From Octopus vulgaris (Eukaryota), in the NCBI GenBank assembly GCA_951406725.2, contig OX597829.1:22134001-22198000 (forward strand): a DNA stretch of 64,000 nucleotides. Direction: 5' to 3'. The number at the start of each line of letters is the position of its first letter. Position 1 is the first letter of the stretch. Both the position numbers and the translations under genes were made by a program. This document shows, piece after piece, positions 1 to 64,000 of this stretch. The notes under the pieces were generated by a model. The model searched no databases. It had not been told where the DNA came from and saw only the letters and a list, made by a program, of their open reading frames with translations.

Positions 1-299
1 GTAATAGTCTGTGAAAGGAAATGCTTTATTGATGTATCATAAGAAGAAATACTGAGCATTCCCTCCCAATTCTTCTCCAACAAAGAACCCTATTAAATGC
101 ATTAATCTTAATTTTCCTCTCATTGTAACACCTTTTGTTCTTATTTGCTTTAATCAATCCAATTCTTATTCAAGTTACATTTCTAAACTGGTCCTAACTT
201 ACATCTGTTTTCACAGCAGTTAGTACAAAATTATACATTATATCATACATTCTGATCAGGACCTAAATAAATCAGAGAGCAGTGGGGGCAGGGTTGAGG

Positions 300-479
300 A
301 TATTGACGTAAAGGTTTTAGGAAATAGTTTTTCTGTATCCATCCATCAAGTATGAATAAAACCTTTCAGCCAATCTATCACAATATCAGCTTAAAGTGTT
401 ATTAAATCCAGCTATTCTCAGCATAGTAAATATTTCCACTGTAGATTTTTAAATCATCAACAAAGATTATGGGTTACTT
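300..479 (-). mobile_element. Second RT-domain fragment of a related RLE element
   Basis: Minus strand at ~440-477 reads THN-(frameshift)-FVDDLKIY, and the following bases resemble those after the same motif at ~1830-1905. Confidence 0.6.
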
Positions 480-2720
480 TGATGTCTCTTGCTACTGTAG
501 ATTCTAACATTTGAAAACCTTAGCTTTTTGATAATTCCCCTCAGATGTTTACCAACAAATCCAAGTGAATTACTAACAAATCTAAGATGTATTTTTGCAA
601 AGTAAATGTTTGTAATTATTTTTCTTTCTCACCGATCCTGAAAGAGAGAGATTCATCTCTACTGGGCAGATAATCTCTGTGATTGTGCATAATTTTTTCT
701 TTTCTATCCCAAACAACTTTGTCAGGTTGATTATATTTGTGCTTGATAGGTATGTTCTGATATTCTTTGTATTGATATATATTCAGTAACAGAGGCATTA
801 TCTGTATTTCTCCCAGGACAATCTTTCCTACAGACGACATTTTATATTGGTTTAGCTAATATCATGATGCCACATTGGAAAGTAGTATTTAAAAGACATT
901 ATGGGTGACTGCTAATCGCATATTACCTCCACAGAAATGTGACATTATCAACATTTTTGGTCACATTTTGGTGTTTTAATGGCTTCTTTATATCATTTAT
1001 TAATTTTAGATGTTCTGTAGTTATTTTCCTTCTGTTGGATTACAAAAGCATAATCTTCGAGGTATGATGTAATGTAACAGTTATGAGTCACCTGAAATAT
1101 TAACATTATCATTCTCTTCAAGTTTGTAAGAAACACACCCATGCATAACCTTTTTTTGTGGTATGTAGAATGTTTCTCTTCCCAATCTTTGCTGAGACAC
1201 ATTGGTCTTGCATATCTGAGTTCTCATAGGTCATCACAAAGTAAGTACTGTACTTCTCGAAAAGTTCTCTATTGACCTGCAGGATGTTGTTCTCTTCATT
1301 TTTTTGAACACTTGATTGATGAATTTTTTGTTGCCTTGTTTAGATGATGCTGTCTGAGTAAAACCGACTGAACTGAAGCCTCTTTTCTTTTGAGATAGAA
1401 TCTGACTGTAGCATTGTTTCTTAAAAGCTTCAAGTTAAAGTCAGGATCTTACAGACTTTAGTATCTGTGGAATGGATTTCCTCCACAGAGAAGCCAAGTA
1501 TCTGAAATGTTGGTGTCATTACTGATATTGTTAATGCATTGTGAGACATTGCCTTCTTATAAGACTCCTGTCTGTTTTATTTTTTTGAAGTCTGATATAA
1601 ATATTCTTTGTTCACAGTACCTTTCTATGATGTATTTTCATCAATACCTAGGTTTTTGTAGCATGTATAAGTTTTAATGAAATAGGGGAATATAGGGAGA
1701 CCATTGGGGTAGAGGTCATGAGTTTGAAAAGCAAATTTTCTGCTTTCAAGTATCAGATATAAACTGGGGGTATTTTTGTGTTGTTTTTTTTATCAAATCC
1801 TCTTCTTTTATCACTTGAAAATGTTATTACCAGATTCAACTATTTTTCAGCATTATATATATCTAGTATAGATCTTTAGATCATCCACAACAAAATTATG
1901 GCTTACATTATTATCCTTTACTGTTGTAAAATCTAACACATAATCAGAGGATCTTTGTAAAAGAAAGGACAGTGGATTTAGTGCCAAAATATACAGTAAT
2001 GCAGACATACCATCTTCTTGAATTATTCTCTTTGAAAAATTTATAATCTTTGGAGACAATAATTTCACTTCCATTTATATGTGTGAAGATTGTTGGCCAG
2101 GTTTTTGTGATCCTTTCAGTAGCAACATCTGAAGCAGTGGGTGTTTTTGCTGACTCCAACAATTTCAACATCCATGAAAGGGGGGGGGGGAGAAACAATG
2201 CCTTTCTGTAATAAATCCTTACTATCACAAGAAATCTGTTTGGTAATTCCTCCACACTACTTTCTTTCCACTTGTCAGCCATTCGTTGCTATCTTGTTGG
2301 ACACACAATGTCTTGCAGGCATTGGTTGAGACAGTTTGTGTATGGTTTATGCATAAATGTTTAGACAAGCAATTGACTTCTAGTTTTCTGCCAAGCTGGT
2401 GCTTTCAAACTTGGTTACAAGATTTCTCTGTGCTATGGCAAGTCAGTATGTTATGCTGATTTGGCTTTTTCATAGTTCTTTTATATATATTAAGTTACGT
2501 TTTGTAGAACATCAATATCTAATAGAAGTATCCAACTATTAGATCTCTTCTTAGTGCCTTCTCAAACTTTCTCATAGCTTTAGTGAAAGTTTTCAAAGTT
2601 GATCATGTAAATTTTACTGGTGATTTTAATCTGGTATTCCTTCTTGATTATATCTAGCCATCCTGACTGAAATCCCTTTCATTCCAGATCTTAAACCAAA
2701 TTGACTTAAGATCTTCCTGA
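480..2720 (-). mobile_element. Decayed RLE-type non-LTR retrotransposon (R4/Dong-like)
   Basis: Minus-strand fragments in the expected order: RT (1853-2074, SALLYILALNPLSFLL...SHNFVVDDLKIY), frameshifted CCHC-knuckle remnant (~850-950), and restriction-like endonuclease motif (616-840, NQPDKVVWDRKEK...EKEK). Many stops and frameshifts; ends are approximate. Confidence 0.75.
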
Positions 2721-3001
2721 CAATATATATATATATGTATGTATAAGTTGCTTAGATGATATGTTAGCCTCATAAAGGGATGGCTACATCATCCAAGGAA
2801 ACACTGGTTCTATACCTAGTAATTTTGGGCAATGAAATTTCCATAAATCTATAGGTATATATATATAGATATATATATATAGATATATATGTTCAGTTAA
2901 TTGAAGGAAAGAAAATGGAGAGTTAAAAGTTAATAATTATTTATTATTAAAAAATTGGTAATCTTTATTTCTTACAGCCATTTTCATTAATGCCCAATGA
3001 G

Positions 3002-3041
3002 TAGCATGGAAGGCGGATGTTAAACGATGATGATGAAGAAG
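3002..3041 (+). mobile_element. Very short 3' tail of the RTE-tailed family inserted in the left palindrome arm
   Basis: TAGCATGGAAGGCGGATGTTAAACGATGATGATG matches the family 3' end (e.g. 21691-21726) and is absent from the opposite arm. Confidence 0.8.
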
Positions 3042-3198
3042 AAGTAAATTAAAAATAATTGTGCTCTAAATTTGCATTTATATGTTATGAGAATAACTTC
3101 ATCAGAGGAAAAGATATACATTACAGTATTACATTCTGACCTATCCATTCAAGCAAGCAGACTGAACAGAGAGGTCGGAATGTAATATTGTAATGTAT

Positions 3199-3310
3199 AT
3201 CTTTTCCTCTGATGAAATTATGCTCATAACATATAAATGCAAATTTAGAGCACAATTATTTTTAATTCACTTATTGGGCACTAATGGAAACAGCTGTAAG
3301 AAGTAAAGAT
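3199..3310 (+). ncRNA. Type I hammerhead ribozyme motif with extended stem II
   Basis: ATCTTTTCCT-CTGATGA (3209-3215), ~70 nt with paired ends ATTATGCTC/GGGCACTAAT, GAAA (3287-3290), CAGCTG, TA (3297-3298), AGAAGTAAAGAT. Stem I is imperfect. Confidence 0.65.
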
Positions 3311-4749
3311 TACCAATTTTTTAATAATAAATAATTATAACTTTTAGCTCTTTATTTTCTTATTTTCAGTTAACTGAACATAAATTATATATACACACAT
3401 ATACTTATTTGATTGTATATATGTATATAAATTTATTTGATTGTATATATGTATATAAATATGTGCATATGTATATGCCTGTGTGTATGTATGTATGTAT
3501 GTATGTTTGTCTATGTACATGTGAGTGTGTGTGTGCCTATATGTCTAATATAGAGACTTAGAAACTTCAGATTAGTGTTGGATATGTCATAAAAACCATT
3601 TGGAGTGTGGTACCTTTCAGTTATTCTTAAAGAATGTTTCTACATTCAATAAGTATCTGACTATTAGGTCTCTTGTTGGTGCCTTCCTAAGCTTTCTTGT
3701 AACTTTAGTGTAGGTTTATATTATGAATATAAAAGCTATTGGTGGAAAGAATGGTCTTGGTCATTTATGAGATCATCATGTGCTAGCTGTAAATCATAAT
3801 GCTCTCACACTTCAGAGCCTGAAGTCTTTATTGACACAAGATATCTCATTGAGGCTTGTCTCCGGGTCATGCCAATAAGGTGGATAGAATTGATATTGCG
3901 CGTGCTTTGTTGGGCCTAAAATCCTGCAACGTTAATTGCTAATCTATATGCTTATTAAACATGTCATTATATCTTTGGTTACAAATTTAATCTCAAGCTC
4001 TGTGTCAATACTACAGTTGATTTACACAGCTGATGTACATATATGTAAATAAGGTTGGGCCTCACTTGATCACAGCCAGCTTTGCAGTGGTATACATGTA
4101 CATAAGGTTAGGCCTAGCATGACTATGCTTACATTTATCGTAAAGTAAGTAATAAACATGCGTTCTCTTGGCAACCAGGGAAAAGTAACTGACTCCTAAT
4201 GATTGCTTGACTGAAAGCTGATAATATGTATATACAGTTATGTAATATAGGAATACATTCATCTATCATCCACTTGTGCATAAGCTCAAATGGATGTGTG
4301 GTGTGTCAATGAATGTATGCACCTGTATATATGTATATATTCACTTTTTTCCCCCCGTTCACTTTTATGTCCAATTTCCTATTCTGGCATGAGTTAGAAT
4401 ATATTATTGAGGCAGGCAGTCTTTTAACAGCTGGTTGCCCTTCCTGTTGCTAACTTTCAAAAGATCTCTCTCTCTCTCTCTCTTTTTTTTTTTCATGTTT
4501 TCAAAAACACATAACCAGTGGACAATTTACTGACAGGAGAAGTGATAACATCACCACTTTTAACTTGCTGTCTTTGGACAGGTGCAAATATCAACACTCA
4601 CACACACTCACTCTGATAGGAAGGGTATCTAACATGCCGAAACTGACACTGGAGCTCAGTGCAACCCTACAGCTTAACAGATCTTGTCCAATCATTCAAT
4701 CTATGCTGACATGGAAAACTGACATGAAATGATGACAATGATAATGATG

Positions 4750-4910
4750 ATGATGGGATTCTTTCAGATTCCGCCTATCAAATCTATTCGCTAGGCTTTG
4801 GTCAGCATGGGCCTCCAGTGGGTGACACTCAATGTGCTGTGCAGTAGGACTGAACCCAAACCCACTTGGTTGGGGAGTAGACCACTGAACTGCACAATAC
4901 AGCCCACATG
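4750..4910 (-). mobile_element. SINE family A, 5' portion
   Basis: Diverged reverse complement of the head of the 19732-20143 copy. Confidence 0.65.
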
Positions 4911-4992
4911 TTTCTGTGTACATATGTATGGTGAATGTATCAGTGAATGTGTGTGCGTGTATGACTGAGAGCAACATTTAATAGTATCATCT

Positions 4993-5245
4993 GTGAATGT
5001 TTGTTTGAAAAGCTGAACCTCTTTGAGTAAGTATCAGTTTGTTTACTTGCACAAATCCTTGTACAGAAAACATTGCATTTCTGTTTTATTTATCTGTGGA
5101 AAAATATATAGAAATCCGTCTTCTATAGATTTCTCCACAGACAAATTAAACAGATGCAAAGTGGTCTGTACAAGGATTTGTGTAAGTAAACAAACTGATA
5201 CTTACTCAAAGAGGTCCAGCTTTTCAAACAAACAAGCTTGTTCAC
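4993..5245. repeat. Long inverted repeat (~120 bp arms, loop under 10 nt)
   Basis: TGTTTGTTTGAAAAGCTGAACCTCTTTGAGTAAGTATCAG... is mirrored by ...CTGATACTTACTCAAAGAGGTCCAGCTTTTCAAACAAACA; centre near 5117. Confidence 0.9.
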
Positions 5246-5556
5246 AACACTCCAATACACCTGTCTTTTTTCAATCTCTTCTTGCTTGAAGCACTTCCTC
5301 TAATTGTGTCCTCTGCAGAACTACAGCTTTCTAAAACTTACTCCCTGCCCATGCGTTTTTCTTACGAACATCGGTTCTCAAAAGTTCAAATTAGACATAA
5401 GCAATGTGTAGAGCTCATACAGATCACGGACATTGCCCTGACTTTTTTCTGGCTAACATAAATCGAAAAATATATTTCTTTGCTAAAGACTGTAGTTTAG
5501 TTGAACTTCACTAATCATATTGCCCGTAACATTGGATTGAATTAATTGTTAAATAT

Positions 5557-5740
5557 GGGCATGGCTGTGTGGTTAGGGAGCTTGCTTCCTAGCTATATGG
5601 TTTCGGGTTCAGTCCCACTGCGTGGCACTTTGGGTAGGTGTCTTTCACTATAGCCCCGAGCTGACCGGAGCTTTGTGATTGAATTCGGTAGGTGGAAGTT
5701 ACTGCCGTGTGTGTATATGTGCGTGTAGGTGCTTGTGCCT
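5557..5740 (+). mobile_element. SINE family A, 5' portion
   Basis: TGGCTGTGTGG A-box, GGTTCAGTCCC B-box and TTGGGTAGGTGTCTT core. Confidence 0.75.
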
Positions 5741-6479
5741 CTCCGAAAGAGAGAGAGGGAGAGAGGGTATTTCTGTTTTTTTTAAGATTCTAGTTGTGAT
5801 TAGGCTGCAATTATTAGCATGTTGAGTGACCACTTAGTGGCTCTCTCATTAGCTGAGCTACATATAATTTTCTTCATGTGAATGATTTGGCATTAGAATT
5901 AAGCCATGCAAAATTCACTACAAGAAACCCCAAAGCTGAATGAGTGATAGGTGTTGATGACACTATGTTATGTAATTGGTAAAGCTCTTTTGGATGCAAG
6001 TGTTTTGTGAGCTCATTGCATTAGGGCTGCAAATGTCAAGAAACTAATATATAGGGCACTAGGTATTCAGAATGGGGTTAGGATTTTTCTTAGAAATATA
6101 ATACCTAAACCACATGCAATATTTAAATTTTAATTAATTTTTAGAGATCTTTGTCAAGATTGAAAAGTATAAATAGGACATTATTATAGCATTGAGCAGG
6201 AAACCTGATTGATGATATGCCAAGACCCAATATAACTTCATTACATAAGTCACTGCTTTTTCTAGTTATTTCCATACAGGTATCTAAGAGAAATCACACG
6301 ATGGTTAGAGTAGTATAAATAATCTTTTCTATTTTTTTTTCTCTTTTGCAAAGAAAAAAAAAAAAAAAGGAGGGTTTGGTGGAGAGATAGTCATGAAATA
6401 TTATTTAGTGCACTAGGTGAGGCCCTGAGTTGACATAGGTTGAGAACCACTGCTGAAGACAGGGAGATATTACCATTCT

Positions 6480-6690
6480 TCATCATCGTTTGATGTCCAT
6501 TTTCTATGCTGACTTGGATTGAACAGTTTGTCAGAAGCTGCCACAGCCAGGTGCTGCACCAAGTCCAGTTGTCTGTTTTGACTTGGTTTCTACAGCTGGA
6601 TGCCCTTCTTAACGCCACTCTACAGAGAGTACTTGGTGCATTTTACATGGCACTATCACCAGTGCTCTTCATGTGACACCAGCACCAATG
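6480..6690 (-). mobile_element. RTE-tailed SINE-like family C copy
   Basis: (CAT)n CGTTTGATGTCC tail and TTTCTACAGCTGGATGCCCTTC conserved block. Confidence 0.75.
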
Positions 6691-7161
6691 TTTTTTGCAG
6701 AAGATAAATCATTTAACTTACTAGAATGTTGTATCTGGTTTCAAAATACCATAGAGTCTCTATGTTCTCTTCCTATAATGATTGTTTTAGACTTTGATCA
6801 ACTGTGGAGGTGGGATGTCCAAGTGACATTGAGATTACTGTTACATTTGCACAAGCACTGCTGAAGAGCTAGGTAGGGAATGTCCCTTATTAAAGGAATG
6901 CAGTACTTTCATATGAAACTTACTTGTAATATATTATTTTTAACCTTTTTTTTGGTTGCTTGTTGCAGCAGATCAGATCAGATAACAGTGAGTTGGTTAA
7001 TGGTTATGCAGTCAATGCATTGAACATTTTATCAATAATACAAGATCTATAAATCACTGGCAAATTTCAAATGTCATTGTTGATCAGTCATATAAAGACT
7101 GATTCGAAAAATGAGTCAGGGATTGTTGTATTTGACTCATAGGTAAGGGAGTCATTATATA

Positions 7162-7205
<44 letters not shown>

Positions 7206-7249
7206 AGTTTGGTTAATGAGAGAGATGGAAGATACAAGAATATTTATTA

Positions 7250-7355
7250 ATCACTACAATAGTTTCAACCCACCTAGCATTGATCCCTCACAGCTGGGAT
7301 ACTTAACTAATGGTTCAGGAACATCCATTGGTGCAGATGTATTTCTTCAGGTGAT
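7250..7355 (-). ncRNA. Type I hammerhead ribozyme motif with branched stem II
   Basis: Minus strand: ATCAC-CTGAAGA-[hairpins ACATC/GATGT, ATCCC/GGGAT, AACCATTAGT/GCTAGGTGGGTT]-GAAA-CTATTG-TA-GTGAT. Stem I is a perfect 5 bp. Confidence 0.7.
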
Positions 7356-7522
7356 AATTGGTTATAACTCGTTAAAATAATGACTGTTACGCAAGGTATC
7401 TTCTCGGTTCATGTAAAAGAAAGGAGCAAATTAAAAGATATAGCTTCATTTATATAGAAGATCAATAATAAAAAATAACATGCAAAAAAGAAACAAATAC
7501 ACAATACAGCAAAAAAAAAAAA

Positions 7523-7627
7523 TTTTAGAATGACATTGTTGGATAAGTGTGAGATGCCAAATCTGGTCAGTTTGAACATAAAACAGGTAGAACATTTGGG
7601 ATGGATTTGACTGGTTTAAAAGGTTAA
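7523..7627. mobile_element. Partial TTAA MITE family 1
   Basis: Matches the right half of 32873-33112 and ends AAGGTTAA. Confidence 0.65.
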
Positions 7628-7844
7628 TTAACAAAGGAGGTGGGTATTCTGAATGTAGGAAAGTCAGTTACAACTGGAATAGAACTGTTTTGAGAGTTGT
7701 TACTTTTATTAGCAACAAAGGGATTCTCTGTTTGAGTAAGGAGTAGTGAGGAGTCCTTTTGCATAGTAGCAAAACCTGAGTGTTTGATGCAGAGGAGAAT
7801 GTGTGAAGGCCAGAAAGGAAAAAAATGAGATGCATATTCTCATT

Positions 7845-8237
7845 AGACGTAGGAGTGGCTGTGTGGTAAGTAGCTTGCTTACCAACCATATTGTTCCGGG
7901 TTCAGTCCCACTGCGTAGCATCTTGGGCAAGTGTTTTCTACTATAGCCTCAGACCAACTAAAGCCTTGTGAGTGGATTTGGTAGATGGAAACTGAAAGAG
8001 GCCCCTCATATATATGTATGTGGGTGTCTGTGTTTGTGTGTGTGCCCCCCACCAACATCGCTTGACAACCGATGCTGGTGTGTTTACGACCCCATAACTT
8101 AACGGTTCGGCAAAAGAGACCAATAGAATAAGTACTAAGCTTACAAAGAATAAGTCCTGGAGTCGATTTGCTCGACTAAAGGCGGTGCTCCAGCATGGCC
8201 ACTGTCAAATGACTGAAACAAGTAAAGAGTAATGAGT
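7845..8237 (+). mobile_element. tRNA-derived SINE family A, full length
   Basis: A/B boxes, internal TA/TG microsatellite and 3' GACTGAAACAAGTAAAGAGT tail; highly similar to copies at 19732, 30692 and 45648. Confidence 0.9.
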
Positions 8238-8299
8238 ATTCTCTAGTGAGTGTGAATGAACAACTAAAATACCCACTTGAGTTGAGAGAAAAACTGAGA

Positions 8300-8600
8300 T
8301 TAGTGTGTAAGAGACTGTGTTGGTTGAGAGCTATGATGTGCATGGGGGATAACAGTTGGATAAAGAATTGTCAAGTGAGCTAAGTGGATGAAACTCTTGT
8401 AAGAGGCAGATATGGAAAGAAATGAAAGCTGACTACTTGAAACTGAGCTTCACAAAATGGCTGACAAGAGGACAAGAGGCTACAGCCAGTGGATTGATAC
8501 TATTTGAAGAAGATTCATCTAATTCATGCAAGCATGGAAAAAAAGGACATTAAAAAAATGATGATGATGATGATGATGATGATGATAATGATGATGATGA
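8300..8600 (+). mobile_element. RTE LINE 3' fragment with (GAT)n tail
   Basis: Decayed homolog of the C-terminus at 9561-9750, followed by CATGCAAGCATGGAAA...(ATG)n. Confidence 0.6.
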
Positions 8601-9519
8601 CTGTATGTATATACTGAAATACACATGCATGTATGTGTATGTATTGTCATCAACATCATTTAACATCCTTGTTCATTGTGAACTTGGATGGATGGTTTGA
8701 AAGAATCTGGCAGGCCCTAAAACTGCATTGCATCCAGTGTTATGTTTTACTATGGTTTCCACAGCTGAATGCCTGTCCTAACACCAACCACTTTACAGAG
8801 TGTAGAGTTCTGCTTTATGCTAGGGGCGAGGGTCAAAATATGAGGCAGGGTGAAGAGGAAGAGCAGGGGTTCTCTAGAAGATTTACTCCATGTAGAAAAG
8901 AAGATGAGAATGATCAGTAGGGGTTGCAGAGAGATAAATATAAACAGTGGTGATGAGGTGTGTAGATGGTCTCTCTAGGTATGTGGTAAGTAGAAATGGG
9001 TGGGGATACAGGAACTAGGAGTGTAGATAGGTTGGGATTTGTGAGAATATATGCAGAAGTAAGAGATGGGGGAGGAGAGATAGGCAACAGCTGTAAAGAT
9101 TGGGAAAGGTTGAAGGGTGGATGTAGGGAGCAGGGGATGACCAATAATCCAAAAGTTGGAGAGTTGGGGTGGGGAAGAGCAGTAAGTAATGGTAATGCAG
9201 TTGATAGAGGTGGGGAGAATAAGAGAGAGAGAGATGACATATAGGTGGATAGGGGAAGAAAGAGGCAGGCGTAGCGCATGAGGAGATAACTTGATGGTTC
9301 AGTGGAGAGGGCAGAGGATGATCAATGTAACATGTGGGTGGAGATAACATTTGCAAGGAAAATAGTGATATCACGGGAGACCTGCAGTGAGAGAGATAAT
9401 GGGTGGAAGTGGCATGATATGACAAGAAGATTCTACAAAGTGTCCTTATGTGTGTATGTGTGTGTATATATATATATATACACACACACACATTGCTTCC
9501 AAAAAATTGGTTTCGCTGA

Positions 9520-11063
9520 GGTGGACAAGTCTTCTTGAGAACTATGTATTTCCAGTCATCCTAGTCCTTTGTCAAATCTACTGTGAGGTTCTGGGTCCTG
9601 AAGTTAGTCTTCACCATTTCATTCCTTGACTCCCTTAGCTTCACTCTTCCACAAGCTCTAACCACATTAAGTGATTGGCACATCTTTATGCAACTGTCCT
9701 TATCCATACATTGTCCATACCAGCACAATCTTCTTTCCTGCACACTACATGTGACATCTCTTATGCCCATTTTTCTATACATCACTTCTATACTATGTCT
9801 TTCATACACACTCACATTGCTCATCCAACAGAGCAGGCTTGCTTCGTTTTTTTTTTTTCCAAGACTTCTTACGTCCTTTGTGTTTAAAACCCATGTCTCA
9901 GAGCCATGCAGCATTGCACTTCTAACACAAGCATTATTACAATCTACCTTTCACATTTGTTGCTAGCAGCAGTAGTTTCTCCCTGATCTTTCTCTGACCT
10001 GTCCTTACTCTGGCCACTATGCTTTTGGAGTAACCTCCTCCCTTACTAATTACATCTCCCTAATAACAAAAGCTATCAACTAATTTTAGTGAGCCATCCA
10101 GGCATTCAGGGAAGTCCATTTCTGGTGTGTTCATAGTATGTACTGCTCCAGTGTGTCTATCATATATGAAGCTTTTGTTCTCTGCTAGTCTGCCTGAGAT
10201 TCTGTTACATCTCTTTTGCCCATAGCTTACATTGGGTACCTTGTATCAAATTTATAATTTCTCCTTTTCTACATATTGAATAAGGCTGTTTCACTGAATG
10301 TACTAACTTCCTGTCTCCTTTCCTACATTTTAAAACCTTTGCCTTTACCAAATGTATTTTAAGACCTCTCAATTTTAGGTTTTAGTTTCCATGCCTGACA
10401 TTTCCTCTCTAATTCTTCTATAGATTTAGCTATGAGAATTAGATCATTAGCACATTGGAGTTCCCATAGATAACCAGTCTTAAACTGTTCTGTGATTCCT
10501 GTAGGACTATTATGAATGGGAGGAGACTGAAAACTGAACTTTGATGGACTGCAAGCATTTTGCTAAACTCATCATAGAAGTTGTTGACTTTCATTTATTG
10601 CATTTTTGTACATGGCTTGTACAGCTCTCACAAGCCATATGCCAACATCTAGCTTCATTAAGGACCAGATTCCTGTATGTGGTACCCTGTCAAACACCTC
10701 CAAATCAACGAAAGCCTGGAATAATGATTTACTATTAGCCAAGTATTTCTGTTGCAGTTGCCTCACTAGGAATATTGCATCCGTAGTACCTTTACTGGAT
10801 AGGAAACCTAGCTGCATCTCATTTAGTTCTAATCTGTCATGGGCCAATTGAGCTATGACCCTTTCTTGACCTTCATAATCTGATTCAGTAATTTGATTCC
10901 TCTATAATTGCTTCTCTCTAAGGCATCTCCTTTGCTTTTGTAGTACCCTAAGGTGATACTGCTTTGCCAATCTTTCTCCAACCTGTCCTTACTCTGGCCA
11001 CTATACTTTTGGAGTAACTTCCTCCCTTACTAATTACATCTTAGTAACAAAAGCTATCAACTA
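9520..11063 (-). mobile_element. RTE-clade LINE, 5'-truncated and decayed
   Basis: RT motifs GFLSSKGTTDAIFLVRQLQQKY...AFVDLE..DRVP (10572-10847) and C-terminal MLHGSETW...RRLCWYG...GR (9561-9914). Confidence 0.9.
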
Positions 11064-11268
11064 GAACTTGTGTGTTTGTGCATGTGCATGTGTGTCATGT
11101 GAAAGGGTCCAAATGAACTGGCCTGAATCAGCATTGGCAAAAATGATACAGTGAATTTCATGGTTTTGAATGAGTTTATATGCTGTGATGAGATCCCATG
11201 ATCCCTTTATCTTTTCTCCAAGTTATACAAACTTAGTGAAACACACATTTATTCTCTCTCTCTGTCTC

Positions 11269-11305
<37 letters not shown>

Positions 11306-11611
11306 ATATATGTTATCAGCTTGAAAAATTGTTAAGACACTAGGATATTTTTCTACTTTTCTTATCATGAAACCAATGGTAGCCTTAATTCACAAATAAA
11401 GAAATTATATCCACCAATGCCGTGTTGGGCACTCACTTTCTGTGGTTAACATTTACATATACATACATACATTCATACATACATATATATATATATATAA
11501 GTATACTAATGTTTGTTTCTATGTTCAGTTATACTAAAAACAATTTTACATTAATCTGATCAGTTACTCTATACTTTTGTAGAGTACAAGAATATATATA
11601 AGAATATTATT

Positions 11612-11666
11612 GATAGTAACTTCTAAGTTTCAGCTGTTCAGCCAGTTAAGTCATCATCAGACTGCC
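11612..11666 (-). ncRNA. Type I hammerhead ribozyme motif
   Basis: Minus strand: GGCAGT-CTGATGA-TGACTTAACT-GGCTG/AA/CAGCT-GAAA-CTTAGAAG-TT-ACTATC. Core intact, stem III ACTT/AAGT, stem I has one mismatch and a G-U pair. Confidence 0.55.
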
Positions 11667-12774
11667 TTATAACGATAGTTTGATTGTGTATGTCATGTAT
11701 CTTGGTCCATAATATCTTATTTAATACTAAATTCTAAAAAAATTACTGTTAGAATCCTCGCATCCATATTCTATAAAAGTATTTCTGGAATTATTCTTTA
11801 AATTGAAACATTTACCTAACCATTACATTAGATACATTAATTTGTTTTTTTAAATTTTTTTTTCATCTTTTTCAATATCCACCAAGAGTCATCTGGAAAT
11901 ATTTCCACCTACGCTAGATAGTGTCGCCATTGCAATAGTTTCACCGAGGTTCACCAAATTGTTACAATTATACTTTAACGAAAATAATGTGTTGAAATTT
12001 TAACAGGACAATTTTTTTTATTATAAATCTGAATCTGAATGTTTTCTAATTAGTTGCTTGGTTTTACTTGCAGCAAAAATAGCAAGCAGTAAGTTTTACT
12101 CTTTCTCTCTTTCTCTCTCCTCTACTAACCTAGTATGTCATTCTAGCAGATGCTATCAGTTAAGCGTGTTATCTTTAATAAAGTGTATATTATCTCATTG
12201 CTTGATTCTATTCCACTTTCGTCATGTCGTTTTCGTTACAAAAAAAAAAAAAAAACATTGTGTGATACCCCCTCTAACTCAGCATATCCACTTTGGGATC
12301 AGTTTTCTTTGTTGAACTTTTGTAGTGCACTTTGTTCTCAAGATTATTTAATAAATTATTAGAATAATTGTTCATTGATAATTGATTTTTTTTTTTTTCA
12401 ACCACCCTTCCTCCATTTTTGAAAGGCTTGAAGAATGAGCAAATTGTGATTTTTAGAAAGAAGTACAATAAAATAAAAATCATAATTAGCACAATTATGT
12501 ATTTGATTGTAATTTCTTTCAAGGCATTTAGCTATTCTCTCTCAATTTCTTGAATGAATAAAGCTTTGATTTTTGAAAATGACAACTAAATAATAAACCA
12601 CTCTTTAGCCACGATAACATTTTCCTTTTGTTCAAAGCATACTAATAACTTTTATCTCTTTGGACATTTTAATTTCATTGTTTGCTTATGGGAACCGTGT
12701 AAATAGGATTACAATTCGAATTATATTCAACAACATTTTGTTGTTCTGGTTTTTGTAACTTTTTTTTTTTTGTG

Positions 12775-12982
12775 TTAACCATTTAGCATTCAAATTGGCC
12801 ACATCTGGCCCAAATATTCTACATGTTTTGGGTTCAAACTGTCAAGATCCAGTCTCTTACACCTATACTACAATGTCATTTTAAAAAGTATACAATTGTA
12901 TCAAAATCCCAAATCTATGAGAAAACAATGTAAAAAGATAAGCATTACATTTGATTGAATATTCTGAATGCTAAAGGATTAA
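12775..12982. mobile_element. piggyBac-type MITE family 1
   Basis: TTAA flanks; TIR CCATTTAGCATTCA...TGAATGCTAAAGGA. Confidence 0.85.
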
Positions 12983-13894
12983 TGTACAATACATTATTCC
13001 ACAACTTGATCCTGTTATGTGAAAGCACATGGCAGCCGGATATCATTTGTTTTAAGGCTAGCTGACTGTTTGAAATTTTACAATGGTTAGGATTTGATCT
13101 TATGATCTTTACTTACACTCAAACAACTTAACCACTTGACCACCAAACACTGTAATAACTGGAAAGTTTATTTTGTCTTTTGGCATAATGTTTATGTGGC
13201 ATTGTTGTTTTCTCTCTATGTCTTAAATATATACCAGTGCAATAAAGTTTATTAGTTAATTAGTGATAAAGAAGGCCAGTATATTAAATTAGATTAAAAG
13301 TAAGCTAGAATATAAAATTCATAGACCTCTGTTACTATGCAACTGTATGAATTCAAGTATTTATTTCTCTTTATCTTCTTAGTTTCTGCCAGACAGGAGA
13401 AGTCTTTTCAGATTGTAACTGACACTTCTATTTATTCTCCAACTTGGTCTCTAAACCCTGTAAGGTAGCTTTACTTTTTGTACTCGTTATAATTATTGAT
13501 CAGCAAGTCTACTTAGCTCTAATGAATTTCACTTATGTGATGCTGTTTATGGACTCTTCCTCCCTGTCTCATAAATTATCACAATGATAAAATAACACTT
13601 AATGTAATATTAAAAAGAAGCTCTTTGTTGTTGGCAACAATGTACATGACTACGCAAATTACCACCAATGATAGGTTTTATGTAGCTGCTCAATCTGCTA
13701 GAAATAGGTGCTGAAATCTCTCACTAAAACCTGTCATCTTAAGAAAAAGACATGTTACGTCTAAAAAATAAAAAAAAAAAGGATGGTCACATAGCTGGAA
13801 GACCTTTGCATCAAGAATTAACCAAGAATTAAACACCACCTAACGATGTTAGATTTGAAATTGACAAACTTTTCTAGTTGCTCTGTTATGTCGT

Positions 13895-14493
13895 TAGTTA
13901 GTTAGTTAGTTAATTTGGCTCAAAAGCAAATAGCAAGGCCATGTAGGGGGACATGGAGTTAAGTACAGGGTGGTGTTCATGTAAAGAGTTCAGGCCACTT
14001 GAGGTCCAGGGAGGCTTTGAACAAAGCGGTCGTCGGCATCTTCACCATCTCGTCTGGCAGCTTGTTCCACGGATCCGCAACCCGGACGGAGAAAGCTCCT
14101 CTCCTTCGATTGAGATGAAATCGTTGCAGGTAGAGCTTTTCGGAATGACTCCGCAGCCGACGCTCCGGAGCAGGAGTGAAGAACAGCTCTTTCGAGAGGT
14201 TACACTTCCCGCTTATGATGTTGTGGGTGAGAATGAGATCACCACGGCGGCGGCATTTTTCAAGAGAACAAAGGTCGAGCGTCCTCAGCCTTTCTTCGTA
14301 GGACAAATTTTTGAGACCATGAACCATGCGGGTAGCCAGCCTCTGGACTCTTTCGAGGTGCTGTATGTCTTTGAGGAGATAAGGAGAAGAGGCTTGAATC
14401 CCATACTCCAATATGGGTCTCACTAGCGTGACATAGAGTGGCAGGAATATGGCTGCTGTGAGCATTCCGAATGACCGTCGAATCAAAAACAGA
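13895..14493 (-). mobile_element. Young 5'-truncated CR1-clade LINE
   Basis: Uninterrupted ORF2 C-terminus (LYVTLVRPILEY...LERVQRLATR...SYEERL...RRRGDLI...FSVRVADPWNKLP, stop at 13977), short 3' UTR, (TAAC)n tail and 7-bp TSD ATGTCGT (13888-13894, 14494-14500). Confidence 0.92.
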
Positions 14494-14524
14494 ATGTCGT
14501 ACTCAACATTACATCTTTCATTAT

Positions 14525-14916
14525 TTCTTTTACATGTTTCAGTCATTTGACTGCAGCCATGCTGGAGCACTGCCTTAAAGGGTTTTAGTTGAAGAAATCA
14601 ATCCCAGGACTTATTCTTTGTAAGCTTAGTATTTAGTCTATCGGTTTCTTTTGCTGGACTGCTAAGCTACGGGGACGTAAACGCACCAACATCAATTGTC
14701 AGGTGATGGGATGACAAACACAGACACAAAGACACTCACAATTATATATATATATTTATATATGACAGGCTTCTTTCAGTTTCCATTTCCAAATCCATTT
14801 ACGAGGCTTTAGTCAGTCCAAGGCTATTGCAGAAGACACTTGTCCAAGGTGTCACACAGTGGGACTGAACCTGGAACCATGTGGTTGGAAAGCAAGCTTC
14901 TTACCACACAGCAATG
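14525..14916 (-). mobile_element. SINE family A, near full length
   Basis: Reverse complement of the family A sequence seen elsewhere in the window. Confidence 0.85.
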
Positions 14917-15217
14917 ATTTTTTTTTTAAGGGCTCTCATACTGATCTGTTCCTGAGATTAAGTTTGTTACCTTTAGTTCTACTGCTACGATACCAAAAAG
15001 TGGGTCTTTGCTTTTGCTTGTACCACCTTTCATGCAAATACACTCCAATAATTTTCTCTTTATCTACCTTGATTATAGCTGAGACCGTTAATTCTGCTTT
15101 GCAGGCATAACAGTTAATATATGGAAATGTTATGATAGAAATATCAAAAATTAGTAGGTGAGAGATGTTAGCTGTATCAACTAATCCTGAAATTAAGATT
15201 AAGAGCTCTAATTGATC

Positions 15218-15430
15218 TTAACCCTTTTGATACCAACCAACCTAGGACCACCTCTGGTTCTATGATACAGACTTCCCTGTCTTAAAGTGATCTACATTAA
15301 AATTCCTCATTGAAATTTTATGTTGTGTTCCAAATATCACCTTAATAATGACAAGATTATTTCACTAAATTCTTCATTAATTTCAAAATTAATTGAAACA
15401 GAGGAAGAAATATGGTAACAACAGGGTTAA
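15218..15430. mobile_element. piggyBac-type MITE family 2
   Basis: TTAACCCTTTTGATACC...GGTAACAACAGGGTTAA. Confidence 0.85.
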
Positions 15431-16910
15431 TTATTTAGCAAGATATTTTTACCTTCTTTGATCGAGCTGGCTTTACTGTTTTGTATTGTTTGTAGTTTCA
15501 CATACATTCCTATTAGGATTCATCTAGAAATTTTAATCTGTTTGTCACCTTACCCAAGAGGTTTTCATAGGGTGGAGGAGCTTTTGAGGATTTAAAAGTG
15601 GCTGGACAAATTGCTATGTGTAATAAAATAGCAAGGGTTTTAAAGAGTTTTAAACTTCTTGGCTAAGAATGATGTAGACACAAACTAGATGTCTTCTCAT
15701 TAAAAAAGAGAGAGTAAGGACCAAAAAATTTCACTAATATTTTGGTGAGGTACCAATATCTGTCAGTTTAAGAACTGCTGATCTATGTAACCAATGTTAT
15801 TCATTCAAAGACTCTTGTTTTACCAGAAGATTAAATCTAGAAGTATGATGTTAGTCTCTTAGTGTATATCTCATAATTTCAAACAGTCCTTCATTGTTCT
15901 ATGTATTTAGACGAAGCAGCTAAAATCTAACTGGCTGGAATATAGATCCATTCTAAAGTTAACCATTAACTCTAACGCCGTGTCTTCAAATTGAAGTTGA
16001 AAACTTGAAATAAAGCAAGTAAATGGAAAATAATGTTTAAAATTGTTGTGAGGCTATTTCAAATATTTCTTTTCAATGAGTAATTGCTTGTTATTTTCTG
16101 TTCGTATCTTAGAACATTCCCGTCTTCATTTATTAGAAAAATGCTTCTGGGGTTTTATGATTTATTGATTGTAGACAGCTTAATTATTTGTTGATCATAT
16201 AAAGGTCAGGACATCATCAGGTGTTACTAAAAACAACTGTATAACGCTAATCAAGTAATGTTTAGTAACCTGCACTGACAACTGAAAGTCACTTTGCAAA
16301 CAAAAGATGTATACCAGATAACAGATTAACTTATTAGTACCAAACATACTCTGAGACCACAACCTCTCATTCTATGATGCCAAACTGTCTCATTTAAAGA
16401 GTTCGTATTTCAGTTGCTGTTGTGTGTTTGAATTTTAATTTGAAATTGAGGATCTGACAAAGCTCATGGGAGACAAAAATTCCTTGTACAGTATTGTGAG
16501 ATGCATCTTGCAGCTGTGGCCTCTTGAATAATATTAAAATTAGGCCTTTTATATCATGTAAGAATGGTCTACTTTGGTCTGAACACCAGCTTGGTCCAAT
16601 TAATATTAAAGTTAACTAGATTACTAAATAAATTACTCCAGCACATTGTGGAGTGTAGAGAGGCAAGTAGAGCATCTTGGTCATCCACTGTGTCTGTCTC
16701 CTTCTACAGTTATCTTGACCTGATTTTGCCACAGGATTGAAGATGGTTACTAATTTGAGAGTGAGGGTGATGGTGTACAACTCATTGCCACTTTAAATGA
16801 AATCAGTGTACAAGTCATCTGTCATCTTTAAGATGATTTTGTTGGAAACATGGTCATGAAAATATCATGTGGAGTGGATTGTATTACTTGGTAAATCTTT
16901 ACTAGTCTAT

Positions 16911-17175
16911 CATCATCGTCATCATTTAATGTCCGTTTTCCGCGTTAGCACGGGTTGGACGGTTCGACCGGGGTCTGGGAAGCCAGGGGCTGCACCAGGC
17001 TCCAGTCTGATCTGGCAGTGTTTCTACAGCTGGATGCCCTTCCTAATGCCAACCACTCCGCGAGTGTAGTGGGTGCTTTTTACGTGCCACCGGCACAGGT
17101 GCCAGGGGAGTCTGGCATCGGCCACGATCAGTTGGTGCTTTTAACGTGCCACTGGCACGGAAGCCAGCCAAGGCG
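16911..17175 (-). mobile_element. RTE-tailed SINE-like family C copy
   Basis: (CAT)n tail, CAGCTGGATGCCCTTCCTAATGCC block and GGTGCTTTTTACGTGCCAC repeats. Confidence 0.85.
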
Positions 17176-17609
17176 GAGGAAAAAATGGTTTTTCCAAAGA
17201 TTTCAGTTATCTATGTAACTTTTTAGTTTGATTTGAGGCATGTTTAAATTTAGATAAATAAATATATAGAAATATAACATTTTGTATCTTTATAATATAA
17301 CTTGCATAATTCAAAAGCGATTCATTTGTTGATGTGTAGAAACATTTTTCTTTCAAGTAAGCACAAGGTGAAAATTGCAAGGATTGGTACCATATAGCTG
17401 ATTTAACCAGTTCTTGTGTGTGTTAAAATAATATAATAGTGTTGTATCATAATAGCTAAGCTACCAAATGTTGGGAACCTAGTATGGCAGTAATTGGAAA
17501 TGACTTAAAGGAATAGTATAGCCTTGGGATATTCTTCATGGAGTATCCAAGGTCATATTATTCCATAGTGATATTGACCACATAGAGACTCCCTTGAATA
17601 AATTTTTTT

Positions 17610-17985
17610 TTTTACTTGTTTCGGTCATTAGACTCTGGCCATTCTGAGGCACCACTTTGAAGAATTTTAGTCAAATGAACCAACCCCAGTATTTATTTTT
17701 TTTAAAGTCTGGTACTTATTTTGTTGGTCTCTTTTGCCAAACTACTAAGTTATGGGGCTGTAAACACACCAACACCAGTTGTCAAGCAATGGTGAGGGAC
17801 AAACACAGACATGAAGACATAAGAAACATACACACACACACACGCAACAGGCTTCTTTCAGTTTCTATCTAACCAAATCCACTGACAAGGCTTTGGTCAG
17901 CCTGAGTCCATAGAAGAAGATACTTGTGCAAGGTGCCATGCAGTAGGACTGAACCTAGGACCTTGTGGTTGTGAAGCAAACTTAC
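17610..17985 (-). mobile_element. SINE family A, diverged
   Basis: Reverse complement of family A with an internal (CA)n tract. Confidence 0.8.
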
Positions 17986-19054
17986 TAAGACTTAGTTGTT
18001 TATTTTTATAGTTTTTAATGATATAAAATTCTAACTTCAGATTGTTTGCAAATGCTTCAAATGCAAAACATTAGGAAAATATATTTATTTGAAAAAGAAT
18101 TGTTTTAATATTTTCACTAGCTTTCGAAATATTAAGTAGTATTTTTATTTAAATTGTGTGTGTGTGTGTGTATACACATTGATACACATAGACACCCAGC
18201 TGTAGAAATCTTGCCAAAACAGACATGGAGCCCAGGCATCTATCCCTTCAGCTGGCCAATTCCAGTTAAGCCGTCCAACCAATGCCAGCATGGACAACAG
18301 ACATTAAATGACGGTGATGATAATCATGCATACATGCAAAATAAAGAAAAAAACCCCATCAAAACAGTTTCGGTCCATGTGTAGCAGTCGGTGGTAATGA
18401 AAGCATGTGTACGTGTGGGTGTGCACAGGTCATATTAATTATTGATTTTAATAAAATAATTAGTCTTGGTTTGGAGCTAATGAACAATCTACTTTAGGCT
18501 TAGCAAATAAATTGGGAAAACAGGAACACAGAATTGCAATTGCTGCCATTTGGTAATATAATCCATGTAGGCCCAGGACATACGTGAGTCATATCACAAA
18601 CATAGCACAGTTCCTATATCTAACCCATTATCTCTGTTTCATTTCTGGGGCTACATTATAGAAAATAACTTTTATTCTCATTACTACACAGTTGTGTCTG
18701 ACACTATTTTACAACTATAGTTTTTCTCCACTGCTCTGCTAATACTAATAATATACATTTATCTCACTGCATTTTGTATTTATTATCAAAGCAGTATGTT
18801 TACCATTGTGTAAGCCTGTTTCTGAATAGAACCTGTTTAGGAATAGATTTTCCTCTTCTCTTCCATTCCGCCCATGATATGTTGTTATTTTCTAAAGTTT
18901 CAATCATCAACCTTGTTATTTTATTCTCATGCGTGAAGAGAATTTCTTCTTGGAAATGGAAACTACTAATATCACACAAGCATCAATTGGCTGTTAGTTC
19001 ATTGCTGCATATTACTTCATTCTCTCTCTTTGTATGTATGTGTGTATGTGTGTG

Positions 19055-19092
<38 letters not shown>

Positions 19093-19478
19093 CCCACCCC
19101 TGATAGATTAATGGGGTGGCAGATTCTCTTTGGTCTCAGATTTCAGTAAAGATTCACACAGAGAGAATATAAATTCTGGTCCTTAAGTCTGGGGTGTAGT
19201 TTGAGAATTTTAATAATGGATACAGCAAAACCAAGCTTATATTTATACAGTAATATAATGTGGCCATTTCTTGCACACTATTTTGGGTCTTCTCCTCTTA
19301 ACTCAGAATATTTTAATTATACTTAATTAACCTACACCCACATTAAATCCTGAGGATTCATTATTATTATTTTTTTTTTTACCATAGTTATTACCACCTC
19401 GAAATGCTTAATTTGTAAGCTATTTTAAATGTCCAAGAAATATCTGCAAATAACTAGTATTATTAACATTGTTAAACA

Positions 19479-19518
<40 letters not shown>

Positions 19519-19731
19519 TTACTTCTATACATGAAACTAATTTGTAACTTTTCTATTTGAATTTAATCTTACTATTTAATTATAATTTCTGCTAAAATTA
19601 TGATTTAAAAAACGATTTACTTATGTAGCTTAGTTATTCTGATATCTTCTTTTTCTTTTTTTATTCATCAAATAGACTATGTACGATTTGAAAGAGAAGC
19701 ATTTTAACTTATAATGTAATAACATATTTAA

Positions 19732-20143
19732 GGCGCAGGAGTGGCTGTGTGGTAAGTAGCTTGTTTACCAACCACATGGTTCCGGGTTCAGGCCCACTGC
19801 GTGGCACCTTGGGCAAGTGTCTTCTACTATAGCCTCGGGCCGACCAAAGCCTTGTGAGTGGATTTGGTAGACGGAAACTGAAAGAAGCCCGTCGTATATA
19901 TGTATATATATATATATGCGTGTGTGTGTTTGTGTGTCTGTTTTTGTCCCTCTAGCATTGCTTGACAACCGATGCTGGTGTGTTTATGTCCCCGTTACTT
20001 AGCGGTTCGGCAAAAGAGACCGATAGAATAAGTACTGGGCTTACAAAAGAATAAGTCCCGGGGTCGAGTTGCTCGATTAAAGGCGGTGCTCCAGCATGGC
20101 CGCAGTGAAATGACTGAAACAAATAAAAGAGTAAAAGAGAGTA
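19732..20143 (+). mobile_element. tRNA-derived SINE family A, young full-length copy
   Basis: GGCGCAGGAGTGGCTGTGTGG start, B-box GGTTCAGGCCC, CpGs retained, (AAAAGAGT)n tail. Confidence 0.92.
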
Positions 20144-20539
20144 AGGGAACTGAGTGTGGAAGAGAAAAACATGATTGTTAGCAGCTACTTCTGGTAACTT
20201 GGCTGAATGTAAGGCAAGAATATTTGCGTATGATTTTATTTAGAATTTTAAAGAGTTTGCAATAAATGGACAGAAGAGTTCTTTGTGATGCCTTGATGAT
20301 TACTTTTGTGTGTGCAATGTTGTCATTTATCCCCCAGGACAGTCCTGATCTGATAGACATATAAATCTGGATGTTTCAGTTGTCACTCACAAGTAAGTAG
20401 CGCTAAGCAGCATGTACCAATCACTTGCTTATTGTTTTTGATATCTATGTATCGCAAGCACACACAAACACTCTCTCAGCCCTCCCACCCTTAACTCAGT
20501 ACAACATTGAACATGTACCGCCAAATGGAGGGGAGAGAG

Positions 20540-20698
20540 AGTTGTGTCAAAACTAGGTTGGTACTCGTATACATCTGAATAGACTGAAGCAACATGAAAT
20601 GAATTGCCTTGCTTAAGGACATATGCTGCCCAGTCCAGGAATTGAACCTACAACCTTATGATTGTGGGCTCAACACTCTAACCACTGAACCACACACT
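20540..20698 (-). mobile_element. tRNA-derived SINE family D
   Basis: Minus strand TGGTTCAGTGGTTAG (A box)...GGTTCAATTCC (B box)...TGTCCTTAAGCAAGGCA; related to 26186, 39841 and ~62080-62210. Confidence 0.7.
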
Positions 20699-21025
20699 TT
20701 CAGTAAAGATTAATTTGCCTTGTAAACTGTTTTGCAATGTGTGCTGTATTACATCTAGCATTGAATAGAAATTGAGTGATTCATAGTAATCAAGTACTTA
20801 CAGTGACTTAATTGCGTGTGATTTGCTGATTTGGGGATTAACAATAGGGTATAAATGGAATGAGAGAGATTTCAGTGCCTGAATAAGGGAGCAAAACAGT
20901 GGAAACTGAATTTAACAGGATGTGGTACAAAGGGACTTTGAATGATTTAATCAAGCAAACTTATGAAAGTAGATCATCAGTTGTAAATGGAAATCTTTAT
21001 GTCCATCTTAGCATGGACCTCTCAT

Positions 21026-21417
21026 TAGAACACCCAGTACTGTGTTATTAGCCTTGAGAGATCCTCTCATAGAGGTGCTTGGTGCATAGAAGTACACACA
21101 TAGATCACAGCAGACAAGGATCATCTGTCATGGGTGCCAGAACTCCCAGATCATATGATTTCATTCTACTGGAAGTCATCAGTGAGAAGCGTCCAGTCAC
21201 CACATCCCAGTCTGATCTCACTGCTATGATATATCAGCATCTTTTCAGACATTGAATTTGCAAATAGTCAGCAAGCTTATTAAAAATTAATTATTAGTAA
21301 TGGAAGGTGCCCATGACAGACAATTCTCACCTGCTGCGATCTATGTGTGCTTCTTTTGTACCAAGCACTGATATGAGAGGATCTTTCAGGGCTAATAATG
21401 CAGTATTCGGTGTGCTA
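21026..21417. repeat. Inverted-repeat element with ~110 bp arms (foldback/MITE-like)
   Basis: 21026-21138 is the imperfect reverse complement of 21306-21417 (TTATTAGCCTTGAGAGATCCTCTCATA / TATGAGAGGATCTTTCAGGGCTAATAA); ~165 nt spacer. Confidence 0.8.
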
Positions 21418-21584
21418 GCAAGATATTCATATTAATACTGCTTCTGTTGTTAATAATTAATAATTGGAAATATTTTGATTTGAAAGAGAAAAAGAGAAAA
21501 ATTTAGCATCCTCTACGTTAATAAATGTTCATTTTAAGCCATGTGACAAACTGGAAATAAATAAATAAATAAATAAAATGTTAA

Positions 21585-21726
21585 GTGCTGTTAGGAAGGG
21601 CATCCAGCTGTAGAAACTCTGCCAGATCAGATTGGAGCCTGGTGCAGCCATCTGGTTCGCCAGTCCTCGGTCAAATCGTCCAACCCATACTAGCATGGAA
21701 AGCAGACGTTAAACGATGATGATGAT
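21585..21726 (+). mobile_element. Family C 3' fragment
   Basis: AGGAAGGGCATCCAGCTGTAGAAAC...CATGGAAAGCAGACGTTAAACGATGATGAT. Confidence 0.85.
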
Positions 21727-22524
21727 TAAGAAACAAATTAGAAACAAATGTTGGAGTTAGAGGGGTAAATTACTACAACTTTTAATTGTAAAAACATATA
21801 GATTTATCCATTAATTAACAATTAAGATTTAAAAAGAGAAAAGTTTTTGTTCTCTTCTCACTTTTGGCAATTTTACCGAAATTGAATTAGTGAGTTCGGT
21901 GTTGATCTGTTACTTGAAGTAACTATCTGTAATGTTAAATCAAACTCAAGATAAAACTCTGAACTTATCTCTCTTGCCCCACAGCTGTCTTGATTTCTTA
22001 AAGGGCTCATAATTTATAGAGAGAGTGATTGCTGAAAATTAATAGCTTCTTAGAATCTGAATGTAGTTTAAAAATTATGAATCCCCAAGGTAAATTGTCA
22101 GCTTCAAGATATTGTAATATATATGTATTTCTTTCTTCCTTTCTTTTACTTGTTTCAGTCATTAGATGCAGACATGCTGGGGCAGGTATATATATTTGTG
22201 TGTGTGTGTGTGTGTGTGTGTGATCATCATCACTTAAGGTCCATTTTTCCATGTTGGCTTGAGTTGGGCAATTTGATAGGAACCAGATGTAATGTAAATT
22301 ATAAGACATAAATCAAATTGATGGTTTGTAGTTTTAACTTGTATTTCAGTATTTCAGGATTAGGGCCCCTTCTTCGGGAAACCATTGGAGAATAACTATT
22401 GACTTGAATTGTTTTGGTTTAAAAAAAAAAGTGTACCAGTCAATGCTTCATGCAGATTTTACTAACACACACACGCACTAATATGCAACACTAATCAATT
22501 CAAACTGTATGTATTTATGATCAC

Positions 22525-22710
22525 CAATCGAATTGAACCAGCCAGGATCCCTGGTCTGATGGTATGTAAAAAGCACTATCCGACTCGTGGCCGTGGCACG
22601 TAAAATACTGGAGCCTGGTGCAGCCTTCTGGCTTCCCAGAACCCCGGTCGAACCGTCCAACCCATGCTAGCATGGAGAACGGACGTTAAACGACGATGAT
22701 GATGATGATG
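22525..22710 (+). mobile_element. Family C copy, internally deleted
   Basis: Same 3' end and (GAT)n tail. Confidence 0.8.
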
Positions 22711-23721
22711 AAAAGGACTCAACAGTGACAATTTTTGGTGTGGTTATCTGAGTATGATTTAGTTTTGATAATTAGACAAGAAATAATAGTCATAGAAATG
22801 GTGACCAAGTTAGATCTAGCTGCAATAATTCAACTAACTGATATCACATCACTACTGCACTCCTGTACAATCTTGCTAAAACCTATGTGACGCTGTTTCA
22901 GTAATCTCTCATTTTGATAGATTAAGGTGTAAAGATAGAAATTTGAAACCTTTTTATTTTACCGTTATCTTGTTTGCTGAACCATTCAACTTAAACAGTG
23001 ATGTGAAACATGAACTTGTATCATAGATATTCTCCTATATTCAATACAAAACATTTCTTTTTGTTGCTTTTGGATGTGAATGTTTTTAATTTGGTTAAAG
23101 TTATTCTGATTTCATCATTATCTTACATTGAAACTTGAATTCTAGATCAGTAAAAAAAAATTTACTTAAATCTTTTTTTTTTTTTTTTAACTTACCAATT
23201 CTTGTGTCTCGTAAAATAGCAGTAACTTTAATTACCTAATGAGGAATCCTGAGAAATTCTGTTGGTTATCCTGTAACCTTCGTATACATGCGACTGTCAA
23301 AACAGAAGTTATTCAGTTATGGAGAACAGTGTGGAATGAGGCTAAAATAGTACAGATTTTTTTTTTTTTTATGTGCAGAAAAGCAAGCAATATTTTCAAG
23401 TCATTTGGTTGAGCAGACAGCTAATGTAGACATTGGTTTCTATGTGAAACCACCAATGAAATCACTGTTTTTCAGACAAAAATAGTTAGCAAAACAGTCT
23501 ATTTCCTAGCTTCTGTTGAGACTCAGTTTGTTCATCCACCTCAAATTGTCCTTGGGAACTTTTGATGAAACTAAGCTAAATCATATTTAAAATAAATGTA
23601 GTGAGATTGAAAGGAGACAAATCATGTTGACATTCCATAATATCCTGAGATGAAATGGATTCCCTAATTTTAAAGATGTATGAAAAAGTGACCAAAATAT
23701 CCCTGTAGGATCTCTCCTTGT

Positions 23722-23950
23722 TTAACCCTTTCGTTACCGTATTTATTTTGAGATGCTCTGTGTTTCTTTCAATTATTTGAAATATAACAAAGAATTTAGT
23801 AAAATAACTTCGTTATCACTAAGCTAGTGTTGGGAACATAAATTGTGACTAAGGTTTGGTGGAAGATTTTAATTAAAAACTTATGAAAACAAGACATTTG
23901 TAATACAGAGCCAGAGCCGGTTTCAGTCGGGTTGGTAATGAAAAGGTTAA
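23722..23950. mobile_element. piggyBac-type MITE family 2
   Basis: TTAACCCTTTCGTTACC...GGTAATGAAAAGGTTAA; closely similar to 46301-46529. Confidence 0.9.
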
Positions 23951-24293
23951 AAGATCTACTGTCCCGTCAATAATTTGTAAAACAGGATGTATTTTCTGCA
24001 ATGAGCTAAGACAAGGAAAGTTATGTAGAAGCAAGCAACTTGCCCATTTACAACATTCTCTAAGTAGATACTTGTCGAAATACAAACCTTTGATCTCAAC
24101 AGAATATACACACTGGCAAACTGCCTGATTGGAAATGTTGGCAAATGTTTTAGAATTTGCAAAGCGTATCCTATTGAACCTGTAGCACATATTACATGGT
24201 TCTGTTATATTTACATACTACAGAAGTCATAAATATAGCAGCCCAATCTCTTTCTCAATAACTACCAGAATATTCAAGCTTGTGACATCTGTT

Positions 24294-24521
24294 TTAACCC
24301 TTTAGCATTTAAACCGGCCATACCCAGCCTAAATATTCCATTTGTTTCATGTTCAAACCAGTCAGAACCAGTCTCGCGCACCAGTCCTATAATGTCATTC
24401 AAAAAATCTGCAATTACATCATCGAAATCTTGAAGCTATAAGATAATGCATGAATTATACAAAACAATGTGAATAAATCAGCATTGCATTTGACAAAGTA
24501 ATCTGAATTCTAAAGGGTTAA
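24294..24521. mobile_element. piggyBac-type MITE family 1
   Basis: TTAACCCTTTAGCATT...AATTCTAAAGGGTTAA. Confidence 0.9.
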
Positions 24522-24685
24522 ATCATTATTTGGTATTTGATATTGCAGATTAACAATTCCTGTGATATTTTCAATACTCTATAGTTTATCATTTTATGAT
24601 CTTAATAGTACAATTCACATAATCCTTATCATGATCTGCAAGCTCTCTGTTATAAAGAGTAACTAAACACTTCAAATGCAACAGT

Positions 24686-24896
24686 TTAATCTTTTAGCAT
24701 TCAGCCTACTTTGTCCAATGTAATGCTTATTTACTCATTGTTTTCAATTTATCCTGCATTATCTTGTAGCACTGGGATTTCAATTACGTGACTAACATTG
24801 GAAGGTGGGTGTGAGAGGTTGGATCTAGCCATTTTGAACATAAAGCAGGTACAATACTTGGGCCAAATATGGCTGATTTAAATGCGAATGGGTTAA
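24686..24896. mobile_element. piggyBac-type MITE family 1, opposite orientation
   Basis: TTAATCTTTTAGCATT...AATGCGAATGGGTTAA. Confidence 0.8.
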
Positions 24897-25105
24897 CCCT
24901 TTTGGTTGGCATCCAAACTAAAACTGCCACCAGTGCCATGAAACAAACTTCCACATTTAAAGTGGTCTAAATTAAAACCTTCTATTAAAAATTTCATGTT
25001 AATTTGTTTCAAACATCTGCTTAATTATTATTATTTTGCTAAATTCTTTATTATTTTCAAAACAAAGGCAGTGTATTTCGATAGAAACAGTAACTAAAGG
25101 GTTAA
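24893..25105. mobile_element. piggyBac-type MITE family 2 sharing a TTAA with the previous MITE
   Basis: TTAACCCTTTTGGTT...AACTAAAGGGTTAA; similar to 15218-15430. Confidence 0.8.
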
Positions 25106-25512
25106 GATTAGGGCTTGTAAAAACTGGAATAAATATATTTTTCTCTGATTTTTTAATTTTTTTAATTATATTGTTAAGTAGATTTTAATAATCTCATTCA
25201 TGTGCTAAAACAACAATGCATTTAAGTATAAAACATTATTTTTTATCTGAGTAGAGTAAATTAGGTTGAAGTAATTGCACAGTAATTTTATCTTTAAATT
25301 CTCTCTCTCTCTCTCTCACACATGCACACACACACATGCACATGAACTTACATATGCAAAATGTACAACACAAATTAAGACAAAAAATACAATCACCAAT
25401 TAATACAAATGTATACAAGCATACACACACACACACACACACACACATATGTTCATATTCATCCACACACACAGAAATACGCACGAACATGTATGGACAC
25501 ATGCAAAACTCG

Positions 25513-25545
<33 letters not shown>

Positions 25546-26029
25546 GTCCCTAGGTGCAGTGATTTTGTTTTCCAGTCTATGTATTTGGTTGATCGTTGAA
25601 TTAGTGGAGGTTACTGAGGATTGGTTATAGCTTTCACTGATGGTTGATGTGGAATGTTAGAGAGTAATGCCGGAACATACCTTTTTCCAAAGTCTCAGAA
25701 GAAACTTTGGAGACCATTTTCAATCATTTTGGGAGACACTTATACTACTGAAGACCTTTTAGATGGCAATACAATTTTCTGATATAAGAATTGTACAACT
25801 GGAATGTTAGACTGTCAGTGCTTAGTGTATCTCTGGTTTTGCTCAATTGTTTACAAAAGTTTACAGCAAGACCTTTGAGAAACTGCCATTTCATGTTTAT
25901 GATGGCATATTGTTCTTGACATTTCCAACATTACAAATATAAAGACATATTTTGCAGAGGCATTCATGGGAGAGAAGGTCTGTAACTTTATTTTATATAG
26001 TTAAAGAAGTGATTTTAAATTCTCAAACG

Positions 26030-26168
26030 CAGGATAATGCTAATAATATAGCCTGAACAGGATTAGCTACCCCTATTTTGCAGAAAAAATGTGTTGGCAG
26101 CCAGCTATGAGACTCGAGCTCACACCTCCATGATTACGTGTCGCGGTGCTCTGAACCATTAAGTTAAA
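26030..26168 (-). mobile_element. tRNA-like-headed short element (SINE or tRNA pseudogene)
   Basis: Minus strand TAACTTAATGGTTCAGAGCACCGCGACACGTAATCATGGAGGTGTGAGCTCGAGTCTCATAGCTGGC has a degenerate cloverleaf layout with A/B-box remnants. Confidence 0.5.
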
Positions 26169-26185
26169 CCATTTTATATATGTAA

Positions 26186-26460
26186 CGTGTGTCTAGTGGT
26201 TAGGGTGTTACACTCACAATTATGAGATTGTGATTTTGATTCCTGGACTGGACAATGCATTGTGTTCTTGAGCAAGACACTTCATTTCATGTTGCTCTGC
26301 AACCATTTCAACATCTGATGTATGGCATACTTATGCACCTGGAACAAATGAGCTTATGTGCAACACAAACATTTGATCACTACAAACAAATCATCTTTGT
26401 GGTTGTTTGGCAAGAAAATGTGAAACTCTCATCTGATCTGTTTAATGATAGCAGAGTCCA
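26186..26460 (+). mobile_element. SINE family D
   Basis: CTAGTGGTTAGGGTG...TTGATTCCTGGACTGG...GTGTTCTTGAGCAAGACACTTCA; homologous to 39841-40137. Confidence 0.75.
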
Positions 26461-26695
26461 TGATATATGTATTGATGTATATACATGTAGTAACTTCTTA
26501 TATGCTTGTAGTCACTTCTTATCCGAGAGAGTTGGAGGACTAGATTGTGCTCTGAAAAAATTTTTTGCTTAGGTTCCCCTTTTCCAAGATCAATCAGTGA
26601 TGTTACATTTTAGCTTGGCAATATCATTACTTTGTTGATCTTTTGGATGGTTTGGTGGCTCTATGTGAAATTTTGATGATCTTATCTGAGACAAT

Positions 26696-26741
26696 CATAC
26701 TACATGTTTCAGCCTTATGATAAAACCGATTGTCAAGTATA
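26696..26741 (-). ncRNA. Decayed minimal type I hammerhead motif
   Basis: Minus strand TATAC-TTGACAA-TC-GGTTTT/ATCAT/AAGGCT-GAAA-CATG-TA-GTATG. All three stems pair, but there are two core transitions relative to CTGACGA. Confidence 0.45.
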
Positions 26742-26799
26742 CAGCTGACACAATGAGAGCAAATAAGGAAATATTTGTTCTGCTGCCATATGACAGAAT

Positions 26800-27900
26800 G
26801 TTCTAAATGGTTCACTAAATGGATGCAACAAAATTTACTAAACATTCTCACATGTGCTACAATCATTAACTGCAAATCTACCAAAAATGTTTCTGTTACT
26901 TGTATCATCTTTATATTTCACTTTCCTGCAATGATTAGATCTTTATTGAAAGTCTTGTTAGCAACTTCCAGGAGATCTGTAGAAATAATCATTCACACTA
27001 TTATCACCATCCAAAGTTGGCACATAGACTATTATAATTGCTTTTAAGATTGCTTTTAGATGGATCCAAGCAAACTGAAACAGATATTGGCTCCCAGCAC
27101 AACAGTGATACATTAGCCGTGCCTCTTAGAGCAAAACCCATACTGTATTGTTAGGAATTCTAATCAATATCAGTAGTGGCTAATTAAAGATTGAATAGTT
27201 TCAAAGGATCGATGGTTAGATGTCTCCATTTCAAGAGACAAGTGACAACTACGTTACATTGATATCATGTATGCATGGGGAGAGTTTTTATTTCTAGAAT
27301 TGTTCAGTGTTCTTTCTACTGCAGCAGGTATAAAGGTAGCTTTCTCTATGTGCTAGTAGACCATCTTGCAAATATATGCCCTATACCACTTGGATGACAA
27401 GCATGTCAGTCTCCACAGATGCCAAAGCAGTAATTACATTCTGAAATGAGTGTGAATTCAGTGAAGTTTAACTGGAAATTTGATTTTTGTAGGCAGTCTC
27501 TCTAGCTGTATGTATACACACTTTGGGATATTATGATCCGGAACAATGCAAATTGTGAATGAATGTCAACATTTGCATTGGTAACAATGACCAAAGGAAG
27601 CACTACATGTCAGGGTATATTTGTCTTGGTTTTTTTTTAAACAAGATGGAGACTTAGTGTAGGATACATGCAGACTCAGAGGTTAACACCATTAGTAGCT
27701 GCCAGATTATGGAAGAAGATATGTACTGGGTATATTAACCTGCAGGTCCATCTACCATGATCTAGTAATCTGAGACATTGGCAGCAAGATCTATATATCA
27801 CAGGTGTTATATTGGAATACCCTTTTTAATGGATGACCTAACAAGGCTAATGAACCCAGAGTTGTCCTTTTCTTAGATAGGTTGCCAACCTATGCTAGCC
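26800..27900 (-). mobile_element. Heavily decayed RTE LINE 5' region (AP endonuclease)
   Basis: Minus strand near 26920-27030 reads VYVPTLDGDNSVNDYFY-(frameshift)-DLLEVANKTFNKDLIIAG, resembling the VYAPT...FY...IIxGDFN segment of RTE endonucleases. Boundaries are uncertain. Confidence 0.45.
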
Positions 27901-28521
27901 TACTCTTTTGGAATTTCTCAATAATCATTAAGTCTAAGCTGGCTACATTTATTCTTTTGGCAATTGTTTTCATCCTTTTGGGTTCTAGCAACTCTACTCG
28001 CTGAAGTGTTGATCTATTCACTGTATGTACTATGTATTTGTTTATGTATGTATTTCTGGATGTGTGTGTATCTCTGCATACATACCTGTGATGTCTATAT
28101 GCGTGCATGGATGTTGTGTATTTTTCTGGTTTTCTTTTTCAAATTTCTCACCAATAGAAAAGAAAATTAGTCACCAAACCAGAAACAAAGCTCTCACTAA
28201 AATTTACACGATAAACATAAAGTAGGAAGCTATGTAGGTATGTACTGGCACATGTGTGCATACATGTCATTGCATGTGTGAATGTGTGTGAAAAAGAGAG
28301 AGAGAGAGAGAGAGCATGTGAATCTGTGTTTTGAATTATGCATAAACATGTTTACATTTCTGTATGTGTATGTGCACGGTAATTTGTGTTTTGATTTATG
28401 TTTATATCGATGTTTACATGTCTACGCATGTATGTGTACTTAGCACAGGCTGAACTTATGAATATATTTACAGTTCTATTAATGCCTTATAGCACTCTAA
28501 TTAGATGTGGTTGTTTTGATG

Positions 28522-28704
28522 TTCTTTCTAGTTTTGTGAAGTCAAGTTTCTTAAGGTTGGTTGTGATGTAATTAGTTACATTAACAAGTGCCCTAATAAT
28601 ATAGGTACAATGACTTACGATATTCTTTCTGGTTTTGTGAAGACCAGTTTCCTAAGATCGGTAGTGAGGTAGTTAGTTACATAACCAAGTGGCCCAATAA
28701 TATA
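28522..28704. repeat. Diverged tandem duplication (~80 bp unit, ~100 bp period)
   Basis: TTCTAGTTTTGTGAAGTCAAGTTTCTTAAG...CCCTAATAATATA recurs as TTCTGGTTTTGTGAAGACCAGTTTCCTAAG...CCCAATAATATA. Confidence 0.8.
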
Positions 28705-28927
28705 AATCTGTTATAAATCTGAAATTATAATCCAAGTAGAGTCTCATTAGGTCACCATAGATGTTTTCTTTTTTCATTAAACTTGTTGACATCTGCAGGA
28801 CAACTAATTTCCTCGATTGTTTAAAACTTAGGCTCCTCATAGCCCAGGTTTTACTTACTGACCGATTTGGAAGATTGTTCAAAGTATTCACAGATCAAAA
28901 TGTGTGTGTGTGTGTGATATATTATGA

Positions 28928-29370
28928 CTGTGTGGTTTATGTGTTTGTTTCCTAGCCGTATGGTTTCAGGTTCTGTTCCACTGTGTGGCATTTTGGGCAA
29001 GTGTCTTCTACTATAGCCATGTGCTGACCAAAGTCTTGTGAGTGGATTTGGTGGATGGAAATTGAAAGAAACCCATTGTATATATAAGTATATGAGTGTG
29101 TGTGTATGTATATGTATGTGTAACTGTGTTTGTTTACATTTGTGCATCTCTGAAAATTGCTGAGTAGCAAATGGTGATGTTGTTATTTCCCATGTCAAGA
29201 AATGGTTTGCTGGCTTTGCATCTTCAAAAATGTTGGAATAAGAGATCACTTAGTTGAAAAAACAAGTAAGAGTTGGTGACAGGAAATGCATCTACCTGTA
29301 AAAAAAAAAACATACCTTAATATATTCATCTAAACTGTGCTAGATTGGAGAAAAATGGACATAAAATGAA
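28928..29370 (+). mobile_element. SINE family A variant with RTE-type 3' end
   Basis: Family A head and microsatellite, then a different body ending GTTGGTGACAGGAAATGCATC...GGACATAAAATG. Confidence 0.7.
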
Positions 29371-29860
29371 TGTGTATGTGTGTGTTTGATACTATGGATG
29401 CAATATGAAAAAATCTGATTTTTAGTTAGTATGTATAAGTAAACTCGGGCACAAATATACACAGATGCACACTCGCATGTCCCTATATATTTGTCATCAA
29501 AATTTATGGCTTCTTCCATGCTGCCAAATGCTGGATAAGTGTCATGGCATGTGGCAGTTCTTACTAAGAGATATTGCCCTCTTAAATAAATTGGAGGATC
29601 ATGTCATGATCTTTTGGCAGGATTTCTACAACTCAGCAGCCTCTCTCAGTAACTACATGTACATACAAACACATATGAACTTGTATGTCATCATCATCAT
29701 CATCATCGCTTAATGTCCGTTTTCTATGCTGGCATAGGTTGGACGGTTTGACTGAGGTCTGGCAAGCCAGCTGGCTGCACCAAGCTCCCCATATATACAG
29801 TAATGTTTTGCTTAGTATTGATTGCCTATAGTACTAAATTTTTCTTGGAGACAGTATATT

Positions 29861-30093
29861 TATTTCTTTATTGCCCAATGGGGGCTAGACATAGAGGGGA
29901 CAATCAAAGACATACAAAGGGATTAAGTCGATTTCATCAACCCCAGTGCAAAACTGGTACTTATTTAATCGACACCGAAAAGATGAAAGGCATAGTCGAC
30001 CTCAGCAGAATTTGAATGCAAAACGTAATGGCAAACGAAATACCGCCTACATTTTGCCCAGTGTGCTAACGATTCTGCCAGCTCACCACCCTA
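29861..30093 (-). mobile_element. tRNA-derived SINE family B with 15-bp TSD
   Basis: Minus strand GGTGGTGAGCTGGCAGAATCGTTAGC...TTCAAATTC; TSD TGGAGACA(G/A)TATATT at 29846-29860 and 30094-30108. Confidence 0.88.
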
Positions 30094-30691
30094 TGGAGAC
30101 AATATATTATTACAATAACTTGTGGGAATATGGAAATATTATGTTTTATTAATGTCCGTATTTCTGTTTCAATGCACCAATTGATACATCTTCATAACAC
30201 TATTTTATAATGTTAAAGAACTATTACGATAAATGAGTGAAACAACCACCAGATCTTCTCTGATGATGTCTTAGAGCATTTCTCAAATTAAACATCTATT
30301 CTTAAATCAGGTTTTCTCAGCATACTTGGTATTCTTTTTTGAAGTTTTACCCCCAATATTCTGTTTGCTATTCTTACTTAGTTCGTGTTACTTCATTGCA
30401 TTTCTGTCTCTCAAAGTTGTATCATAACAATTAGCTCATTGTTTTGCCATCCATGTTTTTTGTTGGTATTTATCTACTGACTTTCTCTTTGATACTGTAG
30501 ACATCTTACTTGTTCATGTTCTGTTATGCTGAGCTTTCTTGGTCATTGATTGTGTCTTAAACTGTCTCATTTTCAGTTTTTTTGCTCCCATCCTCTATCA
30601 CCTCATTCTTTCCCTGCTGTTTCACATCTTTAATTTCATTCCTTGGTAAAGTTTGTTTAAATGTGAAGTTAGAATAAAATTTGCAATAATA

Positions 30692-31103
30692 GGCATAGGA
30701 GTGGCTGTGTGGTAAGTAACTTGCTTACGAACTACGTGGTTCTGGGTTCAGTCCCACTGCGTGGGACCTTGGGCAAGTGTCTTCTACTATAGCCTCGGGC
30801 CAACCAAAGTCTTGTGAGTGGATTTGGTAGACAGAAACTGAAAGAAGCCCATCTTATATATGTATATTTATATATATATGTATGTGTGTGTATATGTTTG
30901 CGTGTCTGTGTTTGTCCCCCCAACATCGCTTGACAACTGATGCTGGTATGTTTACGTCCCTGTAACTTAGCGGTTCAGCAAAATACACCGATAGAATAAG
31001 TACTAGGCTTACAAAGAATAAGTCCTGGGGTCAATTTGCTCGACTAAAGGTGGTGCTTTAGCATGGCCACAGTCACATGACTGAAACAAGTAGAGTAAGA
31101 GAG
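30692..31103 (+). mobile_element. SINE family A, full length
   Basis: Full head, microsatellite and tail as at 19732. Confidence 0.9.
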
Positions 31104-31335
31104 TAATAATGTTAAAAGATAAAAGATAAAGACAGATTATTACTGTCTCTCACTGTCTATCCTATAACATTGAAAGTGAATGACAAAGTATTTTTCTCTG
31201 CAAAAAAATGTTTTCTTAGAAAGTATTTCCCAAGAAAATGAAATTCTGAAGAAACACACAAAGCCATGAGTTATACTCATGGATAGGTATCAGCATAGCT
31301 GTGTAGTAAGCTTGCTTCCCCACTGCATACTTCCA

Positions 31336-31605
31336 GCTGCATACATATGCCCATGAGCATATGGCGTAGTGGTTAAGAGCGCATGCTACTAACCCCAAGA
31401 TTCTGAGTTCAATTCCAAGCAGTGACATGAACAACAACAATAATAATAATAATAACATCGAAAAATATCTTAGGAATGAGAATCCAGGTTCGAAATTTCC
31501 CCAAGACACCTGATGAAGGCTGGAGGGTATATCAGCCGAAATGTTGTGTTAACAACAAACAAGATGAGGAGAAATATCCATCAAATGTAAATAATGTAAA
31601 TAATG
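31336..31605 (+). mobile_element. tRNA-headed element carrying a hammerhead motif, with 12-bp TSD
   Basis: A box TGGCGTAGTGG (31362), B box GAGTTCAATTCC (31405), (AAC/AAT)n linker, hammerhead, (AATGTAAAT)n end; TSD TGCATACTTCCA at 31324-31335 and 31606-31617. Confidence 0.85.
31505..31550 (+). ncRNA. Minimal type I hammerhead motif
   Basis: GACAC-CTGATGA-A-GGCTG/10 nt/CAGCC-GAAA-TG-TT-GTGTT. Stem I 5 bp, stem II 5 bp, vestigial stem III (ATGT, one CpG-type change from palindromic ACGT). Confidence 0.7.
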
Positions 31606-32356
31606 TGCATACTTCCAAGTTTAGTCCCACTGTTGGCACTTTGAGCAAGTGTCTTCTGCAATAGCCCCTTGCTGACCAAGACCTTATGAATAAGTAGATT
31701 TGGTAGATGGAAACTAAAAGAAGCTTGTCATATGTGTGTGTGTGTGTATCTGTCTGTCTGAGATTCTGTCTCCTTGTTTTGAAATCACATAATAGTTGTA
31801 AGCAGGTGTCACTCTCATGCAAGTGGTGTCCTTCATTTCTAACATTCCATGAAAGCATACCTGGTCATGGGGAAATATTAGCTCACTTGGAAACAGGGGA
31901 GGACTGGCAACAAGAAGGTCATTTGGCTGTACAAAACTCACCTCAGCAAATTCCATCTGACCCATGCAAGCATGGAAACATGGATGATGTGAAAATGATG
32001 ATAATGATGGTGATCATGATGATGATACTCATACATACTTCTCCATACATCCAAATTGTTCACACATTTGTTTATCCATTACAAGTGGAAAAATGGCTGC
32101 AACCATAAATCCTGAAAATTCATTTAAGGTGCTATGGAAAACCTCATATTGGGATGTAAAATTGCAGTTGTTGAGGTGATTGGAAGTTGATGAACATCAA
32201 GTGCATATAGATGAGTCTATAAACTTGGCCATATCAATATCAGTGGGCAAAATATGTGTCTGCCATGATAACCTCATTGTTATCATCAGACAAGGTGACT
32301 CATTGAAGTAACTGAACTATCAACAGTGTGTGTGTGCGTGTGTGTGTGATAATTGT

Positions 32357-32550
32357 CATCGTTTAATATCCACCTTCCATGCTGGCATGGGTTGGACTGG
32401 TTGACTGGAGCCAGCCAGGTAGAAGACCATTGTGTCTATTTTGGCAGGGTTTTTGCAGCTGGATGCCCTTCTTAACACTAACCACCCTGCAGAGTGGACT
32501 GAATGCTTTTTATGTGGCACCAATACAGGCGAGGTCTGTTTTGGCATGGA
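32357..32550 (-). mobile_element. Family C copy
   Basis: TCATCGTTTAATATCCACCTTCCATGCTGGCATGGG tail and CAGCTGGATGCCCTTC block. Confidence 0.75.
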
Positions 32551-32872
32551 TTTTATTGCTGAATACCCTTTCAGAGGTCAGCCACTTCACAGTGTGGACT
32601 GGATGCTTTTCAAGTGTACAATAGTACAACAGAATTTACAGAGAAAGTGGGTCAGATACATGGAGGGTAACTCGATCATGAACAGCTGTAGCGGCATATA
32701 TAACTTAAGGTTTAACCATGTGGAAACACATGTCTGACAGACTGATGACGCTATACAAAACCCTCCTCAATATCTTTGTAAACACTTAATCTATAAAATG
32801 ATATCTTACCTTAGACAACTTTGTTGAAGAACTTGTTTAAAATAAATGTACTCAGCTCTGTCTAAACTACAT

Positions 32873-33112
32873 TTAACCCTTTAGCATTCAGATTATTCTG
32901 TCAAATGTAATGCTTATTTATTCAATCAAGCATTATCTTGTATGTTTTCAATCAAGCATTATCTTGTAACTTTGAGATTTTGATGATGGGATTGTTTATT
33001 TTTAGAATGACTTTGCGGGGTAGGTGTGAGAGGCCTGATCTGGTAAGTTTGAACACAAAACAGGTAGAATATTTGGGCTGGATATGGCTGGTTTAAATGC
33101 TGAAGTGGTTAA
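32873..33112. mobile_element. piggyBac-type MITE family 1
   Basis: TTAACCCTTTAGCATT...AATGCTGAAGTGGTTAA; contains a short internal duplication (TTCAATCAAGCATTATCTTGTA x2). Confidence 0.88.
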
Positions 33113-33902
33113 AATAGTGTTTTGACAGTGATTTGGGGACTATCTGCACAGGAAAGAATAGGCCAAATGTGAAATTTCTACATATTATTCACCCAACCTG
33201 CCAGAAACAGTAACTAATTTCCCTCATCTCACCCTAACACCTTAGAAAGGGAAGGATAGTTATAATACAGGTCTATAAAACAAAATATCCTGGTTATGAA
33301 ATACCACTTCCTCTTGTAACTTTTTAAACTTCCTATTTTTGTGGTAAAACTTCCTTAGATTTCTATATTTGAAACAATGTAGTATGTTCACTCTCGGACA
33401 TATGTGTGTGCCATGTGCGCGTGCGTGCGTGTGTGTTTGCTTTGGTGTAGTTTCTCTGTAGTTTTTTTTTTTTTTCATGGTACCAGCACTATAAAAGCCA
33501 TTATGCAGCTCACAAGACTATGAACCCCAAGAGAGGCTTCTTTATGCTAGGAAATGAGTTAAAGTACAAGAGAAGAAGAGACCAGAGAAGAAACGGGGTG
33601 GGGGTGGGGTTCTAGCTGTAGGAGAGCTGCATGGTTATTCATACTTTAGAAGATGTTGGAGATGGGGTGTGGGGACTGAGGTGCAGCAGGAAAGAGATAA
33701 AAATAGCTGTGATAAAGAATAGTTGTCATGAGGTGTGTGGGTGGACCCTCAAGAAGATATCAGGTGAGTAAGAAATGAGTGGAGACAGGAAACAGGAGTG
33801 TAGGCGGGTAAAGGTTGTAAGGGTATTGGGGAAGGAGAGGGACAGACATATATAATACATACACACATATGTGTATTATACATACTCTAACCCCACTCTA
33901 AG

Positions 33903-33942
<40 letters not shown>

Positions 33943-35827
33943 TATATAATACACACACACACACACACATTAATTCCTCTGTGCCACTTTACTTACATTC
34001 ACTTCTCTCTAAAATGTGTCAGAGGGTACACTCTGACACATTTTCACCATCATCTCCACCCCCTCTTTCTCTCTACTCTCTCTTTTCCAATTGAGGTAGG
34101 CATGTACCTTCTATATAGCAAAACACCTGTTTCTGTCCCTCTGTTATTCTTTAACCTTTCATCACCTGGCTCAAAGCTACCTCCCTCAGATCTACACACC
34201 CTCAGATGAGGGGCTCTTGTCTTGTAAGTTACTTGCTGATGTTATTGGTTCCAGTACCTTATAAAAGGTACCCAGTCAGTACACTCTGTAAAATGATGGG
34301 CATCAGGAAGGGATTCTAGCCATAGAAACCATGACATAATAAACACTGGAACTTAGCACAATCCTCTATCTTGCTGGCTCCTGTCAATGTTCAGCTCATG
34401 CCAGCATGGAAAATGGAGGTTGAATAGTGGTGGTGAATATATATATTATTTATTTTTAGTCATTCAAAAAATATCATAAGATTTATTTTTTCAAAAAATG
34501 TGTTTAGATTTCTATATTAATGTAGTATGATATGTGTGAGATCTTCAGAACCAATTTGTGTTTGTTTACCATACCGGAACGGATCAGATGGGTGTTACAT
34601 CTCATTGTACCTTTGTGAACCTTGATGTCTGGCACATCCAGCAGCAGATAACTGGATAACTGGCTATATTTATTATTTTGTGAGTCATGTATTTTTCTTT
34701 GCCATGTTTTTTTATGTCCCAGCATGGACTGGTTGCATTTTTGCTCATTATGCTACCTGTGCTGACTGGTTATCTGTGGTTGGACTGAAGAGTTCTGTCT
34801 TGCTTGTACTTCTCATTTTACTGCTATTTGTATTCAGAGAACTGTTGAGAGAGAGAGAGAGGATATGGAAAAGGTGTTTTGGATCTCTGGCCAATTGCCA
34901 GAACTTCAGATGTGATTATATACAAGGTAGTAGTTATCGGTTTAAGCACTCGTAAACTCTACAAATATTTTACTAAAGAATTAGGTAGTTTTCATTACTT
35001 AGGTGGCCTAATTAATGTCAGAGTTTGTTGAAATGAAACTGTAGTTGCTGCAGTAACAAAAGGTGGTAGAATTTCAGGGTTTTTCTTTTTAATCACTGTA
35101 GGCAACAAATTGTTTCTCTCGCTCTCTCCATGTGAATGGACAGCTTATGGGACACAATACAGGAGGGCTATTTGACATGGCATCCTTTTCTTATCACCTC
35201 TGCCTTCAGATCAGACCATTGGTTCCTTTCTATGCTGGTTTATGATTTTCATTTACAGAAACTGATCTGTAGGTATGCAGGTTGTGTTGGTTTCTTGCAT
35301 CTCACCTGTCTGGGACTGTGTGAAAATCTCATGGGCTGTAACCAGCTCCTACATGAAAGTATAGAAAAAATGTATATGGAGAGAGAGAGGGAGGAGTCTA
35401 TGTGTGTGTCCAGTCACACTGCATGGCACTTTGAGCAAGTATCTTCTACAATAGCCCAAAGCTGGCCAAAGCTTTATAAGTAAATAGATTTGATAGATGG
35501 AAACTAAAAGAAGCTTGTCATGTGTGTGTGTACAGACAGTACAGTATTGGAAGAAATTAAAAGCTGATCAAAATAGGATAAAAGAAGGTCAACAAAAGGG
35601 GGAAACAATTTATAGTTAAACACTGAAGAAAAAAAACAAATGTTTTACATAAGGAAAAAAATATAAATAGAAGGGAAATATATAAAGATTAAAAAAATAA
35701 TAAAGAAGCACAAGTGAAGAGTTTGTGTGGTTTACAACATGACTACAAGTGTTTGTCACAGGTGCCAGGTATGGACAGTGAAAGCAGAGAAAGGTGTTAT
35801 TTTTAAAAATATGTGTATATAAATGCA

Positions 35828-36223
35828 TTCCTTTCCTTCTTGGGACACAAAACTCCACTTGTGAAGACCTGTTGAGGCAAGTGAAGATCAAAATCAAAAT
35901 CGTAATCTATCAACATCAATGGAATTTGTAGCTGTGATGCCAGTGCCGGTGGCACGTAAGAGAACCACCCGAACGTGGCCGTAGCCAGCGCTGGTGGCAC
36001 ATAAAAAGCACCATCCGACCGTGGCCGTTGCCAGCTTCGTCTGGTCCCCGTGCCAGTGGCACTTAAAAAGCACCATCCGATCGTTGGCGTTAGGAAGGGC
36101 ATCCAGCTGTAGAAACACTGCCAGATCAGACTGGGCCTGGTGCAGGGCTTCCCAGACCCCAGTTGAACCGTCCAACCCATGCCAGCATGGAAAGCTGACG
36201 TTAAATGATGATGATGATGATGA
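35828..36223 (+). mobile_element. Family C long copy
   Basis: Reverse-complement homolog of 38489-39070, with internal GTGGCAC...AAAAGCACCATCCGA repeats and a (GAT)n tail. Confidence 0.88.
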
Positions 36224-36783
36224 TAAAGAGAGAGAGAAGTGTGTATGGATTGATATTCACACTCAGTGAGTCTGTTCATCACTCACTACATTCCCCTCAA
36301 CCCTCCTATCTAACCATCTCTTACTGTCCCCTCCAGATCCACTGTTGGTACCATCTGTTGCATCCTGAGTGTTTTGTTCAGGCCACTCATCATTACCATC
36401 TTACCATTTTTCTCCCCACGTACACACACACACACACACACACACACCCATCCTTACATAAAAGCAGAGTAACCATGTATCTTCTCCATTGTATGATACC
36501 TCTGCTTATCATTGTCTTTGAATCTCCTCTTTCTATCCTCTCAAATATTCCCCCACTTAGCCAAGGATGTTTTCCCTTTTTCCTTCTTTATCCTTTTTAT
36601 TGTGCTTTCCTGTCTTGCATGTTACTTGGTAAATATTGTGCCCAATGGTAAAAAAAACAAAAAAAACATGCAGTATACACTGTAAAAGGGTTGGCATCAA
36701 GAAGGACATCAAGCTAGAGAAATCATGCCAAAGCAGACATTGGAGTGCATTGCAGCCCTGTGTCTCACAAACTATTATACTAT

Positions 36784-36828
<45 letters not shown>

Positions 36829-36829
36829 C

Positions 36830-37050
36830 ATTAAAGCACAGGACCTGACACCAGTCCTGCTTCTGTTTAGATCAAAGATTTGAGCAAAGTCAACTCCAAC
36901 ATCAGGACTAACTTTGCAAACATGGAGGCATGCTGGAAAAATGTTGCTCCTCAAAATGGAAACCTCACCTGTCATTGTGGTTTTGTAGCAAAAAGCAAAG
37001 TAGGCCTCAAGAAAACACACAAACACTCAATCAAACTGAGTTATAGACTT
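36830..37050 (+). mobile_element. Possible RTE/BovB-like LINE C-terminal remnant
   Basis: Plus strand reads LTCHCGFVAKSKVGLKKTHKH, resembling the terminal CxxC...SRIGLxxH zinc-finger motif of RTE ORFs. Confidence 0.4.
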
Positions 37051-38488
37051 GTTCCATGAGGCACCAGCAGGCCTCATGAGACACGTTCGTGTCCATAGAA
37101 CATGATCAACACTTTATTTTACTGAACCCTCATTTGTTGTTCATGATAAGAGAATTCATTGTCATGCATGCATGTGTGTGTGTGTGCATATGTATGTGTC
37201 TGTATATATATGTATCACCACCGTTTGACAACCACTGTTGGTTTGTTATGTCCCCATGACTTAGCAGTTTGGCAAAAGAAATCAATACAATAAGTATCAG
37301 GCTTAAAAAATAAGTACTGAGGTTCATTTGCTTGTCCCAAAAACTTTTTCAAGGTGGTGCCCCAGCATGGCTGCAGTCTAATGACCGAAATAAGTGAAAT
37401 TATAAAAGAATATTGTGGTTTCAATGATTGCACTTTTCACTTTTCTATTTCCATATACTGTTTATAACTTCTAGTTATATGGCTTATTGATAGCAAAATT
37501 TGCTTATTTTAGCAAAATATGTTTTAAAAAATTGATTCAAGCCAGAGTAACCTTGTTTTACCATTTAACTTTTCTGGTAAACAGAGGTACTGAAGCAGTA
37601 TGCTATTCGTTATTAAAAGCTCAACAGCATTTAGTAACTTCTGGGCCTTGATTACAATTCTTAAAGAATTTGAACCACAAGTTCATACTTAACAGGCTGT
37701 ATAATTAAGAAGTTCACTTCACAGTCAAGTGATTTCGGGTTCAATCTAAGTTCTTACTTCTTTGTGAATGAAATTTGGGAGATAGAAACTGTGAAAACAC
37801 GGAGAGGCTGACCCTGTTATTGAGTGGTATACTGACTCCACCATTTGATGTAACACTACTGCCACCACCACCAATACCATCTGGTTCCTGGATGTCTTTA
37901 GGGAAGAGGCTCTCAACTGCAGCTCCTACAGTTATATGCAACCCTCAAGCATCCTTCCAGTGGTCCCTGACAGTTTTCACTCTATAAATATGATAAATTT
38001 TTCTTTAATTGATATATGCTTTAATTTTTTTGGTGCAAGCCCCTAAAAATATTCCAGCTTTTGGATCTAGCTCAGATATTGAAAAAGTAGAGAACCCCTG
38101 CTTTAGTGGGTTATCCTCATACAGGAGCCAAGTCTCTTGGAGGATCTGTGAAAGCCAGTATGCTCTGCTTTTTCCCCTGACTTTAAAAATAAAATTGTTG
38201 AGCCTAGAGAAAGGACTAATGCCCATGGATTTTTTAAATCATCCCAGACAAAGTGAGATCGATGTCATCAATGTTCCTCTCAAGTCAACATAGGCACAGG
38301 CATGGTTGTGTGGTAAGAAACTTGCTTCTCAACCACATGGTTCCAGGTTCAGTCCCACTGCGTGGCACCATGGGCAGGTGTCTTCTACTATAGCCTAAGG
38401 CCAACCAAAGCCTTGTGAGTGGATTTGGTAGATGGAAACTGAAAGAAGCCCGTTATGTGTGTGTCTATGTATATATATATATATATAT

Positions 38489-39112
38489 CATCATCATCAT
38501 CATCATCATCATCATCGTTTAACGTCCGCTTTCCATGCTAGCATGGGTTGGACGGTTCAACTGGGGTCTGGGAAGCCCGAAGGCTGCACCAGGCCAGTCA
38601 GATGTGGCAGTGTTTCTACAGCTGGATGCCCTTCCTAATGCCAACCACTCCGAGAGTGTAGTGGGTGATTTTATGTGCCACCGACACAGGTGCCAGACGA
38701 GGCTGGCAGACGGCCACGCTCGGATGGTGTTTTTTATGTGCCACCGACACAGGTGCCAGACGAGGCTGGCAGACGGCCACGCTCGGATGGTGTTTTCTTA
38801 TGTGTCACCGACACAGGTGCCAGACGAGGCTGGCGGACGGCCACGCTCGGATGGTGTTTGTTACGTGCCCTCAGCACGGAGGCCAGTCATTGCGGTACTG
38901 GCTACGGTCACGTTCGGATGGTTTTCTTATGTGCCACCGGCACTGGTACCACAAGGATACAAATTCCATTGATGTTCATCTATTTTGATTTGGTTCGATT
39001 TGATTCGATATGATTCGATTCGATTCTCACTTGCCTCAACAGGTCTTCACAAGTGTCACAAGAAGGAAGGTATGCACAGGTGGACTGACTACGTCCCAGG
39101 TAGGGGCCACGG

Positions 39113-39115
<3 letters not shown>
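38489..39115 (-). mobile_element. Family C long young copy
   Basis: (CAT)n tail, conserved block, internal tandem units and (GATTC/T)n; inserted in the (TA)n of SINE A. Confidence 0.88.
38671..38860. repeat. Three tandem 63-64 bp units within family C
   Basis: TTATGTG(C/T)CACCGACACAGGTGCCAGACGAGGCTGGC(A/G)GACGGCCACGCTCGGATGGTGTTT starts at 38671, 38734 and 38798. Confidence 0.95.
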
Positions 39116-39157
<42 letters not shown>

Positions 39158-39405
39158 CACACACACACCATCACTCCACAATTGATGTTGGTGTGTTTAT
39201 GTCTCCGAAACTTAGCAGTTCAGCAAAAGAGACTGGTAGACTGGCGTAATAAGTCCCAGGGTCGATTTCTTTGACTAAAGGTGGTGCTCCAGCGTGGCTG
39301 TAGTATTGCTGCAGCCTTGCCATTTCTTTTAAACACCTAAACACCTCATGTAACATTGCCATTACTTTTTGTCTAAATTTTTAGAAACGATATTTACTCT
39401 ATGTT

Positions 39406-39464
<59 letters not shown>

Positions 39465-39470
<6 letters not shown>

Positions 39471-39822
39471 AACATCCACAGTTGCATGTTTGTATGAGTT
39501 GAATGGAATTTATTGTGGTAGATTTTCTGTAGCCTCCTCCTGTCGCCAACCTTCACCTGTTTCTCCTTATGACCAGATATGTTTCCATGAAAGTTTGGTG
39601 ATGAAGGACACTTCTTGCATGATAGCGAATGTTCATATACAACTATCATGTGAATTGAATGCAAAGGGACAGTGGCACACACACAAACACACAAAAGGCT
39701 TCTTTCAGTCAGCCTATGGCCATAGTAGAAGACACTAGCTCAAGTCATCATGCAGTGGGACCGAACCTCAAACCACATGGTTGAGAAGCAAACTTTCTGA
39801 CCACACAGCCATGCCTGCACCT
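39465..39822 (-). mobile_element. SINE family A variant with RTE-type 3' end
   Basis: Reverse complement of the 31271-32025 type. Confidence 0.75.
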
Positions 39823-39840
39823 ATATATATGTGTGTGTGT

Positions 39841-40137
39841 GAGGGTGCATGCCTTGGTGGTTAGGGTGTCACACTTGTGATCACAAGATTGTGGTTTCTA
39901 TTCCTAGACTGGGTAGTGCATTGTGTTCTTGAGCAAAACACTTCATCAAGCATTGCTCTATGATCATTTTAATACCTGATACTTGGTACACCATGCATCT
40001 GTTCAGACAACATCAATTTGATGGAAAGAATAAGCTAATGTATGGCACGAACATTTGATCACTATGAATGAATCATTTGTGCAGATCATTCAGGAAAAAG
40101 CTGAATGCTCATACATCATCTTCGACTGGATAGTCCA
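39841..40137 (+). mobile_element. SINE family D
   Basis: Homologous to 26186-26460. Confidence 0.75.
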
Positions 40138-42046
40138 TCATATATATGTATAATGAAACAGAATCCAAGGTGACTTTTGGCTTGTGCCAGCAAGACTTGT
40201 ATTGCTTAGTAAAATATAAAAAAAATAAATAAATAAACAAAAAAGCAGAGTGAACTTGCTGTGAGGAGTGGCAAATCCGGTGTTCTTCAGGAAAAAACTA
40301 ATAGGAATGCAATTACAAAGAGTTAACAAAGTTTTACATCCTTTATGTTTGAGTGACTGGCTGCAACTGATAAGGAATGCAGGACCATAGGAGCTTCATA
40401 TGTGGACAGGAGGTAGTAAGAGCGAGAGAGAGAGAGAGAGAGAGCGAAACTGAATGAGAGAGATAGAAGAAAAAAAGGAATGAAGTGGGGAGGAGAAATA
40501 GGTGTCAAGTGAAAAGGTAGCAAAATTCTTTAATTGCAAAGATTTTTTTTCTCTGCTTGAAGTTTGATATTTTTGAGGTAAATTACCTCAAAAATATAAA
40601 TATAAATTATGAAATTAGATCCCAAGACAGAGGACATTAGCATCCTGTTCAGGTGTTGACAACTCGAATGGAGTACAGAATGTGCCAAAGTTGGACTGCC
40701 CAACCTAAAACTAGATGTCTGAACACCCTAATTCTTTGTATTTTATAGGTATTTAGATGACAGTTGGGGGCTGGGGGACATTCTCAAGGATTTATGGAAC
40801 CATTTGAGATGTTAATGCAAAACAAATTTTAAAATGTAAAATATTAAACTAAATGAAATTCAAGATGAAAACTATTTAAAACAATTGAGATTTCTTTGTT
40901 CTTTTATAACATTTATTCATTCACTAGTCATTCTCATTAAATAGTCTTATTAATAATAATTTCTATGTTACCCTGCCACAATTACTGTAGTATTTTTTTC
41001 TTTTTAATTTCTTTTCCAACCCCCTTCATTTTATTGTGAACAAACATCAAAATGTAGTGCCCCTTTTCTTTTAACTCCATTTTTATGTTAACCACTTGAA
41101 AAAATAGCTATAGTTATAACGAGGTTGAATTTCACTTAAGCTGTTGTCACTCATTAAGCTGTTGTCACTCATTATCTGTATCTCGATATGTGACCCACAA
41201 TATACCATTTCTACACATGGACACTACACAGCCAGGATACTTATTTCAACACAAATTTCTATCTCACCTCTTATTTGTTCTATCAATAATGATTTTATAC
41301 TTAAAATGGCTTTTGAATTTCAGTTTCCTTTTAATCGACTTTGGTTAATATGATTATACTGATCAAAGTCAATTTAATTTTAACATTTTACATTTATTAA
41401 AGATTCACCTAATTAAAGGGTTTAATTTTTGTACTGATTGGAAAAATAAGTCATGTGAAATAATGTGTCAGATCTATCTCATTTAAATGTAATAAATAGG
41501 TTACTGTGACCTATTACACAAATTTTTCAGTATCTTATTTTATTGTATCACAATATGTTTATATTATTGCTAGAAATATAGTATATAAAATAAAAGAAGT
41601 AGGTTAATGAATATATTAGTAGTATATTTTTTATAATTTTCTGGCTGTTTTCTTTTAATTAATGCATTGCAAAACTTAGGTTAGACAACCTATATGCATG
41701 GTACTTTTTGGGTTTGTAGGCATAGTTTTCTTAGTAAAATTGTTCTGAGTTAACTATGAAGACTAAAAACTTTTTAATTTATAAATATATTAATAGAATA
41801 AAAAAAAATTAATGAATGATAATTGAATTTATCAATTTGGAGACGCATTCTTTTCATGATAATAATAATAATTGTGTAATCATTTGCCAAAAGTATTGTA
41901 AATTATGAATCAACAATAAAAAAAGATTTTGCGATTTTTGTTCATGAAATGAAAGGGGAATATTTTATAAAACCGTATTTTGGGTTTTTTTTTATCATTT
42001 AATTTCTTTGGGATTGAATTATAATTTTTGTAATTATATGATCAGA

Positions 42047-42098
<52 letters not shown>

Positions 42099-43037
42099 AA
42101 GTTTCCAGGAGAATAGCACTTTTTCAAAAATTAAATCACTTAGGAAAATAGTTTTTCGTTTAGCAGATCATAATTACTCTGCTTGAAATTTCTTTGTATT
42201 TTTCAAATTTTAATAGCATGTGATATGTATTGTTGTATCAACATTTTTCAAATTATTGATAGTTTTTTTTTTATTATTCTCATCATAATTATTTTATGTT
42301 ACATGCTTTTTAGATTATGATTATTTAGAGGTAGAATGATGTGAACACTAACTCCTTGTTCACAAAGTACCCACCGTGAGACATAAAGTGGAACATACCT
42401 TTCATAAAACAACTTCTTTTGAGGCTAACTTTTAGAATCTAAAATGTTTTATTGATTATGTTTCAGATGGGAAGGTTTCGATGACTTTGTTTTTGCTTTC
42501 AAATTTTTCTTTTGTGATATTTCATAAGAATGTTTTAATGAGAATTGATTTTAAAATATTCCATTGATGATGGAATCATTGTCTAGCTTAATTTGATTTT
42601 TATTCGTCCAAGGGCTGAGTGGTTGGAAGAAAGGGAGTAGTGCCTTTCAGATTTGTGGAGATAAAAGGGATGGGATAGTTGGGTTAATAATATTCAGTGT
42701 GAATTAATGAATTTTAGTGGTTGGACAGAAAAACATAGTTGAGAGGCTTGCTTCTTAGCCCTGGGGTCTTGGGTAAGTACCTTCTACTGTAGCCCCAGAT
42801 TAACCAAAGCCTTAGGAATGGATTTAGTTGATGAAATTTGTTAAGGCAGATTTTCTATAGCCAGATGCCCTTCCTGTTGTCATTATCACCTGCTTGCAAA
42901 GCTAGGTAATAATTCCACAGGGCCAGACATTTTTCAAAGAAGACTGAAAACAGTTTCATTTGTATGACAGTACAGCCTGTCCACAATCATCACATGATGT
43001 CAAGGGGACACATAAACACAAGCATACTTATACACAC

Positions 43038-43089
<52 letters not shown>

Positions 43090-43499
43090 ATATGTATGGT
43101 TGTTCATGAACATCACTGCCATATTAGTGACACTGTTTGTTTCCAGTCTTCCATGAAAAGGTAAGTATTACTTTGTTTGTGAACAGGTGACAGTTGGCCA
43201 CAGGAAGAGCATCCAGCTGAAGAAAATTCACCTTAGCAAATTCTGCCTTTATATATGCAAGTATGTAAAAGTGGATGTTATTCTATTTAATGTTGACTGT
43301 CAGGAAGAGGTAGTTTCCGATACCATAATAGAAAGTAAAAGTTTTTTTTTTGGGGTCAAATTGGTTTCTTGTTTCTCTGAGTGTTACCTGCAATAAGTGT
43401 GAGTATTTGAGAGGGAAATATGTTGAATAAAATCATAAACAACTGATCCTCCTGTATTTTCTTTTACTCAAAACCAGGAACTTTTCAGTACCTTTTCAT

Positions 43500-43960
43500 A
43501 TATGGAACAAACACCGGTGGCAGGCTGTAAAAAGGAAATTAAGTCACCCCTTCTGTCCTTAAACTGAAGTGGTGCCTTATGCATGTGATAGTGACCCCTT
43601 AGCTTCCCATGCCAGTGATACAGTGAGGACATTGGCAGCAGGACATTGAATATCTGACAAGGCAAAGGAGTTCTACACCACTGACTTAAAGGTTATTGTG
43701 GCTTAACAGAAGATCTGTACCATCAGGCAACAGTTGGACGTCAGCTAGCAAGTGAAGTGCTACAGCAGGGCAGTCACATTGTTAACCATGTTTGTTGCAC
43801 TCTTGAACATAACTTGGTACTTGGCATGGAGGCCCAGGAGGCAGCCTGGTGGTGATAGGAGAATGATACCAACTGCCTTAAGCACCTTTCAAAGGTATTT
43901 TGTTCTGCAAAAGTCTGAACAGAAAAGTCAGTATTTACCTATGATGGACAATCACTGGTA
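43500..43960 (-). mobile_element. Heavily decayed RTE/BovB-like RT fragment
   Basis: Minus-strand remnants LSIIGK and QCP...GSL...GTTS match the spacing of RT subdomains; many stops. Confidence 0.4.
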
Positions 43961-44048
43961 TATATATGTACATACGTACACAAACACACATACATGTATA
44001 CATACATACATATATATATATACACATACACATATATATACATACACT

Positions 44049-44090
<42 letters not shown>

Positions 44091-44229
44091 GTGTCAAGAA
44101 GAAGACCCAAAGGTGTCAGGTAATGCTGATTAAGTGCTATGGACAGACTATAGTTAAGCTCCAGGTTCAGTGATTATGTGAATGAGGAGTCCAATGCAGG
44201 TCATATATCGGCATGCGTATATATAAAAA

Positions 44230-44853
44230 AATTAATAGAATGAGATAAAAATCCAAGGCTGTGAAAGATTTCAGAACATTTATAAAAAGGTCTAGCAGCT
44301 GTTTCCAGGATATTTTATATATCCCTTCATGGGAGATGGTGTGAGAAAATGGATAAGCAATAGTTATTCTGGATAAGATATGAAATAGTGAGTGAAGTGG
44401 AGGAATGAAAACAGACGTGAGATATGCAGGGATATTGTATCTGCAGTTCTATTATTTAGGCAGAATGGTATACATATAAGTTTCCTGTACCTTGTGTGTG
44501 AGTTCCAATAGTATTTAAAATTGGTCATTCCAAGCATAGAGTTTGTATATGGTGGATTCAATAACACTCTGCAAACTCTATGCTTGGAACTTACACAAAA
44601 GGTACAGGAAACTTATAATGTAAACTAAATAATGGAACTGCAGATACAATATCCCTGCATATCTCATGTCTGTGTTCATTCCTCCACTTCACTCTCTATT
44701 TCATATCTTTTCTAGAATAACTATTGCTTATCCATTTTCTCACATTGTCTCTGATGAAGGAATATATAAAATATCCCGGAAACAGCTGTAAGACCTATTT
44801 ATAAATGTTCTGAAATCTTTCACAGCCTTGGATTTTTATCTCATTCTGTTAAT

Positions 44854-44854
<1 letters not shown>
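44230..44854. mobile_element. Palindromic hammerhead-bearing element (~625 bp)
   Basis: AATTAATAGAATGAGATAAAAATCCAAGGCTGTGAAAGATTTCAGAACATTTATAAA... is mirrored at 44798-44854; arms pair to ~44545/44571 with two arm-specific indels; TA repeats on both sides. Confidence 0.92.
44747..44794 (+). ncRNA. Minimal type I hammerhead motif
   Basis: GTCT-CTGATGA (44751-44757)-AGGAATAT/ATAAA/ATATCCCG-GAAA (44779-44782)-CAGCTG-TA (44789-44790)-AGAC. The mirror copy at ~44290-44337 is mutated in the core (CCCATGA, CT). Confidence 0.8.
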
Positions 44855-44903
<49 letters not shown>

Positions 44904-44909
44904 TATATA

Positions 44910-45127
44910 TGAGGTGGGCCAGAAAAGTTCCTGGCTTTAAGGATATTGTGAAAGGCCTGGTTGGAGGCCCAACCTTCTTAGTTCTTTTGCAGGGCTTAGG
45001 AAAACTGAAGGATCACTGCAGTTAAGTGTGTGAATATGGGAAGGGAATATGTTGAACAAAGTCACAGTAAACTAATCATCCTGAATTTTCTTTTACCCAA
45101 AGCCAGGAACTTTACAGCACCGCGTCA
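44910..45127. mobile_element. Tc1/mariner-type MITE
   Basis: TA flanks; imperfect TIR TGAGGTGGGCCAGAAAAGTTCCTGGCTTT / AAAGCCAGGAACTTTACAGCACCGCGTCA. Partial copies at ~43385-43500 and ~62850-63022. Confidence 0.75.
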
Positions 45128-45647
45128 TATGCACACATCCACATACACACACACACACTGATTAGAGATAAGAAGAACAGTGTTAATTGTTTGTTATTTA
45201 TAAGTGTAGTGGTGATGTGGGTGGGTATGATTTTTTTTATTAATGTTGTGTACTAGCTGCATCTTTTTTTTTTTTGTGTGTGTTTTTTTTAAAAATTAGA
45301 CTTTACTGTTTACTCCTATATTGCAGGATACTTTTGTTGTTGAGATATTGCTCATGGAAGACGTATTTGTTTTATTTGTTCTTGAAAGCAAGAAATATAA
45401 TGAAGTTATCTCTGTAGGAATGTTTCCTTCAAATTTTCCTTAAAAAAGAAGAAAAAAAAAATCTTTAGAAATCGAAATTTTCTGTTCGTAAAGAATGCAC
45501 ATTTTCCAAACCTAGAAACAAAATTATTTCTGGCAGTTTGAATTTCCTAGAATGATTTTATTGTTATTGTTTATTTTTAGCAAATACACTTAGAACAAAT
45601 TTAGTACTTAATGAATGTTTGGTGTATATAAATTTTGTATCAATATA

Positions 45648-46063
45648 GGCGCAGGAGTGGCTGTGTGGGAAGTAGTTTGCTAACCAACCACATGGTTCCG
45701 GGTTCAGTCCCACTGCGTGGCATCTTGGGCAAGTGTCTTCTGCTATAGCCCCGGGCCGACCAATGCCTTGTGAGTGGATTTGGTAGACGGAAACTGAAAG
45801 AAGCCTGTCGTATATATGTATATATATGTTGTGTGTGTGTTTGTGTGTCTGTGTTTGTCCCCCTAGCATTGCTTGACAACCAATGCTTGTGTGTTTAAGT
45901 CCCCGTCACTTAGCGGTTCGGCAAAAGAGACCGATAGAATAAGTACTGGGCTTACAAACGAATAAGTCCCGGGGTCGAGTTGCTCGATTAAAGGCGGTGC
46001 TCCAGCATGGCCGCAGTCAAATGACTGAAACAAGTAAAAGAGTAAAAGAGTAAAGAGTAAGAG
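45648..46063 (+). mobile_element. SINE family A, young full-length copy
   Basis: Near-identical to 19732-20143. Confidence 0.92.
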
Positions 46064-46064
46064 T

Positions 46065-46645
46065 GGGTTCAGTCCCATTGCTTCGCACTTTGGGCATGCA
46101 TCTTCTTCTATAGTTTTGGGCTGACCAAAGCCTTGTGGTGAATAGATTTGGTAGACAGAAACTGAAAGAAGTTCTTCATATATCTTATGTGTGTGTGTTT
46201 CTGTCTGTCCCCCTTCTCCGCTTGACAACTGGTAGTCGATGTGGTTAATCCCTGTAACTTAGCAGTTCAGCAAAAGAAACTGACAAAATAAGTACCACAC
46301 TTAACCCTTTCATTACTGTATTTATTTTGAGATTTTCTTTGTTTCTTTCAATTAATTTTAAATGCAACCAAGGATTTAGTAAAATAACTTAGTTATCATT
46401 AAGCTAGTGTTAGGAACATAATTTGTGGCTGAGGTTTGTTGGAAGATTTTAATTCAAAACTTTTGAAAACAAGACATTTGTACTACAGAGCTGAGGCAGT
46501 TTCAGCCGGGTTGGTATCAAAAAGGTTAAAAGGTGAAAAAAAAGTACTGGTGTTGATTTGTTGGACCAAAACTCTTCAATCAAAATTCTTCACTTGGTGC
46601 CCCAGTATGGCTGCAGTCTAATGACTGAAAGAAGTAAAAGATATA
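46065..46645 (+). mobile_element. Older SINE family A copy containing a nested MITE
   Basis: Starts at the B box GGGTTCAGTCCC, is interrupted at a TTAA, and resumes with AAGTACTGGTGTTGATTTG...ATGACTGAAAG. Confidence 0.8.
46301..46529. mobile_element. piggyBac-type MITE family 2
   Basis: TTAACCCTTTCATTAC...GTATCAAAAAGGTTAA. Confidence 0.9.
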
Positions 46646-48983
46646 AATAAAACTTTTCTAAAATGATAATAAGGGCTTACTTGCTCTTAGTGATTGCTAA
46701 GAAAGAAACTGAAGAATGTTAATGATGTGGAGATGATAAAAATACAAAGACGGCTGCAGGTTCTTTTGACAATGAGTTGCTTGGATGTAGAAAGCATCAA
46801 AGATGTCTTGATCATTTTTCAATTTTCGCTAATGTTTGACTTAGTTGCACATTCATCTGTTACAGGATAAAGAAGCACTAGAGAGTAATTACACATACCA
46901 CAAGGTACAAGTTTTAGGAAGTTTATGCAAGATGGGTTTAGTTTATATAGAGCTATGCTCATTATAGTTTTAAGAAAGTTATCTAAGAATAAACTATAAC
47001 TTGTATTTATTTATTTACAGACAACTTTTCACTTTCTTTTTTTTACTGTGTATTAAAGGGCCAAAATGTTGGTTGAATGGTCCTTGAGTATAGATGAAGC
47101 CATATAAATAAGAGTATTAAAACTCAGAAATAGCAAAAATGAAATCCATAAGTGGCCATCCATTAAGACTCAAAATTTTCTTTTTTATCCAAGTTCAGGA
47201 CTTCTGTATGTTAACTTGTTTCTCTGGTAAAATCTACTGTAGAAAGGTAGTTAGCTCAGTGTAGATGGCATTTCCAAATTCAAAGTACTAGTTAGAATGG
47301 AGAGGCTTAGTAATATTTGAGGAATGGTCTTGCTTAGTAAGGAAGTTGATAGGAAATAGTTCCTAGTACTAGTGTGTCTGATGAGCTTATGAGGGATGGG
47401 GCTCATGGTTGATTGATCTGCTACAAAAAGCAGCCAAATTTCCATCAAAATATGTCTTGCCATCTAGGATTATATTATATTATTCAATAAGGCTGAGTAA
47501 AAGATGAGGTAGTCAAGGCTGGAATGCCTTTGATCAAAGGCTTGACATTAAATAACAACTAGTGTAGTTGGTAGGAGATCCAGCTTTGGAAAACTCAGAA
47601 GGCTTTCTGTAAGTAAAGAACAGATTTTACTACCTGCATATACTGCTATTATGTAATTGTAAATAGAACCAGAAAACAATTTGGCCCAGATGTTTAGATG
47701 TCTTAAATGCTTTTGAACTGGAATTGTTCACAGTATAGTAGCACAAGCTGGTGAACTGTTTTAAAGTGTCTTGGGCAGGTTATCCTTTTAGATGGTTGCT
47801 AGCTGAGACTGGCAAAACAGTTAATATTTTTTAACCCCATAGATATGTTGTGGCAAAAAAAGCACACTAGTTATTGTGACACAGGAGCTGCTCGGTGTCA
47901 GTCTGAGTCTGGAATTCATTGACAGTGGAGACCCTTGCTTAATATCGAATGTTTAGCTTCAAAAAATGGCATATAAGGACTGGGGTAGAGTCACAGCATC
48001 ATGTGGGGCTAGTTAGATTAGATCAGGCTTTGATGTTTGAGATGATGTCTGAATAAAAGCTGATTGAATTGGTGGGTGAAAAGGGCTCTGAAAGGTGTAA
48101 TGATGGGGTGAAGAGAGAAGGACATTGGTCTGCTAAACATCAGTGTTAAAATGTAACGAGAACAAGTGGATCTGATGGTAGTAGACATTTAGACTAGAAA
48201 TGAGGGTGAGAATACATTGAAGTGGAAGGTTTATGACAAGTTTATGAGTTGAAGTGGAAGCAGAAATGGCATGGGATAAGTCTGTGACTGAGGCAACAAA
48301 CAAAAAGAGAACCATGTTGCTGGAATAGTTTCTTTTATTAGAAAAAAATAAATGTAGAGTGATCCAAGAATATGTTGTGGGTACCTTATGTGAGACTTTT
48401 TATCAAAAGTAGTAGATTTATATTATCTTTTTTTTTTTAAGGTAATAAGGAATAAATTAAGTAAGATTTAGTTGCTCTTTCTACCACATTGAGCAACTGT
48501 ATAATCCTAGACTAATAACTACGAACCATTTTAAAAGCCTGTACAATATTTTAATTTATTTAATAGACTTATTAGAATGTCACCTACATGTAGACTTCTT
48601 TAGTTTTAGATGAATGTTTATAGAATAAGTTGTGAAGCAGATTATAGAGGAGTTTCAGATAGGTGATAGAAGCTTGGTGTAGGAAAATGAAAATCCCATG
48701 GTAATATGTATAACTTATGCCATGTCTTTAGTGATAAGGTTTCAGTTTATGACCTTATTATCAGTAGTCCAGTGTGTATAATTGTACCTTGAGTTAACCA
48801 GCATTATCTACTACCATTTAATAAGTGAGCAAAAACATCTAAAAAAAATTTAAACACAATATGTATTATTTTGATGACATCATTGATAGTGTATTGTGCA
48901 CAACAATTGAGTTGTAACAGGCCTATCACTAGTAATCTAGCCTGTTTTCTAATGAGTCAACTCAACCCTTGGTTCCCTTGTTA

Positions 48984-49213
48984 TTGACCTTTTAGCATTC
49001 ACATTATCATGTCAAAAGTAGTGCTCTTTTTTATTCACACTGTTTTGAATTAATAACGTGTTATCATGTAACTGTGCGATTTCAATGATGTCACTGTTTA
49101 TTTTTAGAATGGTATTGTAGGGTTGGTGTGAGAAGCCAGATTTGGTCAATTTCAACATAAAACAGGAAGAATATTTGGGCCAGATATGGCCCATTTAAAT
49201 GCTAAAGGGTTAA
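48984..49213. mobile_element. piggyBac-type MITE family 1
   Basis: TTGACCTTTTAGCATT...AATGCTAAAGGGTTAA. Confidence 0.88.
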
Positions 49214-49896
49214 TATTCACTTGTTCATATGTTTTGATAATATAATGTATCTTTGGTTATAACACTTTACTAATCCTACATTGATTTTGAACTTGGAGGG
49301 TTTTCTAGCTCCAACATAAGAGGCTTGAAAATTTGTAAATCTCTTGATGGGTATAAAATCTGTCTGTATGAATTTTTTAAAAAATTAATTGCTAAAGCGA
49401 TGCTTTTAATATCTTATTAAATTTAATCTGTGTAAATATATATTAATCTGAATTAAGTTAATTTGTTTCCTAGTAATTAATCTCTGCTTAAGTGTTTTAC
49501 TAGATTAAGAATTAAACTATAATGATTAAATCTATCTCTAGACACAGCTAATTGGCAAGGAAAGTGGTGGACTGTTGGATAGAATATTTTATACTACTCA
49601 TTTACATTTTGAGTTGAAATCTGGAGATTTAGTTTGGATAGGTCTTTGTTTTATCATCTTCTTTGAGATAGTTTCCAAATTTTGAAATTAGCTTTCATCA
49701 CACCTCTTCCTGTTTTCTCCAGTATTCCTCTGCCACAATTTTCTTTCTCTTGAATCTCCTGGCACTTCTCTGCATATGTTATTAACCAAAAGCATTATGC
49801 CCTCATTACATATTTTGCACACTACAGCTGTTTTTTCTTATATCCAGATTTTCTCTCTGCTTATTGGTACTATGTCACTCATCATCACCACCATCT

Positions 49897-50127
49897 GTTT
49901 CTTTACTACCCACAAGGGGCTAAACATAGAGGGGACAAACAAGGACAGACAAACAGATTAAGTCGATTACATCGACCCCAGTGCGTAACTGGTACTTAAT
50001 TTATCGACCCCGGAAGGATGAAAGGCAAAGTCGACCTCGGCGGAATTTGAACTCAGAACGTAACGGCAGACAAAATACGGCTACGCATTTCGGCTGGCGT
50101 GCTAACGATTCTGCCAGCTCGCCGCCT
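49897..50127 (-). mobile_element. tRNA-derived SINE family B, young copy
   Basis: Minus strand GGCGGCGAGCTGGCAGAATCGTTAGC...GAGTTCAAATTCC, CpG-rich; TCATCATCACCA duplicated on both sides (inserted in a family C tail). Confidence 0.9.
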
Positions 50128-50430
50128 TCATCATCACCATCATTAAATAATGTCCATTGTCCATGATGGCTTGGGTTTGACAGTTTGACTAGAGCTGACA
50201 AGATGGTGATCTGCATCAGACTCCAGTCTGATTTGGCATGGTTTCTACAGCTTGATGCCCTTCCTAATGCCAACCACTTTACAGTGTGCTAGGTGCTTTT
50301 ATGTGGCACTGCTTTCATGTAGCAGCACAACAAGTGCTTTACCCTATCAAAGGGACCAGTCTTAATACTTCTGCTGCAGTGTATGCGTCTTCTTGAGTAC
50401 AGCAAGGCACCAGGAATCTAAGTCCTCATA
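50128..50430 (-). mobile_element. Family C copy
   Basis: TTTCTACAGCTTGATGCCCTTCCTAATGCC block and (CAT)n tail. Confidence 0.75.
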
Positions 50431-51174
50431 CATACAAAACGTTACACAAGTATGCTTTCGTCATTTCTCTTCAGCTTTTGCACATCTTCTGTATTTAGTG
50501 TCCACTGTCTCACTACCATGTGGTATTGCACTTTGCTTGCAAGTAACATAAAATCTACCCTTTGCTTGAAGTGAGAACCTTAGTGTTACCAGCCAGAGAC
50601 AATATAGCTCACAGAACTCTTCCCACCCCTGTTCTTATTCTGGATACTATGGCCTCAGCAAATCTATCTTCTCCACAATTTACTTGGTTACCCTGGAAAC
50701 AGAAACTATCAACAACTATGGAACCTTACAAACATAAAGGGAAAAAAAAACCCTTTTTCTTTTTTTTTTTGCCAGATTCTCCTGTAATATTAAACAATGA
50801 CATGGTAATTAAATGATGTGTATGATAAGAATCAAAGATGAAACTGGATGTCTATAAGTTTGCATGATCCCTAGCATAATAAAATGTGGGAAATGCGTGA
50901 CTGGGCAGGATGGATTACAGGCATAAGCCTTTTGCTGTGGAACTTTTAAACAGATGTTAATGTATCTTGTTTGTACATAAAAGAATTAAGGAGATTGCCC
51001 TGGAATGTTTTACTTTCGCTTTTCATCAAAGTACAAGTACCTCTCATCATTCTTCACACTAAGAAAACTTGTAGCAGACAGAATTTAGCTTTCATATCTA
51101 ATTTGCATACAGTGTGTTCATTGGCAACATGGCTAAGCATGTATGTGTTGTATGTGTGTATGTATAGATATTGC

Positions 51175-51470
51175 TTGAACCTTCAATACCGGCATTGTAG
51201 AGATACCTCAATGGTGTATTGTACACCTCTCCTCTCCATCACGTATCTGCTAATGATTTTTGCTTGTCCATTCAAATTTTTTTTCTCTGTCCCCTTCTGT
51301 TCTGAGATGACTGGTCTTTGCAAGGCCACTGGATCTTCGTACATGGCCATATTATCCTTCTTAGCTTTCTTTTCATTGCCATTCTGAGAAGATTTTCATG
51401 GGGGTTCAATGCGATTCTTGATGTTTCATGAACCTGTTTCGTTTTTGATAGGGTTCGTGAGCTAAATACT
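51175..51470 (-). mobile_element. RTE LINE 3' fragment
   Basis: Minus strand reads HENLLRMAMKRKLR-(frameshift)-YGHVRRSSGLAKT...EWT, typical of an RTE C-terminus. Confidence 0.7.
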
Positions 51471-52354
51471 CAAGTTGCAATTACTCTCATTTCTAGTGTG
51501 TGTGTGTGTGCGTGCGCGCAATATATATATATATATATATACGATAGTGGCAATTCCTGATTCTTTGGTTGCCAGTTTAAACATTTCACTATATATAATT
51601 CTTGTTCCTGACATTTCTGGCTGTAGTTGACACTCAGGAGTGAAGTGGGTCCTCCACAGTTACTTTCAGTCACCACATTTCGTCGACATTGCCTGTAACG
51701 GATACTTTTTTTTCATATTATTTCACGTAATCATTTTATGTATTCACACACACACACACACACCATACACTTCTTCCACTGAGATAGGCTTCTTGGAATT
51801 TAACGGTTGCATTAATTAGTACAAGGGAGTGAGGGAGGCTTTTAAAATTAATGCGGCTGATAACCACTCGGCATGTTGAAATACGTTAGTACCTACGTTG
51901 TAGAACGTAGTTTATGAACGTTAAAATCTATAGTAAAAAAAACAGCCGCAGTATATTATATTGACTGAAGCTTGGAAGAGTAAGTGTATTAGAAACAAAA
52001 TAAAATATACATTTTATGAATGACTGGATAACCAAACACTCGAAGAGGCAGTGTCAAAGGAGATAACTCTTATAAGTTATTGTGAAATAGTTATGTCCCT
52101 TGACCTTTTACTTTCCAACTCTTTTTCTTCGTGTTTCTTAAGTCTTATTTCCGTGACTGTAAAAAAAAAAATAATAATTAAAAAATCGAGTACATGACTC
52201 GTTGTTTTTAAAATAGAATAAATAATATTCTATTTTATCGAAACGTTGCAGTATATTAAAATAGAGAAATAAAGTAACCCAAACTGGAAATAAAATACTT
52301 AGTTTTTACGCACACACACTCCACACACAAGTATGTATGTACGGACATGCCGCT

Positions 52355-52397
<43 letters not shown>

Positions 52398-52892
52398 TTA
52401 TGTACATGCTGCTGAGCCTGGATACTACACTGAAAAAATAGCCCCTCAGTTTCATAAATCTGAAATTATATCAATGGGTCCATGAGTTTTGGGGACCTAC
52501 TGCTACCGGGACTACATCCCTTAAAATAAAACTGCTTGTGATATACAGCATGCCTTGGACATATAAATCTGTCTGACCACATCCATCTCAGAATCTATCC
52601 ACAGCTGATTTCTTTGTAAAAGATAGTGTGTGTAGGGGTGGATATCATTTCTTATTTTATTTATCAGTTCCAAAATGGTGAAAGGCCAAATTGAATGCAG
52701 CTGGATTTGAACTTGGAGTGCAGATGACAAAATGACAACTGTAAGACAATTTATCCAATGCTCTAACAGCTCTGCCAAATCACCTTTCAGCATTACTTGG
52801 CAGGCTTACAAAGAGTAAGTCCTGGAGTCAATTTGTTCAAGTAAATGCAGTGCTCCAGCATGGCTGCAGTCAAATGACTGAAACAAATAAAA

Positions 52893-52938
<46 letters not shown>

Positions 52939-52940
<2 letters not shown>

Positions 52941-53195
52941 CCTTGTGAGTGGATTTGGTAGACGGAAACTGAAAGAAGCCCGTTGTATATATGTATTTGT
53001 GTGTCTGTGTTTGTCCCCCTAGCATTGCTTGACAACCGATGCTGGTGTGTTTATGTCCCCGTTACTTAGCGGTTCGGCAAAAGAGGCTGATAGAATAAGT
53101 ACTGGGCTTACAAAGAATAAGTCCCGGGGTCGAGTTGCTCGATTAAAGGTGGTGCTCCAGCATGGCCACAGTCAAATGACTGTAACAAGTAAAAG

Positions 53196-53196
<1 letters not shown>
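52939..53196 (+). mobile_element. SINE family A, 5'-truncated, between TA tracts
   Basis: Near-identical to the 3' two-thirds of 19732-20143; another 3' fragment precedes it at 52797-52895. Confidence 0.88.
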
Positions 53197-53230
<34 letters not shown>

Positions 53231-53250
53231 AGTCAAGGTGTAACTAAGTC

Positions 53251-53566
53251 ATTACATAGTTTTCCTTTATTGGAGTAAATTTGGCTTACAGCTGTTTCCA
53301 GTAGTCATTATAGGTACATTACCGATAAGCTTACTCAGTTGGTCTAGTGATGAGTTGAGAAAAATCAAACAACCTAAAAACTAATGCTATTTTCGTCAGA
53401 GCCATTTCTGGTTTCTGACAAAAGTAGGATTAATTTTTTTTAGGCCGTTCAATTTTACTAAACTGATCAATAGACCAGTTGAGTGAATCCATCAGTAACA
53501 CACCTATAATGACTACTGGAAACAGCTGTAAGCCAAATTTACTCTAATAAGGGAAAAATATGTATT
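53251..53566. mobile_element. Palindromic hammerhead-bearing element (~315 bp)
   Basis: TACATAGTTTTCCTTTATTGGAGTAAATTTGGCTTACAGCTGTTTCCAGTAGTCATTATAGGT is mirrored by ACCTATAATGACTACTGGAAACAGCTGTAAGCCAAATTTACTCTAATAAGGGAAAAATATGTA; centre near 53407. Confidence 0.92.
53283..53403 (-). ncRNA. Type I hammerhead motif with extended stem II
   Basis: Minus strand GGCT-CTGACGA-[~94 nt, ends AATAGCATTA/TAATGACTACT pair]-GAAA-CAGCTG-TA-AGCC. The plus-strand mirror (53411-53534) has CTGACAA. Confidence 0.75.
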
Positions 53567-53889
53567 GTCCATTATTTATAGCTTGTCTTACATATTACCC
53601 TGTTTAAAGACCAGTTTGTCTGGAGCCCAACCATGGATTTACAATACAGAATTGTGATGACCCTGCCATAAGAATACTTGGAGTTCTTTACCAATCTAAG
53701 CAATATTGTTAGACTGGTGTGCCAACAGAGAGCTTACGAAGTATGTTGCCCAGATTGATAATCCCTCACTATTAGCTCCTCCTACCCTCCTCATTCTCTC
53801 TTTCTCTATATATATGAGAGTGAGCGAACCTCAAGATCAATCAAATCAGCTGTTTAGCTATTTAGTTTCAGTAATGTGTGTATGCTTAT

Positions 53890-53931
<42 letters not shown>

Positions 53932-54202
53932 GGTGTTATCATAATAGATTGGTTGTTTTATTAGCATTGGTGAAAAAGAAGAGAAAATCTTTGTGGTATT
54001 TCTTGCAGCTCATTACATTCTAAATTCAAATTCTCTCTATGTCAACTTTTCCTTTTGTCCCTCAAGGGGTTTATAAAATTCCACTTAAAAGGTATTGGTC
54101 AACCTATAGCAATGGTAGAAAAACATTCCAGTTGCTGCTTTTTTATAGGTTACATCATCATCATCATCATAATAATAATAATGATAATAATAATAATAAA
54201 TA

Positions 54203-54630
54203 AGGTGGCTAAATTGCAGAATCATTAGTACACCAAGTGAAATGCTTAACAGTTTTTCGCCCATCTTTATATTCTGAGTTCAAATTCTGCTGAGGTTAAC
54301 TTTACTTTTCATCCTTTCAGGGTCAATGAAATAAGTACCAGTTATGCATTGGGGTTAATATAATCTACTAGCCCCTTCCACAAAATTTCAGGCCAAGGTT
54401 TATTATTATTATTTAACAAGGTGGTAAGCTGGCAGAATCGTTAGCATGCTGGGCAAAATGCTTTGTGGCATTTTGTTTGTCATTATATTCTGAGTTCAAC
54501 TGATGTCAACTTTGCCTTTCATCCCTTTTGGGTGGCACGGTTGATAAAATAAGTTCTAGTTGAATACTGGGGGTCAATGTAATTGATTTACCCCCTCCTC
54601 TGAAATTGCTGTGCATGTGCCAAAGTTTGA
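54203..54630 (+). mobile_element. Two tandem SINE family B copies
   Basis: AAGGTGG...GCAGAATC(A/G)TTAG...TTCTGAGTTCAA starts at ~54203 and ~54419; the first follows an (AAT)n tract and the second a short (TTA)n tract. Confidence 0.8.
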
Positions 54631-55179
54631 AATCATTATCATTATTGTTATTATTATTATTATCATTTATCTGGAACATTGCCAGATACTTGCTGCACTC
54701 TACCAGCTGGGTCATGAGGTCAGTGGAAAGTCAACTCTCACATTCAGCAGAACTTTAGTGGAGTATATGAGTGATGTTGACCTTAGACCAGTTCTAGGTT
54801 TTGATGAGATCAGTGTGGATAGTCTCTTCTGGAGGACTTTCAGGCTGAGCATTATGGACAACTTTCCAAAAGTTCTTCATCTGGTAATGGGATAAATTTT
54901 GCAGGATATTTTGGGATAAACATTGCAGGCCTGAGCTGCCAGAAATCAAACCTGTTTTGAGATGTGTACTGGGGTGATATAATTACCTTACATGCACTCA
55001 TTCAGAGTCTGTGTATTACTGATTTATGGGTTTGTATTGAGCAGCTGTTATTACATGAGGGATGGATCCAGCTGTCAGCCAAGTCTATCATGAAAGTCAT
55101 TTGACAAGTAAGAGCAGAAAGCATTAATACTTCTAAGTTAGTTACTATCATGAAAGTCTTTTGTTTGATTCTGTATATC

Positions 55180-55560
55180 ATCATATGCCTCTTTTCCATC
55201 ATACGTCTGTTTTCCATGCTGGCATGGGTTAGACAGTTTGATTGGAGATGGTAAACTGGAGAGCTGCACCAGACTCCAATTGTCTGTTTTGGCTTGGTTT
55301 CTATGGCTGGATGCCCTTCCTCATGCCAACCACTCCACACACTCTATTAGGTCTCTTTTACATGTCACTAGCATGGGTGCCTTTTACATGTCAACAGCAT
55401 GGGTGCTTTTCACATGTTAGCAGCACAGGTGCCTTTTACATGTCATTGGCATGGGTGCATTTACATGTCAGCAGCATGGAGCCCGTACAGGAGCCTTTTA
55501 TGTATCAGTGGTGCCTTTCATGCCTCACCAGAACTGGCCATGACCATGATTTCACTTAGC
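55180..55560 (-). mobile_element. Family C copy with ~28 bp internal repeats
   Basis: GGCTGGATGCCCTTCC block; TTTACATGTCA..AGCATGGGTGC repeated ~5 times at 55355-55480. Confidence 0.75.
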
Positions 55561-56884
55561 TAAGGTTTTTTTAATTAATATTTTTGATAAAAGTGGTCAT
55601 TTAAAAACAATAATAACACTTCAAAGAAAAATAATCTAAGATCAAAGGTTGACTATCTTGAATCAAACAACACAAAGGATCCTTGTTTTCTAATATTTTT
55701 ATTAGTTTCATTAGTGTGGCAAAAGATAGCTCTTGCACTCCAAGAGTGTAATGGGTGCTTTTATGTGCCACTGGAACAGGTGCCATGCAAATGGCACCAG
55801 TATCTGCCATGACTTTGATTTTACTTGGCTTGATGGGTCTTTTTCTCAAGCACAACATAATACCAAAGGTCTTGTTCATTCATCATTGCTTCCTTGAGGC
55901 CTAACACACAAAAGGTGCTTTTCACATGCCACTGGCATCGGCCACCTTGCCTCAGTTAATTTTGAAATTATGAAGGAGTTAATAAAGTAACTTTGTCATT
56001 ATTAAGTTGGTGTTTGGAACTTAACTTAACATGAATTTTGATGCAAGGCTTAATTTGGGTTACTTTGAAACAGGTAGTGCATAATATAGAACCAAGGGTG
56101 GTCTCAGGTGGGAGTTAATATCTGTAGACTGTCTGTAGACTAAATAATTACAAAAATCATTTTTATCCATTCAAGATGCCAACAATTAGACTTAATGGTT
56201 AATGTGGAAGTCTGGGTTACTCTCCTATATTTGATAAAGTGGCCATTTGAAGAAGGGTGGGGGAAAAATGCACATATTTTTACATACGCTGATCTGTAAC
56301 TTTGGAGGGAACCTGCGGAAGAGGAAGACATAGGAAAAGGTGATGAAGCATGATCTTCAAATTTTGGGCCTCATGGAGGCAACAAATGACCAAGACTTTT
56401 GGTGATATGCTGTGCTTGAGAAGACTCATCAAGCTGAGTGAAATCGGTCATGGAAAGCAGATGTTAAATGATGATGATGATGAGGGTGAACCAAAAGTCA
56501 TGCACAAAATAAGTTCAATATGCTCCAGACTTGTCAAAGACAGGCTAATTTTTCTAAAATTGAATAAAATAAAATAATGTACTTCTACATGAACAAAATA
56601 ATATGAATAAATTGTCAAAATGCGTTGGTGTGTGACTCTTGACCCACATAGCACAGTTCATTTAACTAATGGAGGAATAAGAGTTATTGGGGGTAGATAT
56701 TATCCTAATAACTTCAGATCACAATGTACATTATCAACAAAGAGAGTACAAAACTGAGGTTGCTGTACAAAACACAAATTGTCAATAGAGCTAGTTTATT
56801 GTGCAAAAAAAAATATAATACTAGTAGTGGAATCAAGAAGTAGGTTTGATGTTAGTGGGTTGCAATATTGAGAAATTTATGAGA

Positions 56885-57082
56885 GTGTCTGTATTTGTCC
56901 CTCCAACATTGTTTGAGAACCGATGCTGGTGTGTTTACATCCCCGTAACTTAGCAGTTCAGCAAGAGAGACCGATAGAATAAGTACTAGGCTTACAAAGA
57001 ATAAGTCCTGGGGTCAATTTGCTCAACTAAAAGACAGTGATCCAGCATGGCCATAGTCAAATGACTGAAACAAGGAAAAGAG
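56885..57082 (+). mobile_element. SINE family A, 3' half
   Basis: CCGATGCTGGTGTGTTTAC...ATGACTGAAACAAGG. Confidence 0.85.
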
Positions 57083-57116
<34 letters not shown>

Positions 57117-57427
57117 TCATTATAGAAATCCATACCAGTCTGGAATATGGACAATGATAGAAAAGAAATATTTTTAAAACTATGTTTTTATTGTTTCGAT
57201 GAGATTGGAGTGGAGAATGTTTAAGTTGTGAATTATTTTTTATTATTTCTGCTATTATTAAAATATTAACGATATCTCAGTACATCAGGCATGAAACTCC
57301 ATACACTTTTTCTGTGGATATGAATAAAGTACAAGTATCTGATATACAAAATTAACTCAGTTTTATTATTTTAAAAGTTAAGTTTTCAGATAGGTGTTTA
57401 TTAATTATCATATACAAATCCTAAATA

Positions 57428-57870
57428 ATCATCATCATTACCATCCTTTCATGTCTGTTTTCTGTGCTGGCATGGGTTTGATGGTTTGACTGGAGCTGGC
57501 AAGCTGGAGAGCTGCACCAAGTTCCTGTCTGATTTGGTTTGGTTTCTATGGCTGGATGCCCTTCCTAGTGCCAACCACTTTATAGTGTGTGCTGGGTGCT
57601 TTTAATGTGACATTGCATGAGCTCTCTTACACAGCACCAGTTGTGGCACTGGCGCAGGACTCATCGAGGCCGATGATCCTCACTTGGGGATACAGCCTTA
57701 ATAACACTTCTGCTGTGAAGGAGAGGTCTTCTTGAATACAGTAAGATACCAGGTACTTCATCCCATGTCTTCCTAGGTCTCCCTCTTCCATATTTTCCGT
57801 CCACTTTTAGAGATTGGCACTTCTTTATGGAGTTGTCATCATCCATCTGTATCATATGACCGAACCAATA
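57428..57870 (-). mobile_element. Family C copy joined to an RTE 3' ORF fragment
   Basis: Family C at 57428-~57750; 57756-57870 encodes MIQMDDDNSIKKCQSLKVDGKYGRGRPRKTWDEV (RTE C-terminus). Confidence 0.75.
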
Positions 57871-59316
57871 AGATTACTGTTTTTGCATTTGTTTTCTAAA
57901 ATTCCTGCTGTGAAATCAAATCAAATTAAACTTGGAACATATGAGAAGAGTACAAATTGTTGTGAAATGCACTAAGGACACATCACCATTAATAAGGTCA
58001 CAAGGTGTGACAAAAGGACTTTACTAACACAGAGTCAATTAACTAATTAATTGTCAATAAACTGAACTGAACTAGAACTTGTGTGTGTGTTTTATTGGTA
58101 GAATGACTATCCTAAAATACAAACAATAAGACTCATTTAAACTAATGCTTTAGAAATTATTCTGTGTGTGCATGTGTGTGAGTACATATGCATGTGTGCA
58201 CATTTTCATATTTGCACATGTGTATGTATGTGTATTACAAAATAAAGCAACATTAGCTTTGTCTGAGAAATCTATGATTTGCTAAATTAGAAATAACAAA
58301 CTCTATAATTAATACTCTTGCTATAGATGAATTGCTGTTGGCATGGATGATGTTTTTCAAATTGCAAATAAGCTATTTATAACAAAAATGATTACAAGAT
58401 AATTTTCTCTGATTTTGTTCTTAGGACTAGCTTCAAATAAGAACACAAAGTAGAGTATATCCTAACAAGTGAAGACCAACCGTAGACAAATATTTCATTG
58501 TATTTATAGCTTTCATTCCGTCTGATTGTTATGTTGACTATTTCTCTGAATAATTTCCATTGTAACTAATTAGTAATTTAATAGTCCTCTTATTTCTCTA
58601 CTCAAATATTAATGGTAGGAAACAAAAGAATAAATTATGTTGAATTCATTTTTGAATGACAGGTTTGCATTAAGGAATCACTGCAATTATATGGCTTTAT
58701 TATCAGTAGGCAGATATATATTGTAAATTATCAAGGTTTCTGTTCCAATTCTTGATACTACAGTTGTTGTTTGGCCCCAGATTAAAGAGCCCTATGATCA
58801 AACATTCCAGCTGTTACTATCCCTTTATTTATTATTATTATTATTTTTTTTTAAATAATGGTGCCATGTTAAAAGCACCCAACCCATTCTATAAAGTGGT
58901 TGGCATTTGGAAGGGCAACCAACTGTAGAAACCATACTAAATCAGACTAGAGCCTGGTGCAGCTCTCCAACTTGCCAGCTCTGGTCAAACCCTCCAAGCC
59001 ATGCCAACATGGTAAATAGACGTTTAAGGATAATGATGATGTTGATTAGGAGAGAAATGGTAGCCACCCGTGGCACCTTTTCAGGGTCTCTGAGACTAGT
59101 GGCAGTAAATTATCCTAAGATTGAAGAGCCTGTTTGAATGTTTCCAACAGCTGACAATAAAAATACACACAAAGATTATCGCTGGTTTCTGTAATTTAGT
59201 GCTTTGGATAGCGAAATTGCTACTTTTCTTGTTAGTAAGACCTGTCTATATCTTGACATGCTGTGATAAATTTACCAAATTTATCATTTCAGTCCTTTTG
59301 TATTTTTCTCTCTTTT

Positions 59317-59347
<31 letters not shown>

Positions 59348-59777
59348 TATATATATATATTTATTTATTTATTACTTGCTTGTTTGAGAAACAAGTGCTT
59401 CAATTAATTTTTATGCTGAATCTGAATATTATTTTCTTAGCATTCGAAAACAATTATATCCACCCCACCCCCCAACACACACACATACACCACACACACA
59501 CACACTCACACTCATGACAAATGTTTAAATCTTATGATCAAGATCCATTTAGCTGAGCCAACTACAAAATACTTTGTTATTGATTAGATTGTTTGGATGG
59601 CTGGTCCAAGGTGAACTGGGATAATGAATTTTATAGCAGATTAGCTTAGGCTTATTTGGCACCTGACAATAAAAAAAAAAAAAGAAAGCAAAAAACATAG
59701 TAGCAGCAGCAGCAGCAGTAGTAGCACCTTATTGTCCTCTGTAGCTGTAAACTAGTCTAAACAATGATACAGTAAGC

Positions 59778-59940
59778 ATGGTGGATCAGAGACGTTTTCG
59801 TTGGTATGCTTTTATACAACGGATGGAGCCTAAAAGGATGTCAAGTAAGATGGAAAGCTTTAGCAGCTGTCTTAAACCGAAGAAGAAATGGTCACAAATC
59901 GTAAGGAATGCTGCCGAACGTCGAGGGATTTCGCTGAGAA
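59778..59940 (+). mobile_element. RTE-like LINE C-terminal remnant
   Basis: QRRFRWYAFIQRMEPKRM...KPKKKW resembles the RRLRWxGHVxRM...GRPxxxW motif. Confidence 0.5.
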
Positions 59941-60477
59941 AGACACCTCATCATTTGGATTCTCCTTCAAATGGCCATAACTTGCCCAGGAAGGATGTTG
60001 ATCCGCCCTGCGAAAAGGAGCCCAGCAACAAATCCTTTCTCAATGGATCAAAGTATGTCATTTGTTTTTTTTTGTTGAAGAATTCGTAAGGATTTAATTA
60101 TTTACAAAAAGAAATGTTGAGTTGTTTTAAATATTTCAGTATATCATCATCATCATCATCATCGTTTAGCATCCGCTTTCCAAGCTAGCATGGGTTGGAT
60201 GGTTCAACAGGGATCTGGGAAGCCAGAAGGCTGCACCAAGCCCAGTCTGATCTGGCAATGTTTCTGTGGCATATATATATATATATATATATATGTTAAA
60301 ATAATTGCAAAGAAAGAAAGAAATTAACAAATATTTTAGGAATTCAAAGGTCTGAGATTTTGTACTGTTACAACTTATTGAATAACATTACTTTCATTAT
60401 ACACTTACACACACACACACACTCGTGTGTGTTTATGTGTGTGTGTATATATATAAGCTCTCCCTCTCTCTCTCTAC

Positions 60478-60517
60478 ATATATATGTATGTGTCTATGTG
60501 TATATATGTTTATATAT

Positions 60518-60564
<47 letters not shown>

Positions 60565-60767
60565 TATATATTCGTTTTGCAAGATTCTTGATATATATAT
60601 ATATATGAATATATATATATATATATATATATGAATATATGTCTATATATATATATATGAATATATGTCTATATATATGAATATATGTCTATATATATGA
60701 ATATGTATATGTATATATGTCTATATATATGAATATATATGAATATGTATATGTATATATGTCTATA

Positions 60768-60808
<41 letters not shown>

Positions 60809-60827
60809 ATATATATATGTGTATATA
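60478..60827. repeat. Complex (TA)n-based microsatellite
   Basis: (TA)n interspersed with GAATATATGTCTATATA units. Confidence 0.95.
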
Positions 60828-61621
60828 ATCTCTTGTTTCTAATTTCTTAGTTTCTCTTTCAACCATGTATCAGTTCATCAAGTTAGTATTTTCTATCCCA
60901 CTAATTATTGTTTTCCTACTATTTCTGATTAGATTAGACACTTCTTAACAAATGGTTTGCATTCATTGATACCTCAATATCATGTGTGTATTTTTTTTTC
61001 CTCAGAAAATAGTCCATTAGGTTGTATCAAAATTGTCACTGAGGCATATGCTATATGAAATTTTTATTGAAATTTTGTACATCTATGTATGTTTATATTG
61101 AAGTCAACATTCTATAAAGCACACACATTTTAATCTTGCTATTTATATCTCTTGGCAAAGAGTTTATAGCATTGATCTTTGCCTTCTCTTGTCCATCTCT
61201 CCAGGTTTTACTTAAAGACCATTATGTTCACAGAATACACCACATAAAAAAGCCTCTCTGTGTTGCATGTTTCATGCATACCCCTTGATGGCATATGATG
61301 AACAGATCTGTACATGTAATTTATGATTAATTAATCTCATTTGGGGCTAATTATTTTATGTTATTTAAATTACTTATTTTGGTTAAGGTTGGGTGATTCT
61401 GGAAATTCAGCAGTTGAGTTGCTATATATAACTGGATACTCTGGATGTATACAATTGAAATTTTCTTTCATTAACCTAATCCCTTATTCTTTACTATTAT
61501 ATTCACCATATATATATATATATATAATTTTAATCCAAACGGGAAAACAAAAAAACAACAACAGTGGAACAATTACAGTATTATTATTAATAGGCGCTCA
61601 GGAAATATGGAAGCAGATATC

Positions 61622-61665
<44 letters not shown>

Positions 61666-61929
61666 TACATACATAGATACATACATACACAGTTTATTGT
61701 TCTGTTAAGGTAAGATTAACAAAAAAATGTGCTTGCAGTTTATATTCTTTTTTCCCTACATATATTTCACTATTGCCATTATTTGCACCCTCTGTAGTGT
61801 TCCATGTGCAATTGTTAGCTCTAATCTCACTGGTACCAGATGTATATCTAGCTGTACACACAAGAAATATCTAATATATATATATATATATAGATATTGG
61901 TATCCAGAAGACCCAAGGTAGCAGGTAAT

Positions 61930-61977
61930 GTCTCTGATGAAGGAATATCCCTAATATCCCAGAAACCACTGTAAGAC
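61930..61977 (+). ncRNA. Minimal type I hammerhead motif, same family as 44747
   Basis: GTCT-CTGATGA (61934-61940)-AGGAATAT/CCCTA/ATATCCCA-GAAA-CCACTG-TA-AGAC. The downstream ~70 nt are homologous to 44795-44854, then (TA)n. Confidence 0.75.
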
Positions 61978-62249
61978 TATCTTTCTCTTTATAAATGTCC
62001 TGAAAAATCCACACAGCCTTGGCTTTGTTTGTCTCATTTTATTTAATATATATATGTATATATACAATGATGCCAATCTGTCACAAGGTTTACCCACTTA
62101 CAGTAGAATAGACTGGAATAATATGAAATGAAGTGTTTTGCTTAAGAACACAACATACCACCAGTATTAGAATCAACAGCATAACACCCTAACTTCTAGG
62201 CCACACAGCTTAACTCTCACAAATGTATATATGCACATATATATGTACA

Positions 62250-62356
62250 GGATAGGTAGGTAGACATGTAGGTAGGTTGGTAGATAGATAGACAGGCAGA
62301 CAGTGGGACAGACTGATAGATAGATAGATAGACAGACAGATAGATAGATAGACTGG

Positions 62357-62390
<34 letters not shown>

Positions 62391-62459
62391 GAGATAGATA
62401 GATAAACTGATAGATAGATAGATAGATAAACTGATAGATAGATAAATAGGTAGATAGAT
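62250..62459. repeat. (GATA/GACA)n microsatellite
   Basis: Read directly from the sequence. Confidence 0.95.
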
Positions 62460-63654
62460 GTGTTATTGAAGTTGATAGACCAGTGAAGTGTCAGAAGTAG
62501 AGGCAGAGATTATTGTATTCTAATTATAGCCTATTGGAAGATAATCATGTTATGTTAGAGAAAAACAACTGTTTTCTGTTTTACAATCTTAACAAGGCCA
62601 CAATCAAGCTTCTTTATGTTTAAATTTAAATGTTTAATGACTTCCAGTGGTAAAACATTGTAATGCATTGCATGTTCAGCTGCTTAATTTTTAGAAGTTA
62701 AATTTTATTTTATTTATATTCCGTATTGGCTTAAATTTTTGGTAAGGTCTTAATAGGACATTTAATATTTGATCCTATCTATTTTATCACTGTGATGATA
62801 GAAGTACACATGACATTTTTGTCAGTGTGAAAATGTGATAGACTACATGAGAAGGCTTGGCTGGAGACCCAACCTCCTCAGTTCTTTTACAGGGCTTCAA
62901 AAAACTGAAGGATCACTGCAATAAGTTTGTGAATCTGGAAGAAGAATATGTTGAATAAAATCATGATTAACTGATCCTCCTGTATTTTCTTTTACTCAAA
63001 GGAACTTTTCAGTACCACCTTATATAAAGTGTGTATGTATGTCGGTGTATATAGTCAATGGGGTGCAGTATGTGTAACCTGTGATACCATATAGCAATGC
63101 ATGTAGAAGTCTGTATATTTTAATGTATGTAGAGATTTGTATGTAGTGTGTGTAAGATGTACGGTATATAATAATTGGATGTTGAAGGTTATATGAAGTG
63201 AAGGTATGCATGTGGTGTGTGAACGATATGTACTAGTGTATGCTAGTGAATATAGAGGACTCTGTGTGATGTAAAACCACATGAGGTGGAAGATTTGAGA
63301 TAGTGTAAAGTAGTATGTATGTGTAAGAACGGGCATGGTTGTGTATATATGGCTTTGAAACCCAGTCTGCATCATTATCTGAATTGTACAAAAGTTTTAA
63401 TCAACTGATCTTTAGTTACCCTGTTGCTGTTTTTTTTTTTTCTTTCTTTTCTTAGACTTTAACGTCGCTAAAAGTTCTTGTTTTCTAATTGTTGCATTAT
63501 TTCAGTTGATGGATTATTGCCTTCTCAAATATGTGAAATGTATCTAATATGAGGAATACTTCCCAGAGATATTTTTCTTCAGCCATATTGTTGATATCCA
63601 TAATCAATTTCACTATATTCTCCATACATACATACATACATACATATATATATA

Positions 63655-63903
63655 TCATCATCATTTAACATCCGCTTAGCATGGGTTGGACGATTTGACT
63701 GAGGTCTGGTGAATCAGACTCCAATCTGATTTGGCAGAGTTTCTGCAGCTGGATGCCCTTCCTAATGCCAACCACTCCGTGAGTGTAGTGGGTGCTTTTA
63801 CGTGTCACCAGCACTAGGGCCAGTTTGGTGGTACTGGCAACGGCCACGCTCAAATGGTGCTTTTTACGTGCCACCTGCACAGGAGCCAGTCCAGCAGCAC
63901 TTA
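63655..63903 (-). mobile_element. Family C copy
   Basis: (CAT)n tail and CAGCTGGATGCCCTTCCTAATGCCAACCACTCCG block. Confidence 0.85.
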
Positions 63904-64000
63904 GACAGCTGTTTAGCAATGTATCAGAAAAAGGAAAACTATAATTGTCATTAAATATGACTGAGGCTGTTAAAATAGCTACAATGCTAGAAATAAGAGC

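Follow-up and report, generated by a model that had tools for sequence, protein, structure and literature searches.

A Palindromic 764-bp Insertion in the Octopus vulgaris Genome Probably Consists of Two Head-to-Head, 5'-Truncated 3' Ends of a Hydra-Clade Penelope-Like Element

Introduction

The closest described relatives of the repeat family analyzed here are the EN+ Penelope-like elements (PLEs) of the Hydra clade. According to the descriptions in Craig et al. 2021 (PMC8557442), these elements possess a C-terminal GIY-YIG domain and the DKT, CxCx5C, and CxxC/CxH motifs. They also carry a hammerhead close to the 3' end, insert into (TA)n, and have an inverted truncated copy and a tail at one end. 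All of these features recur in the studied family. The combination of an inverted truncated copy and a one-sided tail has been published both in this work and for the Penelope element of Adineta vaga (PMC3846280). The latter forms head-to-head inverted pseudo-LTRs, one of which is shorter, with an optional tail on one of them, as in the family under study. For the Poseidon element PAc of Anolis, Frangieh et al. 2024 (PMC11167929) report that a Penelope-type protein cuts and extends both strands and that two start sites define the tail. Common to PAc and the studied family are a tail located past the hammerhead at the pseudo-LTR–ORF junction, an AT-rich target, and the use of both strands.

The hammerheads of PLEs have been described as minimal motifs (Cervera and de la Pena 2014, PMC4209133), with a 7-bp helix II, a 4-bp helix I, an extra base after core position 9, and a palindromic helix III; the motif considered here has the same layout. 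The same source describes pairs of PLE hammerheads on opposite strands, 100–700 bp apart. Metazoan non-LTR retrozymes (PMC7229834; bioRxiv 10.64898/2026.07.22.740005) are likewise small hammerhead repeats related to PLE ends. Unlike these retrozymes, as they are characterized in the cited works, the studied repeats form no head-to-tail monomer array, and the repeat unit terminates an ORF-bearing element.

Several other features distinguish the studied family from the described systems. Its short motifs resemble by eye those of the octopus family Hydra-1_Obim given in the supplement of PMC8557442, but neither its hammerhead motifs nor its tail motifs occur in the part of that supplement used for comparison, and the two were therefore treated as different families. 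Compared with Hydra-1_Obim, the studied family has its own 151-nt tail and an N/T-rich linker insert; in the majority of copies, C occupies core position 4 of the hammerhead, and GAAA is preceded by an extra purine. These two hammerhead features, the frequent U4C change and the purine added between helix II and GAAA, also distinguish this hammerhead from those presented in PMC4209133. Published tails are 30–40 nt long. The Penelope element of A. vaga, as presented in PMC3846280, has a 31-bp tail and readable target duplications, whereas here the target is a microsatellite and no duplications can be read. Poseidon PAc belongs to another clade and, according to PMC11167929, has adjacent start sites, whereas those of the studied family, judging from the ends of its copies, would lie about 150 nt apart.

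The analysis concerned a stretch of 64,000 nt of O. vulgaris DNA (contig OX597829.1, positions 22,134,001–22,198,000; hereafter, the window), in which the initial annotation, made from the sequence alone, had noted a 625-bp palindrome with a hammerhead in each arm. All positions below are those of the window unless a locus is named.

Results

The ungapped inverted repeat comprises two arms of 230 nt (44230–44459 and 44625–44854) with 93% identity; when gaps are allowed, the symmetry of the arms continues to a junction at 44554/44555. The arms differ at 20 of 269 aligned pairs, and the right arm carries two deletions relative to the left one, 9 nt near 44625 and 25 nt near 44584, the latter between two TTGGAA repeats. 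The whole insertion has a length of 764 bp (44091–44854) and lies between (TA)n microsatellites, recognized as tandem repeats at 44069–44090 and 44854–44895, which represent the target site. No target duplication is readable in these microsatellite flanks.

Comparison with family copies assigned the outermost left part of the insertion (44091–44229, minus strand, 139 bp) to the family tail, of which it contains about 136 of the 151 nt, with 94% identity to the tail of a natural copy. It is followed by the left arm (44230–44554, minus strand), which corresponds to the final ~325 nt of the 3' pseudo-LTR region, inverted and 5'-truncated. Beyond the head-to-head junction (44554–44555) lies the right arm (44555–44854, plus strand), a 5'-truncated 3' end of the element that ends at the short end of the family. 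Its start is situated 10 nt further towards the 5' side of the element than the left arm reaches. Thus, the near end-to-end inverted repeat originally noted is a real palindrome, but the tail, present on the left arm only, breaks the end-to-end symmetry.

A search of the genome with the 625-bp palindrome gave 4754 first-look candidates, 40 of which were scored; most of these copies were single arms. The flanks of the copies revealed two kinds of 3' ends in the family: a short one, which borders on (TA)n, and a long one, which carries the 151-nt tail. In locus L029, a GIY-YIG-like frame was found upstream of the 3' unit. When 25 loci were picked by the GIY-YIG region alone, the 3' unit was located downstream in the same orientation in about 15 of them. 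The order RT–thumb–linker–GIY-YIG–UTR–3' unit was observed in 20 long loci, many of which also contain an inverted 3' piece on the 5' side. In the near-full copy L171, the tail continues directly into the ORF start, and the DKT and YRDD motifs are recognizable. The DKT position reads SDKTG in L171 and SNKTG in L100; the RWK position, covered by L171 only, is occupied by a stop codon.

The linker motif CxCx5C appears in family copies as CNCRPGTIC, and the CxxC (CKLC) and CxH (CNH) motifs flank conserved residues (E, N) of the endonuclease; CCHH is absent from the family coding remnants as judged by eye. The similarity with GIY-YIG in Pfam was weak (E 0.0013–0.036, below the cut-off), and RVT_1 was matched in a relative only (E 0.0044, also below the cut-off). 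No unbroken parent element was present among the copies examined, and it is in decayed copies that a single ORF with RT followed by a C-terminal GIY-YIG is seen. The protein search yielded 5 matches among 632 candidates, the best of which, with 79% identity, belonged to Octopus bimaculoides. Other features of EN+ PLEs found in the family are the hammerhead in the 3' pseudo-LTR, 5' truncation, an inverted adjacent copy, and a tail at one end. The (TA)n flanks of the insertions agree with the insertion preference of the Hydra clade. Since the DKT, CxCx5C, and CxxC/CxH motifs match the marks set out in Craig et al. 2021 (PMC8557442), the family was assigned to this clade. Judged by this motif comparison, on which the placement rests, each arm represents the 3' end, with pseudo-LTR and hammerhead and cut short on the 5' side, of an abundant PLE of the Hydra clade.

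Several additional observations were made in the family copies and their relatives. The N/T-rich insert of the parent ORF linker, located between the thumb and the endonuclease (e.g., L052:1545–2534), resembles the N-rich inserts in rotifer Penelope ORFs. Proteins P0003 and P0006 of two octopus species, named "GATA zinc finger domain-containing protein 14-like", are PLE RT/linker fragments. At the 5' truncation of the family copy in L029, there is an inverted RT fragment (L029:3240–3960), apparently of another PLE family; the copy was possibly inserted into or beside another PLE, and this fragment was not used as evidence. A palindrome of ~570 bp (L028:6392–6959) adjoins one more family copy.

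The presence of the tail was scored in 42 inverted pairs, of which 14 were excluded for an eroded end. One tailed and one untailed end were found in 25 of the 28 scorable pairs (binomial p 1.3e-5). Two of the other three pairs have no tail, and the third, L171, was called two-tailed but has a far end of the short kind. Unrelated insertions may have been joined in one pair (L138). Over 25 pairs, the two arms agree in their lineage markers (mismatch of 11% against 33% in permutations, p 0.0005), which indicates that both arms come from one source lineage and lends no support to two independent templates. Among 24 long/short pairs, at least 9 have a tailed arm that is 5'-shorter than its partner, and in the analyzed insertion it is shorter by 10 nt; therefore, in such pairs neither arm can simply have been copied from the other.

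According to these data, the 764-bp segment very probably (about 0.9) represents two head-to-head, 5'-truncated 3' ends of a Hydra-clade PLE in (TA)n, one of them tailed, likely originating from a single old insertion. In the proposed course of events, the GIY-YIG endonuclease would cut both strands of the AT-rich target, and from each DNA end the reverse transcriptase would copy RNA belonging to a single source lineage. The starting points would be the tail end for one copy and the short end, ~150 nt upstream, for the other. After roughly 330–460 nt, the two copies would stop and then be joined at their truncated ends, and the hammerheads would be passengers of the pseudo-LTR. We infer such two-ended priming on one RNA lineage from the comparison of the arms and from the data presented in PMC11167929. 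No strand difference in the start site was observed in that source, so the one-long/one-short rule is not given by those data alone. After its formation the insertion decayed, and it is most likely functionless.

The identity of the segment would be the same if the inverted arm arose when one cDNA folded back or primed itself, or by self-priming on an antisense template, with the endonuclease trimming one end at the AT-rich short-end site. This origin of the arm is possible but rather unlikely. Fold-back or self-priming was proposed in PMC3846280 and endonuclease trimming, as the source of the tail, in PMC8557442. Such a mechanism would account for the one-tail rule, the shared lineage markers, and the nearly symmetric centres of several pairs (e.g., −257/−257, −277/−281, and −127/−125). 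Against it stand the pairs mentioned above in which the tailed arm is 5'-shorter, and a 3-nt indel for which the arms can differ in either direction (6 vs. 2 among the 8 discordant pairs).

This indel is located 4–7 nt past the predicted cut of the hammerhead, just past helix I. The three nucleotides are present in 73 and absent in 50 of 137 family arms, the other 14 having other lengths. After the removal of 3 of 25 pairs because of other indels, the arms of one insertion were discordant in 8 of 22 scorable pairs; for another lineage indel, discordance was noted in 1 of 22. The 3-nt indel looks like a recurrent copying slip at the foot of helix I; it may also result from slippage after insertion or from mixed source repeats. 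A speculative and rather unlikely possibility is that a working hammerhead with C4 and the extra purine stays folded during copying and would cause the reverse transcriptase to slip by 3 nt in ~40% of arms. Taken with the one-long/one-short rule, it would mean that a dimeric Penelope enzyme copies one RNA from two starts 150 nt apart.

The hammerhead motif of the right arm (44747–44794, plus strand; minimal type I, predicted cut after 44790) was found by a regular expression and by eye, with CUGAUGA, GAAA, the cut triplet GUA, and a helix III that is self-complementary. The Rfam analysis gave no hammerhead among 48 matches at E ≤ 1 in the window. The motif begins with a helix I of 4 bp, followed by the core CUGAUGA (44751–44757) with an extra A, and by a 7-bp helix II with one A·C mismatch and an extra G. 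GAAA occupies 44779–44782 and the palindromic helix III 44782–44789. The motif conforms to the core consensus CUGANGA/GAAA/NUH. The extra G occurs where the G10.1–C11.1 pair would directly precede GAAA, and helix III, with only 1–2 bp, is not a stable one. For the motif alone, the predicted energy of the hammerhead fold is −1.5 vs. −6.1 kcal/mol for the MFE structure. The left motif (44290–44337, minus strand) has the core CCCAUGA, with G5 replaced by C, and an altered, broken cut triplet.

The core-mutated mirror hammerhead reported for the left arm was thus confirmed. The right-arm hammerhead, described as intact, does have the core, GAAA, and the cut triplet, but the mismatch in helix II, the extra G, and the short helix III depart from an intact structure. 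A hammerhead had also been expected in transcripts of either strand; only the plus strand has a whole core, and the sense motif of the minus strand is broken. By prediction, neither motif can cut at this locus. As background, minimal dimer-type hammerheads, according to PMC4209133, show no cleavage as monomers and little as dimers, and U4C is reported in PMC3088659 to reduce hammerhead activity in vitro.

Most family copies have C at core position 4 (62 of 73 rows). In 75 arms not picked by the hammerhead pattern, the core CpG was represented by CG in 51, TG in 11, and CA in 10 cases, and the neighbouring CpG behaves alike (46/12/11). Since the left arm has C at core position 4, the canonical U of the right arm is probably the product of CpG decay of a CCGAUGA source. 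Against this, a hand count among the first 100 matches listed gave 41 TG vs. 10 CA, and both arms have TG in 4 of 20 fetched loci, which indicates that CUGAUGA sources existed as well. For 50 loci chosen by the hammerhead pattern, this choice makes the conservation profile of the hammerhead unusable.

Two further hammerhead-like sequences are located in the window. At 61897–62045, there is a mini head-to-head stub of a sister family (2216 first-look candidates), in which the last 34 nt of the tail are inverted and joined to a direct hammerhead end. The sister family has the CUGAUGA core, the same helices I–III, and a different loop II; the extra purine before GAAA is common to it and the studied family. 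The motif at 31505–31545 (plus strand) belongs to another family, contains CUGAUGA-A, a 5-bp helix II, and GAAA, and lies inside what looks like another repeat.

Folding of the full transcripts of the two strands predicts a rod (−439 and −406 kcal/mol), in line with the long rod initially proposed for either strand. In the full plus-strand transcript, the arm complementary to the right hammerhead is synthesised first, and the predicted rod (−439 kcal/mol) is more stable than the hammerhead fold (−373 kcal/mol) by ~66 kcal/mol. If transcribed, the insertion would form a rod burying the ribozyme. This energy gap, the broken left core, and the ordinary divergence of the arms lend no support to the suggested competition between a working ribozyme and the rod. 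Outside CpG, arm-to-arm divergence is 18/261 (6.9%), the mean of 25 pairs being 8.0%.

A co-opted function of the insertion as intronic double-stranded RNA (an ADAR or Dicer substrate) of a plus-strand host transcript appears improbable. It would be consistent with the predicted rod and with the mismatches compatible with G·U pairing, which lean to the plus strand (11 vs. 3). The p value of this lean is 0.057, other pairs lean as strongly (1 vs. 10 and 1 vs. 8), and there is mild heterogeneity (p 0.03); the lean would be accounted for by a regional mutation bias between the strands. The ordinary divergence of the arms also speaks against co-option, as does the result that no host gene was found among the 58 of 140 open stretches of the window that were scanned, a scan that short exons could escape. 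In family copies, A>G and T>C changes are equally frequent (0.0268 vs. 0.0264); thus, there is no sign of edited (A-to-I) templates. Elsewhere in the window, the open frames 9564–9950, 10575–10901, and 13980–14597 (minus strand) read by eye like remnants of LINE reverse transcriptases, and Pfam gave no match for them at E ≤ 0.01.

A very improbable explanation is that the palindrome is a unit element (MITE-like, a rod or circular RNA, or a retrozyme) that moves as a whole. Its near-symmetric shape, TTAA at both arm ends, and the strong predicted rod are suggestive of such a unit. On the other hand, the centre junction has 1 exact match in the 2.8 Gb genome, and at two mismatches it has 8 matches vs. 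6 for the control. With a 26-nt hammerhead pattern, 215 exact matches were obtained in the genome (446 when CpG variants are included). The first 30 pattern matches fall into 28 insertions; in 14 of these, an inverted partner lies no more than 1.5 kb away, and every centre is different. Loci with two arms are overrepresented in this fraction, since the pattern has about twice the chance of picking them up. Thus, there is no fixed inner structure common to many copies, as in MITEs or other palindromic units. Neither are there non-coding monomers in head-to-tail tandem, as in non-LTR retrozymes, and the 3' unit terminates an ORF-bearing element. TTAA, a target typical of Sola/Kolobok/piggyBac-like DNA transposons, is here internal to the family sequence, with the tail coming next, and a DNA transposon of this kind was also rejected.

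The initial annotation had offered two readings, a unit mobilising as a rod-like RNA and an inverted pseudo-LTR product of Penelope-type integration, with the fixed or variable state of the centre to distinguish between them. The centres vary, which points to an integration by-product; together with the single junction, this refutes the rod-like unit, while the ORF-bearing long copies and the layout published in PMC8557442 support the pseudo-LTR product. Finally, an assembly fold-back artefact is extremely improbable: 20 substitutions and two deletions separate the arms, a divergence already held to argue against fold-back, each arm has its own mutations relative to the family, and the arms finish at the two typical ends of the family.

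Discussion

The head-to-head inverted-stub layout is already well known, and the analyzed locus is ordinary decayed Penelope debris. As retrotransposon remains in a described layout, the single locus is of little importance. The family, in turn, provides many natural insertion products that bear on the origin of inverted ends and tails in PLEs. The one-tail rule, the common lineage of the arms, and the 3-nt deletion discordant between arms are testable in vitro. Such palindromes also enlarge the pool of possible double-stranded RNA in the octopus genome.
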